Assembly: GCA_038209995.1 (NCBI GenBank)
Contig: JBBQXD010000003.1
Location: forward strand, 89,079-153,078
Length of the DNA stretch: 64,000 nt
Origin: Candidatus Limnocylindria bacterium
GTDB taxonomy: Bacteria; Chloroflexota; Limnocylindria; QHBO01
Direction: 5' to 3'
Program-made: the position numbers and the translations under genes
Shown: in pieces, positions 1-64,000 of the stretch
Numbering within the stretch: the stretch's first letter is position 1
How the letters are laid out: the number at the start of each line of letters is the position of its first letter
Notes under the pieces: generated by a model
The model's database searches: none
Seen by the model: only the letters and a program-made list of their open reading frames with translations
What the model was told of the DNA's origin: nothing

Positions 1-537
1 GTCGTCTGCGTCCTGCTCTCGCGCCTGACCGGCTTCCAGCCGGGCTACCTCTACGGGCTGCTCATCGGTCTCGCCTTCGCGCGCGAGCTCTCCGCCGTCG
101 AGGAGGGACGGGCGACGGCGGTCGCCGCGGGCCTCATGCTCGGCGTGGCCGTCGTGGCCTGGATTGCGCTCGCCGCGCTCCCGGCTGCCGGCACCTCGTT
201 CGGGCTGACCGCGATGCGCACCGCGCTGGCGGCGCTGATGGTCGCCGGCCTCGAGGGCGTCGTCTTCGGCCTTATGCCGTTCCGCTTCCTGCCCGGCGAG
301 ACGCTGTTCCGCTGGAGCCGCGTCGCGTGGGGCGTCCTGCTCGGGATCGGCGCCTTCGCGTTCCTCCACATCCTGGTCAACCCGGCGAGCGGCTACCTCT
401 CCGACACGAGCCGCACGCCACTGCTGACCGTGGTGGCGCTGTTCGTCGGCTTCAGCCTCGTCTCAGTCGCGTTCTGGGCTTGGTTCCGCTTCCGCCCCGC
501 GCGCTCGACCCCGAGCAGCGTCGAGGATCTCCGCTAG
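1..537 (+). CDS. integral membrane protein, 5' partial (frame open from nt 1, continues upstream of window)
   Basis: Frame 1 is open from position 1 to the stop at 535-537. The translation has several hydrophobic helices (VVAWIALAALPAAG, LLGIGAFAFLHIL, LLTVVALFVGFSLVSVAFWAWF). Confidence 0.45.
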   Translation, partial: VVCVLLSRLTGFQPGYLYGLLIGLAFARELSAVEEGRATAVAAGLMLGVAVVAWIALAALPAAGTSFGLTAMRTALAALMVAGLEGVVFGLMPFRFLPGETLFRWSRVAWGVLLGIGAFAFLHILVNPASGYLSDTSRTPLLTVVALFVGFSLVSVAFWAWFRFRPARSTPSSVEDLR

Positions 538-1139
538 CCGATCGGGACGCGGAGCTGCCCCCCGACGAGCGTCTCGCTCACCAGCCCCGCCAGGCGCTCC
601 CCGATCGCCCACCAGTCGAACTCCGCGGTCACCTGGCTGGCGGGAACCTCGATGAGCCGCTCCGCGGCGAGGTAGTCGGGCAGGATGCGGTCGAGGAGCG
701 CCTCGATCTCGTCACGGAACGCATCGTTCGTGCTCCGCACGCCGTCGGCGAGCAGCGCGACGTCAGGCAGCAGCCGCACCGAGAGGTCGTAGCTGGTCGC
801 CCAGCGTCGGATGAGCGGCTCGACGGCGAACGGGTCCTCGCCATCGGTCACCCGCAGGTAGTACGCGAAGTTGTCGACCACGGACCGATCGGTGACCAGC
901 ACCTCGGCGCGCTGCGCGAGCTCCAGCTCCTGCTGGACCTGGGTGAGCAGCACCCACAGCTGCGCCTCGGCCGTCGCCCCCTCGTTGAGGCCAAGCGGGT
1001 TGAAGCGGACCACCTCGCGGCCGACCTCGACGCTGCGCCCGGCGCGCCCGATGGTCGAGGCGAAGGCGTGCACCGCGTTCGACTTGCGCACCGAGTGTGA
1101 GCCGATGAACGCGATCTTGGCGTGACGCTGCCAGGGCAT
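534..1139 (-). CDS. P-loop NTPase (AAA_28/NadR-like ATPase family)
   Basis: 201-aa ORF. N-terminal Walker-A-like motif IAFIGSHSVRKS, followed by an acidic/hydrophobic Walker-B-like stretch (EVLVTDRSVVDNFAYY). Confidence 0.55.
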   Translation of the reverse strand: MPWQRHAKIAFIGSHSVRKSNAVHAFASTIGRAGRSVEVGREVVRFNPLGLNEGATAEAQLWVLLTQVQQELELAQRAEVLVTDRSVVDNFAYYLRVTDGEDPFAVEPLIRRWATSYDLSVRLLPDVALLADGVRSTNDAFRDEIEALLDRILPDYLAAERLIEVPASQVTAEFDWWAIGERLAGLVSETLVGGQLRVPIG

Positions 1140-1144
1140 ATGGC

Positions 1145-2521
1145 TCAGCCTGCCTCGACCGCCCGCAGGATCGAGGCGACGCTGGCGTCGGCGTCGGCCT
1201 CGGTCGTCGACCAGTTGCTCACGCTGATCCGCATCGCGGCGACGCCGTGCCAGGTCGTGCCGCCGATCCAGGCCACGCCCTCGGCCTGGACCCGCTCGAT
1301 CACCCGCCGCGTCCGCTCGTCGTCGTCACCGAAGCGGACGAGCACCTGGTTGAGGACCACGTCGTTCAGGACGGCGACGCCGTCGGCCGCGCGCAGCGCG
1401 TCGGCCATCCGCGTCGCGAGGTCGCAGCAGCGCTCGACCATGGCGCACACACCCTCGCGTCCCAGGGAGCGGATGGCGGCGTAGAGCGCGAAGCCGCGCG
1501 CCCGCCGCGAGCTGTCGAGCACGTACTCCCAGTTCTCGCGCAGCTCGCTGCGCATGAGGTATGCGGCCGTGGCGGCCATCGCCGCGCGATGCGCATCAGG
1601 GTCGCGAACGGCCACGAACCCGCAGTCGTAGCCGGCATTGAGCCACTTGTGCGCGTCGGTCGACCAGCTGTCCGCGCGGCTGACGCCCTCGACCAGGTGC
1701 CCGAGGCGCGGCGAGGTTGCCGCCCAGAGGCCGAAGGCGCCGTCGACATGGACCCAGGCGTTGCCGTGCGCCGCCGCTGCCTCGGCCACCGCGGCCGCCG
1801 GGTCGAAGGCGCCGGTGTTCACGTTGCCCGCCTGGAGGATGACGATCACCGGCCCGTCGGCCGCGTCAATCGCGGCCACCGCGGCATCGGCTTGCATGCG
1901 GCCCTGGTCGTCGGTCGGGATGCGCGCCACGCGCTCGCGACCGAGGCCGAGGTAGCCGAGCGCAGTGGCGACGGTGGCGTGGGCCTCGTCGCCGATGACG
2001 ACCGTGATCGGTGGCGCACCGGAGAGGCCCTTCGCTTCCACGTCCCAGCCCTCGCGGGCCAGGACCGCGCGGCGGCCGGCCGCCAGACCCACCGCGTTGC
2101 CGAGCCCCGCTCCGGTCGGCAGGCCGACGCTCGCGTCGCGCGGCAGGCCGAGCAGCTCGAGCATCCAGCCGCCGGCCACCTCCTCGGCCGCCGCGGCTGC
2201 GGGCGACAGCGCATGGAGGGCGCCGTTCTGCTGCCAAGCGCCGGTGAGCCAGTCGGCGGCCGCCGCGGCCGGCAGCGCGCCGCCGATCACGAAGCCGAAG
2301 TAGCGTGGCCCGGCGGACGCGACGAGCCCGGGGTCGACGGCCGCGGCGAGCTCCTCCACGACCGCGGTGGGATCCATGCCGGCGTCCGGCAGCGTCCCTT
2401 GCAGACGCTCGCGCACCGCCGCCGCGTCGGCCGTCGCCCCGACGTGGCGCTCGTCCAGGGAGTCGAGGAATGCGAGGCTGAGCTCCGCCGCACGGCGCAT
2501 GGCGTTAGCCCGTTCTTCCAT
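1145..2521 (-). CDS. pyridoxal-phosphate-dependent decarboxylase (group II, DDC/GAD/SPL-like)
   Basis: Fold-type I PLP motifs HVDGAFG and STDAHKWLNAGYDCG (PLP-lysine region). Start chosen at the internal Met (MEERANAMRR). The track ORF extends to 2554. Confidence 0.65.
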   Translation of the reverse strand: MEERANAMRRAAELSLAFLDSLDERHVGATADAAAVRERLQGTLPDAGMDPTAVVEELAAAVDPGLVASAGPRYFGFVIGGALPAAAAADWLTGAWQQNGALHALSPAAAAAEEVAGGWMLELLGLPRDASVGLPTGAGLGNAVGLAAGRRAVLAREGWDVEAKGLSGAPPITVVIGDEAHATVATALGYLGLGRERVARIPTDDQGRMQADAAVAAIDAADGPVIVILQAGNVNTGAFDPAAAVAEAAAAHGNAWVHVDGAFGLWAATSPRLGHLVEGVSRADSWSTDAHKWLNAGYDCGFVAVRDPDAHRAAMAATAAYLMRSELRENWEYVLDSSRRARGFALYAAIRSLGREGVCAMVERCCDLATRMADALRAADGVAVLNDVVLNQVLVRFGDDDERTRRVIERVQAEGVAWIGGTTWHGVAAMRISVSNWSTTEADADASVASILRAVEAG

Positions 2522-2841
2522 GGCGGCAGCGTAGCCGACGGGGCACGTCGGCAAACTGCCAGGCCACCGCCGATCGTCCGGATTGACGGCGGGACCCGCC
2601 CGCGCCTAGAGCCCCATTCCCTCAGACACTTGGCGCAGATCTACCTGAATGACAACAAGCGTTGGATCCGCCAACAGATGCGTGAACGAAAGATCATCGT
2701 TGACATCGGTCCAACAAAGTCTACCGACTCGATCGCCAGCATCTACTATTGGATGGAGTACTCGGTCACGATGGGCTACCTGGGGGTCATCCGCGCGTGG
2801 GGATGCACCAGGCGTCGCCTCGTGAGGAGGTCGCATCGACG

Positions 2842-3315
2842 ATGAGCCGGCCGGCGAACACTCCTTTGATTTTCTCCGATGTGTGCATTCAGGCGGCGCT
2901 CTTGGCCCGGGGAGACTGGATGGGCGTCGACGAACTCATGATCGACTACGAATACATCGCGCGGTCGACGCCATCGTTCGACAGTCTCAGCTTTGGAATC
3001 GCGCGGCTGGTCGCGAACGGCTTGGTGCAGGTCCGCGATGAGCCGAGTGAATCGTTCATGATGAGAGCCACGCAACGTACGTTTCGCACCGCTACGCCCG
3101 GTGTGGGCGTGATCGATTTCGCGATTCAATTGGCCCACGAGCTCGGAGTGACCCTCGACGAAAATCGGGAGGAAGATCGTTCTCATGGACGTGTCGACGG
3201 CCTAACCTACACGGAATACCAGAAGGCGGCGGGCGCCGGCGGCGAGTGGAAACATCTCGTTGACTCGCGCCTCCCGGGGGCACGCGGGCGCGACGGGCGC
3301 CCCCGCGAGGGCTGA
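2842..3315 (+). CDS. hypothetical protein (lower-GC islet)
   Basis: ATG preceded by GAGGAGG at the correct spacing. Local GC is visibly lower than in flanking genes. No recognisable motif. Confidence 0.4.
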   Translation: MSRPANTPLIFSDVCIQAALLARGDWMGVDELMIDYEYIARSTPSFDSLSFGIARLVANGLVQVRDEPSESFMMRATQRTFRTATPGVGVIDFAIQLAHELGVTLDENREEDRSHGRVDGLTYTEYQKAAGAGGEWKHLVDSRLPGARGRDGRPREG

Positions 3316-3463
3316 TCATGGTGGCACGGAAGGGCTCGCCGTGGCCGTGGCTTGTCGGCGGCGGTGGAGCGGGGGCTCTCTGGTGGCTCGCAAAGGGACT
3401 CGCGCCACTCTGCGGCCTGGGTGCCCCCGTCTGCGCGTGGGCGCTTTGAGCCCCGGAGCCCCA

Positions 3464-4153
3464 ATGAGCAGAAGTGTCCGCATCGTCGGGAGCCCGTCGA
3501 GTTGGCTCGTGATGCTGGAATTGCTCAGCCTCGATGGGGTCAGACCGTTCTGGTCACGGCTCAGCATCCGAGTGCGCCGCCAGCGTGAGCTTCAATCGAT
3601 GCTCCGCGACATGGTGCTCAAGCTTCGCGCGGCCCATGCCCGTCGCAATCGCGCCGCGATGTCTCGTGAGATCATTGCCGGACTGGAGCGCATCCGTCAG
3701 GAGATCTCAAGTCCAGCGGCCGAATCGATCGTGCGGCTTCGTGACCTCGAGGAACGATGGATGGTGCGCCCCGGTCGTGATTGGATCGGTGCTCTGTGGC
3801 TGTACGTCTACCAGCCCCGCAGCCAAGACACGTTGTCGTCCGGCATTCGGCCACAGATCCGGCGCTTGATCAAAGCTCGACTGGCCAGTGACCTGTGGCT
3901 CGATGAGACTGCTGCTGCGCTGTTCCCCGCGAAGAGCACGTGGGACGCTGAAATCGTCGAATCTAGATTCGTGGGCGGCGGACCGGATGCAATGGCTAAC
4001 GCCCTTCGAGAGTTACTCGAAGCGAGGGCGTATGCTTCCTTGCGCCGCGCCCTCAGACAGCACCTCAAAGGGACCGAGCGAGAGGCGTTGCGATCATGGG
4101 CGGTCACGTACGCGCGTGAGGACGGGGTGCGACCGGAGTTGCCACGTCTCTGA
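3464..4153 (+). CDS. hypothetical protein (lower-GC islet)
   Basis: 229-aa ORF starting MSRSVRIVGSP and rich in Arg/Leu. No recognisable motif. The track ORF 3260..4153 is trimmed to the internal ATG. Confidence 0.4.
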   Translation: MSRSVRIVGSPSSWLVMLELLSLDGVRPFWSRLSIRVRRQRELQSMLRDMVLKLRAAHARRNRAAMSREIIAGLERIRQEISSPAAESIVRLRDLEERWMVRPGRDWIGALWLYVYQPRSQDTLSSGIRPQIRRLIKARLASDLWLDETAAALFPAKSTWDAEIVESRFVGGGPDAMANALRELLEARAYASLRRALRQHLKGTEREALRSWAVTYAREDGVRPELPRL

Positions 4154-4169
4154 ATGGTCAAGGCCCCCG

Positions 4170-4745
4170 GCCGGCGCCGCCACCTGCGCCAGCCCAAACC
4201 TCACCCACGACTCCGCCGGCCGCACCGCGACCTGGAACGGCTGGACGTTCGGGTATGACGCCGACGGCCGGATGGTGAGCGCCTGCAAGAGTCCCACCGG
4301 CGCGCCGCGCTACGACACGGTGACCTTCGCCTATGACGGCGCCGGCCATAGGCACCCAGATCAGGGCGACCTCCGCCGCGGGTGCGGTCGCCACGACCGC
4401 TTTCGGCTACGCGGGCGCCGCGATCACCTCCGAGACGCTGACCGACGCATCCCACCGTCGGGCACTGTGGTGCGGCGCTACGCCGTCGACGGCGACGGGT
4501 CGATCGTGAAGGTCAGCATCCCGGGCGGCGAACCCGAGGCCGGTGACTGCCTCGTCACCTGGAACTGCCACGGCGACGCGCTCAACCTGCCGCGCCTCAA
4601 CGCCGACGGCACCACCACCCTCGCCAACAGCTACGCCTATTCATCAGGGGTGCGCCGACGACGTTCACCGACAACGGCATCGGCGACCTCGGCTTCCGCT
4701 TCCTGTACGTCGGCCGCCACGACGTGCAGTGGGACAATCCGTTAG
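4170..4745 (+). pseudogene. RHS/YD-repeat protein remnant (frameshifted, ends in an in-frame TAG)
   Basis: YD-repeat matches: TWNGWTFGYDADGRMVSA, YDTVTFAYDGAG, VRRYAVDGDGSIVKVSIPGGE, TLANSYAYSS. Alternate frames carry further YD-like text (AFGYAGAAITSETLTD; GFRFLYVGRHDVQWDNPLGL). The frame is broken by at least two shifts and a TAG at 4743-4745. Confidence 0.55.
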
Positions 4746-4763
4746 GGCTCGGCCTGGCCTTAC

Positions 4764-5324
4764 ATGCACGCCCGCCACTACGCGCCGGCGCTGGGACGGT
4801 TCCTGCAGCCTGACCCGGCTCGGCTGGAATCGAATAGTTACGGCTATGCCCGAGAAAATCCATTGACGAGGATGGATGCCAGCGGAACGGAGAGTTGGAC
4901 ACCGAACTCCTGGGAGTGGTCCGCTTGCTTCAAGTATCCGATCGCATGCGCCAGGTGGATGCGCGCCTCCTTCCTGGCACTGGTCGCAACCAGGACCATC
5001 TCGAGCGAGCGGCAACGCAATGCCATGAGACACTGCATCTGGAACTGCCTCATGACGGAGTCAATGAGGGCCTCGTGGGCGAATCTCTGGGCATACCTGC
5101 ACGAGGCTGGCGGTCCATTCCAACCGTTGGATACGCGTGTCGACCTCCACAATAACCGCGTAGGCGTGCTGTTCGGGCAGCAGGCCGGATTCTGGTTCTC
5201 GGGTCTTCCATGGGCGGCTGGCTTTTGCGAGGGCGTATGGAGGCGGGGACGGCTCTGGTATGTGGAATACAACAGAGTGGTCCGCACGTCCCTCGGAGTT
5301 AATGTGCCCAACGGTGCGCGCTAG
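4764..5324 (+). CDS. RHS C-terminal tip: core-end motif plus variable putative toxin domain (orphan)
   Basis: Same frame as the upstream remnant. Begins within the RHS core-end consensus (Y)MHARHYAPALGRFLQPDPARLESNSYGYARENPLTRMDASG. This is followed by about 140 aa of lower-GC sequence with conserved-looking His/Asp/Asn residues (AMRHCIWNCLM, AYLHEAGGP, DTRVDLHNNRVG). Confidence 0.6.
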   Translation: MHARHYAPALGRFLQPDPARLESNSYGYARENPLTRMDASGTESWTPNSWEWSACFKYPIACARWMRASFLALVATRTISSERQRNAMRHCIWNCLMTESMRASWANLWAYLHEAGGPFQPLDTRVDLHNNRVGVLFGQQAGFWFSGLPWAAGFCEGVWRRGRLWYVEYNRVVRTSLGVNVPNGAR

Positions 5325-5343
5325 GTAAATCGGCACAAAGACG

Positions 5344-5793
5344 ATGTTGAAGCAGATCGGGCTCGACCGGATCGTCCGGGCAGTTGTTCTCGTCGAAGTC
5401 ATCGGTATCATCGTGCTGGCTGGCTCGATCTTGTTCGATCCTCCTCCCCCGTACCGCACCGACATCGAGCGAGGGGTTTGGACCCTGATCAGCATTGACG
5501 GCCACGTTCAGCCGCCACCCGCACCACAGCTTGCTTTCCGAGGCGACGGCATGACTTGGACGAGCGACTGCCAAACGATCACCGGGGATGCGGTTCGCGA
5601 CAGTGACGGATCGATGATGCTCATTGGTGGCTTTCGGGTGCTGGCTGCTCGATGTTCACCTCAGCAAGACGCCGCCGAAAGGGCGCTCTTGGACGCGCTC
5701 GCGACTACCGAAACGTGGAGCGTCGAGACTGAGGACCTCATCGTGCTCCGCGGGGGTCGACACTCCATCACGCTGGCCCGGATCCCATCCTGA
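5344..5793 (+). CDS. membrane-anchored META/HslJ-like domain protein; candidate immunity protein for the upstream RHS tip
   Basis: Starts 20 nt after the tip stop. N-terminal TM helix (IVRAVVLVEVIGIIVLAGSILF), then a META-like pattern (WTLISIDG ... GSMMLIGGFRVLAARCSPQQ ... ETWSVETEDLIVLRGG). Lower GC. Confidence 0.5.
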   Translation: MLKQIGLDRIVRAVVLVEVIGIIVLAGSILFDPPPPYRTDIERGVWTLISIDGHVQPPPAPQLAFRGDGMTWTSDCQTITGDAVRDSDGSMMLIGGFRVLAARCSPQQDAAERALLDALATTETWSVETEDLIVLRGGRHSITLARIPS

Positions 5794-5802
5794 GCTGCCA
5801 GC

Positions 5803-6243
5803 GTGGGTCGCTCCTATCCCGGACAGCGCATAACGTTGCCGGATACGGTCGGCCGCCCGCCTCGTGACGCACGCCTCTCGGGCCGTGAGGCTTGGAAGGC
5901 TGCCGCTCTGCCAACTGAGCGGCGCGTCTCGCCTGATTTGGGGCGCATAACGATCATCCTCGCCAACCCGTCGAAGCCAGAAAGGCCCACCGCGGGCACC
6001 ACGATCCAAGAGCAGACGCGACAGTGCCTCGCGAACATCGCCGCCATCCTCAAGGCGGCCAGCAGCTCGATGGAGCAGGTCGTGAGCGCCACGTTCATCC
6101 TGCGCCGGCCTGAGGAACTCGCCGGCATGAACGAGGAGTTGGCGCGCTGGTTCCCGGTCGACCCGCCGGCCCGCCAGGGCGCGAAGGACCCGCTCGAGGT
6201 CGGCGACGCCCTCATCTCGATCGCGGCCATCGCGGTGACCTGA
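5803..6243 (+). CDS. ridA: RidA/YjgF/TdcF family (reactive enamine/imine deaminase)
   Basis: Aligns by eye to RidA over EQTRQCLANIAAILKAASSSMEQVVSATFIL ... ARWFP ... PARQGAKDPLEVGDALISIAAIAV. GTG start. Confidence 0.6.
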   Translation: MGRSYPGQRITLPDTVGRPPRDARLSGREAWKAAALPTERRVSPDLGRITIILANPSKPERPTAGTTIQEQTRQCLANIAAILKAASSSMEQVVSATFILRRPEELAGMNEELARWFPVDPPARQGAKDPLEVGDALISIAAIAVT

Positions 6244-6346
6244 GCCAGCGTCTCGCGTCACCCCGGCAGCGTCCCGGGGCCGGTGTATCGTATCGGCCTT
6301 CCCGTGGATGCCAGCCGTCCCGACCAGCTTCGGAGGACCGATCTTC

Positions 6347-7195
6347 ATGGCCCGAATCGTCCGCGCGGCGCTCCTCCAGGCGGAGTGGACCGGCGACAAG
6401 GAGTCGATGATCACCAAGCACGAGAGATACGCGCGCGAGGCGGCCGCCCAGGGCGCGAAGGTCATGTGCTTCCAGGAGCTCTTCTACGGCCCCTACTTCT
6501 GCCAGGTGCAGGACCCGCAGTACTTCAGCTACACCGAGCACATCCCCGACGGCCCGACCACGCAGCGCATGCAGGCGCTCGCCAAAGAGACCGGGATGGT
6601 CCTCATCGTGCCCATGTACGAGGAGGACGAGCAGACCACCGGCATCTACTACAACACCGCCGCGGTCATCGACGCCGACGGCTCGTACCTGGGCAAGTAC
6701 CGCAAGACCCACATCCCGCACGTGAAGGGCTTCTGGGAGAAGTACTACTTCCGCCCCGGGAACATGGGCTACCCGGTGTTCGACACTGCGGTCGGCAAGG
6801 TCGGCGTCTACATCTGCTACGACCGCCACTTCCCGGAGGGCGCCCGCGCGCTGGGGCTCAATGGGGCGGAGATCGTGTTCATCCCCTCCGCGACCTCGCG
6901 CGGCCTCTCCGAGTACCTGTGGCGCGTCGAGCAGGTGAGCCATGCGCTGGCCAACGGCTACTACGTGGGGACGATCAACCGGGTCGGCATCGAGCCGCTC
7001 GGCGATGACGACTTCTACGGGCAGTCGTACTTCGTGGATCCGCGCGGGCAGTTCATCGGCGACGTCGGCGACTCGCACGACGAGGAGCTCATCGTCCGCG
7101 ACCTCGACCTCGACAAGATCACCGAGGTGCGCCAGACGTGGCAGTTCTTCCGCGATCGGCGCCCGGACGCGTACGACGACCTCGTCCGACCGTAG
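6347..7195 (+). CDS. beta-ureidopropionase (beta-alanine synthase; carbon-nitrogen hydrolase family)
   Basis: Long collinear match to beta-ureidopropionases: KTHIPHVKGFWEKYYFRPGNMGYPVFDTAVGKVGVYICYDRHFPEGARALGLNGAEIVFIPSATSRGLSEYLWRVEQVSHALAN. Nitrilase-type E-K-C triad context. GGAGG RBS before the ATG at 6347. Confidence 0.75.
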   Translation: MARIVRAALLQAEWTGDKESMITKHERYAREAAAQGAKVMCFQELFYGPYFCQVQDPQYFSYTEHIPDGPTTQRMQALAKETGMVLIVPMYEEDEQTTGIYYNTAAVIDADGSYLGKYRKTHIPHVKGFWEKYYFRPGNMGYPVFDTAVGKVGVYICYDRHFPEGARALGLNGAEIVFIPSATSRGLSEYLWRVEQVSHALANGYYVGTINRVGIEPLGDDDFYGQSYFVDPRGQFIGDVGDSHDEELIVRDLDLDKITEVRQTWQFFRDRRPDAYDDLVRP

Positions 7196-7199
7196 ACCG

Positions 7200-8216
7200 A
7201 TGGACTTCGGGTTCACGCTGAAGCCGGATCATCGGTTCGAGCGCAGCGTCGATCTCGCACGCCGGGCGGAGGGCAACGGCTTCAGCTACGGGTGGATGTT
7301 CGATAGCCACGTGCTGTGGCGCGATCCGTACCCGCTGCTGACCCTCATCGGCGCGGCGACCGAGACGATGCGCCTCGGAACCTGCGTCACGAACCCAGCC
7401 ACCCGCGACGTCACCGTCACCGCCTCCGCGCTCGCGACCCTCAACGAGGTGACCGGCGGACGCATGGTGCTGGGCATCGGTCGCGGCGACAGCGCGCGGC
7501 GGGTGATGGGCAAGCCGCCGACCACGGTCGCCTACATGGAGGAGTGCTGCCGCATCGTGCGCGCGCTCACCGCGGGCGAGGCGGTGACCCTCGATGGCAC
7601 CGAGATCCGGCTGCCGTGGGCCACGCACGGGCCGGTGCCGATCTGGGTGGCCGGCTATGGACCGATGGCGCTGGCCGCAGCCGGCCGGGTGGCGGACGGC
7701 ATCATCCTCCAGCTCGCCGATCCGGACATCATCCGCTGGTGCATGGGCTTCGTCCGCGCGGCGGCCGAGGAGGCGGGGCGTGACCCGGACGCGATCGAGG
7801 TCATGGCTGCCGCCGCGGCCTACATCTCCGACGACGTCGAGGACGCCCGCGAGCGGGTGCGCTGGTTCCCGGCCCTCGTCAGCAACCACGTCATGAACCT
7901 CATCAACAAGTACCCGAAGGAGGAGCTGCCCGACGCCCTCTGGCGCTACGTCGAGAACCGCGAGGGCTACGACTACCACCACCACGCGGAGGTGGGGAGC
8001 GACAATGCCCGTTTTGTGACCGACGAGATCGTCGACCGCTTCACGATCGTCGGGCCGCCGGCCGCCCACCGTGAGCGGCTGGCCGAGCTCCGCGACGCCG
8101 GGGTCACGCAGCTCAACGTCTACCTCATGAACGGGAACGAGGAGGAGCAGCTCGACCTCTACGAGCCGATCATCCAGCGTGAATCGGCCTCGGAGGCGTC
8201 CGCTCCGACGAGCTGA
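7200..8216 (+). CDS. luciferase-like monooxygenase (LLM) family oxidoreductase, probable F420-dependent (Mer-like)
   Basis: LLM/Mer-like pattern: MVLGIGRGD, PIWVAGYGPMALAAAGRVADGIILQ, and conserved C-terminal TIM-barrel segments. Start MDFGF is 5 nt after the upstream stop. Confidence 0.7.
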   Translation: MDFGFTLKPDHRFERSVDLARRAEGNGFSYGWMFDSHVLWRDPYPLLTLIGAATETMRLGTCVTNPATRDVTVTASALATLNEVTGGRMVLGIGRGDSARRVMGKPPTTVAYMEECCRIVRALTAGEAVTLDGTEIRLPWATHGPVPIWVAGYGPMALAAAGRVADGIILQLADPDIIRWCMGFVRAAAEEAGRDPDAIEVMAAAAAYISDDVEDARERVRWFPALVSNHVMNLINKYPKEELPDALWRYVENREGYDYHHHAEVGSDNARFVTDEIVDRFTIVGPPAAHRERLAELRDAGVTQLNVYLMNGNEEEQLDLYEPIIQRESASEASAPTS

Positions 8217-8264
8217 GGGCGTGCCGTTTGCGCCGGAGCGGAACTAACGACGAAGGAAGGCCCG

Positions 8265-8289
8265 ATTCCGGCCCGAACGCGGCCGGAAT
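8265..8289. terminator. hairpin (ATTCCGGCC / GGCCGGAAT, 7-nt loop) between convergent genes
   Basis: Perfect 9-bp inverted repeat followed by TT. Lies between the + LLM gene (ends 8216) and the - HhH-GPD gene (ends 8402). Confidence 0.35.
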
Positions 8290-8401
8290 TTGGCGCCGAG
8301 CGCACATCGCGTCAAAGCAGTCGCGTCTCCTTCGTCGTTGATTGCGCCTGGAAGCAATCGCCGGTCCGGCCGGGGGCAGCCCGGCCGGCAAGGGCGGGGA
8401 C

Positions 8402-9007
8402 TCAGCGGCGGCGGTCGCTGTTCTTGTCGGCCCAGGGCTCGAATGAGCCTCCCTGCTCGCGCAGGGTCGCCTTGTAGGCTCGCTTCTTCGCCTGATAGTC
8501 GGCGAGCGCCGCCGGCGAGTCAACATCGCCGAGGGTCGGATAGTTCGGGAGCCGCTCGTCGGTTCCCGGCGGTCGGATGCCGAGCCGGAGGGCGAGGACG
8601 GCGAACAGGGCGCGGACCTTCATGTCGCCGAAGCCGGGCAGCGCGCCGATCCGCCGCTGGAGATCAGCGGCATCGGTCGCATCGGTCCAGACTCGCGATG
8701 CATCGCCCTCGTAGACGGTCGCCACGTGGGCAGCCAGCTCATGGACCCGCTTTGCCATCGCGCCGGGGAAGCGGTGGATCGCCGGTGGACCCTTGGCGGC
8801 TGCCAGCAGCGCCGCCTCGTCCACCGCCGCGAGCCGCCGAGCGTCGAGCGTGCCGAGGCGGGCAAGCAGCACCTTCGGGCCGGAGAAGGCCTTCTGCACC
8901 GGCACCTGCTGGTCGAGCGCGAAGCCGATGAGGAGCGCCATCGGGTCGCTGACGAGCAGCTGGTCGGCCTCGTCGTCGCCGGTGAAATGAAGCCGATCGG
9001 TGGTCAT
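8402..9007 (-). CDS. HhH-GPD superfamily base-excision-repair-like protein
   Basis: N-terminal pattern LHFTGDDEADQLLVSDPMALLIGFALDQQVPVQKAFSGP and a helix-hairpin-helix-like region, typical of uncharacterised HhH-GPD proteins. Start at the internal Met (MTTDR). Confidence 0.5.
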   Translation of the reverse strand: MTTDRLHFTGDDEADQLLVSDPMALLIGFALDQQVPVQKAFSGPKVLLARLGTLDARRLAAVDEAALLAAAKGPPAIHRFPGAMAKRVHELAAHVATVYEGDASRVWTDATDAADLQRRIGALPGFGDMKVRALFAVLALRLGIRPPGTDERLPNYPTLGDVDSPAALADYQAKKRAYKATLREQGGSFEPWADKNSDRRR

Positions 9008-9063
9008 GATCGGCCCATCGTACGCCCGCTCTGGCGCGGCGAGGGCGCTGCCCCGTGGCCCAT

Positions 9064-9507
9064 TCACGAGATGTCGCCGAGGTAGATGACCGACAGGTGG
9101 CGGCTGCCTCGCAGCGACCGATCATTCGTGACGAAGGCTGTCGCGCCTGCCGCGCGGGCGGTCGCCAGATGGATTGCGTCCGCCAGGCTGACCTTGCGCA
9201 GCCCTCGGATGATCGCCGCCTCCACTGCCAGATCCGCCGTCAGGGGGTGGATCCCTAGGCCCGCGATCGAACGAAGCTCGTCGGCATAGCGTTCGACCAG
9301 GGCAGCGTCACCGGATCGCGCCGGCCCGGTCGCCAGCTCAGCCAGCCCGATGCTCGCCATCACGCCCCCGACCTCGCCTGCCTCGATCGCATCGACCAGC
9401 GCCTGACCGATGGCAGCGAGCGGCTGCACACCCTCCAGGAGATAGATCAGGACATTCGCATCCAATGCGATGCGCCGATGGTGACGGCAGAGCTCGCCGA
9501 TGGTCAT
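9064..9507 (-). CDS. vapC: PIN-domain ribonuclease toxin VapC
   Basis: IALDANVLIYLLEG (N-terminal acidic PIN motif) and SLADAIHLATA ... FVTNDR. Overlaps the upstream antitoxin by 4 nt. Confidence 0.75.
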   Translation of the reverse strand: MTIGELCRHHRRIALDANVLIYLLEGVQPLAAIGQALVDAIEAGEVGGVMASIGLAELATGPARSGDAALVERYADELRSIAGLGIHPLTADLAVEAAIIRGLRKVSLADAIHLATARAAGATAFVTNDRSLRGSRHLSVIYLGDIS

Positions 9508-9758
9508 CGCCCGAGGCGATCCAGCCGCTCCTCCCATTCGTCACGGAGAGCCCGCACATACGAGACCGGGTCAGGGGGGTACATGCCGCGCCCCAGTCCG
9601 ATCAGCCGCTCGGAAGCACGACCGGCGCGCGGTGTCAGGACGACGCGCCCGTCCTGGATCTCAACCTCCAGGCGGTCGCCGGCCTTGATCCCGAGGGCGC
9701 GGCGCGCCTCCGACGGAACGACGATCTGGTGCTTAGCACTGACCTTGACGCTTAGCAT
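9504..9758 (-). CDS. vapB: AbrB/MazE-type (SpoVT/AbrB fold) antitoxin VapB
   Basis: 84 aa with a swapped-hairpin motif (KHQIVVPSEARRALGIKAGDRLEVEIQDGRVVLTP). Placed immediately upstream of vapC with an ATGA overlap. Confidence 0.7.
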   Translation of the reverse strand: MLSVKVSAKHQIVVPSEARRALGIKAGDRLEVEIQDGRVVLTPRAGRASERLIGLGRGMYPPDPVSYVRALRDEWEERLDRLGR

Positions 9759-9900
9759 GATGCTGAGGCTAAGCGCTGCGGCGCGCGGCCGTCAATCGGG
9801 TCTTTGGATCAGTGACTGGCACCAGCCCTTCGATTGGTGTACCGCACGGCGCTAGGATGTGACCCCATCCGCCACGAACCCTCCGAGGGAGGCACCAATT

Positions 9901-11280
9901 TTGCGCACCCTGATCACCGGTGGAACCATCGTCAACGCCGATGCCACGACGAGGGCGGACCTGCTCGTTGACGGGGAGCGCATCGCCCTCATCGGTACCG
10001 ATCTCGCCGTCACCGCCGACGTCACCATCGACGCGACCGGGAAATGGGTCATCCCCGGGGCGATCGATGTCCATACCCACATGCAGCTGCCCTTCGGCGG
10101 CACGTTCGCTAAGGACACCTTCGAGACCGGCACCCGTGCCGCTGCCTTCGGTGGCACCACCACGATCATCGACTTCGCGGTCCAGCCCCGCGGCGGCTCG
10201 CTGCGCCAGGGATTGGACGCCTGGCACGAGAAGGCCGATGGAAGGGCGTGCATCGACTACGCGTTCCACATGATCGTCAGCGACGTGCGCGACGACGTGC
10301 TCGCCGAGATGGACAGCCTCGTCGACGAGGGGGTGACCAGCTTCAAGCTGTTCACCGCCTACCCAGGCGTCTTCTACAGCGACGACGGCGCGATCCTCCG
10401 GGCCATGCAGCAGACCGCGAAGAACGGCGGCCTGATCATGATGCACGCCGAGAACGGGATGGCGATCGACGTCGTAGCCGGACAGAACGTGGCCGCGGGA
10501 CACACCGATCCGTACTACCACGGCACGTCGCGGTCGCCGGTCTTCGAGGGCGAGGCGACGAACCGCGTCATCCGCCTTGCGGAGGTCGCCGGGTCGCCGG
10601 TCTACATCGTCCATCTCTCGGCGCGCGAGGCGCTCAACGAGGTCCGACGGGCACGGGCCGAGGGGCTGCCGGCGTTCGCCGAGACGTGTCCGCAGTACCT
10701 GTTCCTGTCGCTCGAGGACATGGGCAACGGGTTCGAGGGCAGCAAGTTCGTGTGCTCGCCTCCACTGCGCCCCGCCGATCACCAGGAGGAGTTGTGGACG
10801 GGGCTCCGCCGAGACGACCTGCAGGTCGTCTCGACCGACCATTGCCCGTTCGACTTCCACGGTCAGAAGGAGATGGGACGCGGCGACTTCCGAAAGATCC
10901 CGAACGGCCTGCCGGGCGTCGAGAACCGCGTCGACCTGCTTCATTCCGGCGGCGTGCGCGAGGGACGGCTGACGCCGAACCGATGGGTGGAGGTCATCTC
11001 CGCCGCGCCGGCGCGGATGTTCGGCCTCGCGCAGAAGGGCGCCATCGCGGCCGGCCTCGATGCCGACATCGTGGTCTACGACCCGGGCCGCGCCCACACC
11101 ATCAGCGCCGCGAGCCACCACATGGACGTCGATTACTCGTGCTACGAGGGCTGGGAGGTCACCGGCGGCGCGGACATGGTCATGAGCCGCGGCAAGACGA
11201 TCGTGGATGGTGACGCGTGGAAGGGCGCCGCCGGCGATGGCCGCTTCGTGAAGCGCCAGCGATCCGTGCACCTCCGCTGA
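9901..11280 (+). CDS. dihydropyrimidinase / D-hydantoinase (cyclic amidohydrolase)
   Basis: Metal-binding HTH (IDVHTHMQLPFGG) and DFAVQ. The carbamylated-Lys region and later motifs (HLS, DHCPF, HxxAE) are collinear with hydantoinases. TTG start (LRTLITGGTIVN) with GGGAGG 8 nt upstream. The track ORF starts at 9859. Confidence 0.8.
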   Translation: MRTLITGGTIVNADATTRADLLVDGERIALIGTDLAVTADVTIDATGKWVIPGAIDVHTHMQLPFGGTFAKDTFETGTRAAAFGGTTTIIDFAVQPRGGSLRQGLDAWHEKADGRACIDYAFHMIVSDVRDDVLAEMDSLVDEGVTSFKLFTAYPGVFYSDDGAILRAMQQTAKNGGLIMMHAENGMAIDVVAGQNVAAGHTDPYYHGTSRSPVFEGEATNRVIRLAEVAGSPVYIVHLSAREALNEVRRARAEGLPAFAETCPQYLFLSLEDMGNGFEGSKFVCSPPLRPADHQEELWTGLRRDDLQVVSTDHCPFDFHGQKEMGRGDFRKIPNGLPGVENRVDLLHSGGVREGRLTPNRWVEVISAAPARMFGLAQKGAIAAGLDADIVVYDPGRAHTISAASHHMDVDYSCYEGWEVTGGADMVMSRGKTIVDGDAWKGAAGDGRFVKRQRSVHLR

Positions 11281-11367
11281 TCGGTTGCCCCGATTGCGTA
11301 TCCTTCGGGGGCCGACAACGGTCCGAGCACAGGCTGCGCTGATCGGCTGCTACGAGAACTGCCCAAC

Positions 11368-11985
11368 GTGACCACCAGACTTGCCTCGCGCGGCCTGATC
11401 GCCGCGCTGGCGCTCGCCCTCGCCGCCTGCTCCTCCGGCGGCACATCGTCGAGCGCCTCGAGCTCCGCATCGACCTCGGAGAGCACCGCCGCGTCAGCGA
11501 GCAGCGAGGCCTCCCAGAGCGCGGGGGAGTCGACCGGCGCCCGGTCGTCGTTCGGCATCAACGGCGACCCGGAGCTCAGCCAGCGGCTGCAGACCGCGCT
11601 CGGCTCGAATGGCAACGTCGTCAGCATGCGCGGCGACCAGTTCCTCGCCGCTGGCGCGGATCAGAGCATGAAGGACTTCCTCGCTGGCGTCGGCGCGCAG
11701 ACGTCCGACATGTCGATCGCGTTCGCGGCCACAGCGGATGGGCTCACCGTCTACGCCATGCGCATCCTCGGCACGAACGAGAGCCAGCTGCGCGACAAGT
11801 TCGGCGCGACCGTCGGCAGCGGGATGGGCGGCACGCAGGAGACGAACGTCGGCGGCAAGAAGGTCCTGAGCATCACGAATCCGACCACCCCATCGAACTT
11901 CTACCTGTATTTCAAGGACGACACCGTGTACTGGATGATGGGCCGCGAGGCTCAGGCGGCGACCATCCTCTCGAAACTCCCGTAA
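11368..11985 (+). CDS. lipoprotein, hypothetical (Ser-rich linker)
   Basis: Signal peptide and lipobox (LALALAACSSG), then a poly-Ser/Ala/Glu low-complexity linker and a globular C-terminal region. Confidence 0.55.
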   Translation: MTTRLASRGLIAALALALAACSSGGTSSSASSSASTSESTAASASSEASQSAGESTGARSSFGINGDPELSQRLQTALGSNGNVVSMRGDQFLAAGADQSMKDFLAGVGAQTSDMSIAFAATADGLTVYAMRILGTNESQLRDKFGATVGSGMGGTQETNVGGKKVLSITNPTTPSNFYLYFKDDTVYWMMGREAQAATILSKLP

Positions 11986-12047
11986 CGAACCGAAGCGCCT
12001 GGCGCAGCGGACGCGTCGCGCCGGGCGGACCGGCCCCACCGCCCCGC

Positions 12048-12950
12048 GTGACCGGCTCGCCACTCCCGCGCCCCGCGGCAGTCGTCCTCAACGCGGCCGC
12101 CGGGACCGCGACCACCGACCGCACCCGACGCATGGTGGAGCTCGTGCGCGCCGGCCTCGATGCCGACCTCGTGACGGTCGCCACCCGGGATGCGGACGAG
12201 CTGGCGGCCCTTCTCCAGGATCGGCTGGGCGGCTACCAGACGGTCATCGTCGCCGGCGGGGACGGCACCCTGAGCGTCACCTACAACGTGCTCGCCGGCT
12301 CGGCGGTCACGATCGGCTATCTGCCGGCCGGCTTCGGGAACGCCACCGCCCACCTCCTCCGCCTGCCGCGCGATCCCGAGGCGATCGCGGCCACGGTGCT
12401 CACCGGTGACGCCCGTTCTGTCGACCTGGTCCGGGTCGGCGGCCGCCTGGCACTCTTCGCCGGCACCGGCTGGGACGCCCACGTCGCCGGTCGCTACGCC
12501 GATGCCGGCGCGAAGGGGACCCGCGGCTGGCTGCGTGCCATCGGCGGCGCCGTGCCGAGCCTGTTCCGCCGCCCCATCGTGCGGCTCACCGTCGACGGCA
12601 CGGTCGCGCATGAAGGACCAATGGAGCTGCTCGTGGCATCCACGACGCCCTACTTCGGCCGCGGCCTGCTCGTGAACCCCGGGGCGCGTTCGCAGTCCGG
12701 CACGATGCGGCTGCGCGTCTACGGCGGTCCGGCCGCCATGCTTGCCCTCGAGGCCGTGCGGTGGGCAGCGCGCCGTCTTCCGGCGGCCGTCCCGGTCGAC
12801 GGTTCCGCGGCGGAGCTCGAGGTGATCGAGGCATCGGGCAGGGGCGTCCCGCTGCAGGTCGACGGTGATCGCATCGGCACCGAGCGTACCTGGCGCTTCG
12901 AGCTCGCGCCCGCCGCCGTACGTTTGATCGGGAATTGGCGGGGCGGATGA
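12048..12950 (+). CDS. diacylglycerol kinase catalytic-domain lipid kinase (YegS/DagK family)
   Basis: DAGK_cat motifs: VIVAGGDGTLSVTYNVL and IGYLPAGFGNATAH. Confidence 0.7.
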   Translation: MTGSPLPRPAAVVLNAAAGTATTDRTRRMVELVRAGLDADLVTVATRDADELAALLQDRLGGYQTVIVAGGDGTLSVTYNVLAGSAVTIGYLPAGFGNATAHLLRLPRDPEAIAATVLTGDARSVDLVRVGGRLALFAGTGWDAHVAGRYADAGAKGTRGWLRAIGGAVPSLFRRPIVRLTVDGTVAHEGPMELLVASTTPYFGRGLLVNPGARSQSGTMRLRVYGGPAAMLALEAVRWAARRLPAAVPVDGSAAELEVIEASGRGVPLQVDGDRIGTERTWRFELAPAAVRLIGNWRGG

Positions 12951-13106
12951 TTCGGTCGTGGTGCGTTGTGGCACCGCGACCCGCGGGACCCTTGCGCCGC
13001 GGATCACCGGGTCGTATGTTCACGGCACGGGCGGACCGGTCACCGCGCACGGGCATCTGCCGAATCTGAGTCGTTGACACGCGGGCATCTTTAGGAGGGC
13101 ACTAAT

Positions 13107-15035
13107 GTGCTGAGACGATTCGTGACGTTGCTTGCCGGGATGGCATTGCTGGCGGGGCTGGTCGTCCCAGCCAGTTCCATCGCGCTCGCCGCAGGTGGCG
13201 CCTCGCGCCAGGTCCCGGCAGCGGGCACGACCAGCATTCGGGGCGCTGCTCCGGGAGCCGCTGGCCCTGCCCAGCCGGAGCTCCGTCAAGGTGCCGGAGC
13301 GGAATCCGGAGTGGGCAAACCATCCGGTCGCGGCAAGTTCCCACCCAAGCCGCTGAACCCGCCGGTGGTCTCCTCGAGCGCGGTTGCGCGCTCGAATCCC
13401 GAGATCCTGCTCAGCTTCGCCGGTCTCAACCACTTCGACCAGCGGACCGCCAACGGCGGCAACCAGTTCTCGCTGGAGCCGCCCGACCAGGCCCTGTGCG
13501 TGGGCAACGGCTTCAGCGTCGAGTCCGTCAACAGCGTGCTGCGGGTCTACAGCAGCGCGAGCGGCGCTCCGCTGACCGGTGTCCAGGATCTGAACACGTT
13601 CTTCAAGTACCCCGCAGCATTCAACCGCACCACCGGGTCGGTCGGGCCCGATGTCATCGACCCGGTGTGCCACTACGACCCCGACCATCAGCGCTTCATC
13701 GTCGCGGTCACCACGCTGCTCGTGAACAGCAAGGGTGACTACAACGGGCGAAACACCATCGACCTTGCCGTGTCGAACACCGGCGATCCAACGGGCCTCT
13801 GGACGATCTATCACGTTCCGGCCCAGAACAATGGGAAGCAGGGAACACCGAACCACCACTGCGACCTGGGCTTCTGCTTCCAGGACTACCCGCATATCGG
13901 TGGTGACGCGAACGGCATCTACGTCACCACGAACGAATACTCGACGTTCGGTGCCGGGTTCAGTGGCGCCCAGATCTTCGCGTTCTCCAAGGCACAGCTC
14001 GCCGCCCATTCGGCGGCCCTCACCGTCACCACCGTCGAGAACCTGAGCGTCAAGGGCATCCCGGGCTTCACCGTCTGGCCAGCGACCTCGCCGGCCGGTC
14101 AGTACGCCACGGTGGCCAACGGCACCGAGTACTTCCTCAGCACCATCGCGGGGGACGGGTCCGAGACCGGGAATCCGACCGGCACGGCGAACCGCGTCGC
14201 GCTCTGGGCGCTCACCAACACCGCCTCGCTGAACACCGCGGCGCCGGCCGTCCACCTCACGTCAGCGCTGATCAACAGCGAGAAGTACGTCTTCCCGCCC
14301 ACGGCCGACCAGAAGCCCGGGAATACGCCACTCCGCGACTGCATCAACGACACCAAGACGCCCACGCCATTCGGTAAGGGTTGCTGGCAGCTGTTCTTCG
14401 ACGTCGAACCGGCCCACAACGAGGTGCTTTCGCACCTCGACGCTGGCGACACTCGGATGCAGCAGACCTGGTACACGAACGGAATGCTGTGGGGAGCCGC
14501 CTCTACGGCCGTGAAGGTGGGCGGCGAGGTCAAGGCAGGCATCGCCTGGTTCGCGGTGCAACCATCGATCAACAGCAGCGGCCAGGTCGCTGGAAAGGTG
14601 ACTCGACAGAGTTACATGGCGCTCGCCAACAACAACCTCACATATCCGGCCATCGCCATGGGGACCAATGGCCGGGGAGTCATCGCCTTCACCGTGGTGG
14701 GCGAGAGCTACTACCCCAGCGCCGGCTACGCGACGATCACCGCCAGTGGCGCGGTGGGACCAATCCACGTGGCTGCGGCGGGCAAGGGGCCGTCGGACGG
14801 CTTCACGAGCTACAAGGCGTTCGTCGGCGATCCGCCGCGCACCCGCTGGGGTGACTACGGCGCGGCGGTGACCGACGGCTCGAGCATCTGGATCGCATCC
14901 GAGTGGATCGGCCAGAAATGCACGTACGCGCAGTACTATCCCGCGCCGCCAAGCCTCGCCGGGTTCGGCACCTGTGGCGGCACGCGGACGAGCCTCGCGA
15001 ACTGGGGTACCTACGTGACGAAGCTCACTCCGTAG
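13107..15035 (+). CDS. secreted protein, hypothetical (642 aa)
   Basis: GTG start with TAGGAGGG 8 nt upstream. Cleavable signal peptide (MLRRFVTLLAGMALLAGLVVPASSIALAAG). No recognisable catalytic motif; several Cys pairs. Confidence 0.55.
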   Translation: MLRRFVTLLAGMALLAGLVVPASSIALAAGGASRQVPAAGTTSIRGAAPGAAGPAQPELRQGAGAESGVGKPSGRGKFPPKPLNPPVVSSSAVARSNPEILLSFAGLNHFDQRTANGGNQFSLEPPDQALCVGNGFSVESVNSVLRVYSSASGAPLTGVQDLNTFFKYPAAFNRTTGSVGPDVIDPVCHYDPDHQRFIVAVTTLLVNSKGDYNGRNTIDLAVSNTGDPTGLWTIYHVPAQNNGKQGTPNHHCDLGFCFQDYPHIGGDANGIYVTTNEYSTFGAGFSGAQIFAFSKAQLAAHSAALTVTTVENLSVKGIPGFTVWPATSPAGQYATVANGTEYFLSTIAGDGSETGNPTGTANRVALWALTNTASLNTAAPAVHLTSALINSEKYVFPPTADQKPGNTPLRDCINDTKTPTPFGKGCWQLFFDVEPAHNEVLSHLDAGDTRMQQTWYTNGMLWGAASTAVKVGGEVKAGIAWFAVQPSINSSGQVAGKVTRQSYMALANNNLTYPAIAMGTNGRGVIAFTVVGESYYPSAGYATITASGAVGPIHVAAAGKGPSDGFTSYKAFVGDPPRTRWGDYGAAVTDGSSIWIASEWIGQKCTYAQYYPAPPSLAGFGTCGGTRTSLANWGTYVTKLTP

Positions 15036-15051
15036 CCTCGTCCGACCATGC

Positions 15052-15083
15052 GAGAGAGGCCGGCCGGCGTGCCGGCCTCTCTC
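15052..15083. terminator. bidirectional intrinsic-terminator-like hairpin (GAGAGAGGCCGGC / GCCGGCCTCTCTC)
   Basis: Perfect 13-bp inverted repeat with a 6-nt loop, 17 nt after the + gene stop. It overlaps the stop codon of the convergent cinA gene. Confidence 0.55.
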
Positions 15084-16215
15084 ATGTGCGCGGGGCGGTG
15101 AGCGCTCTGCGGACCGCATCCAGCGCGGCGTAGGCAGCGCGGCGCTGGCGCTGCGGGCCGCTGCCGTGGATCGAGAGCTCGACCATCGGAACACTGATGA
15201 CGCCGCTCAGCGCGACGTGAACGCGGCTTCGACCATGGACGCCTGCCTCGAGCAGCGAGAGCTGCAGCACGGCGTCCGCGAGCGGCACGGCCGCCAGCCC
15301 GCCGACGTCGAGCATGCCGCCGACATAGGTCGCGGCGCGGTCGACCACGTCGGCGCCGGCCAGGATCGCGAGCAGGGCGCCCTCGGTATCCGCCTCCCAG
15401 GAGGCGGCTGAATCGGCACCGGCGGCGCCGAGCGCGGCCAGCGCCACGGCGCCGAGCTCGTCGGCATCGGTCCCCCAGGCGTCGTCGTCGAGCGCGGCGA
15501 GGCAGCGGTCGACGAGCGCGTCGAGCGGCGCGTCATCGTCGCGTGACGAGAAGCGGAGATGCACGCCGTCGTCGCGGGCGTAGATGCCGGCCTCGATCTC
15601 GGTCCCGGGGTGCTCGAGCATGTCGCCGAGCAGATCTGCCACCCGGGACTCGCCGAGGCCCCAGGTCTTCACGGTGCGTGTGCGGAGTGGCGCGAGCGCG
15701 AGGCGCCCCCGCAGCCGAGGCACCACCTCGTCGCCCCACATGCGGCGCATCTCGGACGGCACGCCCGGCAGGAGCACGCAGACCGATCCGTCGCGGTCGA
15801 CCCACCAGCCCGATGCCGACCCGATTGGGTTGGCGAGGAGCTCCGCGGACGCGATGCGCATCGCCTGGCGGAGGTTGCTGGCAGGGAAGGCGCCGAGCCC
15901 GCGCCACCGGGCGCGGAGCGCGCGGGCCAGCTCCGGGTCCTCGGCGAGCGGCTCGCCGAGGGCGTCGGCCAGCCCCTCGCGGGTCAGGTCATCGTGGGTG
16001 GGCCCGAGGCCGCCGGTGGCGACGACGAGCACCGTCTCGGAACGCGCCATTGTGAATGCGGCCGCGATGACGGCCCGGTCGTCGGGGAGTGCCCGGATCC
16101 CGCGCAGCTCGACGCCGAGCCGCGCGAGCTCGGCGCCCAGATGCGCCGCGTTCGTGTCGACCGTCTCGCCGCGCAGGATCTCGCTGCCGATGCTGAGGAT
16201 CTGGGCGGTGGCCAT
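15082..16215 (-). CDS. cinA: CinA family protein (MoCF-biosynthesis-like N domain plus nicotinamide-nucleotide amidohydrolase-like C domain)
   Basis: N-terminal AQILSIGSEILRGETVDTNAAHLG and C-terminal CinA domain (SGGLGPTHDDLT ...). 377 aa. Confidence 0.75.
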   Translation of the reverse strand: MATAQILSIGSEILRGETVDTNAAHLGAELARLGVELRGIRALPDDRAVIAAAFTMARSETVLVVATGGLGPTHDDLTREGLADALGEPLAEDPELARALRARWRGLGAFPASNLRQAMRIASAELLANPIGSASGWWVDRDGSVCVLLPGVPSEMRRMWGDEVVPRLRGRLALAPLRTRTVKTWGLGESRVADLLGDMLEHPGTEIEAGIYARDDGVHLRFSSRDDDAPLDALVDRCLAALDDDAWGTDADELGAVALAALGAAGADSAASWEADTEGALLAILAGADVVDRAATYVGGMLDVGGLAAVPLADAVLQLSLLEAGVHGRSRVHVALSGVISVPMVELSIHGSGPQRQRRAAYAALDAVRRALTAPRT

Positions 16216-16330
16216 TCAGGCGACGCGGTCGCGCAACGGGAGGACGACCTCGTCGACCAGCCGCCGCAGGCGATCCGGACTCGACGGGCCGGTCTCGAAG
16301 TCGATGCGCATCGCTGCAGTCTACGGCTGA

Positions 16331-16370
16331 GGCCGCGCCGGCCGCGCCGGCCGCGCCGGCCGCGCCGGCC
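16331..16370. repeat. tandem 9-nt microsatellite (GGCCGCGCC) x about 4.4
   Basis: Perfect copies in the divergent intergenic region between cinA (-) and the F420 operon (+). Confidence 0.8.
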
Positions 16371-16426
16371 ACATCGGGCTACGATGGTCGCTCCGAAAAA
16401 CAGAGCGCATCTTGTTGGAGACCCGA

Positions 16427-16840
16427 GTGGCAGAGACGATCACGACGAGCACGGTCCTCGGCCCCGCACTGCGGGAGTGGCTCATCGCCGAGCTCCGGTT
16501 CCCAGTGATGGCCACCATTCGCAGCGACGGCATGCCGAGCCAATCGGTCGTGTGGTTCGACCTCGACCCGCAGGACGACAACTCAATCCTCCTCAACACG
16601 AAGGCGGGGAGGGTCAAGCATCAGCACCTGCTGCGGGACCCGCGGATCAGCCTCTGCTTCGAGGACGGCTACGACTACGTCACCCTCGAGGGGCGGGTCG
16701 AGCTCGTCGACGAGCCGGTGCAGGGCCTGCGGGTCATCCAGGACCTCGCCCGTCGCTACGACGACGATCCATCGGTCTTCGACGGCCAGCAGCGCGTCAC
16801 GATCCACATGCGCATCGAGCGCGTGATTCGGCATGACTGA
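16427..16840 (+). CDS. PPOX-class (pyridoxamine-5'-phosphate-oxidase-like) probable F420-dependent enzyme
   Basis: Split-barrel pattern (PVMATIRSDGMPSQSVVWFDLD ... SILLNTKAGRVKHQHLLRDPRISLCFEDG ... YVTLEGRVELV). GTG start with GGAGA upstream. The track starts at 16412. Confidence 0.65.
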   Translation: MAETITTSTVLGPALREWLIAELRFPVMATIRSDGMPSQSVVWFDLDPQDDNSILLNTKAGRVKHQHLLRDPRISLCFEDGYDYVTLEGRVELVDEPVQGLRVIQDLARRYDDDPSVFDGQQRVTIHMRIERVIRHD

Positions 16841-17783
16841 GGCGGCCGATGGCAGCCTGAAGCTCGGCGCGCTGTTCTGGAACCAGTACACCGCGTGGCC
16901 TGCGTTCCGGTCCGCTGCGATGCGTGCCGACGAGCTCGGCTTCGACGACCTGTGGACCTGGGACCACCTGTACCCGATCGTGGGGAACCACGAGGGACCG
17001 ATGTTCGAGGCGTGGCTGACCCTCGCCGCGTGGGCGGAGGCGACCTCGCGGGCAAGGCTGGGGCTGATGGTCGGCGCGAACACGTTCCGCAACCCGGCGC
17101 TGGTGGCCAAGATGGCGACCACCCTCGACCACATCTCCGGCGGCCGCGCGATCCTCGGCATCGGCGGGGCGTGGTTCGAGACCGAGCATGCCGCCTTCGG
17201 GATCGAGTTCGGCGGCTCGCCCGGGGAGCGGCTGCGCTGGCTCGACGAGGCGGCGCGCATGATGCGCGGCATGCTCCACGGGGAGCGGCCGTCCGGCGAC
17301 CGCTACTATGCCGCTCGCGAGGTGCGCAACGACCCGCCACCTGTCCAGGCCCACCTGCCGCTGCTGATCGGCGGCGGCGGGGAGCGGCGCACGCTGCGGA
17401 CCGTCGCCCGCTACGCGGATGCCTGCAACTTCGGCGGCGGCTTCGAGAACGTCCGGCACAAGGACGAGGTGCTCCGCCGCCACTGCGACGAGATCGGCCG
17501 CGACGAGGCGGAGATCGAGCGCACGGTGGGCGTCGGCGTCTGCATCATCCGCGACGATCCGGCGGAGGCGCGCCGAGTTCTCGAGGCGACCTTCGCGCGC
17601 AATGGCGACGCCCGCCCGTGGCAGAGCCAGCTGGTGGGGACGCCGGAGCAGGTCGCCGAGCAGCTCCGCCCGTTCCTGGGGATCGGATTCCGGCACCTCA
17701 TCGTGGGCTTCCCGTCGCCGCACGACGCGGTGTCGCTCGAGCGATTGGCGACCGAGGTCCGCCCGCTGCTCGCCGGCTCATGA
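16833..17783 (+). CDS. LLM-class F420-dependent oxidoreductase
   Basis: LLM TIM-barrel pattern (DDLWTWDHL, RARLGLMVGANTFRNPALVAKMATTLDHISGGRAILGIGGAW). Overlaps the upstream gene by 8 nt and the downstream cofD by ATGA. Confidence 0.7.
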   Translation: MTEAADGSLKLGALFWNQYTAWPAFRSAAMRADELGFDDLWTWDHLYPIVGNHEGPMFEAWLTLAAWAEATSRARLGLMVGANTFRNPALVAKMATTLDHISGGRAILGIGGAWFETEHAAFGIEFGGSPGERLRWLDEAARMMRGMLHGERPSGDRYYAAREVRNDPPPVQAHLPLLIGGGGERRTLRTVARYADACNFGGGFENVRHKDEVLRRHCDEIGRDEAEIERTVGVGVCIIRDDPAEARRVLEATFARNGDARPWQSQLVGTPEQVAEQLRPFLGIGFRHLIVGFPSPHDAVSLERLATEVRPLLAGS

Positions 17784-18715
17784 AGGTCGCCCTGCTCGCC
17801 GGCGGCACGGGCGGGGCGAAGCTGGCACATGGCTTCGCGCAGGTCCTCGCACCCGGCGAGCTGTCGGTGATCGTCAACGTCGCCGATGACACCGAGCTCC
17901 ACGGCCTGCACGTCAGCCCTGACGTCGACAGCGTCCTCTACACGCTCGGGGAGCTCCTCGACCGGGAGACCGGATGGGGCGTCGCCGGCGACACGCGCAC
18001 GGCGCTCGGCATGCTCCGCCGGCTCGGGGCGGAGCGGACCTGGTTCCAGATCGGCGACGCCGACCTCGCCACCCACGTGCGCCGCACGCAGCTCCTCCGT
18101 GACGGCGCGTCACTGACCGATGCCACGGCCGCCATGGCCGCCGCGCTCGGCATCCGCGCCCGCATCCTGCCCGCCACTGACGATCGGCTGCGCACGATGA
18201 TCGAGACCGATGCCGGCGAGCTCGACTTCCAGGACTACTTCGTCGCGCGCCGCCAGGAGCCGGCCGTGACCGGGGTGCGCCTCGACGGCGAGGGATCAGC
18301 CCGCGCCACCGATGCCGCGATCGAGGCGGTGCGCACGGCGGACCTCGTGGTGATCGGTCCCTCCAACCCGGTCGTCAGCATCGGTCCGATCCTCGCCCTC
18401 GCGGAGCTGCGTGACGCCGTCGCCGCCGCGGGCGCGGTGGCCGTCAGCCCGATCATCGCCGGCCGCGCGCTCAAGGGCCCGGCCGACCGGATGCTCGCCT
18501 CGCTGGGGGAGGAGGTCACCGCCGTCGGCGTCGCGCGGCGCTACGCGGGGATCGTCTCGTCCGTCGTCCTCGACACCGCGGACGCGTCGCTCGGCCCGGA
18601 GATAGGCGGCCTGGGAATGACGCCGCGGGTGCTGCCGACGATCATGCGCACCGATGCCGACCGGGCTGCCCTCGCAGCGGCGCTCCTCGAGGGCGGCGGT
18701 ATGCTCGACGCGTGA
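17780..18715 (+). CDS. cofD: 2-phospho-L-lactate transferase (LPPG:Fo 2-phospho-L-lactate transferase) CofD/FbiA
   Basis: MKVALLAGGTGGAKLAHGF ... VIVNVADDTELHGLHVSPDVDSVLYTL is the diagnostic CofD N-terminus. The track ORF 16895..18715 is a longer fused frame and was rejected. Confidence 0.85.
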   Translation: MKVALLAGGTGGAKLAHGFAQVLAPGELSVIVNVADDTELHGLHVSPDVDSVLYTLGELLDRETGWGVAGDTRTALGMLRRLGAERTWFQIGDADLATHVRRTQLLRDGASLTDATAAMAAALGIRARILPATDDRLRTMIETDAGELDFQDYFVARRQEPAVTGVRLDGEGSARATDAAIEAVRTADLVVIGPSNPVVSIGPILALAELRDAVAAAGAVAVSPIIAGRALKGPADRMLASLGEEVTAVGVARRYAGIVSSVVLDTADASLGPEIGGLGMTPRVLPTIMRTDADRAALAAALLEGGGMLDA

Positions 18716-19314
18716 ACGAGCGCGTCCGGATCATCGTCCCGCATCGCGGCCTGGCCGCGGCGAAGACCCGCCTCGCCCCGGTGCTCGACCCCGGTGAGCG
18801 GGTTGCCCTGGCGCGCGAGCTGCTGGAGCGGGTGCTCCGCGTGGCGCGCGAGGCGGTCGACGATGTGGTGGTCATCACGCCCTCCGAGGCCCTGGCACGC
18901 GTCGTCGAGCCGCTCGGCGCGGTGGTCGTCGTGCAGCGCGGGATGGGGCTGAACACCGGGCTCGAGCAGGCGCGACGCGCCGCGGTCGAGGACGGGATCC
19001 GCCTCCTGGGCGTGCTCCACGGCGATCTCCCGAACCTCCGCGCCGATGACGTGGCGGCCCTCCTGGCGGCCGCTCCCCAGCCACGGGGCCTGGCCATCGC
19101 GCCCGATCGCACCGGGACGGGGACGAACGGCCTCGCCATGCGCCCCGTGGACGTCATCGGCTTCGCGTTCGGAGAGGGGAGCTTTGCCGCGCACCATGCC
19201 GCCGCCGACGCGGCAGGCATTCCCGTCGTCGTCGTGGACCGGTCGGGGCTCGCGTTCGATCTCGACACCCCGTCCGACCTCGCCCGCTGGCTCGAGCTCG
19301 GGGACGCGGCGTGA
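18712..19314 (+). CDS. cofC: 2-phospho-L-lactate guanylyltransferase CofC/FbiD
   Basis: RVRIIVPHRGLAAAKTRLAPVLDPGERVALARELLERVL and the later G-rich nucleotidyltransferase segments. ATGA overlap with cofD. Confidence 0.75.
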   Translation: MNERVRIIVPHRGLAAAKTRLAPVLDPGERVALARELLERVLRVAREAVDDVVVITPSEALARVVEPLGAVVVVQRGMGLNTGLEQARRAAVEDGIRLLGVLHGDLPNLRADDVAALLAAAPQPRGLAIAPDRTGTGTNGLAMRPVDVIGFAFGEGSFAAHHAAADAAGIPVVVVDRSGLAFDLDTPSDLARWLELGDAA

Positions 19315-20090
19315 CGTCGGGCTCGCTCGAGATCCTCGCGCTGGACGGGATCCCCGAGGTCCAGGCCGGCGACGACCTGCCAGCGCTCATCGCCGCGGCG
19401 GCCGGGGCCGCCGCCATCGGTCTGTCCGACGCCGACGTCCTGGTCGTCACCCAGAAGGTGGTGAGCAAGGCGGAGGGCCGGCTCGTCGATCTCGCCACCG
19501 TCGAGCCGCGGCCATGGGCGGTCGAGTTTGGCGCCCGGTGGGGCAGGGATGCGCGGCAGGTGGAGCTCGTCCTCCGCGAGTCGGCCGAGATCGTGCGGCT
19601 CGGTCCGCACGGGCTCATCATCTGCCGCACCCATCACGGCTTCGTGTGCGCGAACGCCGGCGTCGACCTCTCGAACGTTGGCACCGGTGACGCGGCAACC
19701 CTCCTGCCGGTCGACCCCGATGCATCCGCCGCCGGGATCCGCGACGGCCTGCGCGCCCGGCTGGGCGTCGCGCCGGCGATCATCGTCAGCGACTCGTTCG
19801 GGCGGCCATGGCGGAACGGGATCGTGAACGTGGCGATTGGTGCGGCGGGCATCGAGCCGCTCCTCGACCTGCGCGGGCGGCCGGACGCGGCGGGGCGCGT
19901 CATGCGCGCCACGATCACCGCGATCGCGGATCAGCTGGCGTCCGCAGCGGATCTCGTCGGCGGCAAGGTCGCGCAGCTGCCGGTCGTCATCGTCCGCGGC
20001 TACGCATACCGGCTGGGCGACAGGGGCGCCGCCGGCGCTGCGGGTGCTGCGGCGCTCGTGATGGATCGCGCCGCGGACCTCTTCCCGTAG
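19311..20090 (+). CDS. cofE: coenzyme F420-0:L-glutamate ligase CofE (FbiB N-domain homologue)
   Basis: LEILALDGIPEVQAGDDLPALI ... VLVVTQKVVSKAEGR ... IICRTHHGFVCANAGVDLSN matches CofE family motifs. 4-nt overlap with cofC. Confidence 0.8.
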   Translation: MTSGSLEILALDGIPEVQAGDDLPALIAAAAGAAAIGLSDADVLVVTQKVVSKAEGRLVDLATVEPRPWAVEFGARWGRDARQVELVLRESAEIVRLGPHGLIICRTHHGFVCANAGVDLSNVGTGDAATLLPVDPDASAAGIRDGLRARLGVAPAIIVSDSFGRPWRNGIVNVAIGAAGIEPLLDLRGRPDAAGRVMRATITAIADQLASAADLVGGKVAQLPVVIVRGYAYRLGDRGAAGAAGAAALVMDRAADLFP

Positions 20091-20170
20091 GTCGAGCACG
20101 CGTCTTCGAGGAGGGGCTCCACCGCGGACGGACGGTGGCCATCGGTCTACCAGGGACGCTCAGCATCCCT

Positions 20171-20259
20171 TCGTGACAGCGTGCCTCACATGCGCCATGT
20201 GCAGCTCGTGACAGCGTGCCTCACATGCGCCGGGTGCAGCATGTGCGTCACGAGCGACC
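20171..20259. repeat. tandem palindromic repeat element (2 x 35 nt unit plus partial), GTGAC-N7-(G/C)TCAC family
   Basis: tcgtgacagcgtgcctcacatgcgcc(a/g)(t/g)gtgcagc occurs twice in tandem, then atgtgcgtcacgagcgacc. Contains the internal palindrome CACATGCGCCATGTG. Related to the repeat at 53778-53889. Confidence 0.7.
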
Positions 20260-20293
20260 TACCCGCGGCGCGTGGACCCGCCCGGGAGGAGGG

Positions 20294-20629
20294 TCAGTTC
20301 GGCTGAAGGAAGAGGGCGACGATCTCGCCACCCTCCACGCGGAAGTTCGCCTCGACGTTCATCGGCGGCACGCCGGGCCGCATGACGGTCACCTCGGCGA
20401 TGTAGCTGCTGCCCATGTTGCGGCTGTCGTTGGTGAACATCCGGAAGCCGTCGCCGGCCCGGACGAACCAGCCGCCGACCTTGTCGCGACCGCGCAGGTT
20501 CGTCCGCTCGTCGGAGCCGGGCACGCTGATGCCGAGCACGGCATGCTCGGCGAAGAGCTCGACGGCCTTCTCGCGGCGGTCGTCGTTGATGAGCTCGAGG
20601 AACAGGTCGACGGTCTCGGTGGCTCCCAT
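20294..20629 (-). CDS. NTF2-like / SnoaL-like small protein
   Basis: 111 aa in a cone-shaped alpha+beta family pattern (VDLFLELINDDRREKAVELFAEHAVL ... EANFRVEGGEIVALF). Confidence 0.5.
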   Translation of the reverse strand: MGATETVDLFLELINDDRREKAVELFAEHAVLGISVPGSDERTNLRGRDKVGGWFVRAGDGFRMFTNDSRNMGSSYIAEVTVMRPGVPPMNVEANFRVEGGEIVALFLQPN

Positions 20630-20691
20630 GGCCGGGCCAGTCTAGCCGGAATGCGCCTCACGAGCCGGTCCGCGGCTAGACTGACCGTCCA

Positions 20692-21615
20692 ATGACACCG
20701 CTTCGCATCGGGCTGATCGGCTGGGGCACGGTCGGCGCCGCCCTCGGCGAGCTCGTGCTGCGCGGTCCGCTGCCGCTCGAGCTCGGCGTGGTGGCGGTGC
20801 GTGATTTGCGGCGACCCAGAGGTAACGCGCTCCCGGCCGACGTGCGAGTCGGCAGGCCGGATGACGCTCTGATCACCGACGTCGTGGTGGAGTTGGCCGG
20901 CGGGATCGAGGCTCCCCGGGAGTGGGCGCGGGCCACGCTGGAGGCGGGGAAGGCGTACGTGACCGCCAACAAGGCCCTCCTCGCCACCCACGGCGGCATG
21001 CTGGCGGCCCTCGCGCAGGCGCGCGGTGGGGCGCTGCTGGGCAGTGCCAGCGTCGGCGGCGGAACGCCGATGATCGAGACCGTCACCCACCTCGCCGCGA
21101 CCGGCGAGCTGTCGCGATTGCGCGGCATCGTCAATGCCACCACGACCTTCATCTGCACCGCGATGGGGGAGGGCCGCGCCTACGAGGATGCGCTGCGCGC
21201 GGCCCAGGCCGCGGGTTACGCGGAGGCCGATCCGACGTTCGACGTCACCGGTCGCGACGCCGCCCAGAAGCTCGCCATTCTGGCCTCGGTGGCCTGGGGC
21301 GAGTGGCGCGCGGAGTCCGAGGTGGCGACGTCGGGGATCGTCGGCCTCGCGGTGGCCCCCGGCGCAACGGTGCGCCTCGTTGCCGAGGCCACTCCGGAGC
21401 TGATGAGCGTGAGACCGATGGAGCTGGCGGGCGACGACCCACTGGCAACGGTGTCGGGGATCGGCAGTCTGCTGGCCGTCGAGGTGGCGGGGGCGGGCAC
21501 CTTCACGGTGAGCGGGCCCGGCGCCGGGGGGCGCGTGACGGCGGGTGCCGTCTATGCCGACCTCGCGCGGCTGGTCGCCGGGGAGCGGCCGATCCTCTTC
21601 GGGAGCGGGCGATGA
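20692..21615 (+). CDS. hom: homoserine dehydrogenase (short form)
   Basis: N-terminal Rossmann IGLIGWGTVG and catalytic-region signature AQAAGYAEADPTFDVTGRDAAQKLAILASV. Confidence 0.8.
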   Translation: MTPLRIGLIGWGTVGAALGELVLRGPLPLELGVVAVRDLRRPRGNALPADVRVGRPDDALITDVVVELAGGIEAPREWARATLEAGKAYVTANKALLATHGGMLAALAQARGGALLGSASVGGGTPMIETVTHLAATGELSRLRGIVNATTTFICTAMGEGRAYEDALRAAQAAGYAEADPTFDVTGRDAAQKLAILASVAWGEWRAESEVATSGIVGLAVAPGATVRLVAEATPELMSVRPMELAGDDPLATVSGIGSLLAVEVAGAGTFTVSGPGAGGRVTAGAVYADLARLVAGERPILFGSGR

Positions 21616-22643
21616 GCGACTGGCCGATCGTCGGCATTGCCGGCGCGCGGGGCGTGGTGGGGAGCGTCCTGTGCTCCATCCTCGCCGACGCGGGCCTGCC
21701 GGCTGCCTCGCTGCGCCTCTTCGGCCACCAGGAGGGGCACGCCGCGACCTACCGGGGCGAGGAGCTGCCGGTCCACGTCCTCGACGCGACGCGCGCGGCC
21801 GAGCTCGACGTGCTGTTCCTTGCCGTCGATGCCGCCCAGAGCCGCGAGATCATGGATGGCCCCGGCGCCGCCGTCCCGCTGGTGGTCGATAACTCGAGCG
21901 CCTTCCGCCTCGCCGAGGACGTGCCGCTCGTCGTGCCAGAGGCGAACGCGCGTGCCGCGCGCGAGCGGCGCGGCAACCTGATCGCGAATCCGAACTGCAC
22001 GACCGCCGCCGCGGTCGTGGTGCTGGCACCCCTCCGCGACGCGGCGGGACTCGCGGCGGTCGACCTCGCGTCGTACCAGGCGGTGAGCGGCGCCGGGCGA
22101 GCCGGGCTCGATGCCTTCGCGGCAGAGCGGGGGAGCGTGCACCGCGAACGAGCCGCCGACTCCCCGTTCCACGGCCGCATCGCGGATAGCGTCGTGCCGC
22201 AGATCGACGTCCTCGACGAGGCGGGCTGGACCGGCGAGGAGCGGAAGATCCATGCCGAGATCCGCAAGATCCTCGACATGCCGGACCTCGACGTGGCCGC
22301 CACGACGGTGCGGGTGGCGGTGCACACCGGCCACAGCGTGGCGCTCCACATTCGAACCGAGCGCGCCACGACGGTCGGGGAGCTCGAGGCCGCGCTGCGC
22401 GCCGCCCCGGGCGTGGAGTACCGGCCCGCGGATGGCAGCGAGCGCCATCCGATGCCGCTCGACGTCGAGGGTCGCGACCCGGTGCTGGTGGGGCGGCTGC
22501 GCGCGATCCCGGGACGTGTGGGTGGCTTCGCGCTCTGGCTGTCGAGCGACAACCTCCGTAAGGGCGCCGCGCTCAACGCGATCCAGGTCGCCGCGGCTGC
22601 CGATCCCGAGCGCTTCGGACGGCTCGTCCCACCGCCGCGCTGA
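21612..22643 (+). CDS. asd: aspartate-semialdehyde dehydrogenase
   Basis: IVGIAGARGVVGSVL (NAD(P) binding), NPNCTT (active-site Cys) and the C-terminal asd dimerisation domain. ATGA overlap with hom. Confidence 0.85.
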   Translation: MSDWPIVGIAGARGVVGSVLCSILADAGLPAASLRLFGHQEGHAATYRGEELPVHVLDATRAAELDVLFLAVDAAQSREIMDGPGAAVPLVVDNSSAFRLAEDVPLVVPEANARAARERRGNLIANPNCTTAAAVVVLAPLRDAAGLAAVDLASYQAVSGAGRAGLDAFAAERGSVHRERAADSPFHGRIADSVVPQIDVLDEAGWTGEERKIHAEIRKILDMPDLDVAATTVRVAVHTGHSVALHIRTERATTVGELEAALRAAPGVEYRPADGSERHPMPLDVEGRDPVLVGRLRAIPGRVGGFALWLSSDNLRKGAALNAIQVAAAADPERFGRLVPPPR

Positions 22644-22739
22644 CGTCGCGGCGGACTGCTCCGCGGCGCGTGATCCGAACCGTCAGCAGACGCGACCATC
22701 GGGCTATGCTGCGCGCGTTCCCGCCCGCTCAACGCAACC

Positions 22740-24395
22740 ATGCTCGGGGGTGCCCACCCAGTGCCGTCCTTCGGTGACCTTGCCGCCCAGTTCCTCGACG
22801 AGGAGCACGCCGCCAACCCGGTCCGTGCCTCGTACCTCGGCCTGAGCGACTACGACGATCAGCTCGACGACCTGTCCGCCGCAGCCATCGAGGCCGATGC
22901 TGCCCGGTCGGCGGCCTGGCTCGACCGGTTCGCCGCGCTCGGCGATGACGAGCTGACGTTCGACGAGGCGATCGACCGCGATCTCGCCGTCGCCCAGCTC
23001 CGGGAGCGCGCGATCTACCACGAGTGGGAGATCTGGCGCCGCCAGCCGGACCTCTACCTCAACCCCGGCATGCGGGGCGTCTTCGTCCTCTTCCTCCACC
23101 GGCTGCGGCCGGAGGGCGAGCTGGCAGCCGCGGCCGCCGCCCGCCTGCGGGCAGTGCCGGCAAACCTTGCCGCCGGCCGCGCGAACCTGCGACCCGCGAT
23201 GGTGTCGCTCGTCATCCTCGACCGGGCGATCAACCAGGCCCGCGCCGGCGCCCGCTACGTCCGCGACCTGCTGCCGGCCGACGTCGCCGAGGAGCATCGC
23301 GGCGACCTGGCCGCTGCCGGCGCGGAGGCGGCGCACGCATTCGAGGCCTATGCCGCCTTCCTCGAGGAGATGCGCCCGGCGGCGACCGGGGAGTGGGCGT
23401 TCGGCGAGGAGAACTACACCGCGGTCCTGCGCGACGCGGAGCACCTCGACCTCGACACGCGGGCGCTCCATCAGCGCGGCCTCGACCAGGTGGAGCTGCT
23501 GCTCGGCGAGATGCGCCGCCTCTCGAGCGATATCGCCGGCCACGACGACTGGAAGCGGCTCGTCAGCGAGCTCAACGCCGATCGCCCGGCCGACCCGGAG
23601 GCGATGCGCGTCGGGTACGAGGTATGGACCGAGCGCGCGCGCCAGTTCCTCCACGACCGCAACCTCGTCTCCTTTCCGGCCGGCGAGGAGTGCCTGGTGG
23701 TGCCATCGCCGCCCTTCCAGCGGCCCGTGATCGCGGTCGCCAGCTACGTCGCGCCGCCGCACTACGCGGCCACGTTCCGCGGCCACTTCTTCGTGCCGTT
23801 CCCACCGGATGGCGCGTCGGAGGAGGAGACCGGGAAGCGGCTCGAGTCGAACGCGTACCCGAGCATTCCCACCACCGCCGTGCACGAGGCCTACCCCGGA
23901 CATCACTGGCACCTCGCGATGGCGAAGACGAACCCCTCGCCGATGCGCGCCGAGTTCGGGACGAGCTACTTCGCGGAGGGCTGGGCCCTCTACGCGGAGG
24001 AGATGATGACGAACGCCGGCTTCTACGACGATCCGCGCCACGTCCTCTACCAGGTCGAGGCACGGCTCTTCCGCGCCGCCCGGATCGTCGTCGACACCGC
24101 CCTCCACATGGGTGAGATGAGCCACCCCGGCGCGGTCGCCTACATGCTGGCCCACAGCTCGCTCACCGAGCCGACGGCGATCGCGGAGGTCACCCGCTAC
24201 TGCTCGTGGCCGACGCAGGCCAGCTCGTATCTCACCGGCGCGCTCGAGATCGCGCGGATCCGCGACGCGTTCTTCGCCGCGCGCGGCGCCGAGGCCGGTG
24301 ATGTCGACACGCTGCGCGACTTCCATGACGCGATCGCCGGGGCAGGAACGCTGCCGATCGCGCTCGCGGAGCGGGCGGCGCTGGCCAGGGTCTGA
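22740..24395 (+). CDS. DUF885 family protein (putative metallopeptidase-like)
   Basis: DUF885 hallmark HEAYPGHHWH plus a YFAEGWALYAEEMM segment. 551 aa. Confidence 0.7.
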   Translation: MLGGAHPVPSFGDLAAQFLDEEHAANPVRASYLGLSDYDDQLDDLSAAAIEADAARSAAWLDRFAALGDDELTFDEAIDRDLAVAQLRERAIYHEWEIWRRQPDLYLNPGMRGVFVLFLHRLRPEGELAAAAAARLRAVPANLAAGRANLRPAMVSLVILDRAINQARAGARYVRDLLPADVAEEHRGDLAAAGAEAAHAFEAYAAFLEEMRPAATGEWAFGEENYTAVLRDAEHLDLDTRALHQRGLDQVELLLGEMRRLSSDIAGHDDWKRLVSELNADRPADPEAMRVGYEVWTERARQFLHDRNLVSFPAGEECLVVPSPPFQRPVIAVASYVAPPHYAATFRGHFFVPFPPDGASEEETGKRLESNAYPSIPTTAVHEAYPGHHWHLAMAKTNPSPMRAEFGTSYFAEGWALYAEEMMTNAGFYDDPRHVLYQVEARLFRAARIVVDTALHMGEMSHPGAVAYMLAHSSLTEPTAIAEVTRYCSWPTQASSYLTGALEIARIRDAFFAARGAEAGDVDTLRDFHDAIAGAGTLPIALAERAALARV

Positions 24396-24431
24396 TCCGC
24401 GCTCGGTGACCGATGCGGGTAGCATCGGTCC

Positions 24432-25235
24432 ATGGACGTGAACGGCGCGCGCCGGCGTGACAGCTGGCTGATGGACATGGACGGGGTGATCGTCCGCGAG
24501 GAGCACCTCGTCCCCGGCGCGGACCGCTTCATCGCGCGGCTCCGGGAGGCGCGCGTCCCGTTCCTCATCCTCACCAACAATTCGATGTTCACGCCACGCG
24601 ACCTCGTCGCGCGGCTCGGCCACATGGGGCTGGTCGTTGACCCCGAGGCGATCTGGACCTCGGCCCTCGCGACCGCCAAGTTCCTCGCCTCGCAGCGACC
24701 GAACGGGACGGCCTTCGTCATCGGCGAGGCGGGCCTGACGACGGCGCTCCACGAGGTTGGGTACACCCTCACCGAGACCGATCCGGACTATGTCGTCATC
24801 GGCGAGACACGCACCTACAGCTTCGAGCGCATCGCGCGCGGCATCCAGCTCATCAGCCGCGGAGCGCGCTTCATCGCCACCAACCCGGATCCGACCGGGC
24901 CGTCACCGGCGGGACCACTGCCTGCCACGGGCTCGGTGGCGGCGCTGATCTCGGCGTCGACCGGCGTGCAGCCGTACTTCATCGGCAAGCCGAATCCGCT
25001 CATGATCCGGTCCGCCCTGCGCCAGATCGGCGCGCACTCGGAGACGACGGTGATGATCGGTGACCGCATGGACACCGACATCGTCACCGGCATCGAGGCC
25101 GGACTCGAGACGATCCTCGTGCTGACCGGCATCCACGGCAGCGAGGAGGCGCAGCGCTTCAGCTACCTCCCGAGCCGCATCGTGGACTCGGTCGCCGATC
25201 TTATCGGCGAGATCGTCGACCGCAGCGACGACTGA
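24432..25235 (+). CDS. HAD-IIA family hydrolase (NagD-like sugar-phosphatase)
   Basis: DMDGVI (motif I), LTNNS (motif II) and GDRMDTDI (motif IV). A later Met (MDMDGV) is an alternative start. Confidence 0.7.
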   Translation: MDVNGARRRDSWLMDMDGVIVREEHLVPGADRFIARLREARVPFLILTNNSMFTPRDLVARLGHMGLVVDPEAIWTSALATAKFLASQRPNGTAFVIGEAGLTTALHEVGYTLTETDPDYVVIGETRTYSFERIARGIQLISRGARFIATNPDPTGPSPAGPLPATGSVAALISASTGVQPYFIGKPNPLMIRSALRQIGAHSETTVMIGDRMDTDIVTGIEAGLETILVLTGIHGSEEAQRFSYLPSRIVDSVADLIGEIVDRSDD

Positions 25236-25238
25236 CCG

Positions 25239-25697
25239 ATGCGCATCGGTACTTCGTTCCCGACCCGCCTCGCGCCGGACCGCGCGTACGCCTACCTGGC
25301 CGACTTCGCGACGATCGAGGAGTGGGATCCGTTCATCACGCACGCTGAGCGGCTCGATCCCGGACCACCACGCGTCGGCAGCCGTTACCACCTCGACGGC
25401 CGCGCCCCGATCGGCATGAGGGTCGCGCTCGACTACGTCATGGAGTCGCTCGAGCCGCCGAAGCGGATCCGGCTGCGCGGGTCGTCGGGCACTCGCTTCG
25501 ACGGCTGGGATGAGATCACGATCACCCCGGCCCCGGCCGGCGGCAGCACGATTCGCTACGATGCGGAGGTGAACCTCCACGGCGTCGGGCGCCTGGTCGG
25601 GCTCGCCATCCCGATCATGGCGCTCATCGGTCGCATCCGCGGCGGCGGCCCGCTCGACGGCATGCGGCGCCGCCTCGACGCGCTGGCGGACCGATGA
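25239..25697 (+). CDS. SRPBCC (START/Bet v1-like, polyketide-cyclase-like) family protein
   Basis: 152 aa. YAYLADFATIEEWDPFI ... helix-grip pattern. Starts 4 nt after the upstream stop. Confidence 0.6.
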   Translation: MRIGTSFPTRLAPDRAYAYLADFATIEEWDPFITHAERLDPGPPRVGSRYHLDGRAPIGMRVALDYVMESLEPPKRIRLRGSSGTRFDGWDEITITPAPAGGSTIRYDAEVNLHGVGRLVGLAIPIMALIGRIRGGGPLDGMRRRLDALADR

Positions 25698-27154
25698 CGA
25701 CCCACCACCTCCGCGCCTTCCTCGAGGTCGACCGCCCGATCGACGAGGTCTTCGCCTTCTTCGCGAAGCCCGAGAACCTTGGTCGGGTCACGCCCCCGTC
25801 CATGGGGTTCGAGCTCCGCTCGAAGGACTTCGCGATGCGGGAAGGGCTCGAGGTCGCCTACCGCGTCCGGCCGATTCTCGGCATTCCGACGCCGTGGCGG
25901 AGCCGCATCGTCGACTACGACCCCCCGCACGGCTTCGGGGACGTGCAGGTCCGTGGGCCGTACCACCGCTGGGAGCATCACCACGCGTTCATCGCCGAGG
26001 GGAGCGCGACCCACGTCATCGACGAGGTGACGTACGAGCTCCCCCTCGGCCGGCTCGGCGACCTCGCCCACGGGGTCGTCGTCCGCCGCCAGCTCGAGGA
26101 GGTCTTCCGTTACCGGGCGCACGCGATCCAGGCCATCTTCGCCACCGCCGAGCCGAATCCGAACCCGATGTCGGTCGCCATCGCGGGCGGGAGCGGCTTC
26201 GTCGGTGGGGGGATCGCCGCCGAGCTCCATCGGCGTGGGAACCGGGTCATCGTCCTCGGCCGCGGGGACCGCGGCAGCATCGGTCCATTGCCGGAAGCAG
26301 TCGAGCTGCGCCGGGTCGATGTCACCGCCGACGAGCTCGGACCGGCGCTCGAGGGGGTCGACGCGCTCGTCATCGCGCTCGCGTTCAAGAACTCGCCGAT
26401 CGAGGCCCCCCGGCGCCACCAGACCTTCATGGAGGTCGACGCGGCCGGGACCGAGCGCCTGGCGGCTGCCGCGGGCGCGGCCGGGATCCGTCATCTCGTC
26501 TACCTGTCCGGCGCCGGCGCCGCGCCAGACGCGAAGCGCCACTGGTTCCGCGCGAAGTGGCGCGCGGAGGAGGCGATCCGCGGCTCGGGTATCGGCTGGA
26601 CGATCATCCGCCCGACCTGGATCTTCGGCCCGCGCGACGTCTCCCTGAACCGCTTCGTCGGGTTCGCGCGCCAGCTCCAGATGGTGCCGATGGCGAACCT
26701 CGGGCGTCAGCCGATGGCGCCGGTCTTCGTCGACGACATCGCGCGCCTCGCCGCCGACAGCCTGACCGATCCGGCGGCAGCCGGCGCCGTCCTCGAGGTC
26801 GGCGGTCCCGCGACGTTCACGATGCGCGAGGTCATCGACCATGCGCTCCGCGTCGCCGAGCTGCGGCGGCCGATCCTCCCCGGGCCGACGCCGCTCATCA
26901 AGCTCGGCGCGCTCCCGCTCACCCTCCTTCCCAAGCCGCCGCTCACCCCCGACGCGGTGGACTTCATCAACCAGCCGGCGGTCGTCGATACGACGTCGCT
27001 CGAGGAGCGGATGCCGCGCCGCCTCACCCCGCTGGACGAAGGGCTGGCAGCCTACCTCAGCCCGGCATCGACACCGGGGCGGGTCGAGATCGACGGCGAG
27101 CGTCCCGGACGCGCCCGCGCGAAGGAAAGGGCGGCGGTCAGTCGAACGCGGTGA
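25694..27154 (+). CDS. fusion protein: N-terminal SRPBCC domain plus C-terminal NAD(P)-binding NmrA/epimerase-like domain
   Basis: First about 150 aa resemble the upstream SRPBCC gene (VDRPIDEVFAFFAKPENLGRVTPP). They are followed by a Rossmann motif VAIAGGSGFVGGGIAAEL and an extended SDR/NmrA pattern. ATGA overlap with the upstream gene. Confidence 0.6.
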   Translation: MTTHHLRAFLEVDRPIDEVFAFFAKPENLGRVTPPSMGFELRSKDFAMREGLEVAYRVRPILGIPTPWRSRIVDYDPPHGFGDVQVRGPYHRWEHHHAFIAEGSATHVIDEVTYELPLGRLGDLAHGVVVRRQLEEVFRYRAHAIQAIFATAEPNPNPMSVAIAGGSGFVGGGIAAELHRRGNRVIVLGRGDRGSIGPLPEAVELRRVDVTADELGPALEGVDALVIALAFKNSPIEAPRRHQTFMEVDAAGTERLAAAAGAAGIRHLVYLSGAGAAPDAKRHWFRAKWRAEEAIRGSGIGWTIIRPTWIFGPRDVSLNRFVGFARQLQMVPMANLGRQPMAPVFVDDIARLAADSLTDPAAAGAVLEVGGPATFTMREVIDHALRVAELRRPILPGPTPLIKLGALPLTLLPKPPLTPDAVDFINQPAVVDTTSLEERMPRRLTPLDEGLAAYLSPASTPGRVEIDGERPGRARAKERAAVSRTR

Positions 27155-27809
27155 CGTCCGCCACCTCGGCGCCCGTCGCGGCGACGAGGTCGGCCGGCGA
27201 AACCTCGGCGCGCCGCACGACGATCGTACCGACCGCGGCTCGCGGCGCCCTGGGGCGTGCGCGGCGACGGGAGCCGCCCACAATCAGGGCGGTGGCAACG
27301 ATTCCGGCCGCCACCAGAAGCAGGAGCACCCAAGGCATCGCGGGGATCACCGGCGGTGTCACGGGCTTCCCGGCTGGCGGCTTAGCCGGTGGCGACGCAA
27401 CCTGGATCGTCTGGATCGGCACCTGGCGGGCGGTCCCCGCACGATCGAGCACGTCGGCGACCACGGTCCAGCTGCCGCCGGTCGGCAGCCTGACCTCGGC
27501 GCGCCACAGGCCCGGCTGATCGGTCGTGGCCGCCGGTGCGCGGATCACGGTCGTGTCCCCGATGCGGGCGAAGGTGAGGATGACGCCGCTTGCGTCGAAC
27601 GGCTGCTCGCTCTTGGAGACCGAGATGTTCACCGATTCCACCCTGCCTGCGTGGAAGATGGTCCCGGGACCCGCGGCGTAAAGGCTGACCGCGACCTCCG
27701 AGCAGAATGCGGGCGGGTTGGGGCCCTCGCACTTGCCAAGGACGGTGCCGGCCCCCGCTGCGAGCAGCAATGCGCTGCCCACGAAGGGGATCAGGAGGCG
27801 GCGAAGCAT
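27138..27809 (-). CDS. secreted/membrane-anchored hypothetical protein
   Basis: N-terminal signal peptide (MLRRLLIPFVGSALLLAAGAG), Pro-rich linker (PPAKPPAGKPVTPPVIP) and C-terminal TM (WVLLLLVAAGIVATALIVGG) followed by an RRR anchor. Confidence 0.45.
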   Translation of the reverse strand: MLRRLLIPFVGSALLLAAGAGTVLGKCEGPNPPAFCSEVAVSLYAAGPGTIFHAGRVESVNISVSKSEQPFDASGVILTFARIGDTTVIRAPAATTDQPGLWRAEVRLPTGGSWTVVADVLDRAGTARQVPIQTIQVASPPAKPPAGKPVTPPVIPAMPWVLLLLVAAGIVATALIVGGSRRRARPRAPRAAVGTIVVRRAEVSPADLVAATGAEVADVTAFD

Positions 27810-27882
27810 GGCGGATCCTCGGTAACGGTCTGATGATCTTCATACCCCGGTCCGCCGGCCCCGGTTCCTGTCCGTCAGGTCG

Positions 27883-28608
27883 TCACGCGTCCTCGACCGC
27901 GATCCGGATGCGCTTGTTGATGCGGCCCTTGCTCTCGTAACCTGTGACGCGCACGTGGCCGATCTCGCCGGTGTGGGCGACGTGCGTGCCACCATCGGCC
28001 TGGAGGTCGAGGCCCACGATCTCGATCGTGCGCACCGTCTCGATCCCCGCTGGCAGAAGGTTGATCTTCGTGCGAATGAGGTAGGGGATCGCGAACGCCT
28101 TGTCGCGCGGCAGCATCGCGACCCGGATCTCGCGGTTTGCCGCGATCTCGTCGTTCACCCGCTCCTCGATCCCGCCGACCAGCTCACCCGACATCGTCTC
28201 GAACTCGAAGTCCATGCGCCCGCTGAGCGGCTCCATGTTGCCGCCGGTGACCTGCGCACCATGGTCGCGCCACACCACGCCGCACAGCACGTGGAGCGCC
28301 GAATGGGTTCGCATCAGTCGATGCCGTCGCTCCCAGTCGAGCTCGATGTCGACCTCGTCGCCGACCGCCGGCAGGCCCGCCTCGGCGTGCTCGAGCTCGT
28401 GCCACAGGTTCGGACCCTCCTTGTGGACCGATGTCACCGTCCAGCGGTCGCCGTCGGGGGCCATGAGCCAGGCATGGTCTCCCGGCTGCCCGCCGCCGCC
28501 GGGATAGACGACGGTGCGATCGACGAGGACCGCCGAACCATCGGTCTCGAGGATGCGCGCTCGACAGGCGCGCGCGTAGGCATCCGTGGCAGCGAGGTTC
28601 TCGGTCAT
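27883..28608 (-). CDS. AlaX-like tRNA editing protein (alanyl/threonyl-tRNA synthetase second additional domain family)
   Basis: Zinc-binding motifs HSALHVL and GGTHV(AH)TGEIG, characteristic of AlaX/ThrRS editing domains. Start at the internal Met (MTENL). Confidence 0.65.
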   Translation of the reverse strand: MTENLAATDAYARACRARILETDGSAVLVDRTVVYPGGGGQPGDHAWLMAPDGDRWTVTSVHKEGPNLWHELEHAEAGLPAVGDEVDIELDWERRHRLMRTHSALHVLCGVVWRDHGAQVTGGNMEPLSGRMDFEFETMSGELVGGIEERVNDEIAANREIRVAMLPRDKAFAIPYLIRTKINLLPAGIETVRTIEIVGLDLQADGGTHVAHTGEIGHVRVTGYESKGRINKRIRIAVEDA

Positions 28609-28724
28609 CGGCCGATGATAGGCGCGCACCGTGCCGGGTTTTGAAGTTCCGGGCCGCGGATTGCCCCATATCGTATGGATGCATCGGTCTGAACCGATGC
28701 CGATGTGCATTCGGCGGCGCTGGA

Positions 28725-29315
28725 CTACGCGTCGGTGACCGCGCCATCCCAGAACAGGTCGACGTTCGTGCGCAGCTCGGCGCGCAGCTGGGCGAGTGGG
28801 AAATCCCCGCCGGCGCGCAGCAGCGTCCCGCTCGTCAGATCGACGAGCTGGCGGACGTGGCTGGCCACCCGACGCGGGTGGCGCAGGCGGCCGTTGGCCG
28901 TCAGCTCGCTCAGCACCGCGCGGATGAGCGTGGCGTAGCGCATCCGCATGAGCGCGTGACGCCGGCGCGCCGGCTCGGGATGGAGCATCTCCCGCGCAAC
29001 GGCCGCGATGAGCTCCGGCTGGCGCGTGGCGGTCAGCGCGATCGCATCGGCCAGGTCATAGAGCGCCTGGCGCGGGGTTCGGCGCTGATGCTGCGCGCGG
29101 AGCGCCGCGATGTCGGTGACGACGTCGGCCCCGATCTCGACGAGGATCGCCTCCTTGTAGGCGAAGTGGTTGAACACGCTCGTCCGGCTCACGCCGGCGC
29201 CGCGCGCGATCTCGTCCATCGTCGTGGTGTCGAGCCCCTGATCGCCGAACAGCCGCGTCGCGACGGCGACGATCCGCTGCCGCGTCTCCGCCCGCTTCCG
29301 CTCCCGCGCACCCAT
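28725..29315 (-). CDS. TetR family transcriptional regulator
   Basis: N-terminal HTH (RKRAETRQRIVAVATRLFGDQGLDTTTMDEIARGAGVSRTSVFNHF). Start at the internal Met (MGARER). Confidence 0.75.
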   Translation of the reverse strand: MGARERKRAETRQRIVAVATRLFGDQGLDTTTMDEIARGAGVSRTSVFNHFAYKEAILVEIGADVVTDIAALRAQHQRRTPRQALYDLADAIALTATRQPELIAAVAREMLHPEPARRRHALMRMRYATLIRAVLSELTANGRLRHPRRVASHVRQLVDLTSGTLLRAGGDFPLAQLRAELRTNVDLFWDGAVTDA

Positions 29316-29622
29316 CGCACGGACCGTACACCGCGGCGGCCACGCGTACTGCGCGGCACGTGCGCGCGGCCGCACGACCCTCGGCGAGCGTGCGCGGCGG
29401 TGCACCCAACTGAGAAGTTGAGGCCGAAATGACGGTGCCGTTCGTCCTTTCGTGCACCTTGGCGCACGAATGCACGCTCCCTATCCGCTTGCCTTGCAGA
29501 TGCGTGCGCCCCGCCGCACACCACACCGATCCCGTGCGCCCGACCGCACCCTTCGCACGGACGGCACACGCCGCCACCGCGGCGAAGGACCGCCGCCCGT
29601 CGGCTCGGCTACCATCGGCCGC

Positions 29623-31305
29623 ATGTTGTTGCAGCCTCTCGTCGATGATCTTCTCGCCGGCTGGTTCCGGCACGACCCTGTCCTGGCCACCGAGCTCGGG
29701 AACCACGATCACGACGGATCGTGGCCGGACCTGACGCCGGCGGGGCACGAGGCGCGGGTCGGGTTCCTGCGCGACGCCGAAGCGCGGTTCGCGGCCCTCG
29801 ATGCCGCGGACCTCACCCGCGATGAGCAGATCGACCGCAGGATCGTGCTCGACAGCATCGCCTCCGCCCGCTTCTCCGACGAGGTGCTGCGAGAGCCGAC
29901 CTGGAGCCCGATCAGCTACGTCTACCTCTTCGGCGGCGGCCTGTTCAGCCTCCTGTCACGCGAGTTCGCGCCGCTCGAGACCCGGCTCGCGAGCGCCGCC
30001 TCGCGGCTCCGAGCGCTCCCGGCGGCCCTCGATGCCGCCCGGGCGACGCTGGCGGCTGGGGGCCCGCGGCCAGTGAGCGCCTTCCACACCGAGAAGGCGA
30101 TCGCGACGATCGGTGGGGTCGCGGACCTGGCGCGCGCCGCCGCCGCTGAGGGGGAGCGTGTGAACGACGATGGGCTGCGGACGGAGCTGCACGAGACGGC
30201 CGAGGCCGCGGCCCGCGCCGTGGAGGCGTTCCGCGACTGGCTGCGCGACGAGCTCGCGCCCCGGGCCACCGGCGACTTCCGGCTCGGCGCAGACCTGTAT
30301 CGGCAGAAGTTCCGGCACGCGCTGAAGACCGAGGTCAGCGTCGAGGATCTCGAACAGCGCGCCACCGCGGCGTTCGCGCATGTTCGCGGCGAGATGGTGC
30401 GCCTCGCCCGTCAGCTCTGGCCGGACTGGATGCATGACGCACCGATGCCGGCCGACGAGACCGAGCTCGTGCGCCGCGTGCTCGACGCGATCAGCGCCGA
30501 CCACCCGCTCGCCGGCGAGCTGCTCGACTTCTGCCGCGCCGAGCACGCGCGGATCGAGGCCTTCATCCGCGAGCGCGACCTCATCGGCCTGCCAGACGAG
30601 CCGATGCAGATCATCTGGACCCCGCCGTTCCTGCGCGCCTTCGGCGGCGCGATGCTCATCCCGCCGGGGCCGCTCGACTTCGGGCTCGACAGCTTCTTCG
30701 CCATCACGCCGCCGCCGGACGACTGGACCGATGCGCAGGTCGAGTCGATGCTCCGCGAGGACAACGCGCGCCAGCTGCGGCTGCTGACGATCCACGAGGC
30801 GATGCCGGGGCATTACCTGCAGCTGGCCTATTCGAACCGCAGCGCATCCCTGGTCCGCGCGATCTTCCAGTCCGGTGTGTTTGCGGAGGGCTGGGCGGTC
30901 TACGTCACGCAGGTGATGATGGACGTCGGCTACGGGGCCGACGACCCGGCGCTCATGCTCGTCCATTGGAAGTTCTACCTGCGCGCGATCACGAACACGA
31001 TGATGGACATCGGCCTCCACGCCGGCGCCATGGACGAGGCCAACGCGATGCGGCTCATGGTCGACGGTGGCTGGCAGGAGGCGTCCGAGGCGAGCGAGAA
31101 GTGGTCACGGGCGCGCCTGTCGAGCACGCAGCTCTGCGAGTACTTCCTCGGCAGCGTCGAGATGCACGACCTGGAGGCCGAGGCGCGGCGTCGTGCCGAG
31201 GCCGACGGTCGCGAGTTCGTCTACCGCCCCTTCCTCGAGACGGTCATCGGCCACGGCACGCCGTCAATGCCGGTCATCCGCGAGATCCTCTTCGGCGCCG
31301 GCTAG
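29623..31305 (+). CDS. DUF885 family protein (second paralogue)
   Basis: HEAMPGHYLQLAY and FAEGWAVYVTQVMM are collinear with the 22740 paralogue. Start at Met58 of the track ORF (MLLQPLVDD). Confidence 0.65.
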   Translation: MLLQPLVDDLLAGWFRHDPVLATELGNHDHDGSWPDLTPAGHEARVGFLRDAEARFAALDAADLTRDEQIDRRIVLDSIASARFSDEVLREPTWSPISYVYLFGGGLFSLLSREFAPLETRLASAASRLRALPAALDAARATLAAGGPRPVSAFHTEKAIATIGGVADLARAAAAEGERVNDDGLRTELHETAEAAARAVEAFRDWLRDELAPRATGDFRLGADLYRQKFRHALKTEVSVEDLEQRATAAFAHVRGEMVRLARQLWPDWMHDAPMPADETELVRRVLDAISADHPLAGELLDFCRAEHARIEAFIRERDLIGLPDEPMQIIWTPPFLRAFGGAMLIPPGPLDFGLDSFFAITPPPDDWTDAQVESMLREDNARQLRLLTIHEAMPGHYLQLAYSNRSASLVRAIFQSGVFAEGWAVYVTQVMMDVGYGADDPALMLVHWKFYLRAITNTMMDIGLHAGAMDEANAMRLMVDGGWQEASEASEKWSRARLSSTQLCEYFLGSVEMHDLEAEARRRAEADGREFVYRPFLETVIGHGTPSMPVIREILFGAG

Positions 31306-31410
31306 GGCCGACTGAGCGCCGCTGGTCGCCGGTCACGCTCCGCATGTATCGACAGATCGTCAATTCATCGACCGAGCCCGGGCTGCGGCGCCGAATGGTC
31401 GATCAATCGG

Positions 31411-32616
31411 TCAGTTGGCAGGAGCCCGGGTCATGCTGGGGAGCGGCGCCGCAAGCCTCGCGCCCGGCCCCAGCGCGAGCTCCAGCAACGACGGCTGACC
31501 GCCGACGCGCGCCACGAGGATGCTCGCCAGGTCGACCTGTGAGCGGTTGGCGATGATCGCGACGCTCGTTCGCTGCCGCGGGAAGTAGAGGAGTAGCGTC
31601 GTCGTCGTCTTGAGCAGGCCGGAATGCCCGACCGCGGTTTCGGCGCCGAACACGAAGCGGCGCGTCCCCAGGCCGTAGTCGTCGCTGTTGAACGTCGTCA
31701 TCGCGCGGCGGTCGGCGGGGGTGACGACCTGCCCACCATAGAGGGCCGATCCCCAGCGGGCGAGGTCGGAGGCGGTCGACTGCATGGCACCGGCGGTCCA
31801 GAACGCGGTCGCCCAGGACGGGTCGAGCATCGCCGGGTCGGCCCGCATGCCGGCGAGCAGCCACGTCTGTGCCAGGTGGAGCGGACCCGTGATGCGCCGT
31901 GCCAGTGCCGTCTCGGCCGGCTCACCGGTCACCTTCTCCAGGAGCATGCCGGCGATGACGAAGTTCGTGTTCGAGTAGCCCCAGTCCGTGCCGGGCGCGA
32001 ACCACGCCCCGCCCAGCCGCCCGAGCACCTCGGTGCGCGTGAAGACGTGCTGCGGCTCGTCGAGCAGCTGCTGGTGCAGCGGCGGGTAGAGATCGGCGAT
32101 GCCGCTGGTGTGGGCGAGCAGCTCGCGGATCGTGACGCCGGTGGCCACCTTCAGATCCGGCAGCCAGGCCGTCACCTCGTCGTCGAGCGACAGCCTGCGC
32201 GCATCAGCGAGCTGGAGGATGGCGGCGGTGATGAATGTCTTCGACACGCTGCCGATCACGAAGGGCGCGTCCGCACGCAGGCGCGTCCTCCCGTCCCGGG
32301 CGACGCCGCTGGCGCCGTTCCAGCCGGCACCATCGTGCTGGACCGAGAAGGTCAGCCCGTACGAGCCGGCAACGCTTCGTGCGCGATCGAGTGCCGCCCG
32401 CAGGGACTGCTGGTCGGCCGTCGAGAGAAGGATCGGAACGGGTGTGGGGGCGGCACGGTGCGGGAGGCGCCAGTGCGGCGGCATGGGATCGGCGCCGTCC
32501 CAGCGCGGCGGGGCCGACCCGGGATCGACGCCCGGCGCAGCGCCTACCAGCAGGGAGATCGCAACGAACCCCCCGAGTGGCAGCCGGAACCAGCGTGAGC
32601 GCGCGGCACGGGACAT
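31411..32616 (-). CDS. serine hydrolase, beta-lactamase/transpeptidase-like (class C / DD-peptidase family), secreted
   Basis: SxxK motif SVSK, YSN-like YSNTNF and HSG (AVGHSGLL). N-terminal signal/TM (FRLPLGGFVAISLLVGAAPG). Confidence 0.7.
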   Translation of the reverse strand: MSRAARSRWFRLPLGGFVAISLLVGAAPGVDPGSAPPRWDGADPMPPHWRLPHRAAPTPVPILLSTADQQSLRAALDRARSVAGSYGLTFSVQHDGAGWNGASGVARDGRTRLRADAPFVIGSVSKTFITAAILQLADARRLSLDDEVTAWLPDLKVATGVTIRELLAHTSGIADLYPPLHQQLLDEPQHVFTRTEVLGRLGGAWFAPGTDWGYSNTNFVIAGMLLEKVTGEPAETALARRITGPLHLAQTWLLAGMRADPAMLDPSWATAFWTAGAMQSTASDLARWGSALYGGQVVTPADRRAMTTFNSDDYGLGTRRFVFGAETAVGHSGLLKTTTTLLLYFPRQRTSVAIIANRSQVDLASILVARVGGQPSLLELALGPGARLAAPLPSMTRAPAN

Positions 32617-32838
32617 CGGGACGAGGCTGATTCTCGCCGACGGCGGTCCGGGTCGGCAAGCCCGAGGGCTTGGCAAAGCTAGTCAGAGTTGTTAGCATTG
32701 CTAAGGATGACCCTCGCCACCCTGCCCCGCCGCCTGTTTGCCGCTGTCCGCCCGCCCCTGCGCGTCATGGGGCACCAGGACGAGAGTGCCCCGCTGCGGG
32801 CCGCGCCGGGTGGGGGATTCCGTCGTGGCTTCGCCGCG

Positions 32839-34110
32839 ATGGAGCATCGCAACTTCCGGCTCTACTTCATCGGGCAGGTGGTGAGCCTGGTCGGCACCTG
32901 GATGCAGTCGGTCAGCCTGCCGTGGCTCGTCCTGCTGCTCGGTGGCTCACCGCTCGCGCTCGGGACGGTGCTCGCGCTTCAGTTCGCGCCGGCCACGGTG
33001 CTCGCTCCGCTCGGCGGCGTGCTGGCCGACCGCATCGACAAGCGCAAGGTGCTCATCGCGACCCAGATCGGGGCGATGATCGAGGCGGGGATCCTCTTCA
33101 CGCTCACCTTCAACCATACGATCACGATCCCGCTCATCATGGCCCTCGCGGTGTTCCGCGGCCTGATCAGCGCGGTCGACATGCCGGTTCGCCAGGCCTT
33201 CGCGGCGGAGCTCGTGCCCGCGAAGGACCTCGTCAATGCCATCGCCCTCAACTCCGCGTCGTTCAACGCCGCGCGCGTCGTGGGCCCGGCGGTCGCCGGC
33301 GTGACGCTCGCGCTCTGGGGGCCGGCTTTCAACTTCGGGCTCAACGCGGTGAGCTTTCTGGCCGTCCTCGTCGGGCTGTGGATGATCGTGCCGTCGGCGC
33401 TCCATCGCGTGGTCCGCCCGGAGCAGTTCGCATCGGTCCGATCGAGCCTCGGGGAAGGGGTGCGCTACGCCGTCCGGACGCCGACCGTGCTGTGGCCGCT
33501 CGTCCTGCTCGGCGGGACGGCGACGTTCGCCATGAACTTCCAGACGCTGCTGCCCCTGTATGCCAGGAACACGCTCGGCCTGGGTGCCGATGGTTACGGC
33601 GCGCTCTTCGCCGCCATGGGCGTCGGCTCGCTCGCCGGCTCGCTCACGCTGGCCTTCATGGGCTCGCGGCGTCCGATGCTGCGGCTCATCCTGCTGGGCG
33701 GCGGCGCGTTTCTCCTGCTCGAGGTCGCGTTCGGCCTCATTCGCACGCCGGCCGGAGCCTTCGCGGTGATCCTGCTGCTCGGCTTCGCCTCGATGCTCAT
33801 GGTGAACACGATCAACGTCACCATCCAGAACACGGTGAGCAACGAGCTGCGCGGCCGCGTGATGAGCCTCTACGTCATGGTGTTCGCGGGCAGCGCACCG
33901 ATCGGCGGCTTCTTCGCGGGCGCGGTGGCCGAGCTGTGGGGGGCACCCGCCGGCTTCGTGCTAGGCGCCGTCCTGTCGAGCGCCTTCCTCGTGCTCGTGG
34001 CGTGGCAGCTCGGCGTCCGCGCGCCGTCGATCGGCCACCGGGCCGGCCCGCGCCCCGTGACGGCGCGTGCCGAGGACGACGAGCCACCGGCTGCCGCCGC
34101 GGGCGCGTGA
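32839..34110 (+). CDS. MFS transporter
   Basis: 12 predicted TM helices. MFS signature GGVLADRIDKRKVL between TM2 and TM3. Start at Met51 of the track ORF (MEHRNFRLY). Confidence 0.7.
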   Translation: MEHRNFRLYFIGQVVSLVGTWMQSVSLPWLVLLLGGSPLALGTVLALQFAPATVLAPLGGVLADRIDKRKVLIATQIGAMIEAGILFTLTFNHTITIPLIMALAVFRGLISAVDMPVRQAFAAELVPAKDLVNAIALNSASFNAARVVGPAVAGVTLALWGPAFNFGLNAVSFLAVLVGLWMIVPSALHRVVRPEQFASVRSSLGEGVRYAVRTPTVLWPLVLLGGTATFAMNFQTLLPLYARNTLGLGADGYGALFAAMGVGSLAGSLTLAFMGSRRPMLRLILLGGGAFLLLEVAFGLIRTPAGAFAVILLLGFASMLMVNTINVTIQNTVSNELRGRVMSLYVMVFAGSAPIGGFFAGAVAELWGAPAGFVLGAVLSSAFLVLVAWQLGVRAPSIGHRAGPRPVTARAEDDEPPAAAAGA

Positions 34111-34126
34111 GACGCCCGCCGGATCG

Positions 34127-34609
34127 CTAACGCCGGGGGGGGCGGACCGCCGCGGCGCGGCTCGGGAGCAGCACCTGCAGCTCGTTGAGCGCGATGTCGA
34201 GCGCCGCCCGTCGCTCGTCGGGAAGGGGGGCGAGCAGGTCCGACGCGGCCGCCAGCAGGTCGCGACGCATGGCGCCGACCTTCCGGCGGCCCTTCAGGGT
34301 GAGCGACAGACGGACCGTGCGCCTGTCGTCCGGGTCGGTGCCGCGCATGACGTACCCGGTGTCGACCAGCGCGGCCGCGAGGCGGGTCACCACCGGCGCC
34401 GAGACGAGCAGGCGACGCGCGATCTCGGCCTGCGGCATCGGCTCCTCGCCGTCGATGATGCGCAGCACGTTGTACTGCTGGTACGTGAGCGACTTCCAGG
34501 CCGGGCGCCGACGGGCGTGCGACAGGAGGTGACGGAAGACAGGGGCGATCGTGGCCACGAGGCGCGCCTCGAGGTCGTCCGCGCGCGTGCCCGGGTGAGT
34601 GGCCGACAT
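34127..34609 (-). CDS. MarR family transcriptional regulator
   Basis: Winged-helix region (LTYQQYNVLRIIDGEEPMPQAEIARRLLVSAPVVTRLAAALVDTGYVMRGTDPDDRRTVRLSLT). Divergent from the MFS gene. Confidence 0.7.
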   Translation of the reverse strand: MSATHPGTRADDLEARLVATIAPVFRHLLSHARRRPAWKSLTYQQYNVLRIIDGEEPMPQAEIARRLLVSAPVVTRLAAALVDTGYVMRGTDPDDRRTVRLSLTLKGRRKVGAMRRDLLAAASDLLAPLPDERRAALDIALNELQVLLPSRAAAVRPPRR

Positions 34610-35855
34610 CGTGGCTGATCGTACTCCGCACCGCAGCGTGCCGCGCCCGCTCCTCGCGCTCGTCCTGCTCGCCTCCGGGCATGCCGTCATCCACGCGCTG
34701 TCGGCGCTCATGCCGCTCGTCTACCCGATCGTGGTGGCGGAGTTCCACCTCAACGCCGCGGACATCGGGACGTTCATCGCGATCACCACCGCGGTCGGCG
34801 GGCTGATGCAGGTGGCCTATGGCTTCATGACCCGCTACGTGGCGCGTCCGCTGCTCCTCGCCGGCGGGCAGCTGCTCTTCGGCCTGAGCCTCCTCTTCGC
34901 GGGCGGCTCCACCTCGATCGGGCAGCTGCTGGCCGGGATCAGCGCCTCGCGCATCGGCGCCAGCCCGCAGCACCCGGTCGGCAACGCGTTCCTCTCCGAC
35001 GCCTTCCCGCCGCAACGACGCGGGTTCGCGATCAGCGCCCACATCGCCGGCGGCAACCTCGGCACCATCCTCGTGCCCCTGCTGGCGGGAAGCGGCCTGC
35101 TCGGCGCCGGGCTGCTCGCCACGATCGGCTGGCAGCGCACGATCGGCCTCGTCGGGGTGCCGGCGCTCGTCATCGGCATCCTCATCGGCCTCCTGGTTCA
35201 CGAGGATCACCGGTCGTATCGCGAGGCGGCGCGCTCGAGCGGATCGGTCCGCGACCAGCTGCGGACCGTGCTCGGACGCCGCGACCTGCGCTTCATCCTG
35301 CTCGCCTCGCTCGTGGCGGCCGGAGGGCGCGGGCTCGACATCGTGGCGCCCTTCATGCTCCTCTACCTGACCGGCCCGCTCCACATCGCGAGCGGGACGA
35401 CGAGCCTCCTCTACCTCATCCTGCTCATCGGCTCGGTCGTCGGCCCCCTGCTCGCCGGCTGGCTCTCCGACCGATTCGGGCGCCAGCGCGTCCTGGTCGC
35501 CTACTACCTCGTGAGCGCAGCGGGGATCCTCGCCCTCCTTGCCGCCGGCACGAACCTCGTGCTGCTCATCCCCCTGCTCGTCCCGTTCGGGACCGCGGTC
35601 TTCAGCGAATCGCCGGTCCTGCAGGCCTATCTCGCCGACCGGGCGGATGGACCGATCCGCGACGTCGCCTTCAGCGTCTACTTCACCGCCGCATTCGGCA
35701 TCGGCGCCGCGTGGGCATTCGTCATCGGCCAGATCGTCGCGCGCTGGGGCTACCCGCCGGCGTTCATGGTCATGGCCGCCTCGTATGTCGTCGCCGCGCT
35801 CCTCGTGCGGGCGGTGCCACGCATGGTGGTCGCCGGGGCGGGCAGGAGCGGCTAG
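34599..35855 (+). CDS. MFS transporter
   Basis: 12 TM helices. Divergently paired with the MarR gene. The predicted start overlaps the MarR start by 11 nt, so the true start may be slightly downstream. Confidence 0.6.
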
Positions 35856-38146
35856 CCGGCCTCGATCAGCGCACCTAGGGCCGTGCCGTCGGGTGCCAGC
35901 AGATCGCGAACCATCGGTCCGTTGACGTCGGCCACGATGATGTCGCCGACCTCGTCGTGGACCGCCCCGAAGAGGCCGATCGCGGCCATCCGCTCGGTCT
36001 GGAGCCGGTTGTCATCGGTGGGGGTCAGGTAATGGACCGCTGCGGCACCGTAGCGATGGACGAGATAGAGGTGCATGAGCGTCATGAGCCGCTTGCGGCG
36101 CAGCGCGGGATCGAACGTGTTCTGGTCGCGAATCGACAGGATCGCGCGGCCCCGCCGATCGGCGATGGTGGCGAAGATGATGTTGGCGAGGCGTCCCCCG
36201 TCGGCATCGTTCACCCCGAGCTCGAGGACCTCGGAGCCGGCGGTATGCGGCCGCAGGCTCACCTCCAGCGTGCGCTGCAGGCCGTGATGCTCCGCCCAGC
36301 GCGCGAGCCAGCCGGCGAGGAGCCGCGTCGGCACCTCGGTCTGGACGAGGTGCTGCTTCTGCGTGGAGCCGACGCCCATCGCCTTCGTGGTCGCCGTCTG
36401 GCCGGACGCGGCCATGAGCGCGGCGTCGGCCCGCGGGCCGCCCACCAGCGTCTGGGGCGTGCGGTACGGCGACTCGAGGAGGCGGAGCGTGCGCTGCAGC
36501 CGGGCGAGGGCGAGCATCCCGTCGTCGCGCAGCGCGGTGGCGAACTCTTCGGCGGCGAGGCCGTCGATCTGGTGGCCGCCGTAGGTGATGAAGTTGAACA
36601 CGAAGCCGAGCCTGCCGAGCTCGACGGGGAACGCCCGCATCTCCTCGTCGCTCATGCCGGTGGTGTCCCAGTTGAACGAGGGGGAGAGGTTGTAGGCGAG
36701 CATCTTTCCAGGGTGGACGGCGTGGATCGCCTCGGCGAACCGCCGCGCGTCGGCGAGGTCGGCGGTCTTGGTCTCCATCCACAGCAGGTCGGCAAACGGC
36801 GCGACGGCGAGCGACTTGGCGATCGCGTAGTCGATCCCGCCGGCGACCTGGTAGTAGCCCTCCGGCGTCTTGGCGAGATCGGGGTCCCACGCGACGTTGA
36901 GGCCCATCTCCCGCGCGCGGGAACGCGCGTCGCCCCACGACGCGCCGGCGGCGAAGCTCGCCCACTCGGCGCTCGTCATCTCAAGCTCGATGCCCTCGTC
37001 GGCGCGGAATGCCATCGCCTCGGCCACCGCCTGGCCGTAGGTCTTCAGCCCGGCGCGCGTCTCCCAGGTCTCGAGGAATCGGTCGGCGACGCGGTCGAGG
37101 GCGTCCTCCGGCGTTGAGCCCAGGGTGGCGGCGTGGGCGCGTCCCGCCCCGTCGATGAGCGGTGCGAGCCCGACCCGCTCGAGCCAGGCGTCGGCGGCGG
37201 CGGTCTCAGCTTGCGAGAGGGCGTAGATGCGGTGGCCGTTGAGATCCTCGACGCCCGCGCGCTGGAGACGCTGCATGAGCGCCAGGTACGCCGACTTGTA
37301 CGACGGGACGTCGGGCCGGGTGACGCCCAGGATGAACGGCTGGTCACGCTCGTCGCCGCCACCGTCGAGCAGGCTCGCCGCCTCGGCATCGGTGCGGGCC
37401 ACGATGATGCCGGCGACGTTCATGATGTCGAGCTGGAGGCGTGCCGCGTTGAGGCGCTTGATCTGCTCGTCGCACGGAACGAGCACCTTGCCGCCCTGGT
37501 GGCCGCACTTCTTGGCGCCGGGCTTCTGGTCCTCGATGTGGTAGCCGGGGACGCCGGCCTCCACGAAGCGGCGGATGAGGTTACGGACGTGGGCATCCCC
37601 GCCGTGCCCTGTGTCGGCGTCGGCGATGATGAGCGGGCTGAAATCGATCTCCGTGATGGTCGCCCGTTCGGCTTCGGTCATCCGTGACCGCGCGAAGCGC
37701 TGGTTGCGATCGGCGGCGAGGAGCGCGCGCACCAGGCCGGCCGCCTCGTCCGGCACCTGGCTCAGCGGGTAGCTGGCGAGATCGGGTCCGGGGTCCTCGG
37801 TGGCCGACCCCTTGGCGGAGGTGGCCCAGCCGCCGAGGTAGATCGCCTCGATGCCGGCGCGCTTCATGGCCACCGCCTGTCCGGGGCTGTAGGGACCGAA
37901 GGTGGTGATCGAGGTCCCGGCAGCGAACAGCTCGCGCAGGCGAGCGTACAGGCGGTCGGCGGCGTTGCGCGCGAGCGGGTAGTCGGTCGCGATCGTGCCT
38001 CGCTGCTCCACCACGTTGCGCGGCGAGAAGAGACGCACGATCTCGGCGAACCGGTCGCCGCGCATCCAGCCTGCGGTCGTCTCGATCTCGGTGTCGAAGG
38101 GGCCGGGCGCGAGCTCAGGCGCAGCGGGCCGCGCGGCGACGGTCAT
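35852..38146 (-). CDS. aceA: isocitrate lyase, long form (ICL2/AceAb-like, 764 aa)
   Basis: ICL signature [13 protein letters not shown] plus the extra about 300-aa C-terminal extension typical of the long actinobacterial isoform. Confidence 0.85.
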
Positions 38147-38405
38147 CCGCTACTCGTTGGGGTGGTCGCGATTGCAGAGGTCCGGGCAGTGGCACTCGGA
38201 GAGCTCCGCCACGCTCAGCGGACGGGCCTCCGCAGGCGCGTCGGCTCGCCATGCGAGCCACGCGTCGCTCGTGGGGAGCGGGAGTGGCGCCGGGAGCGGC
38301 GCCTGGGTGGGTGTCTGGATCATGCGTCGCATCCTGACCGACCTCGTTCCATCGGTCAAGGCGATTCTGTGGATGGGTACCATCAGTCTCATCTATAATC
38401 CGCGG

Positions 38406-39335
38406 ATGCGTGACCAGCCACAGCTCAGCCAGCTCGAGGCCTTCATCGCTGTGTCCCGCGCCGGGACCATCAGCCGCGCGGCGACGGAGCTACTCGTCTC
38501 GCAGCCGGCTGTCACCGCCCGCATCCAGGGCCTGGAGCGCGTCGTCGGCACGCGACTCTTCGTGCGCGGACGCGCGGGCAGCCGCCTGACCGACGCGGGC
38601 CGCGCGCTGCTGCCGCACGCGGAGCGCGCGCTCGCGGCGGTGGACGGTGGCCGCCGCGCCGTGGCCGAGCTCGCCGCCGGGACGGCCGGTCGCCTCACGA
38701 TCGGTGCCGCGCCGGCGGTCTCGACCTACGTGCTGCCGGCGATTCTGCAGCGATTCCGAGACGAGCATCCCGGCGTGCAGCTGTCCGTGCGCAGTGGCCA
38801 CTCGGAGGAGGTGCTCGAGATGGTGCGCCGCGAGGAGGTGGCGGTGGGCCTCATGCGCCCCATCCCGGACGCGGAGGTGATCCAGACGCCCCTCTACGAG
38901 GACGAGCTGGTGCTCGTGGTGCACCGCGGCCACCGGTTCGCGTCCCAGGGGCAGATCCGTCTCGCGGACCTGCGCAGCGAGCACCTCATCCTGTTCGACC
39001 GGACGAGCAGCTACCACGAGCTCACCTCGAGTATTTTCCGGCAGGCGGGGATCGACCCGCTCGGCTACCTCGAGGTGGACAACATCGACGCCGCCAAGCG
39101 GATGGTCGAGCAGCGCCTCGGCATCGCGCTCCTGCCCGCGACCTCGGTCACCGCCGAGATCGGTGCCGGCCGCCTCTTCCCCGTGGTCGTCGCCGACATG
39201 GCGCCGGTGCGCCGTCAGATCGTCGTCGCCCGGCGTCGCGACGCCGGTCCGCCGTCACCGATCGTCACCGGGTTCCTCCGCACCCTCGCGGCGCTGCGAC
39301 CCGATCCGCACCGCGCGCACAGCATCATCGCCTAG
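38406..39335 (+). CDS. LysR family transcriptional regulator (divergent from isocitrate lyase)
   Basis: N-terminal HTH (LSQLEAFIAVSRAGTISRAATELLVSQPAVTARIQGLE) plus a LysR substrate-binding domain. Confidence 0.75.
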   Translation: MRDQPQLSQLEAFIAVSRAGTISRAATELLVSQPAVTARIQGLERVVGTRLFVRGRAGSRLTDAGRALLPHAERALAAVDGGRRAVAELAAGTAGRLTIGAAPAVSTYVLPAILQRFRDEHPGVQLSVRSGHSEEVLEMVRREEVAVGLMRPIPDAEVIQTPLYEDELVLVVHRGHRFASQGQIRLADLRSEHLILFDRTSSYHELTSSIFRQAGIDPLGYLEVDNIDAAKRMVEQRLGIALLPATSVTAEIGAGRLFPVVVADMAPVRRQIVVARRRDAGPPSPIVTGFLRTLAALRPDPHRAHSIIA

Positions 39336-39401
39336 GGCAAGCATCCTCGCCTGATCGGCACCCTGGCACTGCGCCGGGGGCGCGCGGTGGCCGAACGTTA
39401 G

Positions 39402-39752
39402 TCAACAGAGCGGGACGGGCGCGTTGCGGCAGATGTCCTCGACACGTCCCGCGAGGGATGCCACCTGGTCGCGGATCTCGGTGATGCGCTGAAGGATGAG
39501 CTGCGAGGAGTCGGTCGGAACCACGCCGTTCCGCGGGAGGGCCGCGATCTCGGAGTTGAGGTGGTCAACCGCGTCGCGCACCTCGCTGACCACCCTTGCG
39601 GCGCTGTCTGCGGCAGCAGCCGCAGCGTCCGCCTGCGCGCGCGCCTGCTCGACGTCGCCGCGCAGTCCGATGAGCTGGACGCCGAGAACGATGAGCAGCA
39701 CCGCCACCACCGTGCCGACAAGGGGCATGGGAAACGATCGCATGACGTTCAT
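39402..39752 (-). CDS. hypothetical membrane-anchored protein
   Basis: N-terminal TM (LVGTVVAVLLIVLGVQLI) followed by an Ala/Asp-rich coiled region. No identifiable motif. Confidence 0.35.
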   Translation of the reverse strand: MNVMRSFPMPLVGTVVAVLLIVLGVQLIGLRGDVEQARAQADAAAAAADSAARVVSEVRDAVDHLNSEIAALPRNGVVPTDSSQLILQRITEIRDQVASLAGRVEDICRNAPVPLC

Positions 39753-39796
39753 CCTGCCATGGGCTCGAGGTACGCGGAGAGCTCGCCGAGGCCCCG

Positions 39797-41710
39797 TCAT
39801 CCCTCTCCACGCGAGGCGCGCAGCTCGGCCATCGCAGCCCTCGCATCGTCGACCGAGCCCTCGTCCTCGATGGTCGTGATGTCGCCCGGGTCACGTCCGA
39901 GCACCACCGCCTTCAGGACCCGCCGCATGATCTTGCCGCTGCGGGTCTTCGGCAGGCTGTCGACGAAGCTGAGCTCGCCGACCACCGCGATGGGCCCCAG
40001 CTCGTCGCGGAGCGTGCGGAGCAGCTCGGCGCGCAGCTCGGTCGATGCCGCTGCACCGGCCTTGAGCACGATGAACGCGGCGATGACCTCGCCGCGCAGC
40101 TCGTTGGGACGCCCCGTGACGCCCGCCTCGGCCACCGCCGGATGGCGCAGGAACGCGGTCTCGACCTCGATCGTGCCGAGGCGATGTGCCGCGACCTTGA
40201 TGATCTCGTCCGCGCGGCCCGCGAACCACGCGTAGCCGTCGTCGTCGATGTGCGCCGCATCGCCGACGTAGTAGACCGACTGCCCGGGGATGCGCTCCCA
40301 GTAGTCCGCGACGTAGCGCTCCGGCTCGCCCCAGAGGGTCGTGATCAGCCCGGGAAACGGGCGGCGGATGATCATGATCCCCTTCTCCCCATTGGGAACC
40401 GGGTCGCCCTCCGGCGTCACCACCGCCGCATCGATCCCCGGCAGCGGGACGCCGGCCGACCCCGGCTTGATGGGCAGCAGCTCGACGCCGTACGGGTTAC
40501 CGAAGATCGGGCCGCCGGTCTCCGTCTGCCACATGTGGTCGATGACCGGGACGCGGCCGCCGAAGACGTGCTCGGCGAGCCACTCCAGCGCCGGCGGGTT
40601 GAGCACCTCGCCGGCGCTGAAGAAGCGCTCGACGCGCGACAGGTCGTGGCGTGCCGGCGGCTCGTCCCCGTGGCGCATGAGCGCGCGGATGGCGGTCGGG
40701 GAGCTGAAGACACCGGTGACGCGCTCCTCGGCCATGATCCGCCACGCGACATCCGTCTCCGGATGGTCGAGCGCGCCCTCGTAGGCGATGGTCGTGCAGC
40801 CGGCGATCAGGGGCGCGTGGACCATGTAGGCGTGGCCGACGATCCAGCCGATGTCCGAGGTGCACCACCAGACATCGTCGGGCACGAGACCGAAGACCCA
40901 GCGCGCCATGCTCGCGATATGGACCTGGTAGCCGCCGTGGCCATGGACCGCGAGCTTGGGACGTGCCGTCGTCCCGGAGGTGGCGAGGATGAATGCCGGA
41001 TCCTCGGCGCGCATGACCTCGTACGCGCCGTCGCTCCCCGGCGCCCCGGCCAGGAGCTGATCCCAGGTTCGGTGCCGCCCGTCGAGCCGTGCCGTCCCGG
41101 GGCGGCGCTCGAGGATGACCACGTGCTCCACCGCCCTGTTGTCCGCCAGCGCGGCATCCATGATCGACGCCAGCTCGACAACCTTCCCCTTGCGATAGGT
41201 CACATCGGCGGTCAGCACGACATGGGAACCCGATGCCCTGATGCGGTCGCCGAGGGCACCGGCGCCGAAGCCGGCGAAGACGACGAGGTGGATCGCGCCG
41301 ATGCGGGTTGTGGCCAGCATCGCGACGATCGACTCGACGCAGGTCGGCATGTAGATCGTCACCCGGTCGCCGCGCTGTACCCCAAGGCTCCGCAGTGCCG
41401 CCGCCACGCGCTGGACGTCGGCCAGGAGCTCGGCATACGTCCGCGTCTCGCGCCCACCGCGCTCGTTGCGGGCGACGAGTGCCAGGCGATCTCCCTGACC
41501 GGCGGCCACGTGGACATCGAGCGCGTTGTAGGCGAGGTTGGTCGTGCCGCCACCGAACCACCGGAACGTCGGTGGGTCCGGCCGCTCCAGCACGTGATCG
41601 GGCGGGTTGAACCAGGCGATCCCCCGCGCGGCGTCCGACCAGAACGTGTCCGGGTCGTCGAGTGCCCCCTGGAGCCAGGCGGCGATGCGCGGTGTCACTG
41701 CTCCGGTCAT
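39797..41710 (-). CDS. AMP-forming acyl-CoA synthetase, acetate/propionate-CoA ligase family (PrpE/AcsA-like)
   Basis: Collinear with Acs-type ligases: FWSDAARGIAWF ... TYAELLADV, the AMP-binding core and the conserved C-terminal Lys region (KTRSGKIMRR). Start at Met100 of the track ORF, with GGAGG upstream. Confidence 0.75.
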   Translation of the reverse strand: MTGAVTPRIAAWLQGALDDPDTFWSDAARGIAWFNPPDHVLERPDPPTFRWFGGGTTNLAYNALDVHVAAGQGDRLALVARNERGGRETRTYAELLADVQRVAAALRSLGVQRGDRVTIYMPTCVESIVAMLATTRIGAIHLVVFAGFGAGALGDRIRASGSHVVLTADVTYRKGKVVELASIMDAALADNRAVEHVVILERRPGTARLDGRHRTWDQLLAGAPGSDGAYEVMRAEDPAFILATSGTTARPKLAVHGHGGYQVHIASMARWVFGLVPDDVWWCTSDIGWIVGHAYMVHAPLIAGCTTIAYEGALDHPETDVAWRIMAEERVTGVFSSPTAIRALMRHGDEPPARHDLSRVERFFSAGEVLNPPALEWLAEHVFGGRVPVIDHMWQTETGGPIFGNPYGVELLPIKPGSAGVPLPGIDAAVVTPEGDPVPNGEKGIMIIRRPFPGLITTLWGEPERYVADYWERIPGQSVYYVGDAAHIDDDGYAWFAGRADEIIKVAAHRLGTIEVETAFLRHPAVAEAGVTGRPNELRGEVIAAFIVLKAGAAASTELRAELLRTLRDELGPIAVVGELSFVDSLPKTRSGKIMRRVLKAVVLGRDPGDITTIEDEGSVDDARAAMAELRASRGEG

Positions 41711-41799
41711 CGGCGAACGCGTGCCTCCGCTCGGGAACGGATGAGCCCCGGGCACGCACCGCGCGCAGCCCGGGGCTCCAGTGGACGTGGGGCGACGGA

Positions 41800-43284
41800 T
41801 CAGCCCGCGAGCGCGCCGCCCGTGGCAGCCTTGTCCTTGGCCGCCGCATCGAGGTCGTCCTGGTGTCCGCCAACTTCGTCCCAGATGCGAACGTCCTTCG
41901 TTTCGTGGATCGCGATGCCGCCCACGATCACGGTCATGACCGCGATCACGATCGGGTACCACAGGCCGGCGAAGATGTGGCCGCCCGGGGTGATGTTGCC
42001 GAGCCATGCCAACCCGCCGCCGACGACCGCTGCGGCAGTGACGGCCGTCGCGATGAACGGGAGCCAGCCGCCGAACTCGCCATTGCCGATGTGATAGGGG
42101 AGTGAGAGCGACGTATAGCGGATCCTGGCGGGGAAGTATTCAACCAGGAACGCGGCGATCGGCCCGTACACCATCGTCACGAACAGGATCATGATGAACA
42201 CCATCGCCGTCAGGCCCAGGATGTTCGGGTTCTGGGCGACCATGATCGCCTTGCCGGTGGCGTCGGTGCCCGGGATCGGGTTCGTGAACCCGTGCATCGC
42301 GTTGAAGATCGGGAAGTAGCTGACCGCCGCGATCAGGCAGCCGCCGAGGATGATCGGCTTGCGGCCGATCTGGTCGGAGAGCCACCCGAAGAAGACGAAG
42401 AACGGCGTCGCCAGCGCGATCGCGACGAGCATCACCGTGTAGGCATCGGTGAATTTGACTCCGAGCGAGGTCTGCATGAAGGACAGGGCGTAGAACTGGC
42501 CGGTGTACCAGACGACCGCCTGCCCGGCGGTCATGCCGAACAGCGCGAGCAGGATGAGGCGCCAGTTGCGGCGGTTGCCCAGGCTGTCACGCAGGGGGGC
42601 GGACGACGTCTTGCCCTGCTCCTTCGCTCGCGTGTACAGCGGTGTTTCCTGCAGCTTGAAGCGGATATACAGGGCGCCCACGACGAGGATCGCGGACAGG
42701 AGGAAGGGAATTCGCCACCCGATCGATGCGAACGTCTCGGGGCCGAGGGTCAGCCGGAAGATCAGGATGACCGCGAGCGCCAGGAAGAGCCCGATGGTGG
42801 CGGTCGTCTGGATCCATGACGTGTAGAGGCCGCGCTTGCGGTCCGGCGCATGCTCGGCGACGTAGATGGCCGCGCCCCCGTACTCACCGCCAAGGGCGAG
42901 GCCCTGCAGCATGCGGAGGGAGACGAGGATGATCGGGGCCAAGATGCCGATCTGCGCGTACCCGGGGAGCAGGCCAACCAGCACGGTCGCGCCGCCCATG
43001 ATCGACACAGTGAGCAGGAAGGCGACCTTGCGCCCGGTCTTGTCGCCGATGCGGCCGAAGACGAGGGCACCGAACGGGCGAACCGCGAACCCGGCGCCGA
43101 ACGTGGCCAGGGCGCTCAGGATCTGGGCCGTGGGATCACCGGGGAAGAAGACGGGCGCGAGAAAGGTGGCCAGGACGGCGTACAGGTAGAAGTCGTACCA
43201 CTCGATCACCGTACCGATCGCTGAGGCACCGATGACGAACGGGATCGAGGTGTTGTACGTCCGGGCGGGGGTCGTGGCTGCCAT
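41800..43284 (-). CDS. MFS metabolite:H+ symporter (MHS family, ProP/KgtP-like)
   Basis: MHS N-terminal signature (IGTVIEWYDFYLYAVLATFLAPVFFP) and GRIGDKTGRK. Start at MAATTP with GAGG 8 nt upstream. Confidence 0.7.
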   Translation of the reverse strand: MAATTPARTYNTSIPFVIGASAIGTVIEWYDFYLYAVLATFLAPVFFPGDPTAQILSALATFGAGFAVRPFGALVFGRIGDKTGRKVAFLLTVSIMGGATVLVGLLPGYAQIGILAPIILVSLRMLQGLALGGEYGGAAIYVAEHAPDRKRGLYTSWIQTTATIGLFLALAVILIFRLTLGPETFASIGWRIPFLLSAILVVGALYIRFKLQETPLYTRAKEQGKTSSAPLRDSLGNRRNWRLILLALFGMTAGQAVVWYTGQFYALSFMQTSLGVKFTDAYTVMLVAIALATPFFVFFGWLSDQIGRKPIILGGCLIAAVSYFPIFNAMHGFTNPIPGTDATGKAIMVAQNPNILGLTAMVFIMILFVTMVYGPIAAFLVEYFPARIRYTSLSLPYHIGNGEFGGWLPFIATAVTAAAVVGGGLAWLGNITPGGHIFAGLWYPIVIAVMTVIVGGIAIHETKDVRIWDEVGGHQDDLDAAAKDKAATGGALAG

Positions 43285-43297
43285 GTTCGCAAACCTC

Positions 43298-43311
43298 AAC
43301 GTGTTGAGAAC
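43298..43311. promoter_or_regulatory. perfect 14-bp palindrome CTCAACGTGTTGAG in the divergent promoter/RBS region
   Basis: Lies between the MHS transporter (-) and acs (+), 14 nt upstream of the transporter start codon and overlapping its RBS. Confidence 0.35.
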
Positions 43312-43556
43312 GAAGGTGACGGTTCCGAAGCTCGGATTCGGTCGTCGCGCGGCCGGGGTCGGCCGGGCATTCATCTCATGCTTTCGGGCCTGCCTCTCTC
43401 CCCTCGGCAGCGGAGCCTTCATGGTGGCTACGACCGGCACGATACACCCGGCGTGCAAGTTCACCGCCCGATGGGCACGCGAACGCCACGCGGCCCGCGG
43501 GTAGAATCTTCCCCGGAGATCCCCCGGAAGATCACGAAACGCAGGAGACGTCCCGC

Positions 43557-45530
43557 ATGAGCGACGAGCAGACCGCGACCCCGGACGCGATCGAGAACCT
43601 CCTCCGCGAGGAGCGCACGTTCGCTCCGTCGGCCGACTTCGTGGCGGAGGCGATCGCCGGCGACGCCGGCATCTACGAACGCACGGCAAGCGAGGAGGGC
43701 TTTCGCGCCTTCTGGACCGAGGAGGGGAACCGGCTCGACTGGATCGAGCCGTGGAGCGAGCTCTACACGTGGGACGCGCCGTATGCACAGTGGTTCATCG
43801 GCGGCAAGCTCAACGTCAGCGCGAACTGCCTGGACCGCCATGTGGCCAACGGGCTGGGCGACCGCGTCGCCTACTTCTGGGAGGGCGAGCCAGGCGACAG
43901 CCGCACGATCACCTACCGCGAGCTCCTCGACGAGGTGTGCCGCTTCACGAACGCCCTGCGGGCGCTGGGGGTGAGGAAGGGCGACCGGGTCGCGATCTAC
44001 ATGCCGATGATCCCCGAGCTGCCGGTCGCTATGCTCGCCTGCAGCCGCATCGGGGCGCCGCACAGCGTGGTGTTCGGCGGCTTTTCCGCAGATGCGCTGG
44101 CGGACCGCATCGAGGATGCGTCGTGCACCGTGGTCATCACCGCCGACGGCGGCTACCGCAAGGGTGCGGCAGTCGCGCTCAAGCACGCCGCCGACGAGGC
44201 GATCGGCCGGACGTCATCGGTCCAGCACTGTGTCGTCGTGCGCCGAACCGGGGCTGACGTCGCCTGGGACGAGGGACGCGACCACTGGTACCACGAGCTC
44301 ATCGCCGAGCAGCCGGCGACCGCGGAGCCGGAGCCGATGGACGCCGAGGACCTCCTCTATCTGCTCTACACCTCCGGGACCACGGCCAAGCCGAAGGGGA
44401 TCATGCACACCACCGGCGGCTACCTGGCCGGCGTGAGCGCCACCCATCGGCTCATCTTCGACCTGCACCCGGAGACCGATGTCTACTGGTGCATGGCCGA
44501 CATCGGCTGGGTGACCGGGCACAGCTACATCGTCTACGGCCCGCTCGCGAACGCCACCACGAGCGTCATCTACGAGGGCGCCATCGACTTCCCGCAGAAG
44601 GACCGATGGGCGCAGATCGTGGCGAAGTACGACGCCACCATCCTCTACACCGCCCCGACCGCCATCCGCGCGCTCATGAAGTACGGCGCCGATGCCTTCG
44701 CCGCCGATGACCTGTCCTCGCTGCGCCTGCTCGGCTCCGTCGGCGAGCCGATCAACCCCGAGGCCTGGGCCTGGTACTGGACTGAGATCGGCGGCGGCCG
44801 CTGTCCGGTCGTCGACACGTGGTGGCAGACCGAGACGGGGATGATCATGATCACGCCGCTCCCCGGGATCACGACCCTCAAGCCGGGGTCGGCGACCTTC
44901 CCGTTTCCCGGCGTGAAGGCCGACGTCGTGGACGAGGCGGGCACATCGGTCCCGCTCGGGCGCGGGGGCTACCTCGTCATTGAGCGCCCCTGGCCCGCGA
45001 TGCTGCGCGGCATCTACGGCGACCCGGAGCGCTACGAGCAGACGTACTGGTCGCGTTACCCCGGTCGCTACTTCCCCGGCGACGGGTGCAAGCGCGACGA
45101 GGAGGGCTACTACTGGCTGCTCGGCCGCGTCGACGACGTCATGAACGTCTCCGGGCACCGCATCTCCACCACCGAGATCGAGTCTGCGCTCGTCTCGCAT
45201 CCGGCGGTCGCGGAGGCAGCCGTCGTGGGGCGCAGCGATCCGATCACCGGCCAGGCCATCTTCTGCTACGTCATCCTGCGCTTCGGCCACGAGCCGTCGG
45301 ATGAGCTCGCCGCAGGCCTGCGCGAGCACGTGGCGGACGTGATCGGCAAGTTCGCGCGCCCCAAGCAGCTCATGTTCACGCCCGATCTGCCGAAGACGCG
45401 CTCCGGCAAGATCATGCGCCGCCTGCTGCGCGACATTGCCGAGCAGCGCAACCTCGGGGACGTCACCACGCTCGCCGACGCGAACGTCGTGCATACGATC
45501 CGCGAGCAGTCCGGGACGGGCGAGGAGTAG
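43557..45530 (+). CDS. acs: acetyl-CoA synthetase (AMP-forming)
   Basis: Canonical Acs N-terminus (NLLREERTFAPSADFVAEA ... WFIGGKLNVSANCLDRH), the YTSGTTAKPKG box, the WWQTETG box and the C-terminal PKTRSGKIMRR. Confidence 0.85.
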   Translation: MSDEQTATPDAIENLLREERTFAPSADFVAEAIAGDAGIYERTASEEGFRAFWTEEGNRLDWIEPWSELYTWDAPYAQWFIGGKLNVSANCLDRHVANGLGDRVAYFWEGEPGDSRTITYRELLDEVCRFTNALRALGVRKGDRVAIYMPMIPELPVAMLACSRIGAPHSVVFGGFSADALADRIEDASCTVVITADGGYRKGAAVALKHAADEAIGRTSSVQHCVVVRRTGADVAWDEGRDHWYHELIAEQPATAEPEPMDAEDLLYLLYTSGTTAKPKGIMHTTGGYLAGVSATHRLIFDLHPETDVYWCMADIGWVTGHSYIVYGPLANATTSVIYEGAIDFPQKDRWAQIVAKYDATILYTAPTAIRALMKYGADAFAADDLSSLRLLGSVGEPINPEAWAWYWTEIGGGRCPVVDTWWQTETGMIMITPLPGITTLKPGSATFPFPGVKADVVDEAGTSVPLGRGGYLVIERPWPAMLRGIYGDPERYEQTYWSRYPGRYFPGDGCKRDEEGYYWLLGRVDDVMNVSGHRISTTEIESALVSHPAVAEAAVVGRSDPITGQAIFCYVILRFGHEPSDELAAGLREHVADVIGKFARPKQLMFTPDLPKTRSGKIMRRLLRDIAEQRNLGDVTTLADANVVHTIREQSGTGEE

Positions 45531-45550
45531 GCCCCGGGGAGCCTGCCGGG

Positions 45551-46291
45551 ATGGCTGCCCCGCCGCTCCCGATCCGCGCGGCGCCGGAGATCGGCGCCGG
45601 CCGCGTCTGCCTGGTGGGTGCCGGCGAGTATCTGGCCGCGATGGAGCCGGTCGACCGCGAGCTGCTCGCCCTCACGCCCGCAGCAGGCGAGGGACGAGTC
45701 CCGCTCGTCGTGTGCCTCCCGACCGCAGCCGGGACCGAGGGCGAGCAGGTGGTGGCACGCTGGATGAGCGCCGGCATCGAGCATTTCCGGCACCTGGGCG
45801 CGGACGCGATGGCGCTTCGCGTCATCGACCGCGAGACGGCCAAGGAGCCGGAGCTCGCCGATGTCATCGGTGCCGCCGACCTCGTCTACCTGTCGGGCGG
45901 CAAGCCGCCGCACCTCATGGCGACCCTTCGCGACACGCCGGCGCGGGACGGCATCCTGCGCGTCCTCGAGCGTGGCGGGGTGGTCGCCGGCTGCAGCGCG
46001 GGCGCGATGATCATGGGCGCGCACGTCCCCTCGTTTCCGAACATGGCAAGCCGCCAGCCCGGCTTCGCGCTCGTCCCCGATGCCATCGTGCTGCCCCATT
46101 TCGATGAGTTCTTCGGCCGCTTCGGCCGCCTCGCCCAGCTCGGCGCGCCATCGAAGAGCTATCTCCTCGGCATCGACGGCATGACCGGCATGCTGGTCGG
46201 GACTGATGGGTGGCGCGTGCTCGGCGAGCGGCGCGTGGTGGTCGACGACGGCCGGCGGCGGGTCGAGCTGCGGACAGGATCGCGCGGCTAG
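45551..46291 (+). CDS. peptidase S51 / cyanophycinase-dipeptidase E-like (type 1 glutamine amidotransferase-like fold)
   Basis: VYLSGGKPPHLMATL and GCSAGAMIMG (nucleophile-elbow-like Ser) are typical of the S51 family. Confidence 0.55.
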   Translation: MAAPPLPIRAAPEIGAGRVCLVGAGEYLAAMEPVDRELLALTPAAGEGRVPLVVCLPTAAGTEGEQVVARWMSAGIEHFRHLGADAMALRVIDRETAKEPELADVIGAADLVYLSGGKPPHLMATLRDTPARDGILRVLERGGVVAGCSAGAMIMGAHVPSFPNMASRQPGFALVPDAIVLPHFDEFFGRFGRLAQLGAPSKSYLLGIDGMTGMLVGTDGWRVLGERRVVVDDGRRRVELRTGSRG

Positions 46292-46300
46292 AATCGGACC

Positions 46301-47062
46301 ATGGCCATCCATCCCCGCCAGACGACCGAGGCCGCGGCGGAGTACCTCATGACGATCCGCTACATGCACGGCGAGGGGCAGCCGGTCATCGCGGCGCGCC
46401 TCGCCGAACGGCTCGGCGTCAGCGCGGCCACCGTGAGCGAGATGGTCACGCGACTGGTGCGGGAGGGCCTGCTCACCGTCGACGAGCCGACGCGTCAGCT
46501 GCGCCTGACCGATGATGGCCGCACCGCGGCCGAGCGCACGTTCCGGCGCCATGCGCTCGCGGAGTGGCTCCTCACCGAGGTCGTGGGGCTGGGCTGGGCG
46601 GAGGCGGACGAAGAGGCGCACCACCTCCAGCACGCCCTCTCGGAGCGGGTGACCGACAAGCTCGACGACCTGCTCGGCCGCCCGCCCACCTGCCCGCACG
46701 GCAACCCGATCCCGCGCGGCGGCGTGACCCCCGAGCGACCTGCCGGGATGCGGATGAGCGACGCTGTGGCAGGAAGCGAGGTCACGGTCCTGCGCGTCAC
46801 CGAGGAGGCGGAGGAGGACGCGCGGCTGCTCACCTTCCTCCAGGAAAACGACCTGCGGCCGGGCATGGTGTTCGCGGTCACCGAGGTTGCCGACCACGTC
46901 GGCACCATGACCCTGCGCCCGGTCAGCGCAAGGGGCACGGACGTCACCATCGGGCTCACCGCCGCGGCCAAGCTGCGCGTGCTGGACGGCCGCGCCGAGG
47001 CGGCTCTCTTCCATCGCGTGCCGGAGCGGGCGCGGCTCGCCGCCGCACTCACGGGTGCCTGA
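46301..47062 (+). CDS. ideR: DtxR/IdeR family metal-dependent transcriptional regulator with C-terminal SH3-like (FeoA-type) domain
   Basis: N-terminal HTH (EYLMTIRYMHGEGQPVIAARLAERLGVSAATVSEMVTRL), metal-site TCPHGNPIP and a C-terminal SH3-like domain. Confidence 0.75.
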   Translation: MAIHPRQTTEAAAEYLMTIRYMHGEGQPVIAARLAERLGVSAATVSEMVTRLVREGLLTVDEPTRQLRLTDDGRTAAERTFRRHALAEWLLTEVVGLGWAEADEEAHHLQHALSERVTDKLDDLLGRPPTCPHGNPIPRGGVTPERPAGMRMSDAVAGSEVTVLRVTEEAEEDARLLTFLQENDLRPGMVFAVTEVADHVGTMTLRPVSARGTDVTIGLTAAAKLRVLDGRAEAALFHRVPERARLAAALTGA

Positions 47063-47120
47063 GGCGATTTGCTACGATGCGCATCGCCCACCGGCCCATG
47101 AGCACAGCGGAGGATTTCCG

Positions 47121-47324
47121 ATGACGCGTGATCGCGGCAAGCGCGGTCTCATCGCGGCGATCGCGACCGTGCTGTGGCTCGGCTTCATGTCGGTCGGGCT
47201 GGCGGTCATCAACATCGTGGCCCCCACGGTGCGCGGCTCGGGGCCCGATGGGGCGGCCGCCTTCGTCGGCCTCGTCGGCGGCGTCATCACCGTCGGCCTG
47301 ATCATGTGGGCCGCCTCCGAATAG
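47121..47324 (+). CDS. small membrane protein (67 aa), hypothetical
   Basis: Two TM helices (LIAAIATVLWLGFMSVGLAVINIV; FVGLVGGVITVGLIMWAA). Confidence 0.35.
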   Translation: MTRDRGKRGLIAAIATVLWLGFMSVGLAVINIVAPTVRGSGPDGAAAFVGLVGGVITVGLIMWAASE

Positions 47325-47354
47325 CCGGCGGAGCTCGGCGGGGGAGCCATCGTC

Positions 47355-47610
47355 ATGACCGATCCATTTTCAGCGTCTCCCGGCCTGCGCCTGTGCCCGC
47401 CGACGATGGCCGACGTGGAGGCGGTCACCGCGCTCGTCAACTTCACCGACGAGCACGACTTCGGCGCTGCCGATCTCGAGGTCACCGGTCGATGCCGGCT
47501 CGACGCGGCTCTACGAATCGGTGGGGATGCATGTCGCCGAGTCGTACGACCAGGTCGAGCGTGAGCTCCGTCCCGGGCGCGACATCGCGGTGAGCGCGCT
47601 CGACGGCTGA
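47355..47610 (+). pseudogene. possible GNAT acetyltransferase remnant (frameshifted, truncated)
   Basis: The first frame reads MTDPF ... VEAVTALVNFTD. The downstream +1 frame reads RLYESVGMHVAESYDQVERELRPG, a typical GNAT C-terminal motif. Too short for an intact GNAT. Confidence 0.25.
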
Positions 47611-47622
47611 CTCGGTGAGCGC

Positions 47623-48504
47623 TCAGTCCTCGAGGTCGGTCATCACCCCTGGCACCGGCGGATGGAGGCGGTCAACGCCCGGGGCAGCGAGGCGGGCATA
47701 GAGGCCGGGCCGCCGGTCGGCGATCGTGTCCCACTCGTGCTCGCCTGGGCGGCGACGGACATGCGTCTGGCGCGCGCGGTCCACGTCCACCTCGCCGACG
47801 AGGAGCTCCTCGTCGGTGTCCGACGCGACCGCGAGCGGCTCGCCGTCGGGGTCGACGAGGACCGAGCGGCCCATGAACGTCGTCCCGCGCTCTGTCCCGA
47901 CCCGATCCGCGGCCAGGACGTAACAGTGGTTCTCGGCGGCCCGCGCCGGCGCGAAGAGGTTCGGGTGGAACGCCACCCCGATCGGCCAGTTCGTCGGCAG
48001 GCAGATGAGATCGGCCCCGTCGAGGGCGCAGATGCGCGCCGCCTCCGGGAAGCGGAGGTCGTAGCAGATGAGGATGCCGATACGCAGCCCCTCGACCTCC
48101 ACCACCATGGGCGGCTCCGGGCCGGGCGTCGTGAAGCGGTCGACGCCGAGGAAGGGGAGGTGCATCTTCCGGTACGTGAGATGCCGGCCATCCGGCGTGG
48201 CGAGGATGGCCGCGTTGAAGACGGCATCGCCCTCCGCCTCGAGCGTGCCGACGATGATGGTCAGCCGATGCGCGGCCGCCAGGCGGCGCACGTGGGCGCC
48301 CGCGATGGCGGTGGCGCGACGGGCGACGGGTCGCGCCTCGTCGAGCGAGGAGAAGGCGTAGCCGGTGACGGCGGCCTCGGGGAGGACCGCCAGGCGCGCT
48401 CCGGCGGCGGCCGCATCGCTCGCCGCGCGTTCGATGCGCTCGAGATTGCCCTCCACCTCGCCGATCTGCGGATCGATCTGGCAGGCCGCCACCCGGATCG
48501 TCAT
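47623..48504 (-). CDS. carbon-nitrogen hydrolase family protein (nitrilase superfamily)
   Basis: IRVAACQIDPQIGEVEGNLERI (E of the triad), a K region and ILICYDLRFPE (catalytic Cys). Start at Met64 of the track ORF. Confidence 0.7.
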   Translation of the reverse strand: MTIRVAACQIDPQIGEVEGNLERIERAASDAAAAGARLAVLPEAAVTGYAFSSLDEARPVARRATAIAGAHVRRLAAAHRLTIIVGTLEAEGDAVFNAAILATPDGRHLTYRKMHLPFLGVDRFTTPGPEPPMVVEVEGLRIGILICYDLRFPEAARICALDGADLICLPTNWPIGVAFHPNLFAPARAAENHCYVLAADRVGTERGTTFMGRSVLVDPDGEPLAVASDTDEELLVGEVDVDRARQTHVRRRPGEHEWDTIADRRPGLYARLAAPGVDRLHPPVPGVMTDLED

Positions 48505-48610
48505 GGCGGCGATGGTACTCGCGTCGCCGGTGGGCGAGGCGAGGCCGCTGCGCCGTGCGCCGGATCGGCCGGCCCGGGGCTTGCCGGGTCGTGCTTGGTA
48601 GACTCGGGCG

Positions 48611-49534
48611 GTGGCAGCGCGCGCGGGTTGGCTGACGCCGGCCGTCTTCCTCACCCTGGGCCTCATCTGGGGCTCGTCGTTCCTGTGGATCAAGATCGCG
48701 CTGCGCGAGATCGGGCCGGCGACTCTCGTCGCGGAGCGGATGACGCTCGGTGCGATCGGGATGGTCGGCTACCTTGCGCTCATCCGACAGCGCCTGCCGC
48801 GAACGGCGCGTGAGCTGGCGCCGCTCGCCGTCGTCGGCCTCATCAACGCCGGCCTGCCGATCTTCCTCATCAGCTGGGGCGAGGTCCACGTGGACTCCGG
48901 CACCGCCGCGGTCCTGAACTCGCTCGTCCCGCTGTTCAGCCTGCTCATCGCCGGAGTCTGGCTGCGCACCGAGCCGGTGACGGCGCTCCGCGTCACCGGC
49001 CTGATCCTCGGCTTCGGTGGCGCCGCGATCCTCGCCAGCCGCGAGCTGTCACTCACCGGGGATCCGCTGGGCCTCGTCGGCGCGGTCGCGGTCGTGCTGG
49101 CGGCAGGCTCCTACGCGCTGGGCGCGAGCTACGCGCGGCATCGGATCACGACCACCCATCGGTATGTCGTCGCCGGCGGGACGCTGGTCTTCGCCGCGAT
49201 CTACCTGTGGGTGCTCGCCCTCATCAGCGAGTGGCCGATCGGCGTGCCGGTGCGCGTGGATGGGATCGTCGCCGTGCTGTGGCTCGGCCTCCTCGGCAGC
49301 TTCGTGGCCTACCTGTGCTACTTCTTCCTCATCGAGCACCTTGGCGCGACTCTGGCGAGCATGGTCACCTATCTCTTCCCGGTCGTGGGCGTGGCCCTGG
49401 GGACGACCTTCCTGAACGAGGCATTCGACATTCGGATGGCGATCGGCACCGTGCTCGTGCTGCTCGGGATCGGGGTGGTCAGCCTTCGCTATGATCCGCG
49501 CGTGAGCCGCGAACCTCGTGGGGCCGGCGAGTGA
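48611..49534 (+). CDS. DMT superfamily transporter (EamA-like, 10 TM)
   Basis: Two EamA repeats ([15 protein letters not shown] ...; [23 protein letters not shown]). Confidence 0.7.
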
Positions 49535-51639
49535 GTGACGCCGGCGACCGCGAACCGCGGCCGGATGACGAGCAGCCGGCCGAAACCGATTGGCCGGCGG
49601 CCGATATGACTCCCCGCTCGCCCGACCCCGACCCACCGTCCGCCGATGACGACTGGGCATGGCCACGTCGCGACCTGCCTCGGGAAGAGGAGGCGGAAGA
49701 CTGGCGCCCCGCGGAGCCGTGGCGCGACAACCCCTCCTGGAACGACACCCCCAGCGACGCCCCGTTGAACCGCGATCCCGAGCCATTCTGGGTACGCGAG
49801 CCGGAGCTGCCGGAACCGCATTCGGCACCGTCCTGGGAGCGCGAGCCGGAGCCGCCGAAACCGGTAGCGGCGCCGTTGTGGGAACCCGAGCCGGAACCAG
49901 ACCCTGAGCCAGAGCCCGAACCTGAGCCCGAACCAGAACCTGAGCCCGAACCAGAACCGGAGCATGCGCCTGCGCCTGCGCCCGAGCCGGAACCGGAACC
50001 ACCGCCGGAGCCCGAGCCGGAACCGGAACCCGAACCCGAACCGGAACCAGAACCCGAGCCCAAACTGGAACCAGCGCCCGAACCGGAAGCCGAGCCAGAG
50101 CCGGAGGGCGCGCCGGAGCCGGTTGCGGAACCAGCGCCCGAGGCTCCGGTAGAGCCTGAGTCCGCGGCACCACCGACACTGGCGGTAGCTGGCGAGCCCG
50201 CGCCCGAAACTGCCGCTGAACCCGAGCCCACGCCACATGAGCCGGTGGCCCCGGAAGAGGCACCGCCCAAGCGGCCCACGTGGGAGGCGGACGTCGAATC
50301 GAAGCCGGGCTTCGCTGAACCAGCACCGGAAGCAGCAGCCGCCCATCCGACAGCGGCGCCCGCCCCGTCTCCGGTGGTCGTGCCGCCCGTCCCCGTGGAG
50401 GTAGAGGCCGCCACCCAGGCTCCCTGGTCAGCGCCGGTGGAGGACATGCCGGCAATCGAGGGTGGCCACCCGCGGATGACCTGGGATCGGCGCCGGATGG
50501 GAGAGCGCCGCAGGCCGACGACCTCGGAGCAGGCCGTGCCGTGGCTCATCGGGATCGTCCTGGCGATGGCCGGCATCGTGCTCGTCCTCCTTGCCCTCAT
50601 CTACACCTCCGAGAACGGGCACCTTACGACGGTAAGCGGGTCGCCGTCGGCGGGGTCGTCGATCGTCGTCGTGCCGAGTGAAGGCAGTGGCGCGGCGGCG
50701 GCATCCGCCTCGCCGACCGACGGCGCGAGCACGACGGCCAGTCCATCGGCCCTCGGGCCGACGTACGGCGCCCTGGAGATGATCTACCTCAGCCGCACCA
50801 TCGCCTCGGCGCCGATCTACGTGTTCCGCCGTGACTTCAGCGTCACCCAGGAGGCAGAGACCCTCGCCCGGGCCGACCAGGGCGTCGAGCAATTTGCCTG
50901 GGCGCCCGACGGCCGCATCGGCGCGGGGCTCATCTCCGGCCGCGTCCTGGCGCTCCAGCCCGGACACGCTGCCCGCGCGCTCGGAGACGGCATGGTCGAC
51001 ATCTCGTTCAGCACCGACTCGCGGACCGTGTACGCGGTCCGTGTCACCCGCAATGGCGCGAACGACAAGGCCGACGTCGTCGCGGTCGAGTGGGCAACCG
51101 GAGCCCAGCGCACCGTCGGGTCGGTGACCTATCCACATCCCCAGGTAGTGGCCGACCCGGCCCTGAAGGAGGCGCAGTTCATCGACGATGGCGGGCTGGT
51201 GCGGCTCTACCCGACGGTCGACAACCGCCTCGTGCTCTGGATCCTCGGCGCGCCGTCGACCTACCTGGTAAGCGCCGCTGGCGGCTCGCTGGCGCCGATC
51301 GCCGGCCTGCCGAAGCTGGTCTCGCCGGACGACCAGTGGACGGTGCAGGTCAAGGAGTCCAAGGGCACGACGACGCTGACGCTCGCCGACCGCGCCGGAA
51401 GCGCGCGTGCCGCGACGAGCATCACCGGCCTCGTCAGCCACATTCGTTGGGCGCCGAACGGCTCGGAGGTCGCGTTCACGCTCGGGCATACCGGCCAGAA
51501 CGGTGGCGTTGTCCAGAATCTCTACGTCTGGGACCTCGTCGACGCCAAGGCGCCGATCGAGATCACGAGCAACGGCGCCTCCTTCGGCGCCGAATGGCGT
51601 GGTGCCGCGGTAAGGTGGGTCAGTGAGCCCGCGTCCTGA
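49531..51639 (+). CDS. single-pass membrane protein with an N-terminal acidic (Glu-Pro)n low-complexity region and a C-terminal beta-propeller-like (TolB/PD40-like) domain
   Basis: About 35 EP dipeptide repeats with Trp-containing W-x-x-P-E-P motifs (aa 1-330). Basic stretch plus TM ([24 protein letters not shown]). Then about 340 aa with repeated beta-strand-rich blocks. ATGA overlap with the upstream EamA gene. Confidence 0.6.
49890..50100. repeat. hexanucleotide tandem repeat tract (GARCCN)n inside the CDS, encoding (EP)n
   Basis: gagcccgaaccagaacctgagcccgaacc ... . Near-perfect 6-nt periodicity over about 210 nt. Confidence 0.7.
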
Positions 51640-51961
51640 GATCGTCAATCCCATCGGCGTCGAGCTCGATGAGACCGCGCGCCGCATGCGGATCCGATGG
51701 GATGACGGCCACCTCGGCGAGTGGGGCTGGACCGAGCTCCGACGCGCGTGTCCGTGCGCCCTGTGCGCCGGCGAGGGCAGCATGCCCGGCCTCGTATCGC
51801 TCGAGACGGCATTCACCGCACCCCAGGTGACGCTCGAGCGGGTGAAATGGATCGGGCGCTATGCCCTCGCCCCGATCTGGGCCGATGGCCACGACACCGG
51901 GCTCTTCACGTACCTGCGGCTGCGCGAGCTCTGCGCCTGCCCGGAGCACGGCGCCGCATGA
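51623..51961 (+). CDS. DUF971 domain protein (gamma-butyrobetaine hydroxylase N-domain-like)
   Basis: 112 aa with a conserved CxC ... C pattern ([13 protein letters not shown] ... CACPEHG) and a W/H-rich core typical of DUF971. Overlaps the upstream stop. Confidence 0.55.
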
Positions 51962-52785
51962 CGACGCGGTTCCGCGAGCCGTTCACGCTCGCGCTCGGCG
52001 GGGGCGGGGCGCGCGGCTGGGCGCACATCGGCGTGGCGCGCGCCCTCGAATCGGCCGCGCTGCGCCCGGCATCGATCGTGGGCACCAGCATGGGCGCCGT
52101 CGTCGGGGCCGGCCTCGCCGCCGGGTACCCGACCTCCCGCATCGAGGAGGTCGCGCGCCGCGTGCCGGTCTATCGGCTCATCGGCCGCCGGGGGCGCTAC
52201 GCGCTCTTCGACAGCCGGCCGGTGCTCGAGGTGATGGGCCGCGAGCTCGGCAATCCGCGGATCGAGGAGCTCGGGCTGCCGTTCGCGATCACGACCTTCG
52301 ACCTCGTGACCGGCTCGACGATCGCGATTCGCGAGGGCGATCTCGTCGACGCGCTGGCGCGCAGCATCGCGGTGCCGCTCTTCTTCCCGCCGACGCACGA
52401 CGACGACGGCGTGTGGTGCGACGCCGGACCGTGGGAGGCGGTGCCGATCAGCGTGGCCCGCGATCTGTGGCCCGGGCGGCCGGTGATGGGCGTGCGGGTG
52501 GACGCCCCGAAGCCATCGCTGCTGGGCAGTCCACTCGGCTCGCGCGTGCTGCGCGCCGTGGCGGGGCGCCTCGGCGAGGCGGGCGAGGCGCTCACCGCGC
52601 GGCGGTACGTCGCGCTCCTCGCGGCGCGCTGGGCGGACCCGGTCCACGAGGAGCCGGCCGACCTCCTCATCGAGCCGAAGCTCGGCATGACGAGCGCGTG
52701 GCAGTTCAGCCGCGTCGGACCGATGGTGGAGCGCGGCGAGCGCGACGCCCGGGCCGCGCTGCGGGAGGCATCGGTCCATGGCTGA
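51958..52785 (+). CDS. patatin-like phospholipase
   Basis: Oxyanion hole GGGGARG and nucleophile elbow GTSMG, with a later DGG/DAG catalytic Asp (WCDAG). ATGA overlap with DUF971. Confidence 0.75.
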   Translation: MTTRFREPFTLALGGGGARGWAHIGVARALESAALRPASIVGTSMGAVVGAGLAAGYPTSRIEEVARRVPVYRLIGRRGRYALFDSRPVLEVMGRELGNPRIEELGLPFAITTFDLVTGSTIAIREGDLVDALARSIAVPLFFPPTHDDDGVWCDAGPWEAVPISVARDLWPGRPVMGVRVDAPKPSLLGSPLGSRVLRAVAGRLGEAGEALTARRYVALLAARWADPVHEEPADLLIEPKLGMTSAWQFSRVGPMVERGERDARAALREASVHG

Positions 52786-53734
52786 TGGTGGTGGGCTCCT
52801 CCTCGTCCATGCCCATCCCGACGACGAGGCGATGGGCACCGGCGGCCTGATCGCCACGACCGTCGATGCCGGGCGACGGGTCGATCTCGTCACCTGCACC
52901 GATGGCGCCGAGGGCGAGATCCACGACCCGACCCTCGACCACGACGAGGCCCGCCCCCGGCTGGCGGCGATCCGGCGCGAGGAGCTCGCCTGCTCGCTCG
53001 ACGCCCTCGGCGCGGGGCGCGTGAACCTGCACCTGCTCGGCTACCGCGACTCCGGGATGATGGGCACCGAGGCCAACGAGCACCCCGACTCGTTCTGGAA
53101 GTCCGACCTCGACGAGGCGATCGGGCGCGTGGTGCGCATCGTTCGTGAGGTGCGGCCGGCGGTGATGGTCGGCTACGACAGCAAAGGCGGGTACGGGCAC
53201 CCCGATCACATCAATGCACACCGCGTGGCGGTGGGGGCGTTCGAGGCGGCCGCTGACGGGTCGCGCTACCCGGAGGCCGGGTCCCCCCACGAGGTCGCGA
53301 AGCTCTACGAGACCGCGTTCGCCCGCGAGGCCCGGTTCCGCCTCATGACGGCCATGAAGGAGCGTGGCATCACGCTGCCATGGGACTTCGACGAGGCCAT
53401 CGAGCAGTACGCCGCCGACGAGCTCAACCCGTCCAATGCCGCCCCGGTTCAGCAGGCTGGGGAGCAGCTCGCGGCGGGGGAGGAGGTTACGGGGTTCGGC
53501 ACCTCGGAGGCGGACATCTCGACGACCGTCGACGTCTCGGCGGTCGCCGGTCGGAAACGCGCCTGCATGGCCTGCCACCGCACCCAGGCCCAGGATCTGG
53601 GCTGGCTGCTGGCCCTGCCCGACGATCTCGCTGCCGGCGCGCTCAGCCCCGAGACGTTCGTGCTCCGTCGCTGGCCCGGCCACGAGCCGATCGACCCTGG
53701 CTTGCGCGAGACGCGCGTCTTCGCGGGGCTGTAG
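52778..53734 (+). CDS. PIG-L/LmbE family N-acetylglucosaminyl deacetylase (MshB/Mca-like)
   Basis: Hallmark LLVHAHPDDE, then HPDH (GYGHPDHINAH) zinc ligands. 8-nt overlap with the patatin gene. Confidence 0.75.
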   Translation: MADGGGLLLVHAHPDDEAMGTGGLIATTVDAGRRVDLVTCTDGAEGEIHDPTLDHDEARPRLAAIRREELACSLDALGAGRVNLHLLGYRDSGMMGTEANEHPDSFWKSDLDEAIGRVVRIVREVRPAVMVGYDSKGGYGHPDHINAHRVAVGAFEAAADGSRYPEAGSPHEVAKLYETAFAREARFRLMTAMKERGITLPWDFDEAIEQYAADELNPSNAAPVQQAGEQLAAGEEVTGFGTSEADISTTVDVSAVAGRKRACMACHRTQAQDLGWLLALPDDLAAGALSPETFVLRRWPGHEPIDPGLRETRVFAGL

Positions 53735-53777
53735 CGTGCGTGGGGGAGTTCCTAGCGCCGGTAGGCCGGCGGGCCCT

Positions 53778-53889
53778 GTCAGCCGTATGTCGTGACAGTG
53801 TGCGTCACATGCTGCGCGTGACAGCGTGCGTCAGCCGTATGTCGTGACAGTGTGCGTCACATGCTGCACGTGACAGCGTGCGTCACGAG
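53778..53889. repeat. tandem palindromic repeat element (2 x 52 nt unit plus partial), GTGAC-N7-GTCAC family
   Basis: gtcagccgtatgtcgtgacagtgtgcgtcacatgctgc(g/a)cgtgacagcgtgc occurs twice, then gtcacgag. Shares the core cgtgacagcgtgc(g/c)tcac ... gtgcgtcacgag with the repeat at 20171-20259. Confidence 0.7.
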
Positions 53890-53981
53890 GGAAGCCCGAC
53901 AGCAGGAAGAGGCCGCCTGGACGCTCGCATCCCGAGTCCACCGGCGTATGCTCGGAGACCCATGGAGGAGATGACTGACTG

Positions 53982-54638
53982 ATGTCCGGCCGCTCCATCG
54001 GGCTGTCGCCCGAGCTCCACGATTACCTCATGCGCGTCGGGGTGCGCGAGCCGGCCGTCCTCGAGGGCCTGCGGACCGATACCGCCTCGCATCCCCAGGC
54101 GCAGATGCAGATCGCGCCCGAGGAAGGTGCCCTGCTCGCGCTCCTCGCGCGTCTCACCGGCGCGCGGCGCATCCTGGAGATCGGCACCTTCACCGGTTAC
54201 AGCAGCACGGCGATGGCGCTGGCGCTGCCGCCGGGTGGCGCGGTGGTGTGCTGCGACATCAGCGAAGAGTTCACCGCTCGGGCGCGGCAGGCGTGGCGCG
54301 ACGCCGGGGTCGACGAGCGCGTCGAGCTGCGCATCGGTCCGGCCGTGGAGACCCTCGAGGGGCTGCTCGCCGAAGGCGTGCCGTTCGACATGGCCTTCAT
54401 CGACGCCGACAAGCCGAACTACGGCGCCTACTACGAGGCCTGCGTGGCCCTCGTGCGGCCTGGCGGCCTGATCTGCATCGACAACGTCCTGTGGTCGGGA
54501 CGGGTGGCCGACGCGGCCGACACCGATGCCTCGACCAAGGCGATCCGGGCCATTAACGCGCGGATCGCGTCCGACGAGCGGGTCGATGTCGCGATGGTGC
54601 CGATCGCCGACGGCCTGACCCTGGCCCGCGTCCGCTGA
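53982..54638 (+). CDS. class I SAM-dependent O-methyltransferase (caffeoyl-CoA OMT-like)
   Basis: SAM motif ILEIGTFTGYSS, then DFAFIDADK-type (DMAFIDADKPNY) and DNVLW segments. Confidence 0.75.
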   Translation: MSGRSIGLSPELHDYLMRVGVREPAVLEGLRTDTASHPQAQMQIAPEEGALLALLARLTGARRILEIGTFTGYSSTAMALALPPGGAVVCCDISEEFTARARQAWRDAGVDERVELRIGPAVETLEGLLAEGVPFDMAFIDADKPNYGAYYEACVALVRPGGLICIDNVLWSGRVADAADTDASTKAIRAINARIASDERVDVAMVPIADGLTLARVR

Positions 54639-54765
54639 CCGACCGCGCCGTCTGGCCCCCTCGCGGTGCGGCCGCTCGTGGTGTGGCCCATCCTCGCCGA
54701 CGCTGCGGATCGATGGGGGCACGCCGCTCTACGTCACCGACCTCGATGGCCCGCGACGCCTGAGT

Positions 54766-55377
54766 TCAGTCCTGGGCGTCGCGCTCGCGGAAGCCGTGGC
54801 CACCCATCACCCGCCAACCGATCCCGTCGTGCTGGAGGTGGTAGACCGCCGGCGTCGGCATCGCGAGGTGGAAGTCGAGGTCGACGCCGTCCTCGAGCGT
54901 GGCGAGCAGCAGGCTGATGAGGTTGCCGTGGCTGCCGACGAGTACCGTGCCACCCGCGGCGTGGCGGCTGCGCAGGAGGTCGAGCTGCGCACGGACGCGC
55001 TGCTGTGCCTCGCGGCTCGACTCCGCCCCCGGCAGTCGGTAGTCCGGGTCGCTCCACGAGCGCGAGAGCTGGTCGTGCCAGTCGTCGCGCGGCTCGTGGC
55101 TCTGGCGACGCTCCCGCAGGTCGGGGAGCAGCTGGACCTGCATCATCCGACGCCGCGCGGTGGGCTCGACGGTCGCCACTGCCCGCGCGTACGGGGAGGA
55201 GTAGACCGCGTGGAGCTGGAACGCCTCGAGCTCATGTGCGAGCTCCTCGGCGGCCCGCTGCCCGTCCTCGGTGAGCGGCCGATCATCGTCACGCTCCTCC
55301 CAGCCGGCGCTGCCCGGTGGCACCGGCTCGGCGTGGCGGACGAGGATCACGTTGAGATGCGGGAGGCGCTGCTGCAT
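54766..55377 (-). CDS. histidine phosphatase family protein (phosphoglycerate-mutase-like)
   Basis: RHG motif (ILVRHAEP) near the N-terminus and a later His (GSHGN). Confidence 0.65.
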   Translation of the reverse strand: MQQRLPHLNVILVRHAEPVPPGSAGWEERDDDRPLTEDGQRAAEELAHELEAFQLHAVYSSPYARAVATVEPTARRRMMQVQLLPDLRERRQSHEPRDDWHDQLSRSWSDPDYRLPGAESSREAQQRVRAQLDLLRSRHAAGGTVLVGSHGNLISLLLATLEDGVDLDFHLAMPTPAVYHLQHDGIGWRVMGGHGFRERDAQD

Positions 55378-55403
55378 CGGTCGCTGAGTCTAGCGGGGCG
55401 CGC

Positions 55404-57116
55404 TCAGGCCGGGGTCACCTCGCCGGATTTCTCGCCGACCGACGGTCCCGTGCCGCGTCCCTCGAACCGCATCCGCAGGTCGCGCTTCGTGACCTTGCCG
55501 AGCGGGTTGCGCGGCAGCGCGTCGAGCACGAGCAGCTCCTTGGGCATCTTGTAGGCTGCGATCTGCTGCTCACCGAGCCAGCGCCGGAGCTCGCCGATGG
55601 TGAGTGCCGCATCCGGTTTGAGGACGCATGCCACGCAGATCCGCTGCTCACCCTCCATGCGCCGATCCTCGACGCCCACGACCGCCACCTCGGCGACCGC
55701 GGGGTGGCGCGAGATGAGCGCCTCGAGCTCCTCGGGGGCCACCTTCATGCCGCCGCGGATGATGAGGTCGCGCGCGCGACCGATGAACCGCAGCCGGTCT
55801 TCGCGCTCGCCGGCGATCTCGAACAGGTCGCCCGTTTGATAGAAGCCGTCGGCGTCGATGGCGCGGGCCGTCATCTCGGGGCGCCGCCAGTAGCCGGGGA
55901 AGCGGGTCGGGCCGCGAAAGACGAGCTCGGCGGCGACATCGGGCTCCGTCACCTCGTCGCCTGAGAGCGGGTCGATGAGCCTGGTCTCCGTGCCGCGCGC
56001 CGCGCGGTTGCCCCACGCCTCGCCATCGGTCCCCGGCGCGCCGAAGCGCGGGAAGTAGCGGGCGCGCTCCGCCGGATCGGGCACGGTCGCCGGATCCCCC
56101 ACCAGCGCGGTGCCCTCGTTCGAGCCGAAGAAGTTCGTGACATCGATCCCGAAGCGCTCCTTCCAGCCGACGACCATCGCCGCCGACAGCGGCGCCGACC
56201 CGGAGCCGATCACGCGCATCGAGGAGAAGTCGCCCGCGGCGAGGAGCTGCTCGTTGGCCAGCAGCATCGTCAGCAGGATCGGCGGGGCGACGGTGTAGCT
56301 GGCGCGTTCGCGGCCGATCTGCCCGAGGAAGACCGGAAGCGCCATCGGGTGATGCATGACGAGCGTGCCGGCGACCTGCAGCCAGGGGACGAACATGCCA
56401 CCGATGCCCGACATGTTGACCATCGGGAACGGGTTGAGCAGGATGTCGCCGTCCCGCAGCCGCGCGCCGTCGGTCGTCCCGTAGCCGATGCTGATCCAGT
56501 GGTTGTGGCTGCGCGGCACGCCCTTTGGCTCGGCCTCGGTGCCGCTGGTCCAGCAGATGGTGAAGATGTCGTTCGCGGTCCAGCTCGGCTCAGGCAACGA
56601 GCCACCCGTTCCGGCGAGGATCGCGTCGAGCTCGGAGCCGATCGTGATGATCGGCACGTCGGGCGCCGTCTCGCGGACCATCACGGTGTGATCGAAGCCG
56701 TGGACGCTGGTGGTCGTGATGAACGCCTTCGGCTCGGTGAGGCCCATCGTGTGCCGCAGCTCGTGTTGGCGGTACTGGACTGGCAACGGTGAGACGATGG
56801 CCCCGATGCGGCCCGCGGCCAGGTAGCTGAGCGCGAGCTCGACCACGTTCGGGAGCTGGACCATGACGACGTCGCCGGGACCGATGCCGCGGCGCAGGAG
56901 CTCGGCGCCCAGCGCATCGGCGGCCGCGGCCGCCTCCGCGTAGGTGAGGCGCTTCGGCTCGCCGACCGTCAGCTCGGCGCGGTTGGGCGGATCGACGAGC
57001 GCCAGCCGCGTCGGGTGGGTGGCCGCGTTGCCCCGGAACAGGTCGTCGAGCGTGTCGGTGCCCCACCAGCCGGCATCGGTGTAGGCGCGGATCGTCTCGG
57101 GAGCGTCGAGGATCAT
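55404..57116 (-). CDS. AMP-binding acyl-CoA synthetase / fatty-acid-CoA ligase
   Basis: AMP-binding signature (ICWTSGTEAEPKGV), GYGTTD-like and C-terminal GRARDLIIRGGMKVAPEELE motifs. 570 aa. Confidence 0.75.
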   Translation of the reverse strand: MILDAPETIRAYTDAGWWGTDTLDDLFRGNAATHPTRLALVDPPNRAELTVGEPKRLTYAEAAAAADALGAELLRRGIGPGDVVMVQLPNVVELALSYLAAGRIGAIVSPLPVQYRQHELRHTMGLTEPKAFITTTSVHGFDHTVMVRETAPDVPIITIGSELDAILAGTGGSLPEPSWTANDIFTICWTSGTEAEPKGVPRSHNHWISIGYGTTDGARLRDGDILLNPFPMVNMSGIGGMFVPWLQVAGTLVMHHPMALPVFLGQIGRERASYTVAPPILLTMLLANEQLLAAGDFSSMRVIGSGSAPLSAAMVVGWKERFGIDVTNFFGSNEGTALVGDPATVPDPAERARYFPRFGAPGTDGEAWGNRAARGTETRLIDPLSGDEVTEPDVAAELVFRGPTRFPGYWRRPEMTARAIDADGFYQTGDLFEIAGEREDRLRFIGRARDLIIRGGMKVAPEELEALISRHPAVAEVAVVGVEDRRMEGEQRICVACVLKPDAALTIGELRRWLGEQQIAAYKMPKELLVLDALPRNPLGKVTKRDLRMRFEGRGTGPSVGEKSGEVTPA

Positions 57117-57134
57117 CGTGCTGCTCTGAGTCTC

Positions 57135-57920
57135 CTATCGGTCCCTGGGGAACCAGGGGATGAAGGCCGACGTGCGGCGCATGTATGCCTCGTACCCGGT
57201 GCGCCGCTGCGCGATCGTGCGTTCGAGCATGCCCACTCCTGATACGCGGACGATGAGGAAGCTCATCACCAGCGGTGAGAAGATCGACCACCAGCCGCCC
57301 GCCGCGAGGGCGAGCAGCCAGTACGCCCACCACTGGGTGGCGTCGCCGAAGTAGTTGGGGTGCCGAGTCAGCGACCAGAGCCCCGACTGCATGGTGTGGC
57401 CCTTGTTCGCGGGGTTGCGGATGAAGGCGCTGAGCTGGGTGTCGCCAACCGCCTCGAAGGTGAAGCCGATGCCCCACACGACGATGGCGACCGCGTCGAG
57501 CCAGCTCCACCCCTGCGGCCCGCCGCTCATCACCGCGTACAGCGGCACCCCGATCACCCAGGCCAGGAGCGCCTGGAGGACGAAGACGCGCGGCAGGCTC
57601 TGCCACCACCACGCGGCGCCGACCTTGCGGCGCATGACGGTGTACCGATGGTCCTCGAGCGCGCCGGCATTCCGCCCCGCGATGTGGGTCGCCAGGCGCG
57701 TGGACCACACCGCGACCAGCACGAGCAGCACGATCTCGCGACCGATGAAGCCGCGGTCCGGCGTCAGCGCGTAGACGATCGCCTGGAGGAGGAAGAAGGG
57801 ACCCCAGAAGATGTCGACCACGCTCGTGTCGTTGGCGCGGATGCTGACCAGCCAGACGAGTATGGCCGCCACGAGGAGTGCGCCGAGCCCCGCGGCGAGC
57901 GGCTCGAGATGCTCGGTCAC
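57135..57920 (-). CDS. DUF1295 family membrane protein (steroid-5-alpha-reductase / ICMT-like fold)
   Basis: Multiple TM helices and the C-terminal pattern GLWSLTRHPNYFGD typical of DUF1295/methyltransferase-reductase-like membrane enzymes. GTG start assumed at Val32 of the track ORF. Confidence 0.5.
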   Translation of the reverse strand: MTEHLEPLAAGLGALLVAAILVWLVSIRANDTSVVDIFWGPFFLLQAIVYALTPDRGFIGREIVLLVLVAVWSTRLATHIAGRNAGALEDHRYTVMRRKVGAAWWWQSLPRVFVLQALLAWVIGVPLYAVMSGGPQGWSWLDAVAIVVWGIGFTFEAVGDTQLSAFIRNPANKGHTMQSGLWSLTRHPNYFGDATQWWAYWLLALAAGGWWSIFSPLVMSFLIVRVSGVGMLERTIAQRRTGYEAYMRRTSAFIPWFPRDR

Positions 57921-58156
57921 GGACGGGGTACGGGCTGGGCGGCGCCGTGCATCACGCGGGCAGTATGCCCGAGCCGGTCGTGACGCCTCTTGACACGCGC
58001 GCTGGACGCGCACGAGGATGATGGTCCCGCTTCGATCACGCTAGCTCCGATTCGTACCCGCGCACCATCGTCCTCATCGGCGCGCGTTCGAGGCAGGTGA
58101 CTCCACGTCCCGCATGAAGCGGAGCGCGCAGCTCGGTCTCTCGCTCGATTTGCCAG

Positions 58157-59158
58157 TCAGGTGAGGCTGGTCGGGATCTCATCGACGGCGACGGTTCGCC
58201 GCTCGACGTGGGACCGGGTGGCGGCGACGGCGATCCGCATCGCCTCCACGCCGTCGCGGGCATTCGACGCCGGCGCGCGCTCGCCACGCGCGGCGGCCAG
58301 GAACGCGGTGAGCTCCGCCCGGTAGGCCACGGTGAAACGCTCGAGGTAGCCCGACCAGGCGGCGGCGCGGCCCGCGGCATCCGGCCAGTCGAGATGCGTG
58401 GCCGGGGTCCGCGGCGAGAGCCCCGCCGTCGCGGCCACGCCATCGGCGAGGACCTCGGCTCGGATGTCGTAGCCGCCGGGGTGCAGCCAGCTCGCCGAGA
58501 GGACCGCGAGTGCGCCGCCGGAGAGGCGCATGGTGACGATCGCGCTCTCGATGCCGCGCGGGTCAGCGGGCCGCGCCTGGTCGCGGCGGCTCGCCTCCAC
58601 CGCCACGGTCGCGACCTCCTGGCCGGTGACCCAGCGCACCACGTCGAAATCGTGGATCGACGAGTCGCGGAAGATCGGCGCCACCTCGGAGCGCGGCCAC
58701 CCATCGAGGGCCGGCGGCTCGAAGCGCGGATCGAAGGCGGTGAGGCGCACGAGATGGATGCGGTGTCCGGCGACCGCCTCGCGCAGGGCGACGAAGCCGG
58801 GGTCGTGGCGCCGCTGGAAGCCGAGCTCGACGTGCGTGCCCGCCGTCGCGCGCTCGGCGAGTGCGATCGAGGAGGCGAGCGCATCGGTCAGCGGCTTCTC
58901 GCACAGGACGTGGATGCCGCGTGCGAGCGCCTCCTCGACCGCGGCGGCGTGGTATTCGGGCGGCGTGGCGACGATGACCGCCTCGGCCCGCTCCATCGCC
59001 TTCTCGAGACCGATGGCGCTGCCGCCCACCCGCTCCGCGACCATCGCCGCCCGGGCCGTGTCCACGTCGACGACGAGCAGCTCGACGTCGGGCATGGCGC
59101 CCAGCAGCTCGGCGTGCAGCGCCCCCATGCTGCCCGCACCGATGACCGCGACCCTCAT
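58157..59158 (-). CDS. Gfo/Idh/MocA family oxidoreductase (inositol 2-dehydrogenase-like)
   Basis: Rossmann MRVAVIGAGSMGALHA and the conserved EKP motif (VLCEKPL). Confidence 0.7.
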   Translation of the reverse strand: MRVAVIGAGSMGALHAELLGAMPDVELLVVDVDTARAAMVAERVGGSAIGLEKAMERAEAVIVATPPEYHAAAVEEALARGIHVLCEKPLTDALASSIALAERATAGTHVELGFQRRHDPGFVALREAVAGHRIHLVRLTAFDPRFEPPALDGWPRSEVAPIFRDSSIHDFDVVRWVTGQEVATVAVEASRRDQARPADPRGIESAIVTMRLSGGALAVLSASWLHPGGYDIRAEVLADGVAATAGLSPRTPATHLDWPDAAGRAAAWSGYLERFTVAYRAELTAFLAAARGERAPASNARDGVEAMRIAVAATRSHVERRTVAVDEIPTSLT

Positions 59159-60051
59159 CGGTCCAGCCGTGCGATGCCCGTCCGCAGCGCCTCCATCCCG
59201 ATGCGCGCCGCGTCGACCGGTGGCAGCCACGAGGAGTCCTGCTCGACCATCAGCCAGCCCGGGTAGTCGCGGGCGCCCAGCGCGACCAGCACGCCGCCGA
59301 GGTCGAGCATCCCGTTGCCGGGCTCGGTGAAGATCCGCTCGCGTACCGCGCCCATGAAGCCGTCGATCTCGCCGGCCCGCAGCCGTGCCAGGACGGCCGG
59401 GTCAACGTCCTTGACGTGGACGTGGGTGACGAGCTCGCCGTAGTCGCGAAGCGCCGTCACCGGGTCGCCACCGCCGACGATGAAGTGCCCGACGTCGAGG
59501 CAGATCCCGGCACCCGTGCCGGCGAGGCGGCCCGCCAGCGCGTCGACCTCGTCGGGCGCCTCGATGAAGGTGGCGGTGTGCGGGTGGAACGTGACCTTCA
59601 CCCCGTCCGGGGCGGTCGTGGCCAGCTCGCCGAGGAGCGCCGCGAGATCGTCGAAGGCGGTGGCCGGCCAGCGTGGCGCGCCCTCCGCCACGCGGCCGCT
59701 CCAGCGATCCCGCTCGCCGCCGCCGTCGAGGGCCACGTTGAGCACCTCGCCGTGCGCGGCGATCAGGCGCCCGAGGTCCCGCCGCGCGATGTCGCCGGCG
59801 CCGGGCGCGAGGCCGTCGGCATCGGAGTCGATCGCCGAGTAGAGCTCCGCGAAGCGCAGGCCGCGGCGGCGCAACTCGCCGCGGAGCGGCTCGCCCTCCG
59901 GGAAGCCGCGGCCGTGCTGCGTGCCCTGGTAGCCGAGCGCCACGTACGCGTCGAGGATCTCCGCGTACGGCACCGCGGGGCCGAGGTCGGGCAGGTCGAC
60001 GTTGTTCCAGACGATCGGGACGCAGCCGATCGGCGCGCCGGCGAGGCTCAT
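59155..60051 (-). CDS. sugar phosphate isomerase/epimerase (xylose-isomerase-like TIM barrel; IolE/IolI-like)
   Basis: TIM-barrel metal-site pattern (HPHTATF ... DVGHF ... E). ATGA overlap with the downstream Gfo/Idh/MocA gene. Confidence 0.6.
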   Translation of the reverse strand: MSLAGAPIGCVPIVWNNVDLPDLGPAVPYAEILDAYVALGYQGTQHGRGFPEGEPLRGELRRRGLRFAELYSAIDSDADGLAPGAGDIARRDLGRLIAAHGEVLNVALDGGGERDRWSGRVAEGAPRWPATAFDDLAALLGELATTAPDGVKVTFHPHTATFIEAPDEVDALAGRLAGTGAGICLDVGHFIVGGGDPVTALRDYGELVTHVHVKDVDPAVLARLRAGEIDGFMGAVRERIFTEPGNGMLDLGGVLVALGARDYPGWLMVEQDSSWLPPVDAARIGMEALRTGIARLDR

Positions 60052-61826
60052 CGCACCTGCTCCTCCAACCGGCCGCGCAGCTGCTCCTCGTGCGCCGGGC
60101 GGCCCTCAGGGACCGGCACGTCCCACCAACCGGTCTTGTCAGGTCCGGCCACGGCCAGCTCGCGATCCACGCGCACGTGGACGAGCGACGGCCCGCCGGA
60201 TGCCAGGCCGCGTTCGACGGCGGGCCGCACGTCGGCAGCCACATCGGCGAACTCAGCGTGGATGCCAAAGGCGCGACCGATGGCCGCGAAGTCCGGCGAG
60301 TACGGACTGCCATCGCGGAGGAAGTCGGTCGCCGCGGTGCGTCCGAAGTGCGCCTGCTGGCCGCCCTTGATGCTGATCCACCCCGAGTTGTCGAGCACCA
60401 CCGTGCAGACCGGCGTGCCGAGCATCGCCGCGCTGGCGAGCTCCTGCATGGTCTGCAGAAAATCGCCATCGCCGCAGATCGCCAGCACCTGCGCATCGGG
60501 CCGCGCGAGCTGAGCGCCGATCGCGGCGGGGAGCGTGAAGCCCATGGTCGAGAAGCCGCCCGAGGTGATGTGCGTTCGCGGCTGCCGCGTCACCCAGCGC
60601 TGCTTCACCATCCCCTGCGGCAGCCCGGCGCCGGTCACGACGATCGCGTCGTCCCGGGTCGCCGCCTGCACCTCGCGCACGGCGCGCGCCATGGTCATCG
60701 GTGCGGCCTCGGAGCCCGATTTGACCTCCACCTGCTCCTCCCACGCCGTCCGCAGCTTCGCGATCTCCTCCCCGTGGACCGATGCGGGCGCGCCGCGCCC
60801 GAGCGCGGCAACGAGGTCCGCGAGCCCGCTGCGTGCGTCGCCGACGAGCGGCACCGTGGCCGGGTACGTCTTCCCGATCTCGCGCGGGTCGATCTCGAGC
60901 TGGATGAGCTGCGTCGGCGGAATCGCGAACGTCACGCCGGCCCGCCACGACGAGGCGGACCAGTCGACGAAGCGGCAGCCGACCGAGAGGATCACGTCCG
61001 CGGACGCGGCCAGCGCGTTGCCGATCGTCGAGCCGGTGTCGCCGATCGTCTGCCCGGCCAGCGGATGGGTCTCGTCGATCGCCCCCTTGCCGTTCCAGGT
61101 CGTGACCACCGGCGCGCCGAGCCGCTCGGCGAGGGCGCGCAGCTCCGGCGTGGCATCAGCCGAGATCACCCCGCCGCCGGCGATGATGACCGGCCGCTTC
61201 GCGGTGGTCAGCAGCCGCGCGGCGCGCTCGACGAGGTCGGCGTCGGGTCGCGGGCGGCCCCCTGGCGGCACCTCGCGGAGCGTGACCTCGGCCGCATCGG
61301 CCTGCACGTCCATCGGCACGTCCAGCAGCACCGGTCCCGGTCGGCCGCTGCGCATGGCGTGCCAGGCGCGGTCGAGGACGAACGGCAGCTCGTCGACCCG
61401 CGACGGCTGCCACCACTCCTTGACGACCGGCTCGAAGATGCGCGGGTTGTCGGCCACGTGGCGGCGCTCGAGCTCCTGGAGCAGGCCGCGGCCGCGCAGG
61501 TAGGTGTGCGGCGAGCCGGTGAACAGCGCCACCGCGGTCGAGTCGACGTACGCCGTCGCCATCCCGATCACCGTGTTCGTCGCGCCCGGACCGATGCTCG
61601 TGAACGCCACCATCGGCTCACCGCTGGCGCGGTAGTACCCGTCGGCGAGGTGCACGGCCGATTGCTCGTGCATGACCTGCACGGTGCGGATCGCGTCGGC
61701 GCGGTCGAGGAGCGCGTCGGTGAGCGTCCAGCAGCCGTGGCCCGGGATGCCGGCGGCGAAGCGGACGCCCTGGCGAACCAGGTGCTCCACGACGACCTGG
61801 GCGCCCGTCAGGCGCTGGGGTGGCAT
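60048..61826 (-). CDS. thiamine-pyrophosphate-dependent enzyme (IolD / acetolactate-synthase-like)
   Basis: N-terminal Pyr domain (GIPGHG ... ), central domain and C-terminal TPP-binding GDGDF motif (ICGDGDFLQTMQELASAA ... N). Overlaps the IolE-like gene. Confidence 0.7.
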   Translation of the reverse strand: MPPQRLTGAQVVVEHLVRQGVRFAAGIPGHGCWTLTDALLDRADAIRTVQVMHEQSAVHLADGYYRASGEPMVAFTSIGPGATNTVIGMATAYVDSTAVALFTGSPHTYLRGRGLLQELERRHVADNPRIFEPVVKEWWQPSRVDELPFVLDRAWHAMRSGRPGPVLLDVPMDVQADAAEVTLREVPPGGRPRPDADLVERAARLLTTAKRPVIIAGGGVISADATPELRALAERLGAPVVTTWNGKGAIDETHPLAGQTIGDTGSTIGNALAASADVILSVGCRFVDWSASSWRAGVTFAIPPTQLIQLEIDPREIGKTYPATVPLVGDARSGLADLVAALGRGAPASVHGEEIAKLRTAWEEQVEVKSGSEAAPMTMARAVREVQAATRDDAIVVTGAGLPQGMVKQRWVTRQPRTHITSGGFSTMGFTLPAAIGAQLARPDAQVLAICGDGDFLQTMQELASAAMLGTPVCTVVLDNSGWISIKGGQQAHFGRTAATDFLRDGSPYSPDFAAIGRAFGIHAEFADVAADVRPAVERGLASGGPSLVHVRVDRELAVAGPDKTGWWDVPVPEGRPAHEEQLRGRLEEQVR

Positions 61827-61868
61827 GGCTCGATTCTATCGGCCGCCACCTGGTGCGATCATTGGTCC

Positions 61869-62942
61869 ATGCCGCCGCTCCTTGCCGACACCCCGCTCGG
61901 CCGCACCGTCGCCGGGTTCGCCACCGACATCTGGAACGACAGCTGCAACGTCGACGAGCTCGCGTACGCCGTCTCGTTCGGCGCCGTGGGTGCCACCGCG
62001 AACCCGACCATCGTGGTCGACAACTGGCGCAAGGATCCGGCGCGGCAGGCGGATCGCGTCCGAGCCCTCGTCGCCGACCACGCAACCTGGTCCGAGCGCG
62101 AGCTGGCGTGGGAGATCGTGGCCGAGATGAGCGTGGCCGCGGCGCCGCTCCTGCTCCCGGCCTTCGAGGCCTCGGGCGGCCGCGCCGGTCGGCTCTCGAT
62201 GCAGACCGATCCCACCCTCTACCGCGACGCGGCCGCCATGGTCGCCCAGGCCGAGGGCTTCATGGCCCTCGCACCGAACATCATCGTGAAGTTTCCCACC
62301 ACCACCGCCGGCGTGGCCGCGATGGAGGAGGCGACCGCGCGCGGGATCAGCGTCAACGCCACGGTGAGCTTCTCCGTCCCGCAGGCGATAGCGGCGGCCG
62401 AGGCGGTGGAGCGCGGCCTGGCCCGGCGCACCGCCGCCGGCGCATCGGTCGACGAGATGGGGCCGGTGATCACGATCATGATGGGCCGCCTCGAGGACTG
62501 GCTGCGCGAGGTGGGGGAGCGCGACGGCGTGATCTACGACCCCGACGCGCTGCCGTGGGCCGGCGTGGCGGTCTTCAAGCGCGCCGTGGCCGAGTGGCAG
62601 TCGCGTGGTCTCCAGGCGCGCCTCCTCGGCGCTGCGATCCGGCACCACTACCACTGGTCGGAGCTCATAGGCGGGGACGTGGTCATCACCCTGCCCGCCG
62701 CGTGGCAGCGACGCTTCAACGCCTCGTCGGTCGCGGTCCGGTCGCGGATCGACGTCCCGGTGGATCCGCGCCACGTCCGCGCGCTATGCGACGCGTTTCC
62801 GGATTTCCGGCGCGCGTACAGCCCGGATGGCCTGGCGATCGACGAGTTCGCGGCCTGGGGACCCAGCGTAAAGACGCTGCGCGCGTTCATCGCCTCCTAC
62901 CACGAGCTGCTCCACCTCGTCGCTGAGGCGCTCCTGGCGTGA
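61869..62942 (+). CDS. transaldolase family protein
   Basis: Transaldolase/FSA-like motifs (GATANPT; NIIVKFPTT with the Schiff-base Lys). The track ORF 60090..62942 is trimmed to the ATG at 61869. Confidence 0.55.
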   Translation: MPPLLADTPLGRTVAGFATDIWNDSCNVDELAYAVSFGAVGATANPTIVVDNWRKDPARQADRVRALVADHATWSERELAWEIVAEMSVAAAPLLLPAFEASGGRAGRLSMQTDPTLYRDAAAMVAQAEGFMALAPNIIVKFPTTTAGVAAMEEATARGISVNATVSFSVPQAIAAAEAVERGLARRTAAGASVDEMGPVITIMMGRLEDWLREVGERDGVIYDPDALPWAGVAVFKRAVAEWQSRGLQARLLGAAIRHHYHWSELIGGDVVITLPAAWQRRFNASSVAVRSRIDVPVDPRHVRALCDAFPDFRRAYSPDGLAIDEFAAWGPSVKTLRAFIASYHELLHLVAEALLA

Positions 62943-63745
62943 CCATTCCGGAAGTGCGCCTCGCACCCGGCATGCCGGTCACGCCCGAGCGTGCCGGCTG
63001 GCGCTACCTCTCGTTCCGGGTCGAGACGCTCGCCGGCCCCGCGATCCTTGGGGCCGCGGAGCGCGAGACGGCGCTCGTGATCCTCTCCGGAGGCGGGTTG
63101 CGGATCGGCGAGCGGGAGGTGCCCGGTCGGACATCGGTCTGGGAGCGGCGCGCGTCGGCCGCCTACCTGCCGGCAGGGTGTCGGGTCGAGGTCGCGCCGC
63201 TCGGCCCATCGGTCGAGCTCGCGATCGCGGAGGCCACGGCGGAGCCGATCGGCAACGAGCCCGTGCTCATCGGTCCGAAGGAAGTGACGGTCGAGGTCCG
63301 TGGTGCCGGCAACGCCACGCGCGAGGTGCATCACATCATCACCCCGCATTTCCCCGCCCACCGGCTCGAGGTGGTCGAGGTCTACACGCCCTCGGGCAAC
63401 TGGTCGTCGTGGCCGCCGCACAAGCACGACACCGATGACATGCCCCGCGAGGCGATCCTCGAGGAGATCTACGCGTACCGATTCCGGCGCCCGCAGGCCT
63501 GGGGCATCCAGCGCCTCTACGGCGGGTCGGTCGACGGGCTGTGGGCGGTGCGCGACGGGGAGACGGTGATCGTCCGCGACGGCTATCACCCTTTCGCCGC
63601 CACCCACGGCGATGACGCCTACTACCTCAACGCCCTCGCCGGGGATCGGCGGACCATGGCGTGCTCGTACGACCCCTTGCTGGATGGCGTGCGCGAGGCG
63701 TGGGAGGGGATGGCGCGAGATCCGCGGGTGCCGCTGGTCCCGTAG
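62939..63745 (+). CDS. iolB: 5-deoxy-glucuronate isomerase (IolB/KduI-like cupin)
   Basis: 268-aa bicupin with a pattern typical of IolB (HHIITPHFPAHRLEVVEVYTPSGNWSSWPPHKHD). GTGA overlap with the upstream gene. Confidence 0.65.
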   Translation: MTIPEVRLAPGMPVTPERAGWRYLSFRVETLAGPAILGAAERETALVILSGGGLRIGEREVPGRTSVWERRASAAYLPAGCRVEVAPLGPSVELAIAEATAEPIGNEPVLIGPKEVTVEVRGAGNATREVHHIITPHFPAHRLEVVEVYTPSGNWSSWPPHKHDTDDMPREAILEEIYAYRFRRPQAWGIQRLYGGSVDGLWAVRDGETVIVRDGYHPFAATHGDDAYYLNALAGDRRTMACSYDPLLDGVREAWEGMARDPRVPLVP

Positions 63746-64000
63746 CGGGTCGATCCCGCGTGGCCGGGAGCGCGGTCGCCCGCCCGCGCGTGCCGGTCAG
63801 GTATGCACCGGGTGGGTCAAATCGTCACGGCAGTTGCCGAATATGCACCGCGTGGGTGGAATCACAACGCAGGGCCCCCGTGCGTGGCCATCCCAGCCGT
63901 CAGATGCATATCCGACCACCCCGTTAGCCGTTTGACCCACACGGTGGATAAGCGGTCGCCTAGCCCCGCCGCACCGGGACCAACCCGCTACGCCACTTCC

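Follow-up and report, generated by a model that had tools for sequence, protein, structure and literature searches.

The window, as the whole 64-kb stretch of DNA analysed here is called, has a G+C content of 70.7% and encodes proteins whose named homologues belong to MAGs of 'Candidatus Limnocylindria' and other Chloroflexota. Towards its right end, a short tandem array (locus 2) separates a PIG-L deacetylase gene (52778–53734) from an O-methyltransferase (OMT) gene (53982–54638), with patatin and GBBH-like genes lying upstream. The array begins 43 nt past the PIG-L stop codon (53734) and ends 92 nt before the OMT ATG (53982). It consists of two 52-nt units (53778–53829 and 53830–53881) that differ at a single position (G at 53816, A at 53868), and is closed by GTCACGAG at 53882–53889. 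TRF describes it by a period of 52, 2.1 copies, 98% matches and a score of 209, beneath which a 26-nt period is apparent. At this finer scale the array resolves into four subunits of 26 nt, each of the form GTCA(S)-N9-GTGAC-AG(Y)GTGC, among which two types alternate, one with the spacer CCGTATGTC and the other with ATGCTGC(G/A)C. Since the spacers of the 52-nt units are as near-identical as the rest, the array appears to be the product of a recent duplication.

The palindrome GTGAC-N7-GTCAC occurs three times in the window, all within the locus-2 array, compared with 0.11 expected occurrences, and none of 100 shuffled sequences reached three; the remaining palindromic unit of the array, the second, terminates in GTCAG. 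When up to three mismatches to GTGACAGYGTGCGTCA are tolerated, seven matches are found in the window against 1.7 expected, six of which fall within this array and a related one near 20.2 kb (locus 1). Two independent short-read contigs (SRR19962013) match the window exactly, the match ending at 53807 and resuming at 53928, a break located at the repeat. Thus, the insertion junction at locus 2 and its junction with PIG-L are real and do not reflect an assembly chimera, and the repeat is seen to interrupt short-read (de Bruijn) assemblies. These data bear out the descriptive part of the original prediction, which had proposed a genuine GTGAC-N7-GTCAC repeat with a 52-nt unit duplicated but for one nucleotide (g/a), situated about 95 nt before OMT and after the patatin/PIG-L genes, and sharing its tail with a second locus; indeed, GTGCGTCACGAG is found exactly at both 20243–20254 and 53878–53889. 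Coordinates of the array, its units and the related features are collected in Table 1.

Table 1. Repeat elements and associated features in the 64-kb window.
Feature	Position	Strand	Basis
DNA absent from L123, L124 and L126, between the PIG-L stop and the short spacer	53735..53940	+	alignment A1, gene tables
Whole locus-2 element, nested palindrome CTGTCAGCC-N-TCGTGAC (array) GTCACGAGG-N-CGACAG	53776..53902	+	family-frame regex match
Tandem array at locus 2, two 52-nt units and GTCACGAG tail	53778..53889	+	TRF, unit comparison, covariance-model matches of 23-49 bits
Palindromic unit 1, GTGACAGTGTGCGTCAC	53792..53808	+	motif search
Palindromic unit 2, GTGACAGCGTGCGTCAG; outermost pair broken by last base	53818..53834	+	motif search
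Palindromic unit 3, GTGACAGTGTGCGTCAC	53844..53860	+	motif search
Palindromic unit 4, GTGACAGCGTGCGTCAC; tail extends it to CGTGAC...GTCACG	53870..53886	+	motif search
Locus 1: left arm CTCAGCATCCCTTCGTGAC, two 35-nt units (GTGACAGCGTGCCTCAC, longer spacer), third unit (8-nt deletion) ending GTGCGTCACGAG	20159..20254	+	TRF, covariance model 36-40 bits
Possible partial third copy, GCGTGCGTCACGAGG, matching the final 15 nt of the locus-2 array and one adjacent base	5858..5872	-	exact match

The gene context of locus 2 in related genomes is telling. The distance from the PIG-L stop to the OMT start is 3 nt in L123, 1 nt in L124 and 19 nt in L126 (whose PIG-L proteins are 84%, 78% and 78% identical to that of the window, respectively), against 247 nt in the window, and in all three relatives the two genes are closely coupled within a single operon. 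In alignment A1, residues 53941–53961 of the window correspond to the 19-nt PIG-L/OMT spacer of L126 (CCGGCGTAT...), and the preceding 206 nt are therefore a lineage-specific insert, 127 nt of which are contributed by the repeat element. Searches for relatives of the other 41 nt (left) and 38 nt (right) of the insert detected none, and neither an insertion boundary nor a terminal or target-site duplication is evident at locus 2. On the strength of these alignments, the repeat was most likely inserted in the present lineage between genes that directly abut in its relatives. The suggestion that the elements are REP-like and mark operon boundaries stands in kind in its first part, to which we return below, and is only partly right in its second, since PIG-L and OMT form one operon in relatives and the element was inserted inside it.

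Other features of this neighbourhood are recorded here for completeness. The OMT gene of the window has its own ribosome-binding site, GGAGGAG, which also forms the first codons of an upstream ORF of six codons (53962–53982, ATGGAGGAGATGACTGACTGA) whose stop overlaps the OMT start (TGATG, to 53984). A scan for sigma-70-like promoter consensus sequences found none. Between OMT and a histidine-phosphatase gene the window has 127 nt (54639–54765), and an Orn/DAP/Arg decarboxylase gene found at this place in L123 (6389–7543), L124 (11687–12754) and L126 (11696–12763) is missing. Further upstream, dense overlapping tandem repeats of GAGCCG/CCGGAA type (periods 6, 18, 24, 36 and 45) at 49788–50143 lie inside a 702-aa ORF (49531–51639) that has no Pfam match, and probably encode a low-complexity Pro/Glu-rich linker.

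Locus 1 follows the F420 genes cofD-cofC-cofE (cofE stop at 20090), and its units beginning at 20173 and 20208 are the only other strong mismatch-tolerant matches in the window. It is bounded on the other side by the 3' end of a SnoaL-like gene (20294–20629, minus strand), which is supported as a real gene by a GC3 of 0.95, compared with 0.68 for an overlapping plus-strand ORF, and by its conservation in relatives; locus 1 therefore occupies a convergent 3'/3' gap. An orthologous copy with a two-unit core, CGCGACAGGGTGCGTCAC-ttgttgca-TGTGACAGCGTGCGTCACGAAGG, is present between cofE and the SnoaL-like gene of L131 (10824–10870), a genome whose cofE is 82% identical. Intergenic DNA surrounding the two orthologous copies can no longer be aligned between the window and L131, and the repeat core is kept.

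The same site has a varied history in other genomes. In L129 (10811–12097) and L130 (10806–12113) a Ser/Thr kinase gene is found at the cofE/SnoaL site and the repeat is absent, the window (20091–20293) and L131 being without the kinase. Past the kinase, the gap of L129 orthologous to locus 1 (12100–12340) holds a different palindromic element that looks MITE-like, with 13-nt terminal inverted repeats (GATTCATCGGTAC / GTATCGATGAATC) and an inner hairpin (GGGCTACGTACCGA...TCGGTACGTGCGTAGCCC). In L131 (10001–11020), cofE is called as a protein of 339 aa that overlaps the next gene, with a normal stop context (TTCCCGTAG) about 165 nt after the 253-aa stop position, and a nearby Peptidase_M6 gene is split in two; both anomalies probably stem from indel errors in a long-read assembly.

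The tail GTGCGTCACGAG recurs exactly for a third time on the minus strand at 5861–5872, as part of the possible partial copy listed in Table 1, for which the chance expectation of its 15-mer in the window, calculated from base composition, is ~6e-4. The covariance model of the unit (see below) misses this copy, as it consists of the right half alone. A 10-nt direct repeat, CGTTATGCGC (5943–5952 and 5826–5835), brackets the 107 nt in which it lies on the minus strand, and the bracketed segment also includes a tRNA-like 5' fragment (GCTCAGTTGGCAGAGCG...CTTCCAA) resembling the D-arm and anticodon arm of Gly-TCC, although neither ARAGORN nor Rfam called a tRNA in 5826–5952. Judged by its sequence, the region looks like a small insertion with target duplication. 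In the adjoining 2551–5751 region the G+C content falls to 0.51 (150-nt windows) compared to 0.71 overall, and the ORFs are without Pfam match except for one DUF6973, so that the region is possibly an acquired island. A perfect 9-nt tandem repeat of another kind (GGCCGCGCC, 4.4 copies, 16331–16370) occupies the divergent gap between CinA-like and PNPOx-like genes.

When all 64 kb were searched with a covariance model of the unit, with filters switched off and a cut-off of E < 0.01, only loci 1 and 2 were retrieved; beyond the window the model identified copies in L058, L074, L131, L007 and L115, as well as a relic in L129. Two of these, L058 and L074, are contigs of the Chloroflexia MAG CAWGUL01 and carry true relatives of the repeat. 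In L058 two units 26 nt apart end in the same tail as locus 2 and are 87% identical over 63 nt to 53842–53904, the homology reaching 53904. The copy in L074 is a single unit, TTCGTGACAGCGTGCGTCACGAAC, to which the copy of the JGI contig L115 is identical in 25 of 25 nt, and that of L007, a contig of an 'Actinoplanes' MAG, reads CTGTCAG-N5-CGTGACAGCGTGCGTCAG. Four further samples of the same species (L132–L135) have the two-unit element at the L058 site, with three substitutions in 73 nt, and at this site L136, a relative at 81% identity, has a 41-nt short form, CTGTCATCGACTGCTCGTG-CAG-CACGAAGAGGTGCTGACAG. A short form or relic in L129 (18.7 bits, E = 0.003) lies between divergent luciferase-like and PNPOx genes; a regular-expression search for short-form copies in the window found none.

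Wider scans contributed few additional members. A scan of a genome collection of 596 Gb with the 17-mer CGTGACAGYGTGCSTCA returned 112 rows, against ~280 expected by chance, nearly all of them single matches from unrelated taxa in coding-like contexts, the family being represented by L058, L074 and probably L007. The metagenome scan with the exact terminal unit gave four matches, of which only L115 is plausible, and missed the real JGI copies L132–L134 that differ by one base. Five matches in a viral scan look like chance, blastn against plasmid and phage collections gave no match, and a literature search for the motif returned unrelated primer sequences only.

The copies thus collected have a consistent distribution. 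All those with interpretable context lie between ORFs: three occupy convergent gaps (locus 1, L131 and L074, representing two independent sites), three lie where both neighbours share a strand, and one is in a divergent gap. The flanking pairs (F420 ligase/SnoaL-like, PIG-L/OMT, hypothetical/threonine dehydratase, ABC-2 permease/GH38) are functionally unrelated. Among non-orthologous copies identity reaches 89–94% over 43–57 nt, compared to only ~80% for orthologous proteins of these genomes, and comparisons of copies from different sites span 89–100% over 19–57 nt. The family occupies at least five non-orthologous intergenic sites in several genomes. Its density amounts to two full loci and one fragment in the 64-kb window and at least two loci in CAWGUL01, and ~110 kb of syntenic DNA from relatives hold one full copy and one relic, suggesting that, unlike classical REPs, the family may be low-copy. 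Neighbours scanned within a few kb of each copy included no transposase or recombinase.

All copies conform to a nested frame, captured by the regular expression CTGTCA(GCA)-N7/8-TCGTG[core]CACGA(G/A)-N7/8-(T/C)GACAG, which at locus 2 extends to outer arms of 21 nt (53776–53796 and 53882–53902) that are 71% complementary. Within this frame the core is assembled head-to-tail from a module, the palindromic GTGAC-AGCGTGC-GTCAC followed by a spacer. The core is reduced to 'CAG' in L136, contains one unit in L074 and L115, two in L058, L132–L135 and L131, and four at locus 2, while at locus 1 two 35-nt units are joined by one with an 8-nt deletion. Units are spaced by 26 nt at locus 2 and 35 nt at locus 1, and the distance between the TCGTG and CACGA half-sites varies among family members from as little as 3 nt to over 90 nt. 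Overall, units measure 17–24 nt, the short form 41 nt and the arrays 73–127 nt. Some orthologous sites have retained their copy while its core changed in whole-unit steps.

Every element examined folds end to end as a single hairpin, a potential that follows from each directly repeated unit being itself palindromic. The 127-nt locus-2 element forms one long hairpin of -55.4 kcal/mol with a z-score of only -1.0, and relative to dinucleotide shuffles neither of the window loci folds better than expected (z from +0.1 to -1.9). In L058 and L132 near-perfect hairpins of ~80 nt are formed (z = -4.0 to -5.0), as stable as which none of 200 shuffles folded. The stem of the unit is 5 bp long, or 8–9 bp in the single-unit copies L074 and L115, and encloses a 7-nt loop. 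In an alignment of units (A2), 14 of 34 columns are invariant and three further columns are at least 90% conserved, and the loop AGCGTGC is conserved as strongly as the stem. Concomitantly, a covariation test on the unit stem found no compensatory pairs, all four types of variant (T>C, G>C, C>G, and A>G in L132) disrupting or weakening pairs. Conservation therefore operates at the level of sequence, which fits young or homogenised copies, or sequence-specific recognition, and gives no evidence for a structure-selected RNA. The orientation of the inner loop differs between loci, and in L058 the loop is inverted relative to the frame in comparison with the window copies. When L058 (3258–3330) is compared to the orthologous L136 (260–300), the arms of ~18 nt match better flipped (0.87 identity) than in the same orientation (0.74), tentatively suggesting that the palindrome at this site may invert in place.

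Taken together, these findings make it probable that locus 2 represents one member of a REP/BIME-like, lineage-specific repeat family of Limnocylindria-like Chloroflexota, whose copies are small, palindromic and dispersed among intergenic sites. Its placement agrees with the published distribution of REPs, which are described as mostly located between unidirectional and convergent ORFs (PMC3733652), and this agreement supports the REP-like reading; tandem clusters of near-identical REPINs are likewise known (PMC3116915). New sites would be reached by some form of transposition or templated insertion by a factor acting in trans, and the number of core units would change by slipped-strand or hairpin-mediated duplication. 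Transcription of the element might yield a stable intercistronic or 3'-terminal RNA hairpin that protects the upstream mRNA or attenuates read-through, by analogy with REPs, for which stabilisation of upstream mRNA and attenuation of read-through by the transcribed hairpin are described (PMC3733652, PMC12306157). At locus 2, such a hairpin would uncouple OMT expression from that of patatin/PIG-L. The analysis provides a first account of a family of dispersed palindromic repeats in the Limnocylindria-like Chloroflexota, a soil and freshwater group that is abundant but uncultivated, and locus 2 offers a clear case of such an element splitting a translationally coupled gene pair. The repeat could also serve as a variable-copy (VNTR-like) strain marker.

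Other explanations have been considered. A neutral local minisatellite or palindrome, prone to slippage, devoid of function or mobility, and resembling the other loci only through shared ancestry, is unlikely: local slippage alone is insufficient to account for an element lying inside inserted DNA that three relatives lack, the same 40–60-nt consensus including the frame arms recurs at at least five unrelated sites, and the core has been kept though surrounding intergenic DNA diverged beyond alignment. In agreement with such a minisatellite are the variation in copy number and spacer length among loci, the lack of covariation and, for the window copies, of a folding signal, and the low copy density in relatives.

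It is improbable, too, that the repeats were left as a scar by, or serve as a recognition site for, some other mobile or recombination system (IS or MITE ends or target, or a structure-specific recombinase) linked to nearby gene losses. Such a link would fit the Ser/Thr kinase gene that L129 and L130 have in place of the locus-1 element of the window and L131, the Orn/DAP decarboxylase gene missing just downstream of OMT in the window, and the apparently flipped frame of L136 at the L058 site and the differing inner-loop orientations. REPs are known targets of IS elements (PMC1525189). However, examination of window regions and neighbouring genes revealed no transposase or recombinase gene, locus 2 shows no evident target-site duplication, and the evidence for flipping comes from arms of ~18 nt.

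A related and similarly doubtful proposal holds that the family, far from being a passive REP, is the recognition structure of a structure-specific DNA enzyme, or a self-propagating palindrome, and would represent a RAYT-independent mobile or recombinogenic class. The expansion of the hairpin from its centre, the possible flip in place and the inverted core of L058 would all fit this proposal, as would the persistence of copies at orthologous sites (at ~80% protein identity) together with gene-sized indels nearby (kinase, decarboxylase).

Selection as a structured regulatory RNA or an unconventional, U-tract-less terminator is still harder to sustain. The predominantly 3'-terminal or intercistronic positions, the strong hairpins of L058 and L132, and the ability of GCGUGC loops to self-pair via G-U on the forward strand only are compatible with it. 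Against it stand the lack of any Rfam match at gathering or relaxed thresholds, of a terminator-like site with a T-run and of compensatory changes, as well as an orientation to same-strand genes that is not fixed, the locus-2 units of the window being sense and those of L058 antisense.

The least probable reading, and one of the two offered by the original prediction, is that of an operator array through which a dimeric transcription factor binding the GTGAC-N7-GTCAC palindromes would co-regulate OMT and the genes near locus 1; palindrome arms of 5–7 bp, ~12 bp centre to centre and repeated upstream of OMT, an 18-mer whose conservation between the window and L131 far exceeds that of the intergenic DNA around it, and one relic in a divergent promoter region (L129) speak for it, but are outweighed by copies between convergent 3' ends where no promoter is expected (locus 1, L131, L074), the absence of the OMT-proximal site in L123, L124 and L126, where OMT has no separate upstream region, functionally unrelated flanking genes, a geometry that varies in both unit spacing (26 versus 35 nt) and half-site distance, a central 7 nt whose invariance is atypical of operator spacers, near-identical spacers in the 52-nt units that indicate recent duplication and not half-site selection, and the failure of the sigma-70-like scan to find a promoter. 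A transcription-factor operator would be expected to lie upstream of the genes it regulates, with fixed geometry and conservation at orthologous promoters, an expectation that the convergent 3'/3' copies, the absence at OMT in three relatives and the variable spacing do not bear out, and a CRP/FNR-type site (TGTGA-N6-TCACA) in particular was rejected for its mismatched spacing. The repeat should accordingly be left out of motif-based regulon predictions.

Comparison with known repeat classes places the family more closely. MIRUs of mycobacteria are tandem units of ~50 nt that lie inside operons between closely spaced genes, vary in copy number by lineage and feature small translationally coupled ORFs. 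Locus 2 resembles them in its tandem ~50-nt units, its position within an operon between otherwise closely spaced genes and its variable copy number, but its units are strongly palindromic and no reading frame crosses the array. Specifically, TGA codons at 53793, 53819 and 53845 stop all three frames, the 26-nt period placing the TGA of each unit in successive frames, so that the coupled-ORF feature of MIRUs is absent and a MIRU-like minisatellite was rejected. CRISPR, characterised by unique spacers of similar length (usually 26–72 nt), was rejected since the palindromes are 17 nt long and the 9-nt spacers are of only two alternating types. An intrinsic terminator was rejected because no terminator-like site exists at either array, where the tails are GAGGGAAGCC and GAGCGACC. 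Rfam gave no match in the window at gathering scores, and only sub-threshold, chance-level matches around locus 2 at relaxed thresholds; a tRNA search found nothing.

BIMEs are mosaics of alternating motif types that form clusters with variable copy number. With REP/BIME elements of Enterobacteria and Pseudomonas the family shares short imperfect palindromes, a common consensus and an extragenic location mostly after genes, in convergent or same-strand gaps, and with BIME-2 and REPIN tandem clusters it shares a mosaic of alternating sub-units and variable copy number. It differs in that its units are arranged head-to-tail whereas those of BIMEs alternate in orientation, in its low density (2–3 loci per 64 kb and fewer in relatives), and in its additional outer frame CTGTCA...GACAG, within which it grows from the centre. 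REPINs of Pseudomonas fluorescens SBW25 likewise form a hairpin of the whole element from repeated palindromic units, and REPIN 'ordered clusters' likewise contain near-identical tandem copies, spacers included, whose presence or absence differs between related genomes (PMC3116915). However, a REPIN is a pair of inverted REPs mobilised by a RAYT, and a strict REPIN was rejected since the present units are direct repeats, head-to-tail and 26 or 35 nt apart.

The GTAG/CGTC-tagged REPs (PMC3733652) are intergenic and have a stem-loop size similar to that of the present family, with its stems of 8–9 bp in L074 and L115 and its 7-nt loop, and the GTAG-23 repeats of Thermomicrobium roseum, itself a member of the Chloroflexota, cluster at few loci, as do the repeats described here. 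Membership in these superfamilies was nonetheless rejected: the units run from (T)CGTGAC to GTCACGA(G/A), with neither an unpaired GTAG or CGTC terminal tag nor a CCA-like tail. CGTC occurs only inside GTGCGTCAC, where it spans loop and stem, and the GTAG at 53730–53733, 45 nt from the array, belongs to the context of the PIG-L stop codon. The head-to-tail arrangement is also described as negligible among known tagged REP families (PMC3733652). General REP criteria (PMC12306157) are an extragenic position, a palindromic stem-loop, short length (~14–40 nt), a common consensus and many copies per genome. The present family agrees with them in location, palindromy, length and consensus, and as to copies, two full loci and one fragment are seen in 64 kb and at least two loci in CAWGUL01. 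The family has not been described before but is of an ordinary type, that of small dispersed palindromic intergenic repeats, and is mildly unusual among them in its nested frame with tandem expansion from the centre outwards, its possible flipping in place, for which the indications are tentative, and its co-occurrence with gene-sized indels.
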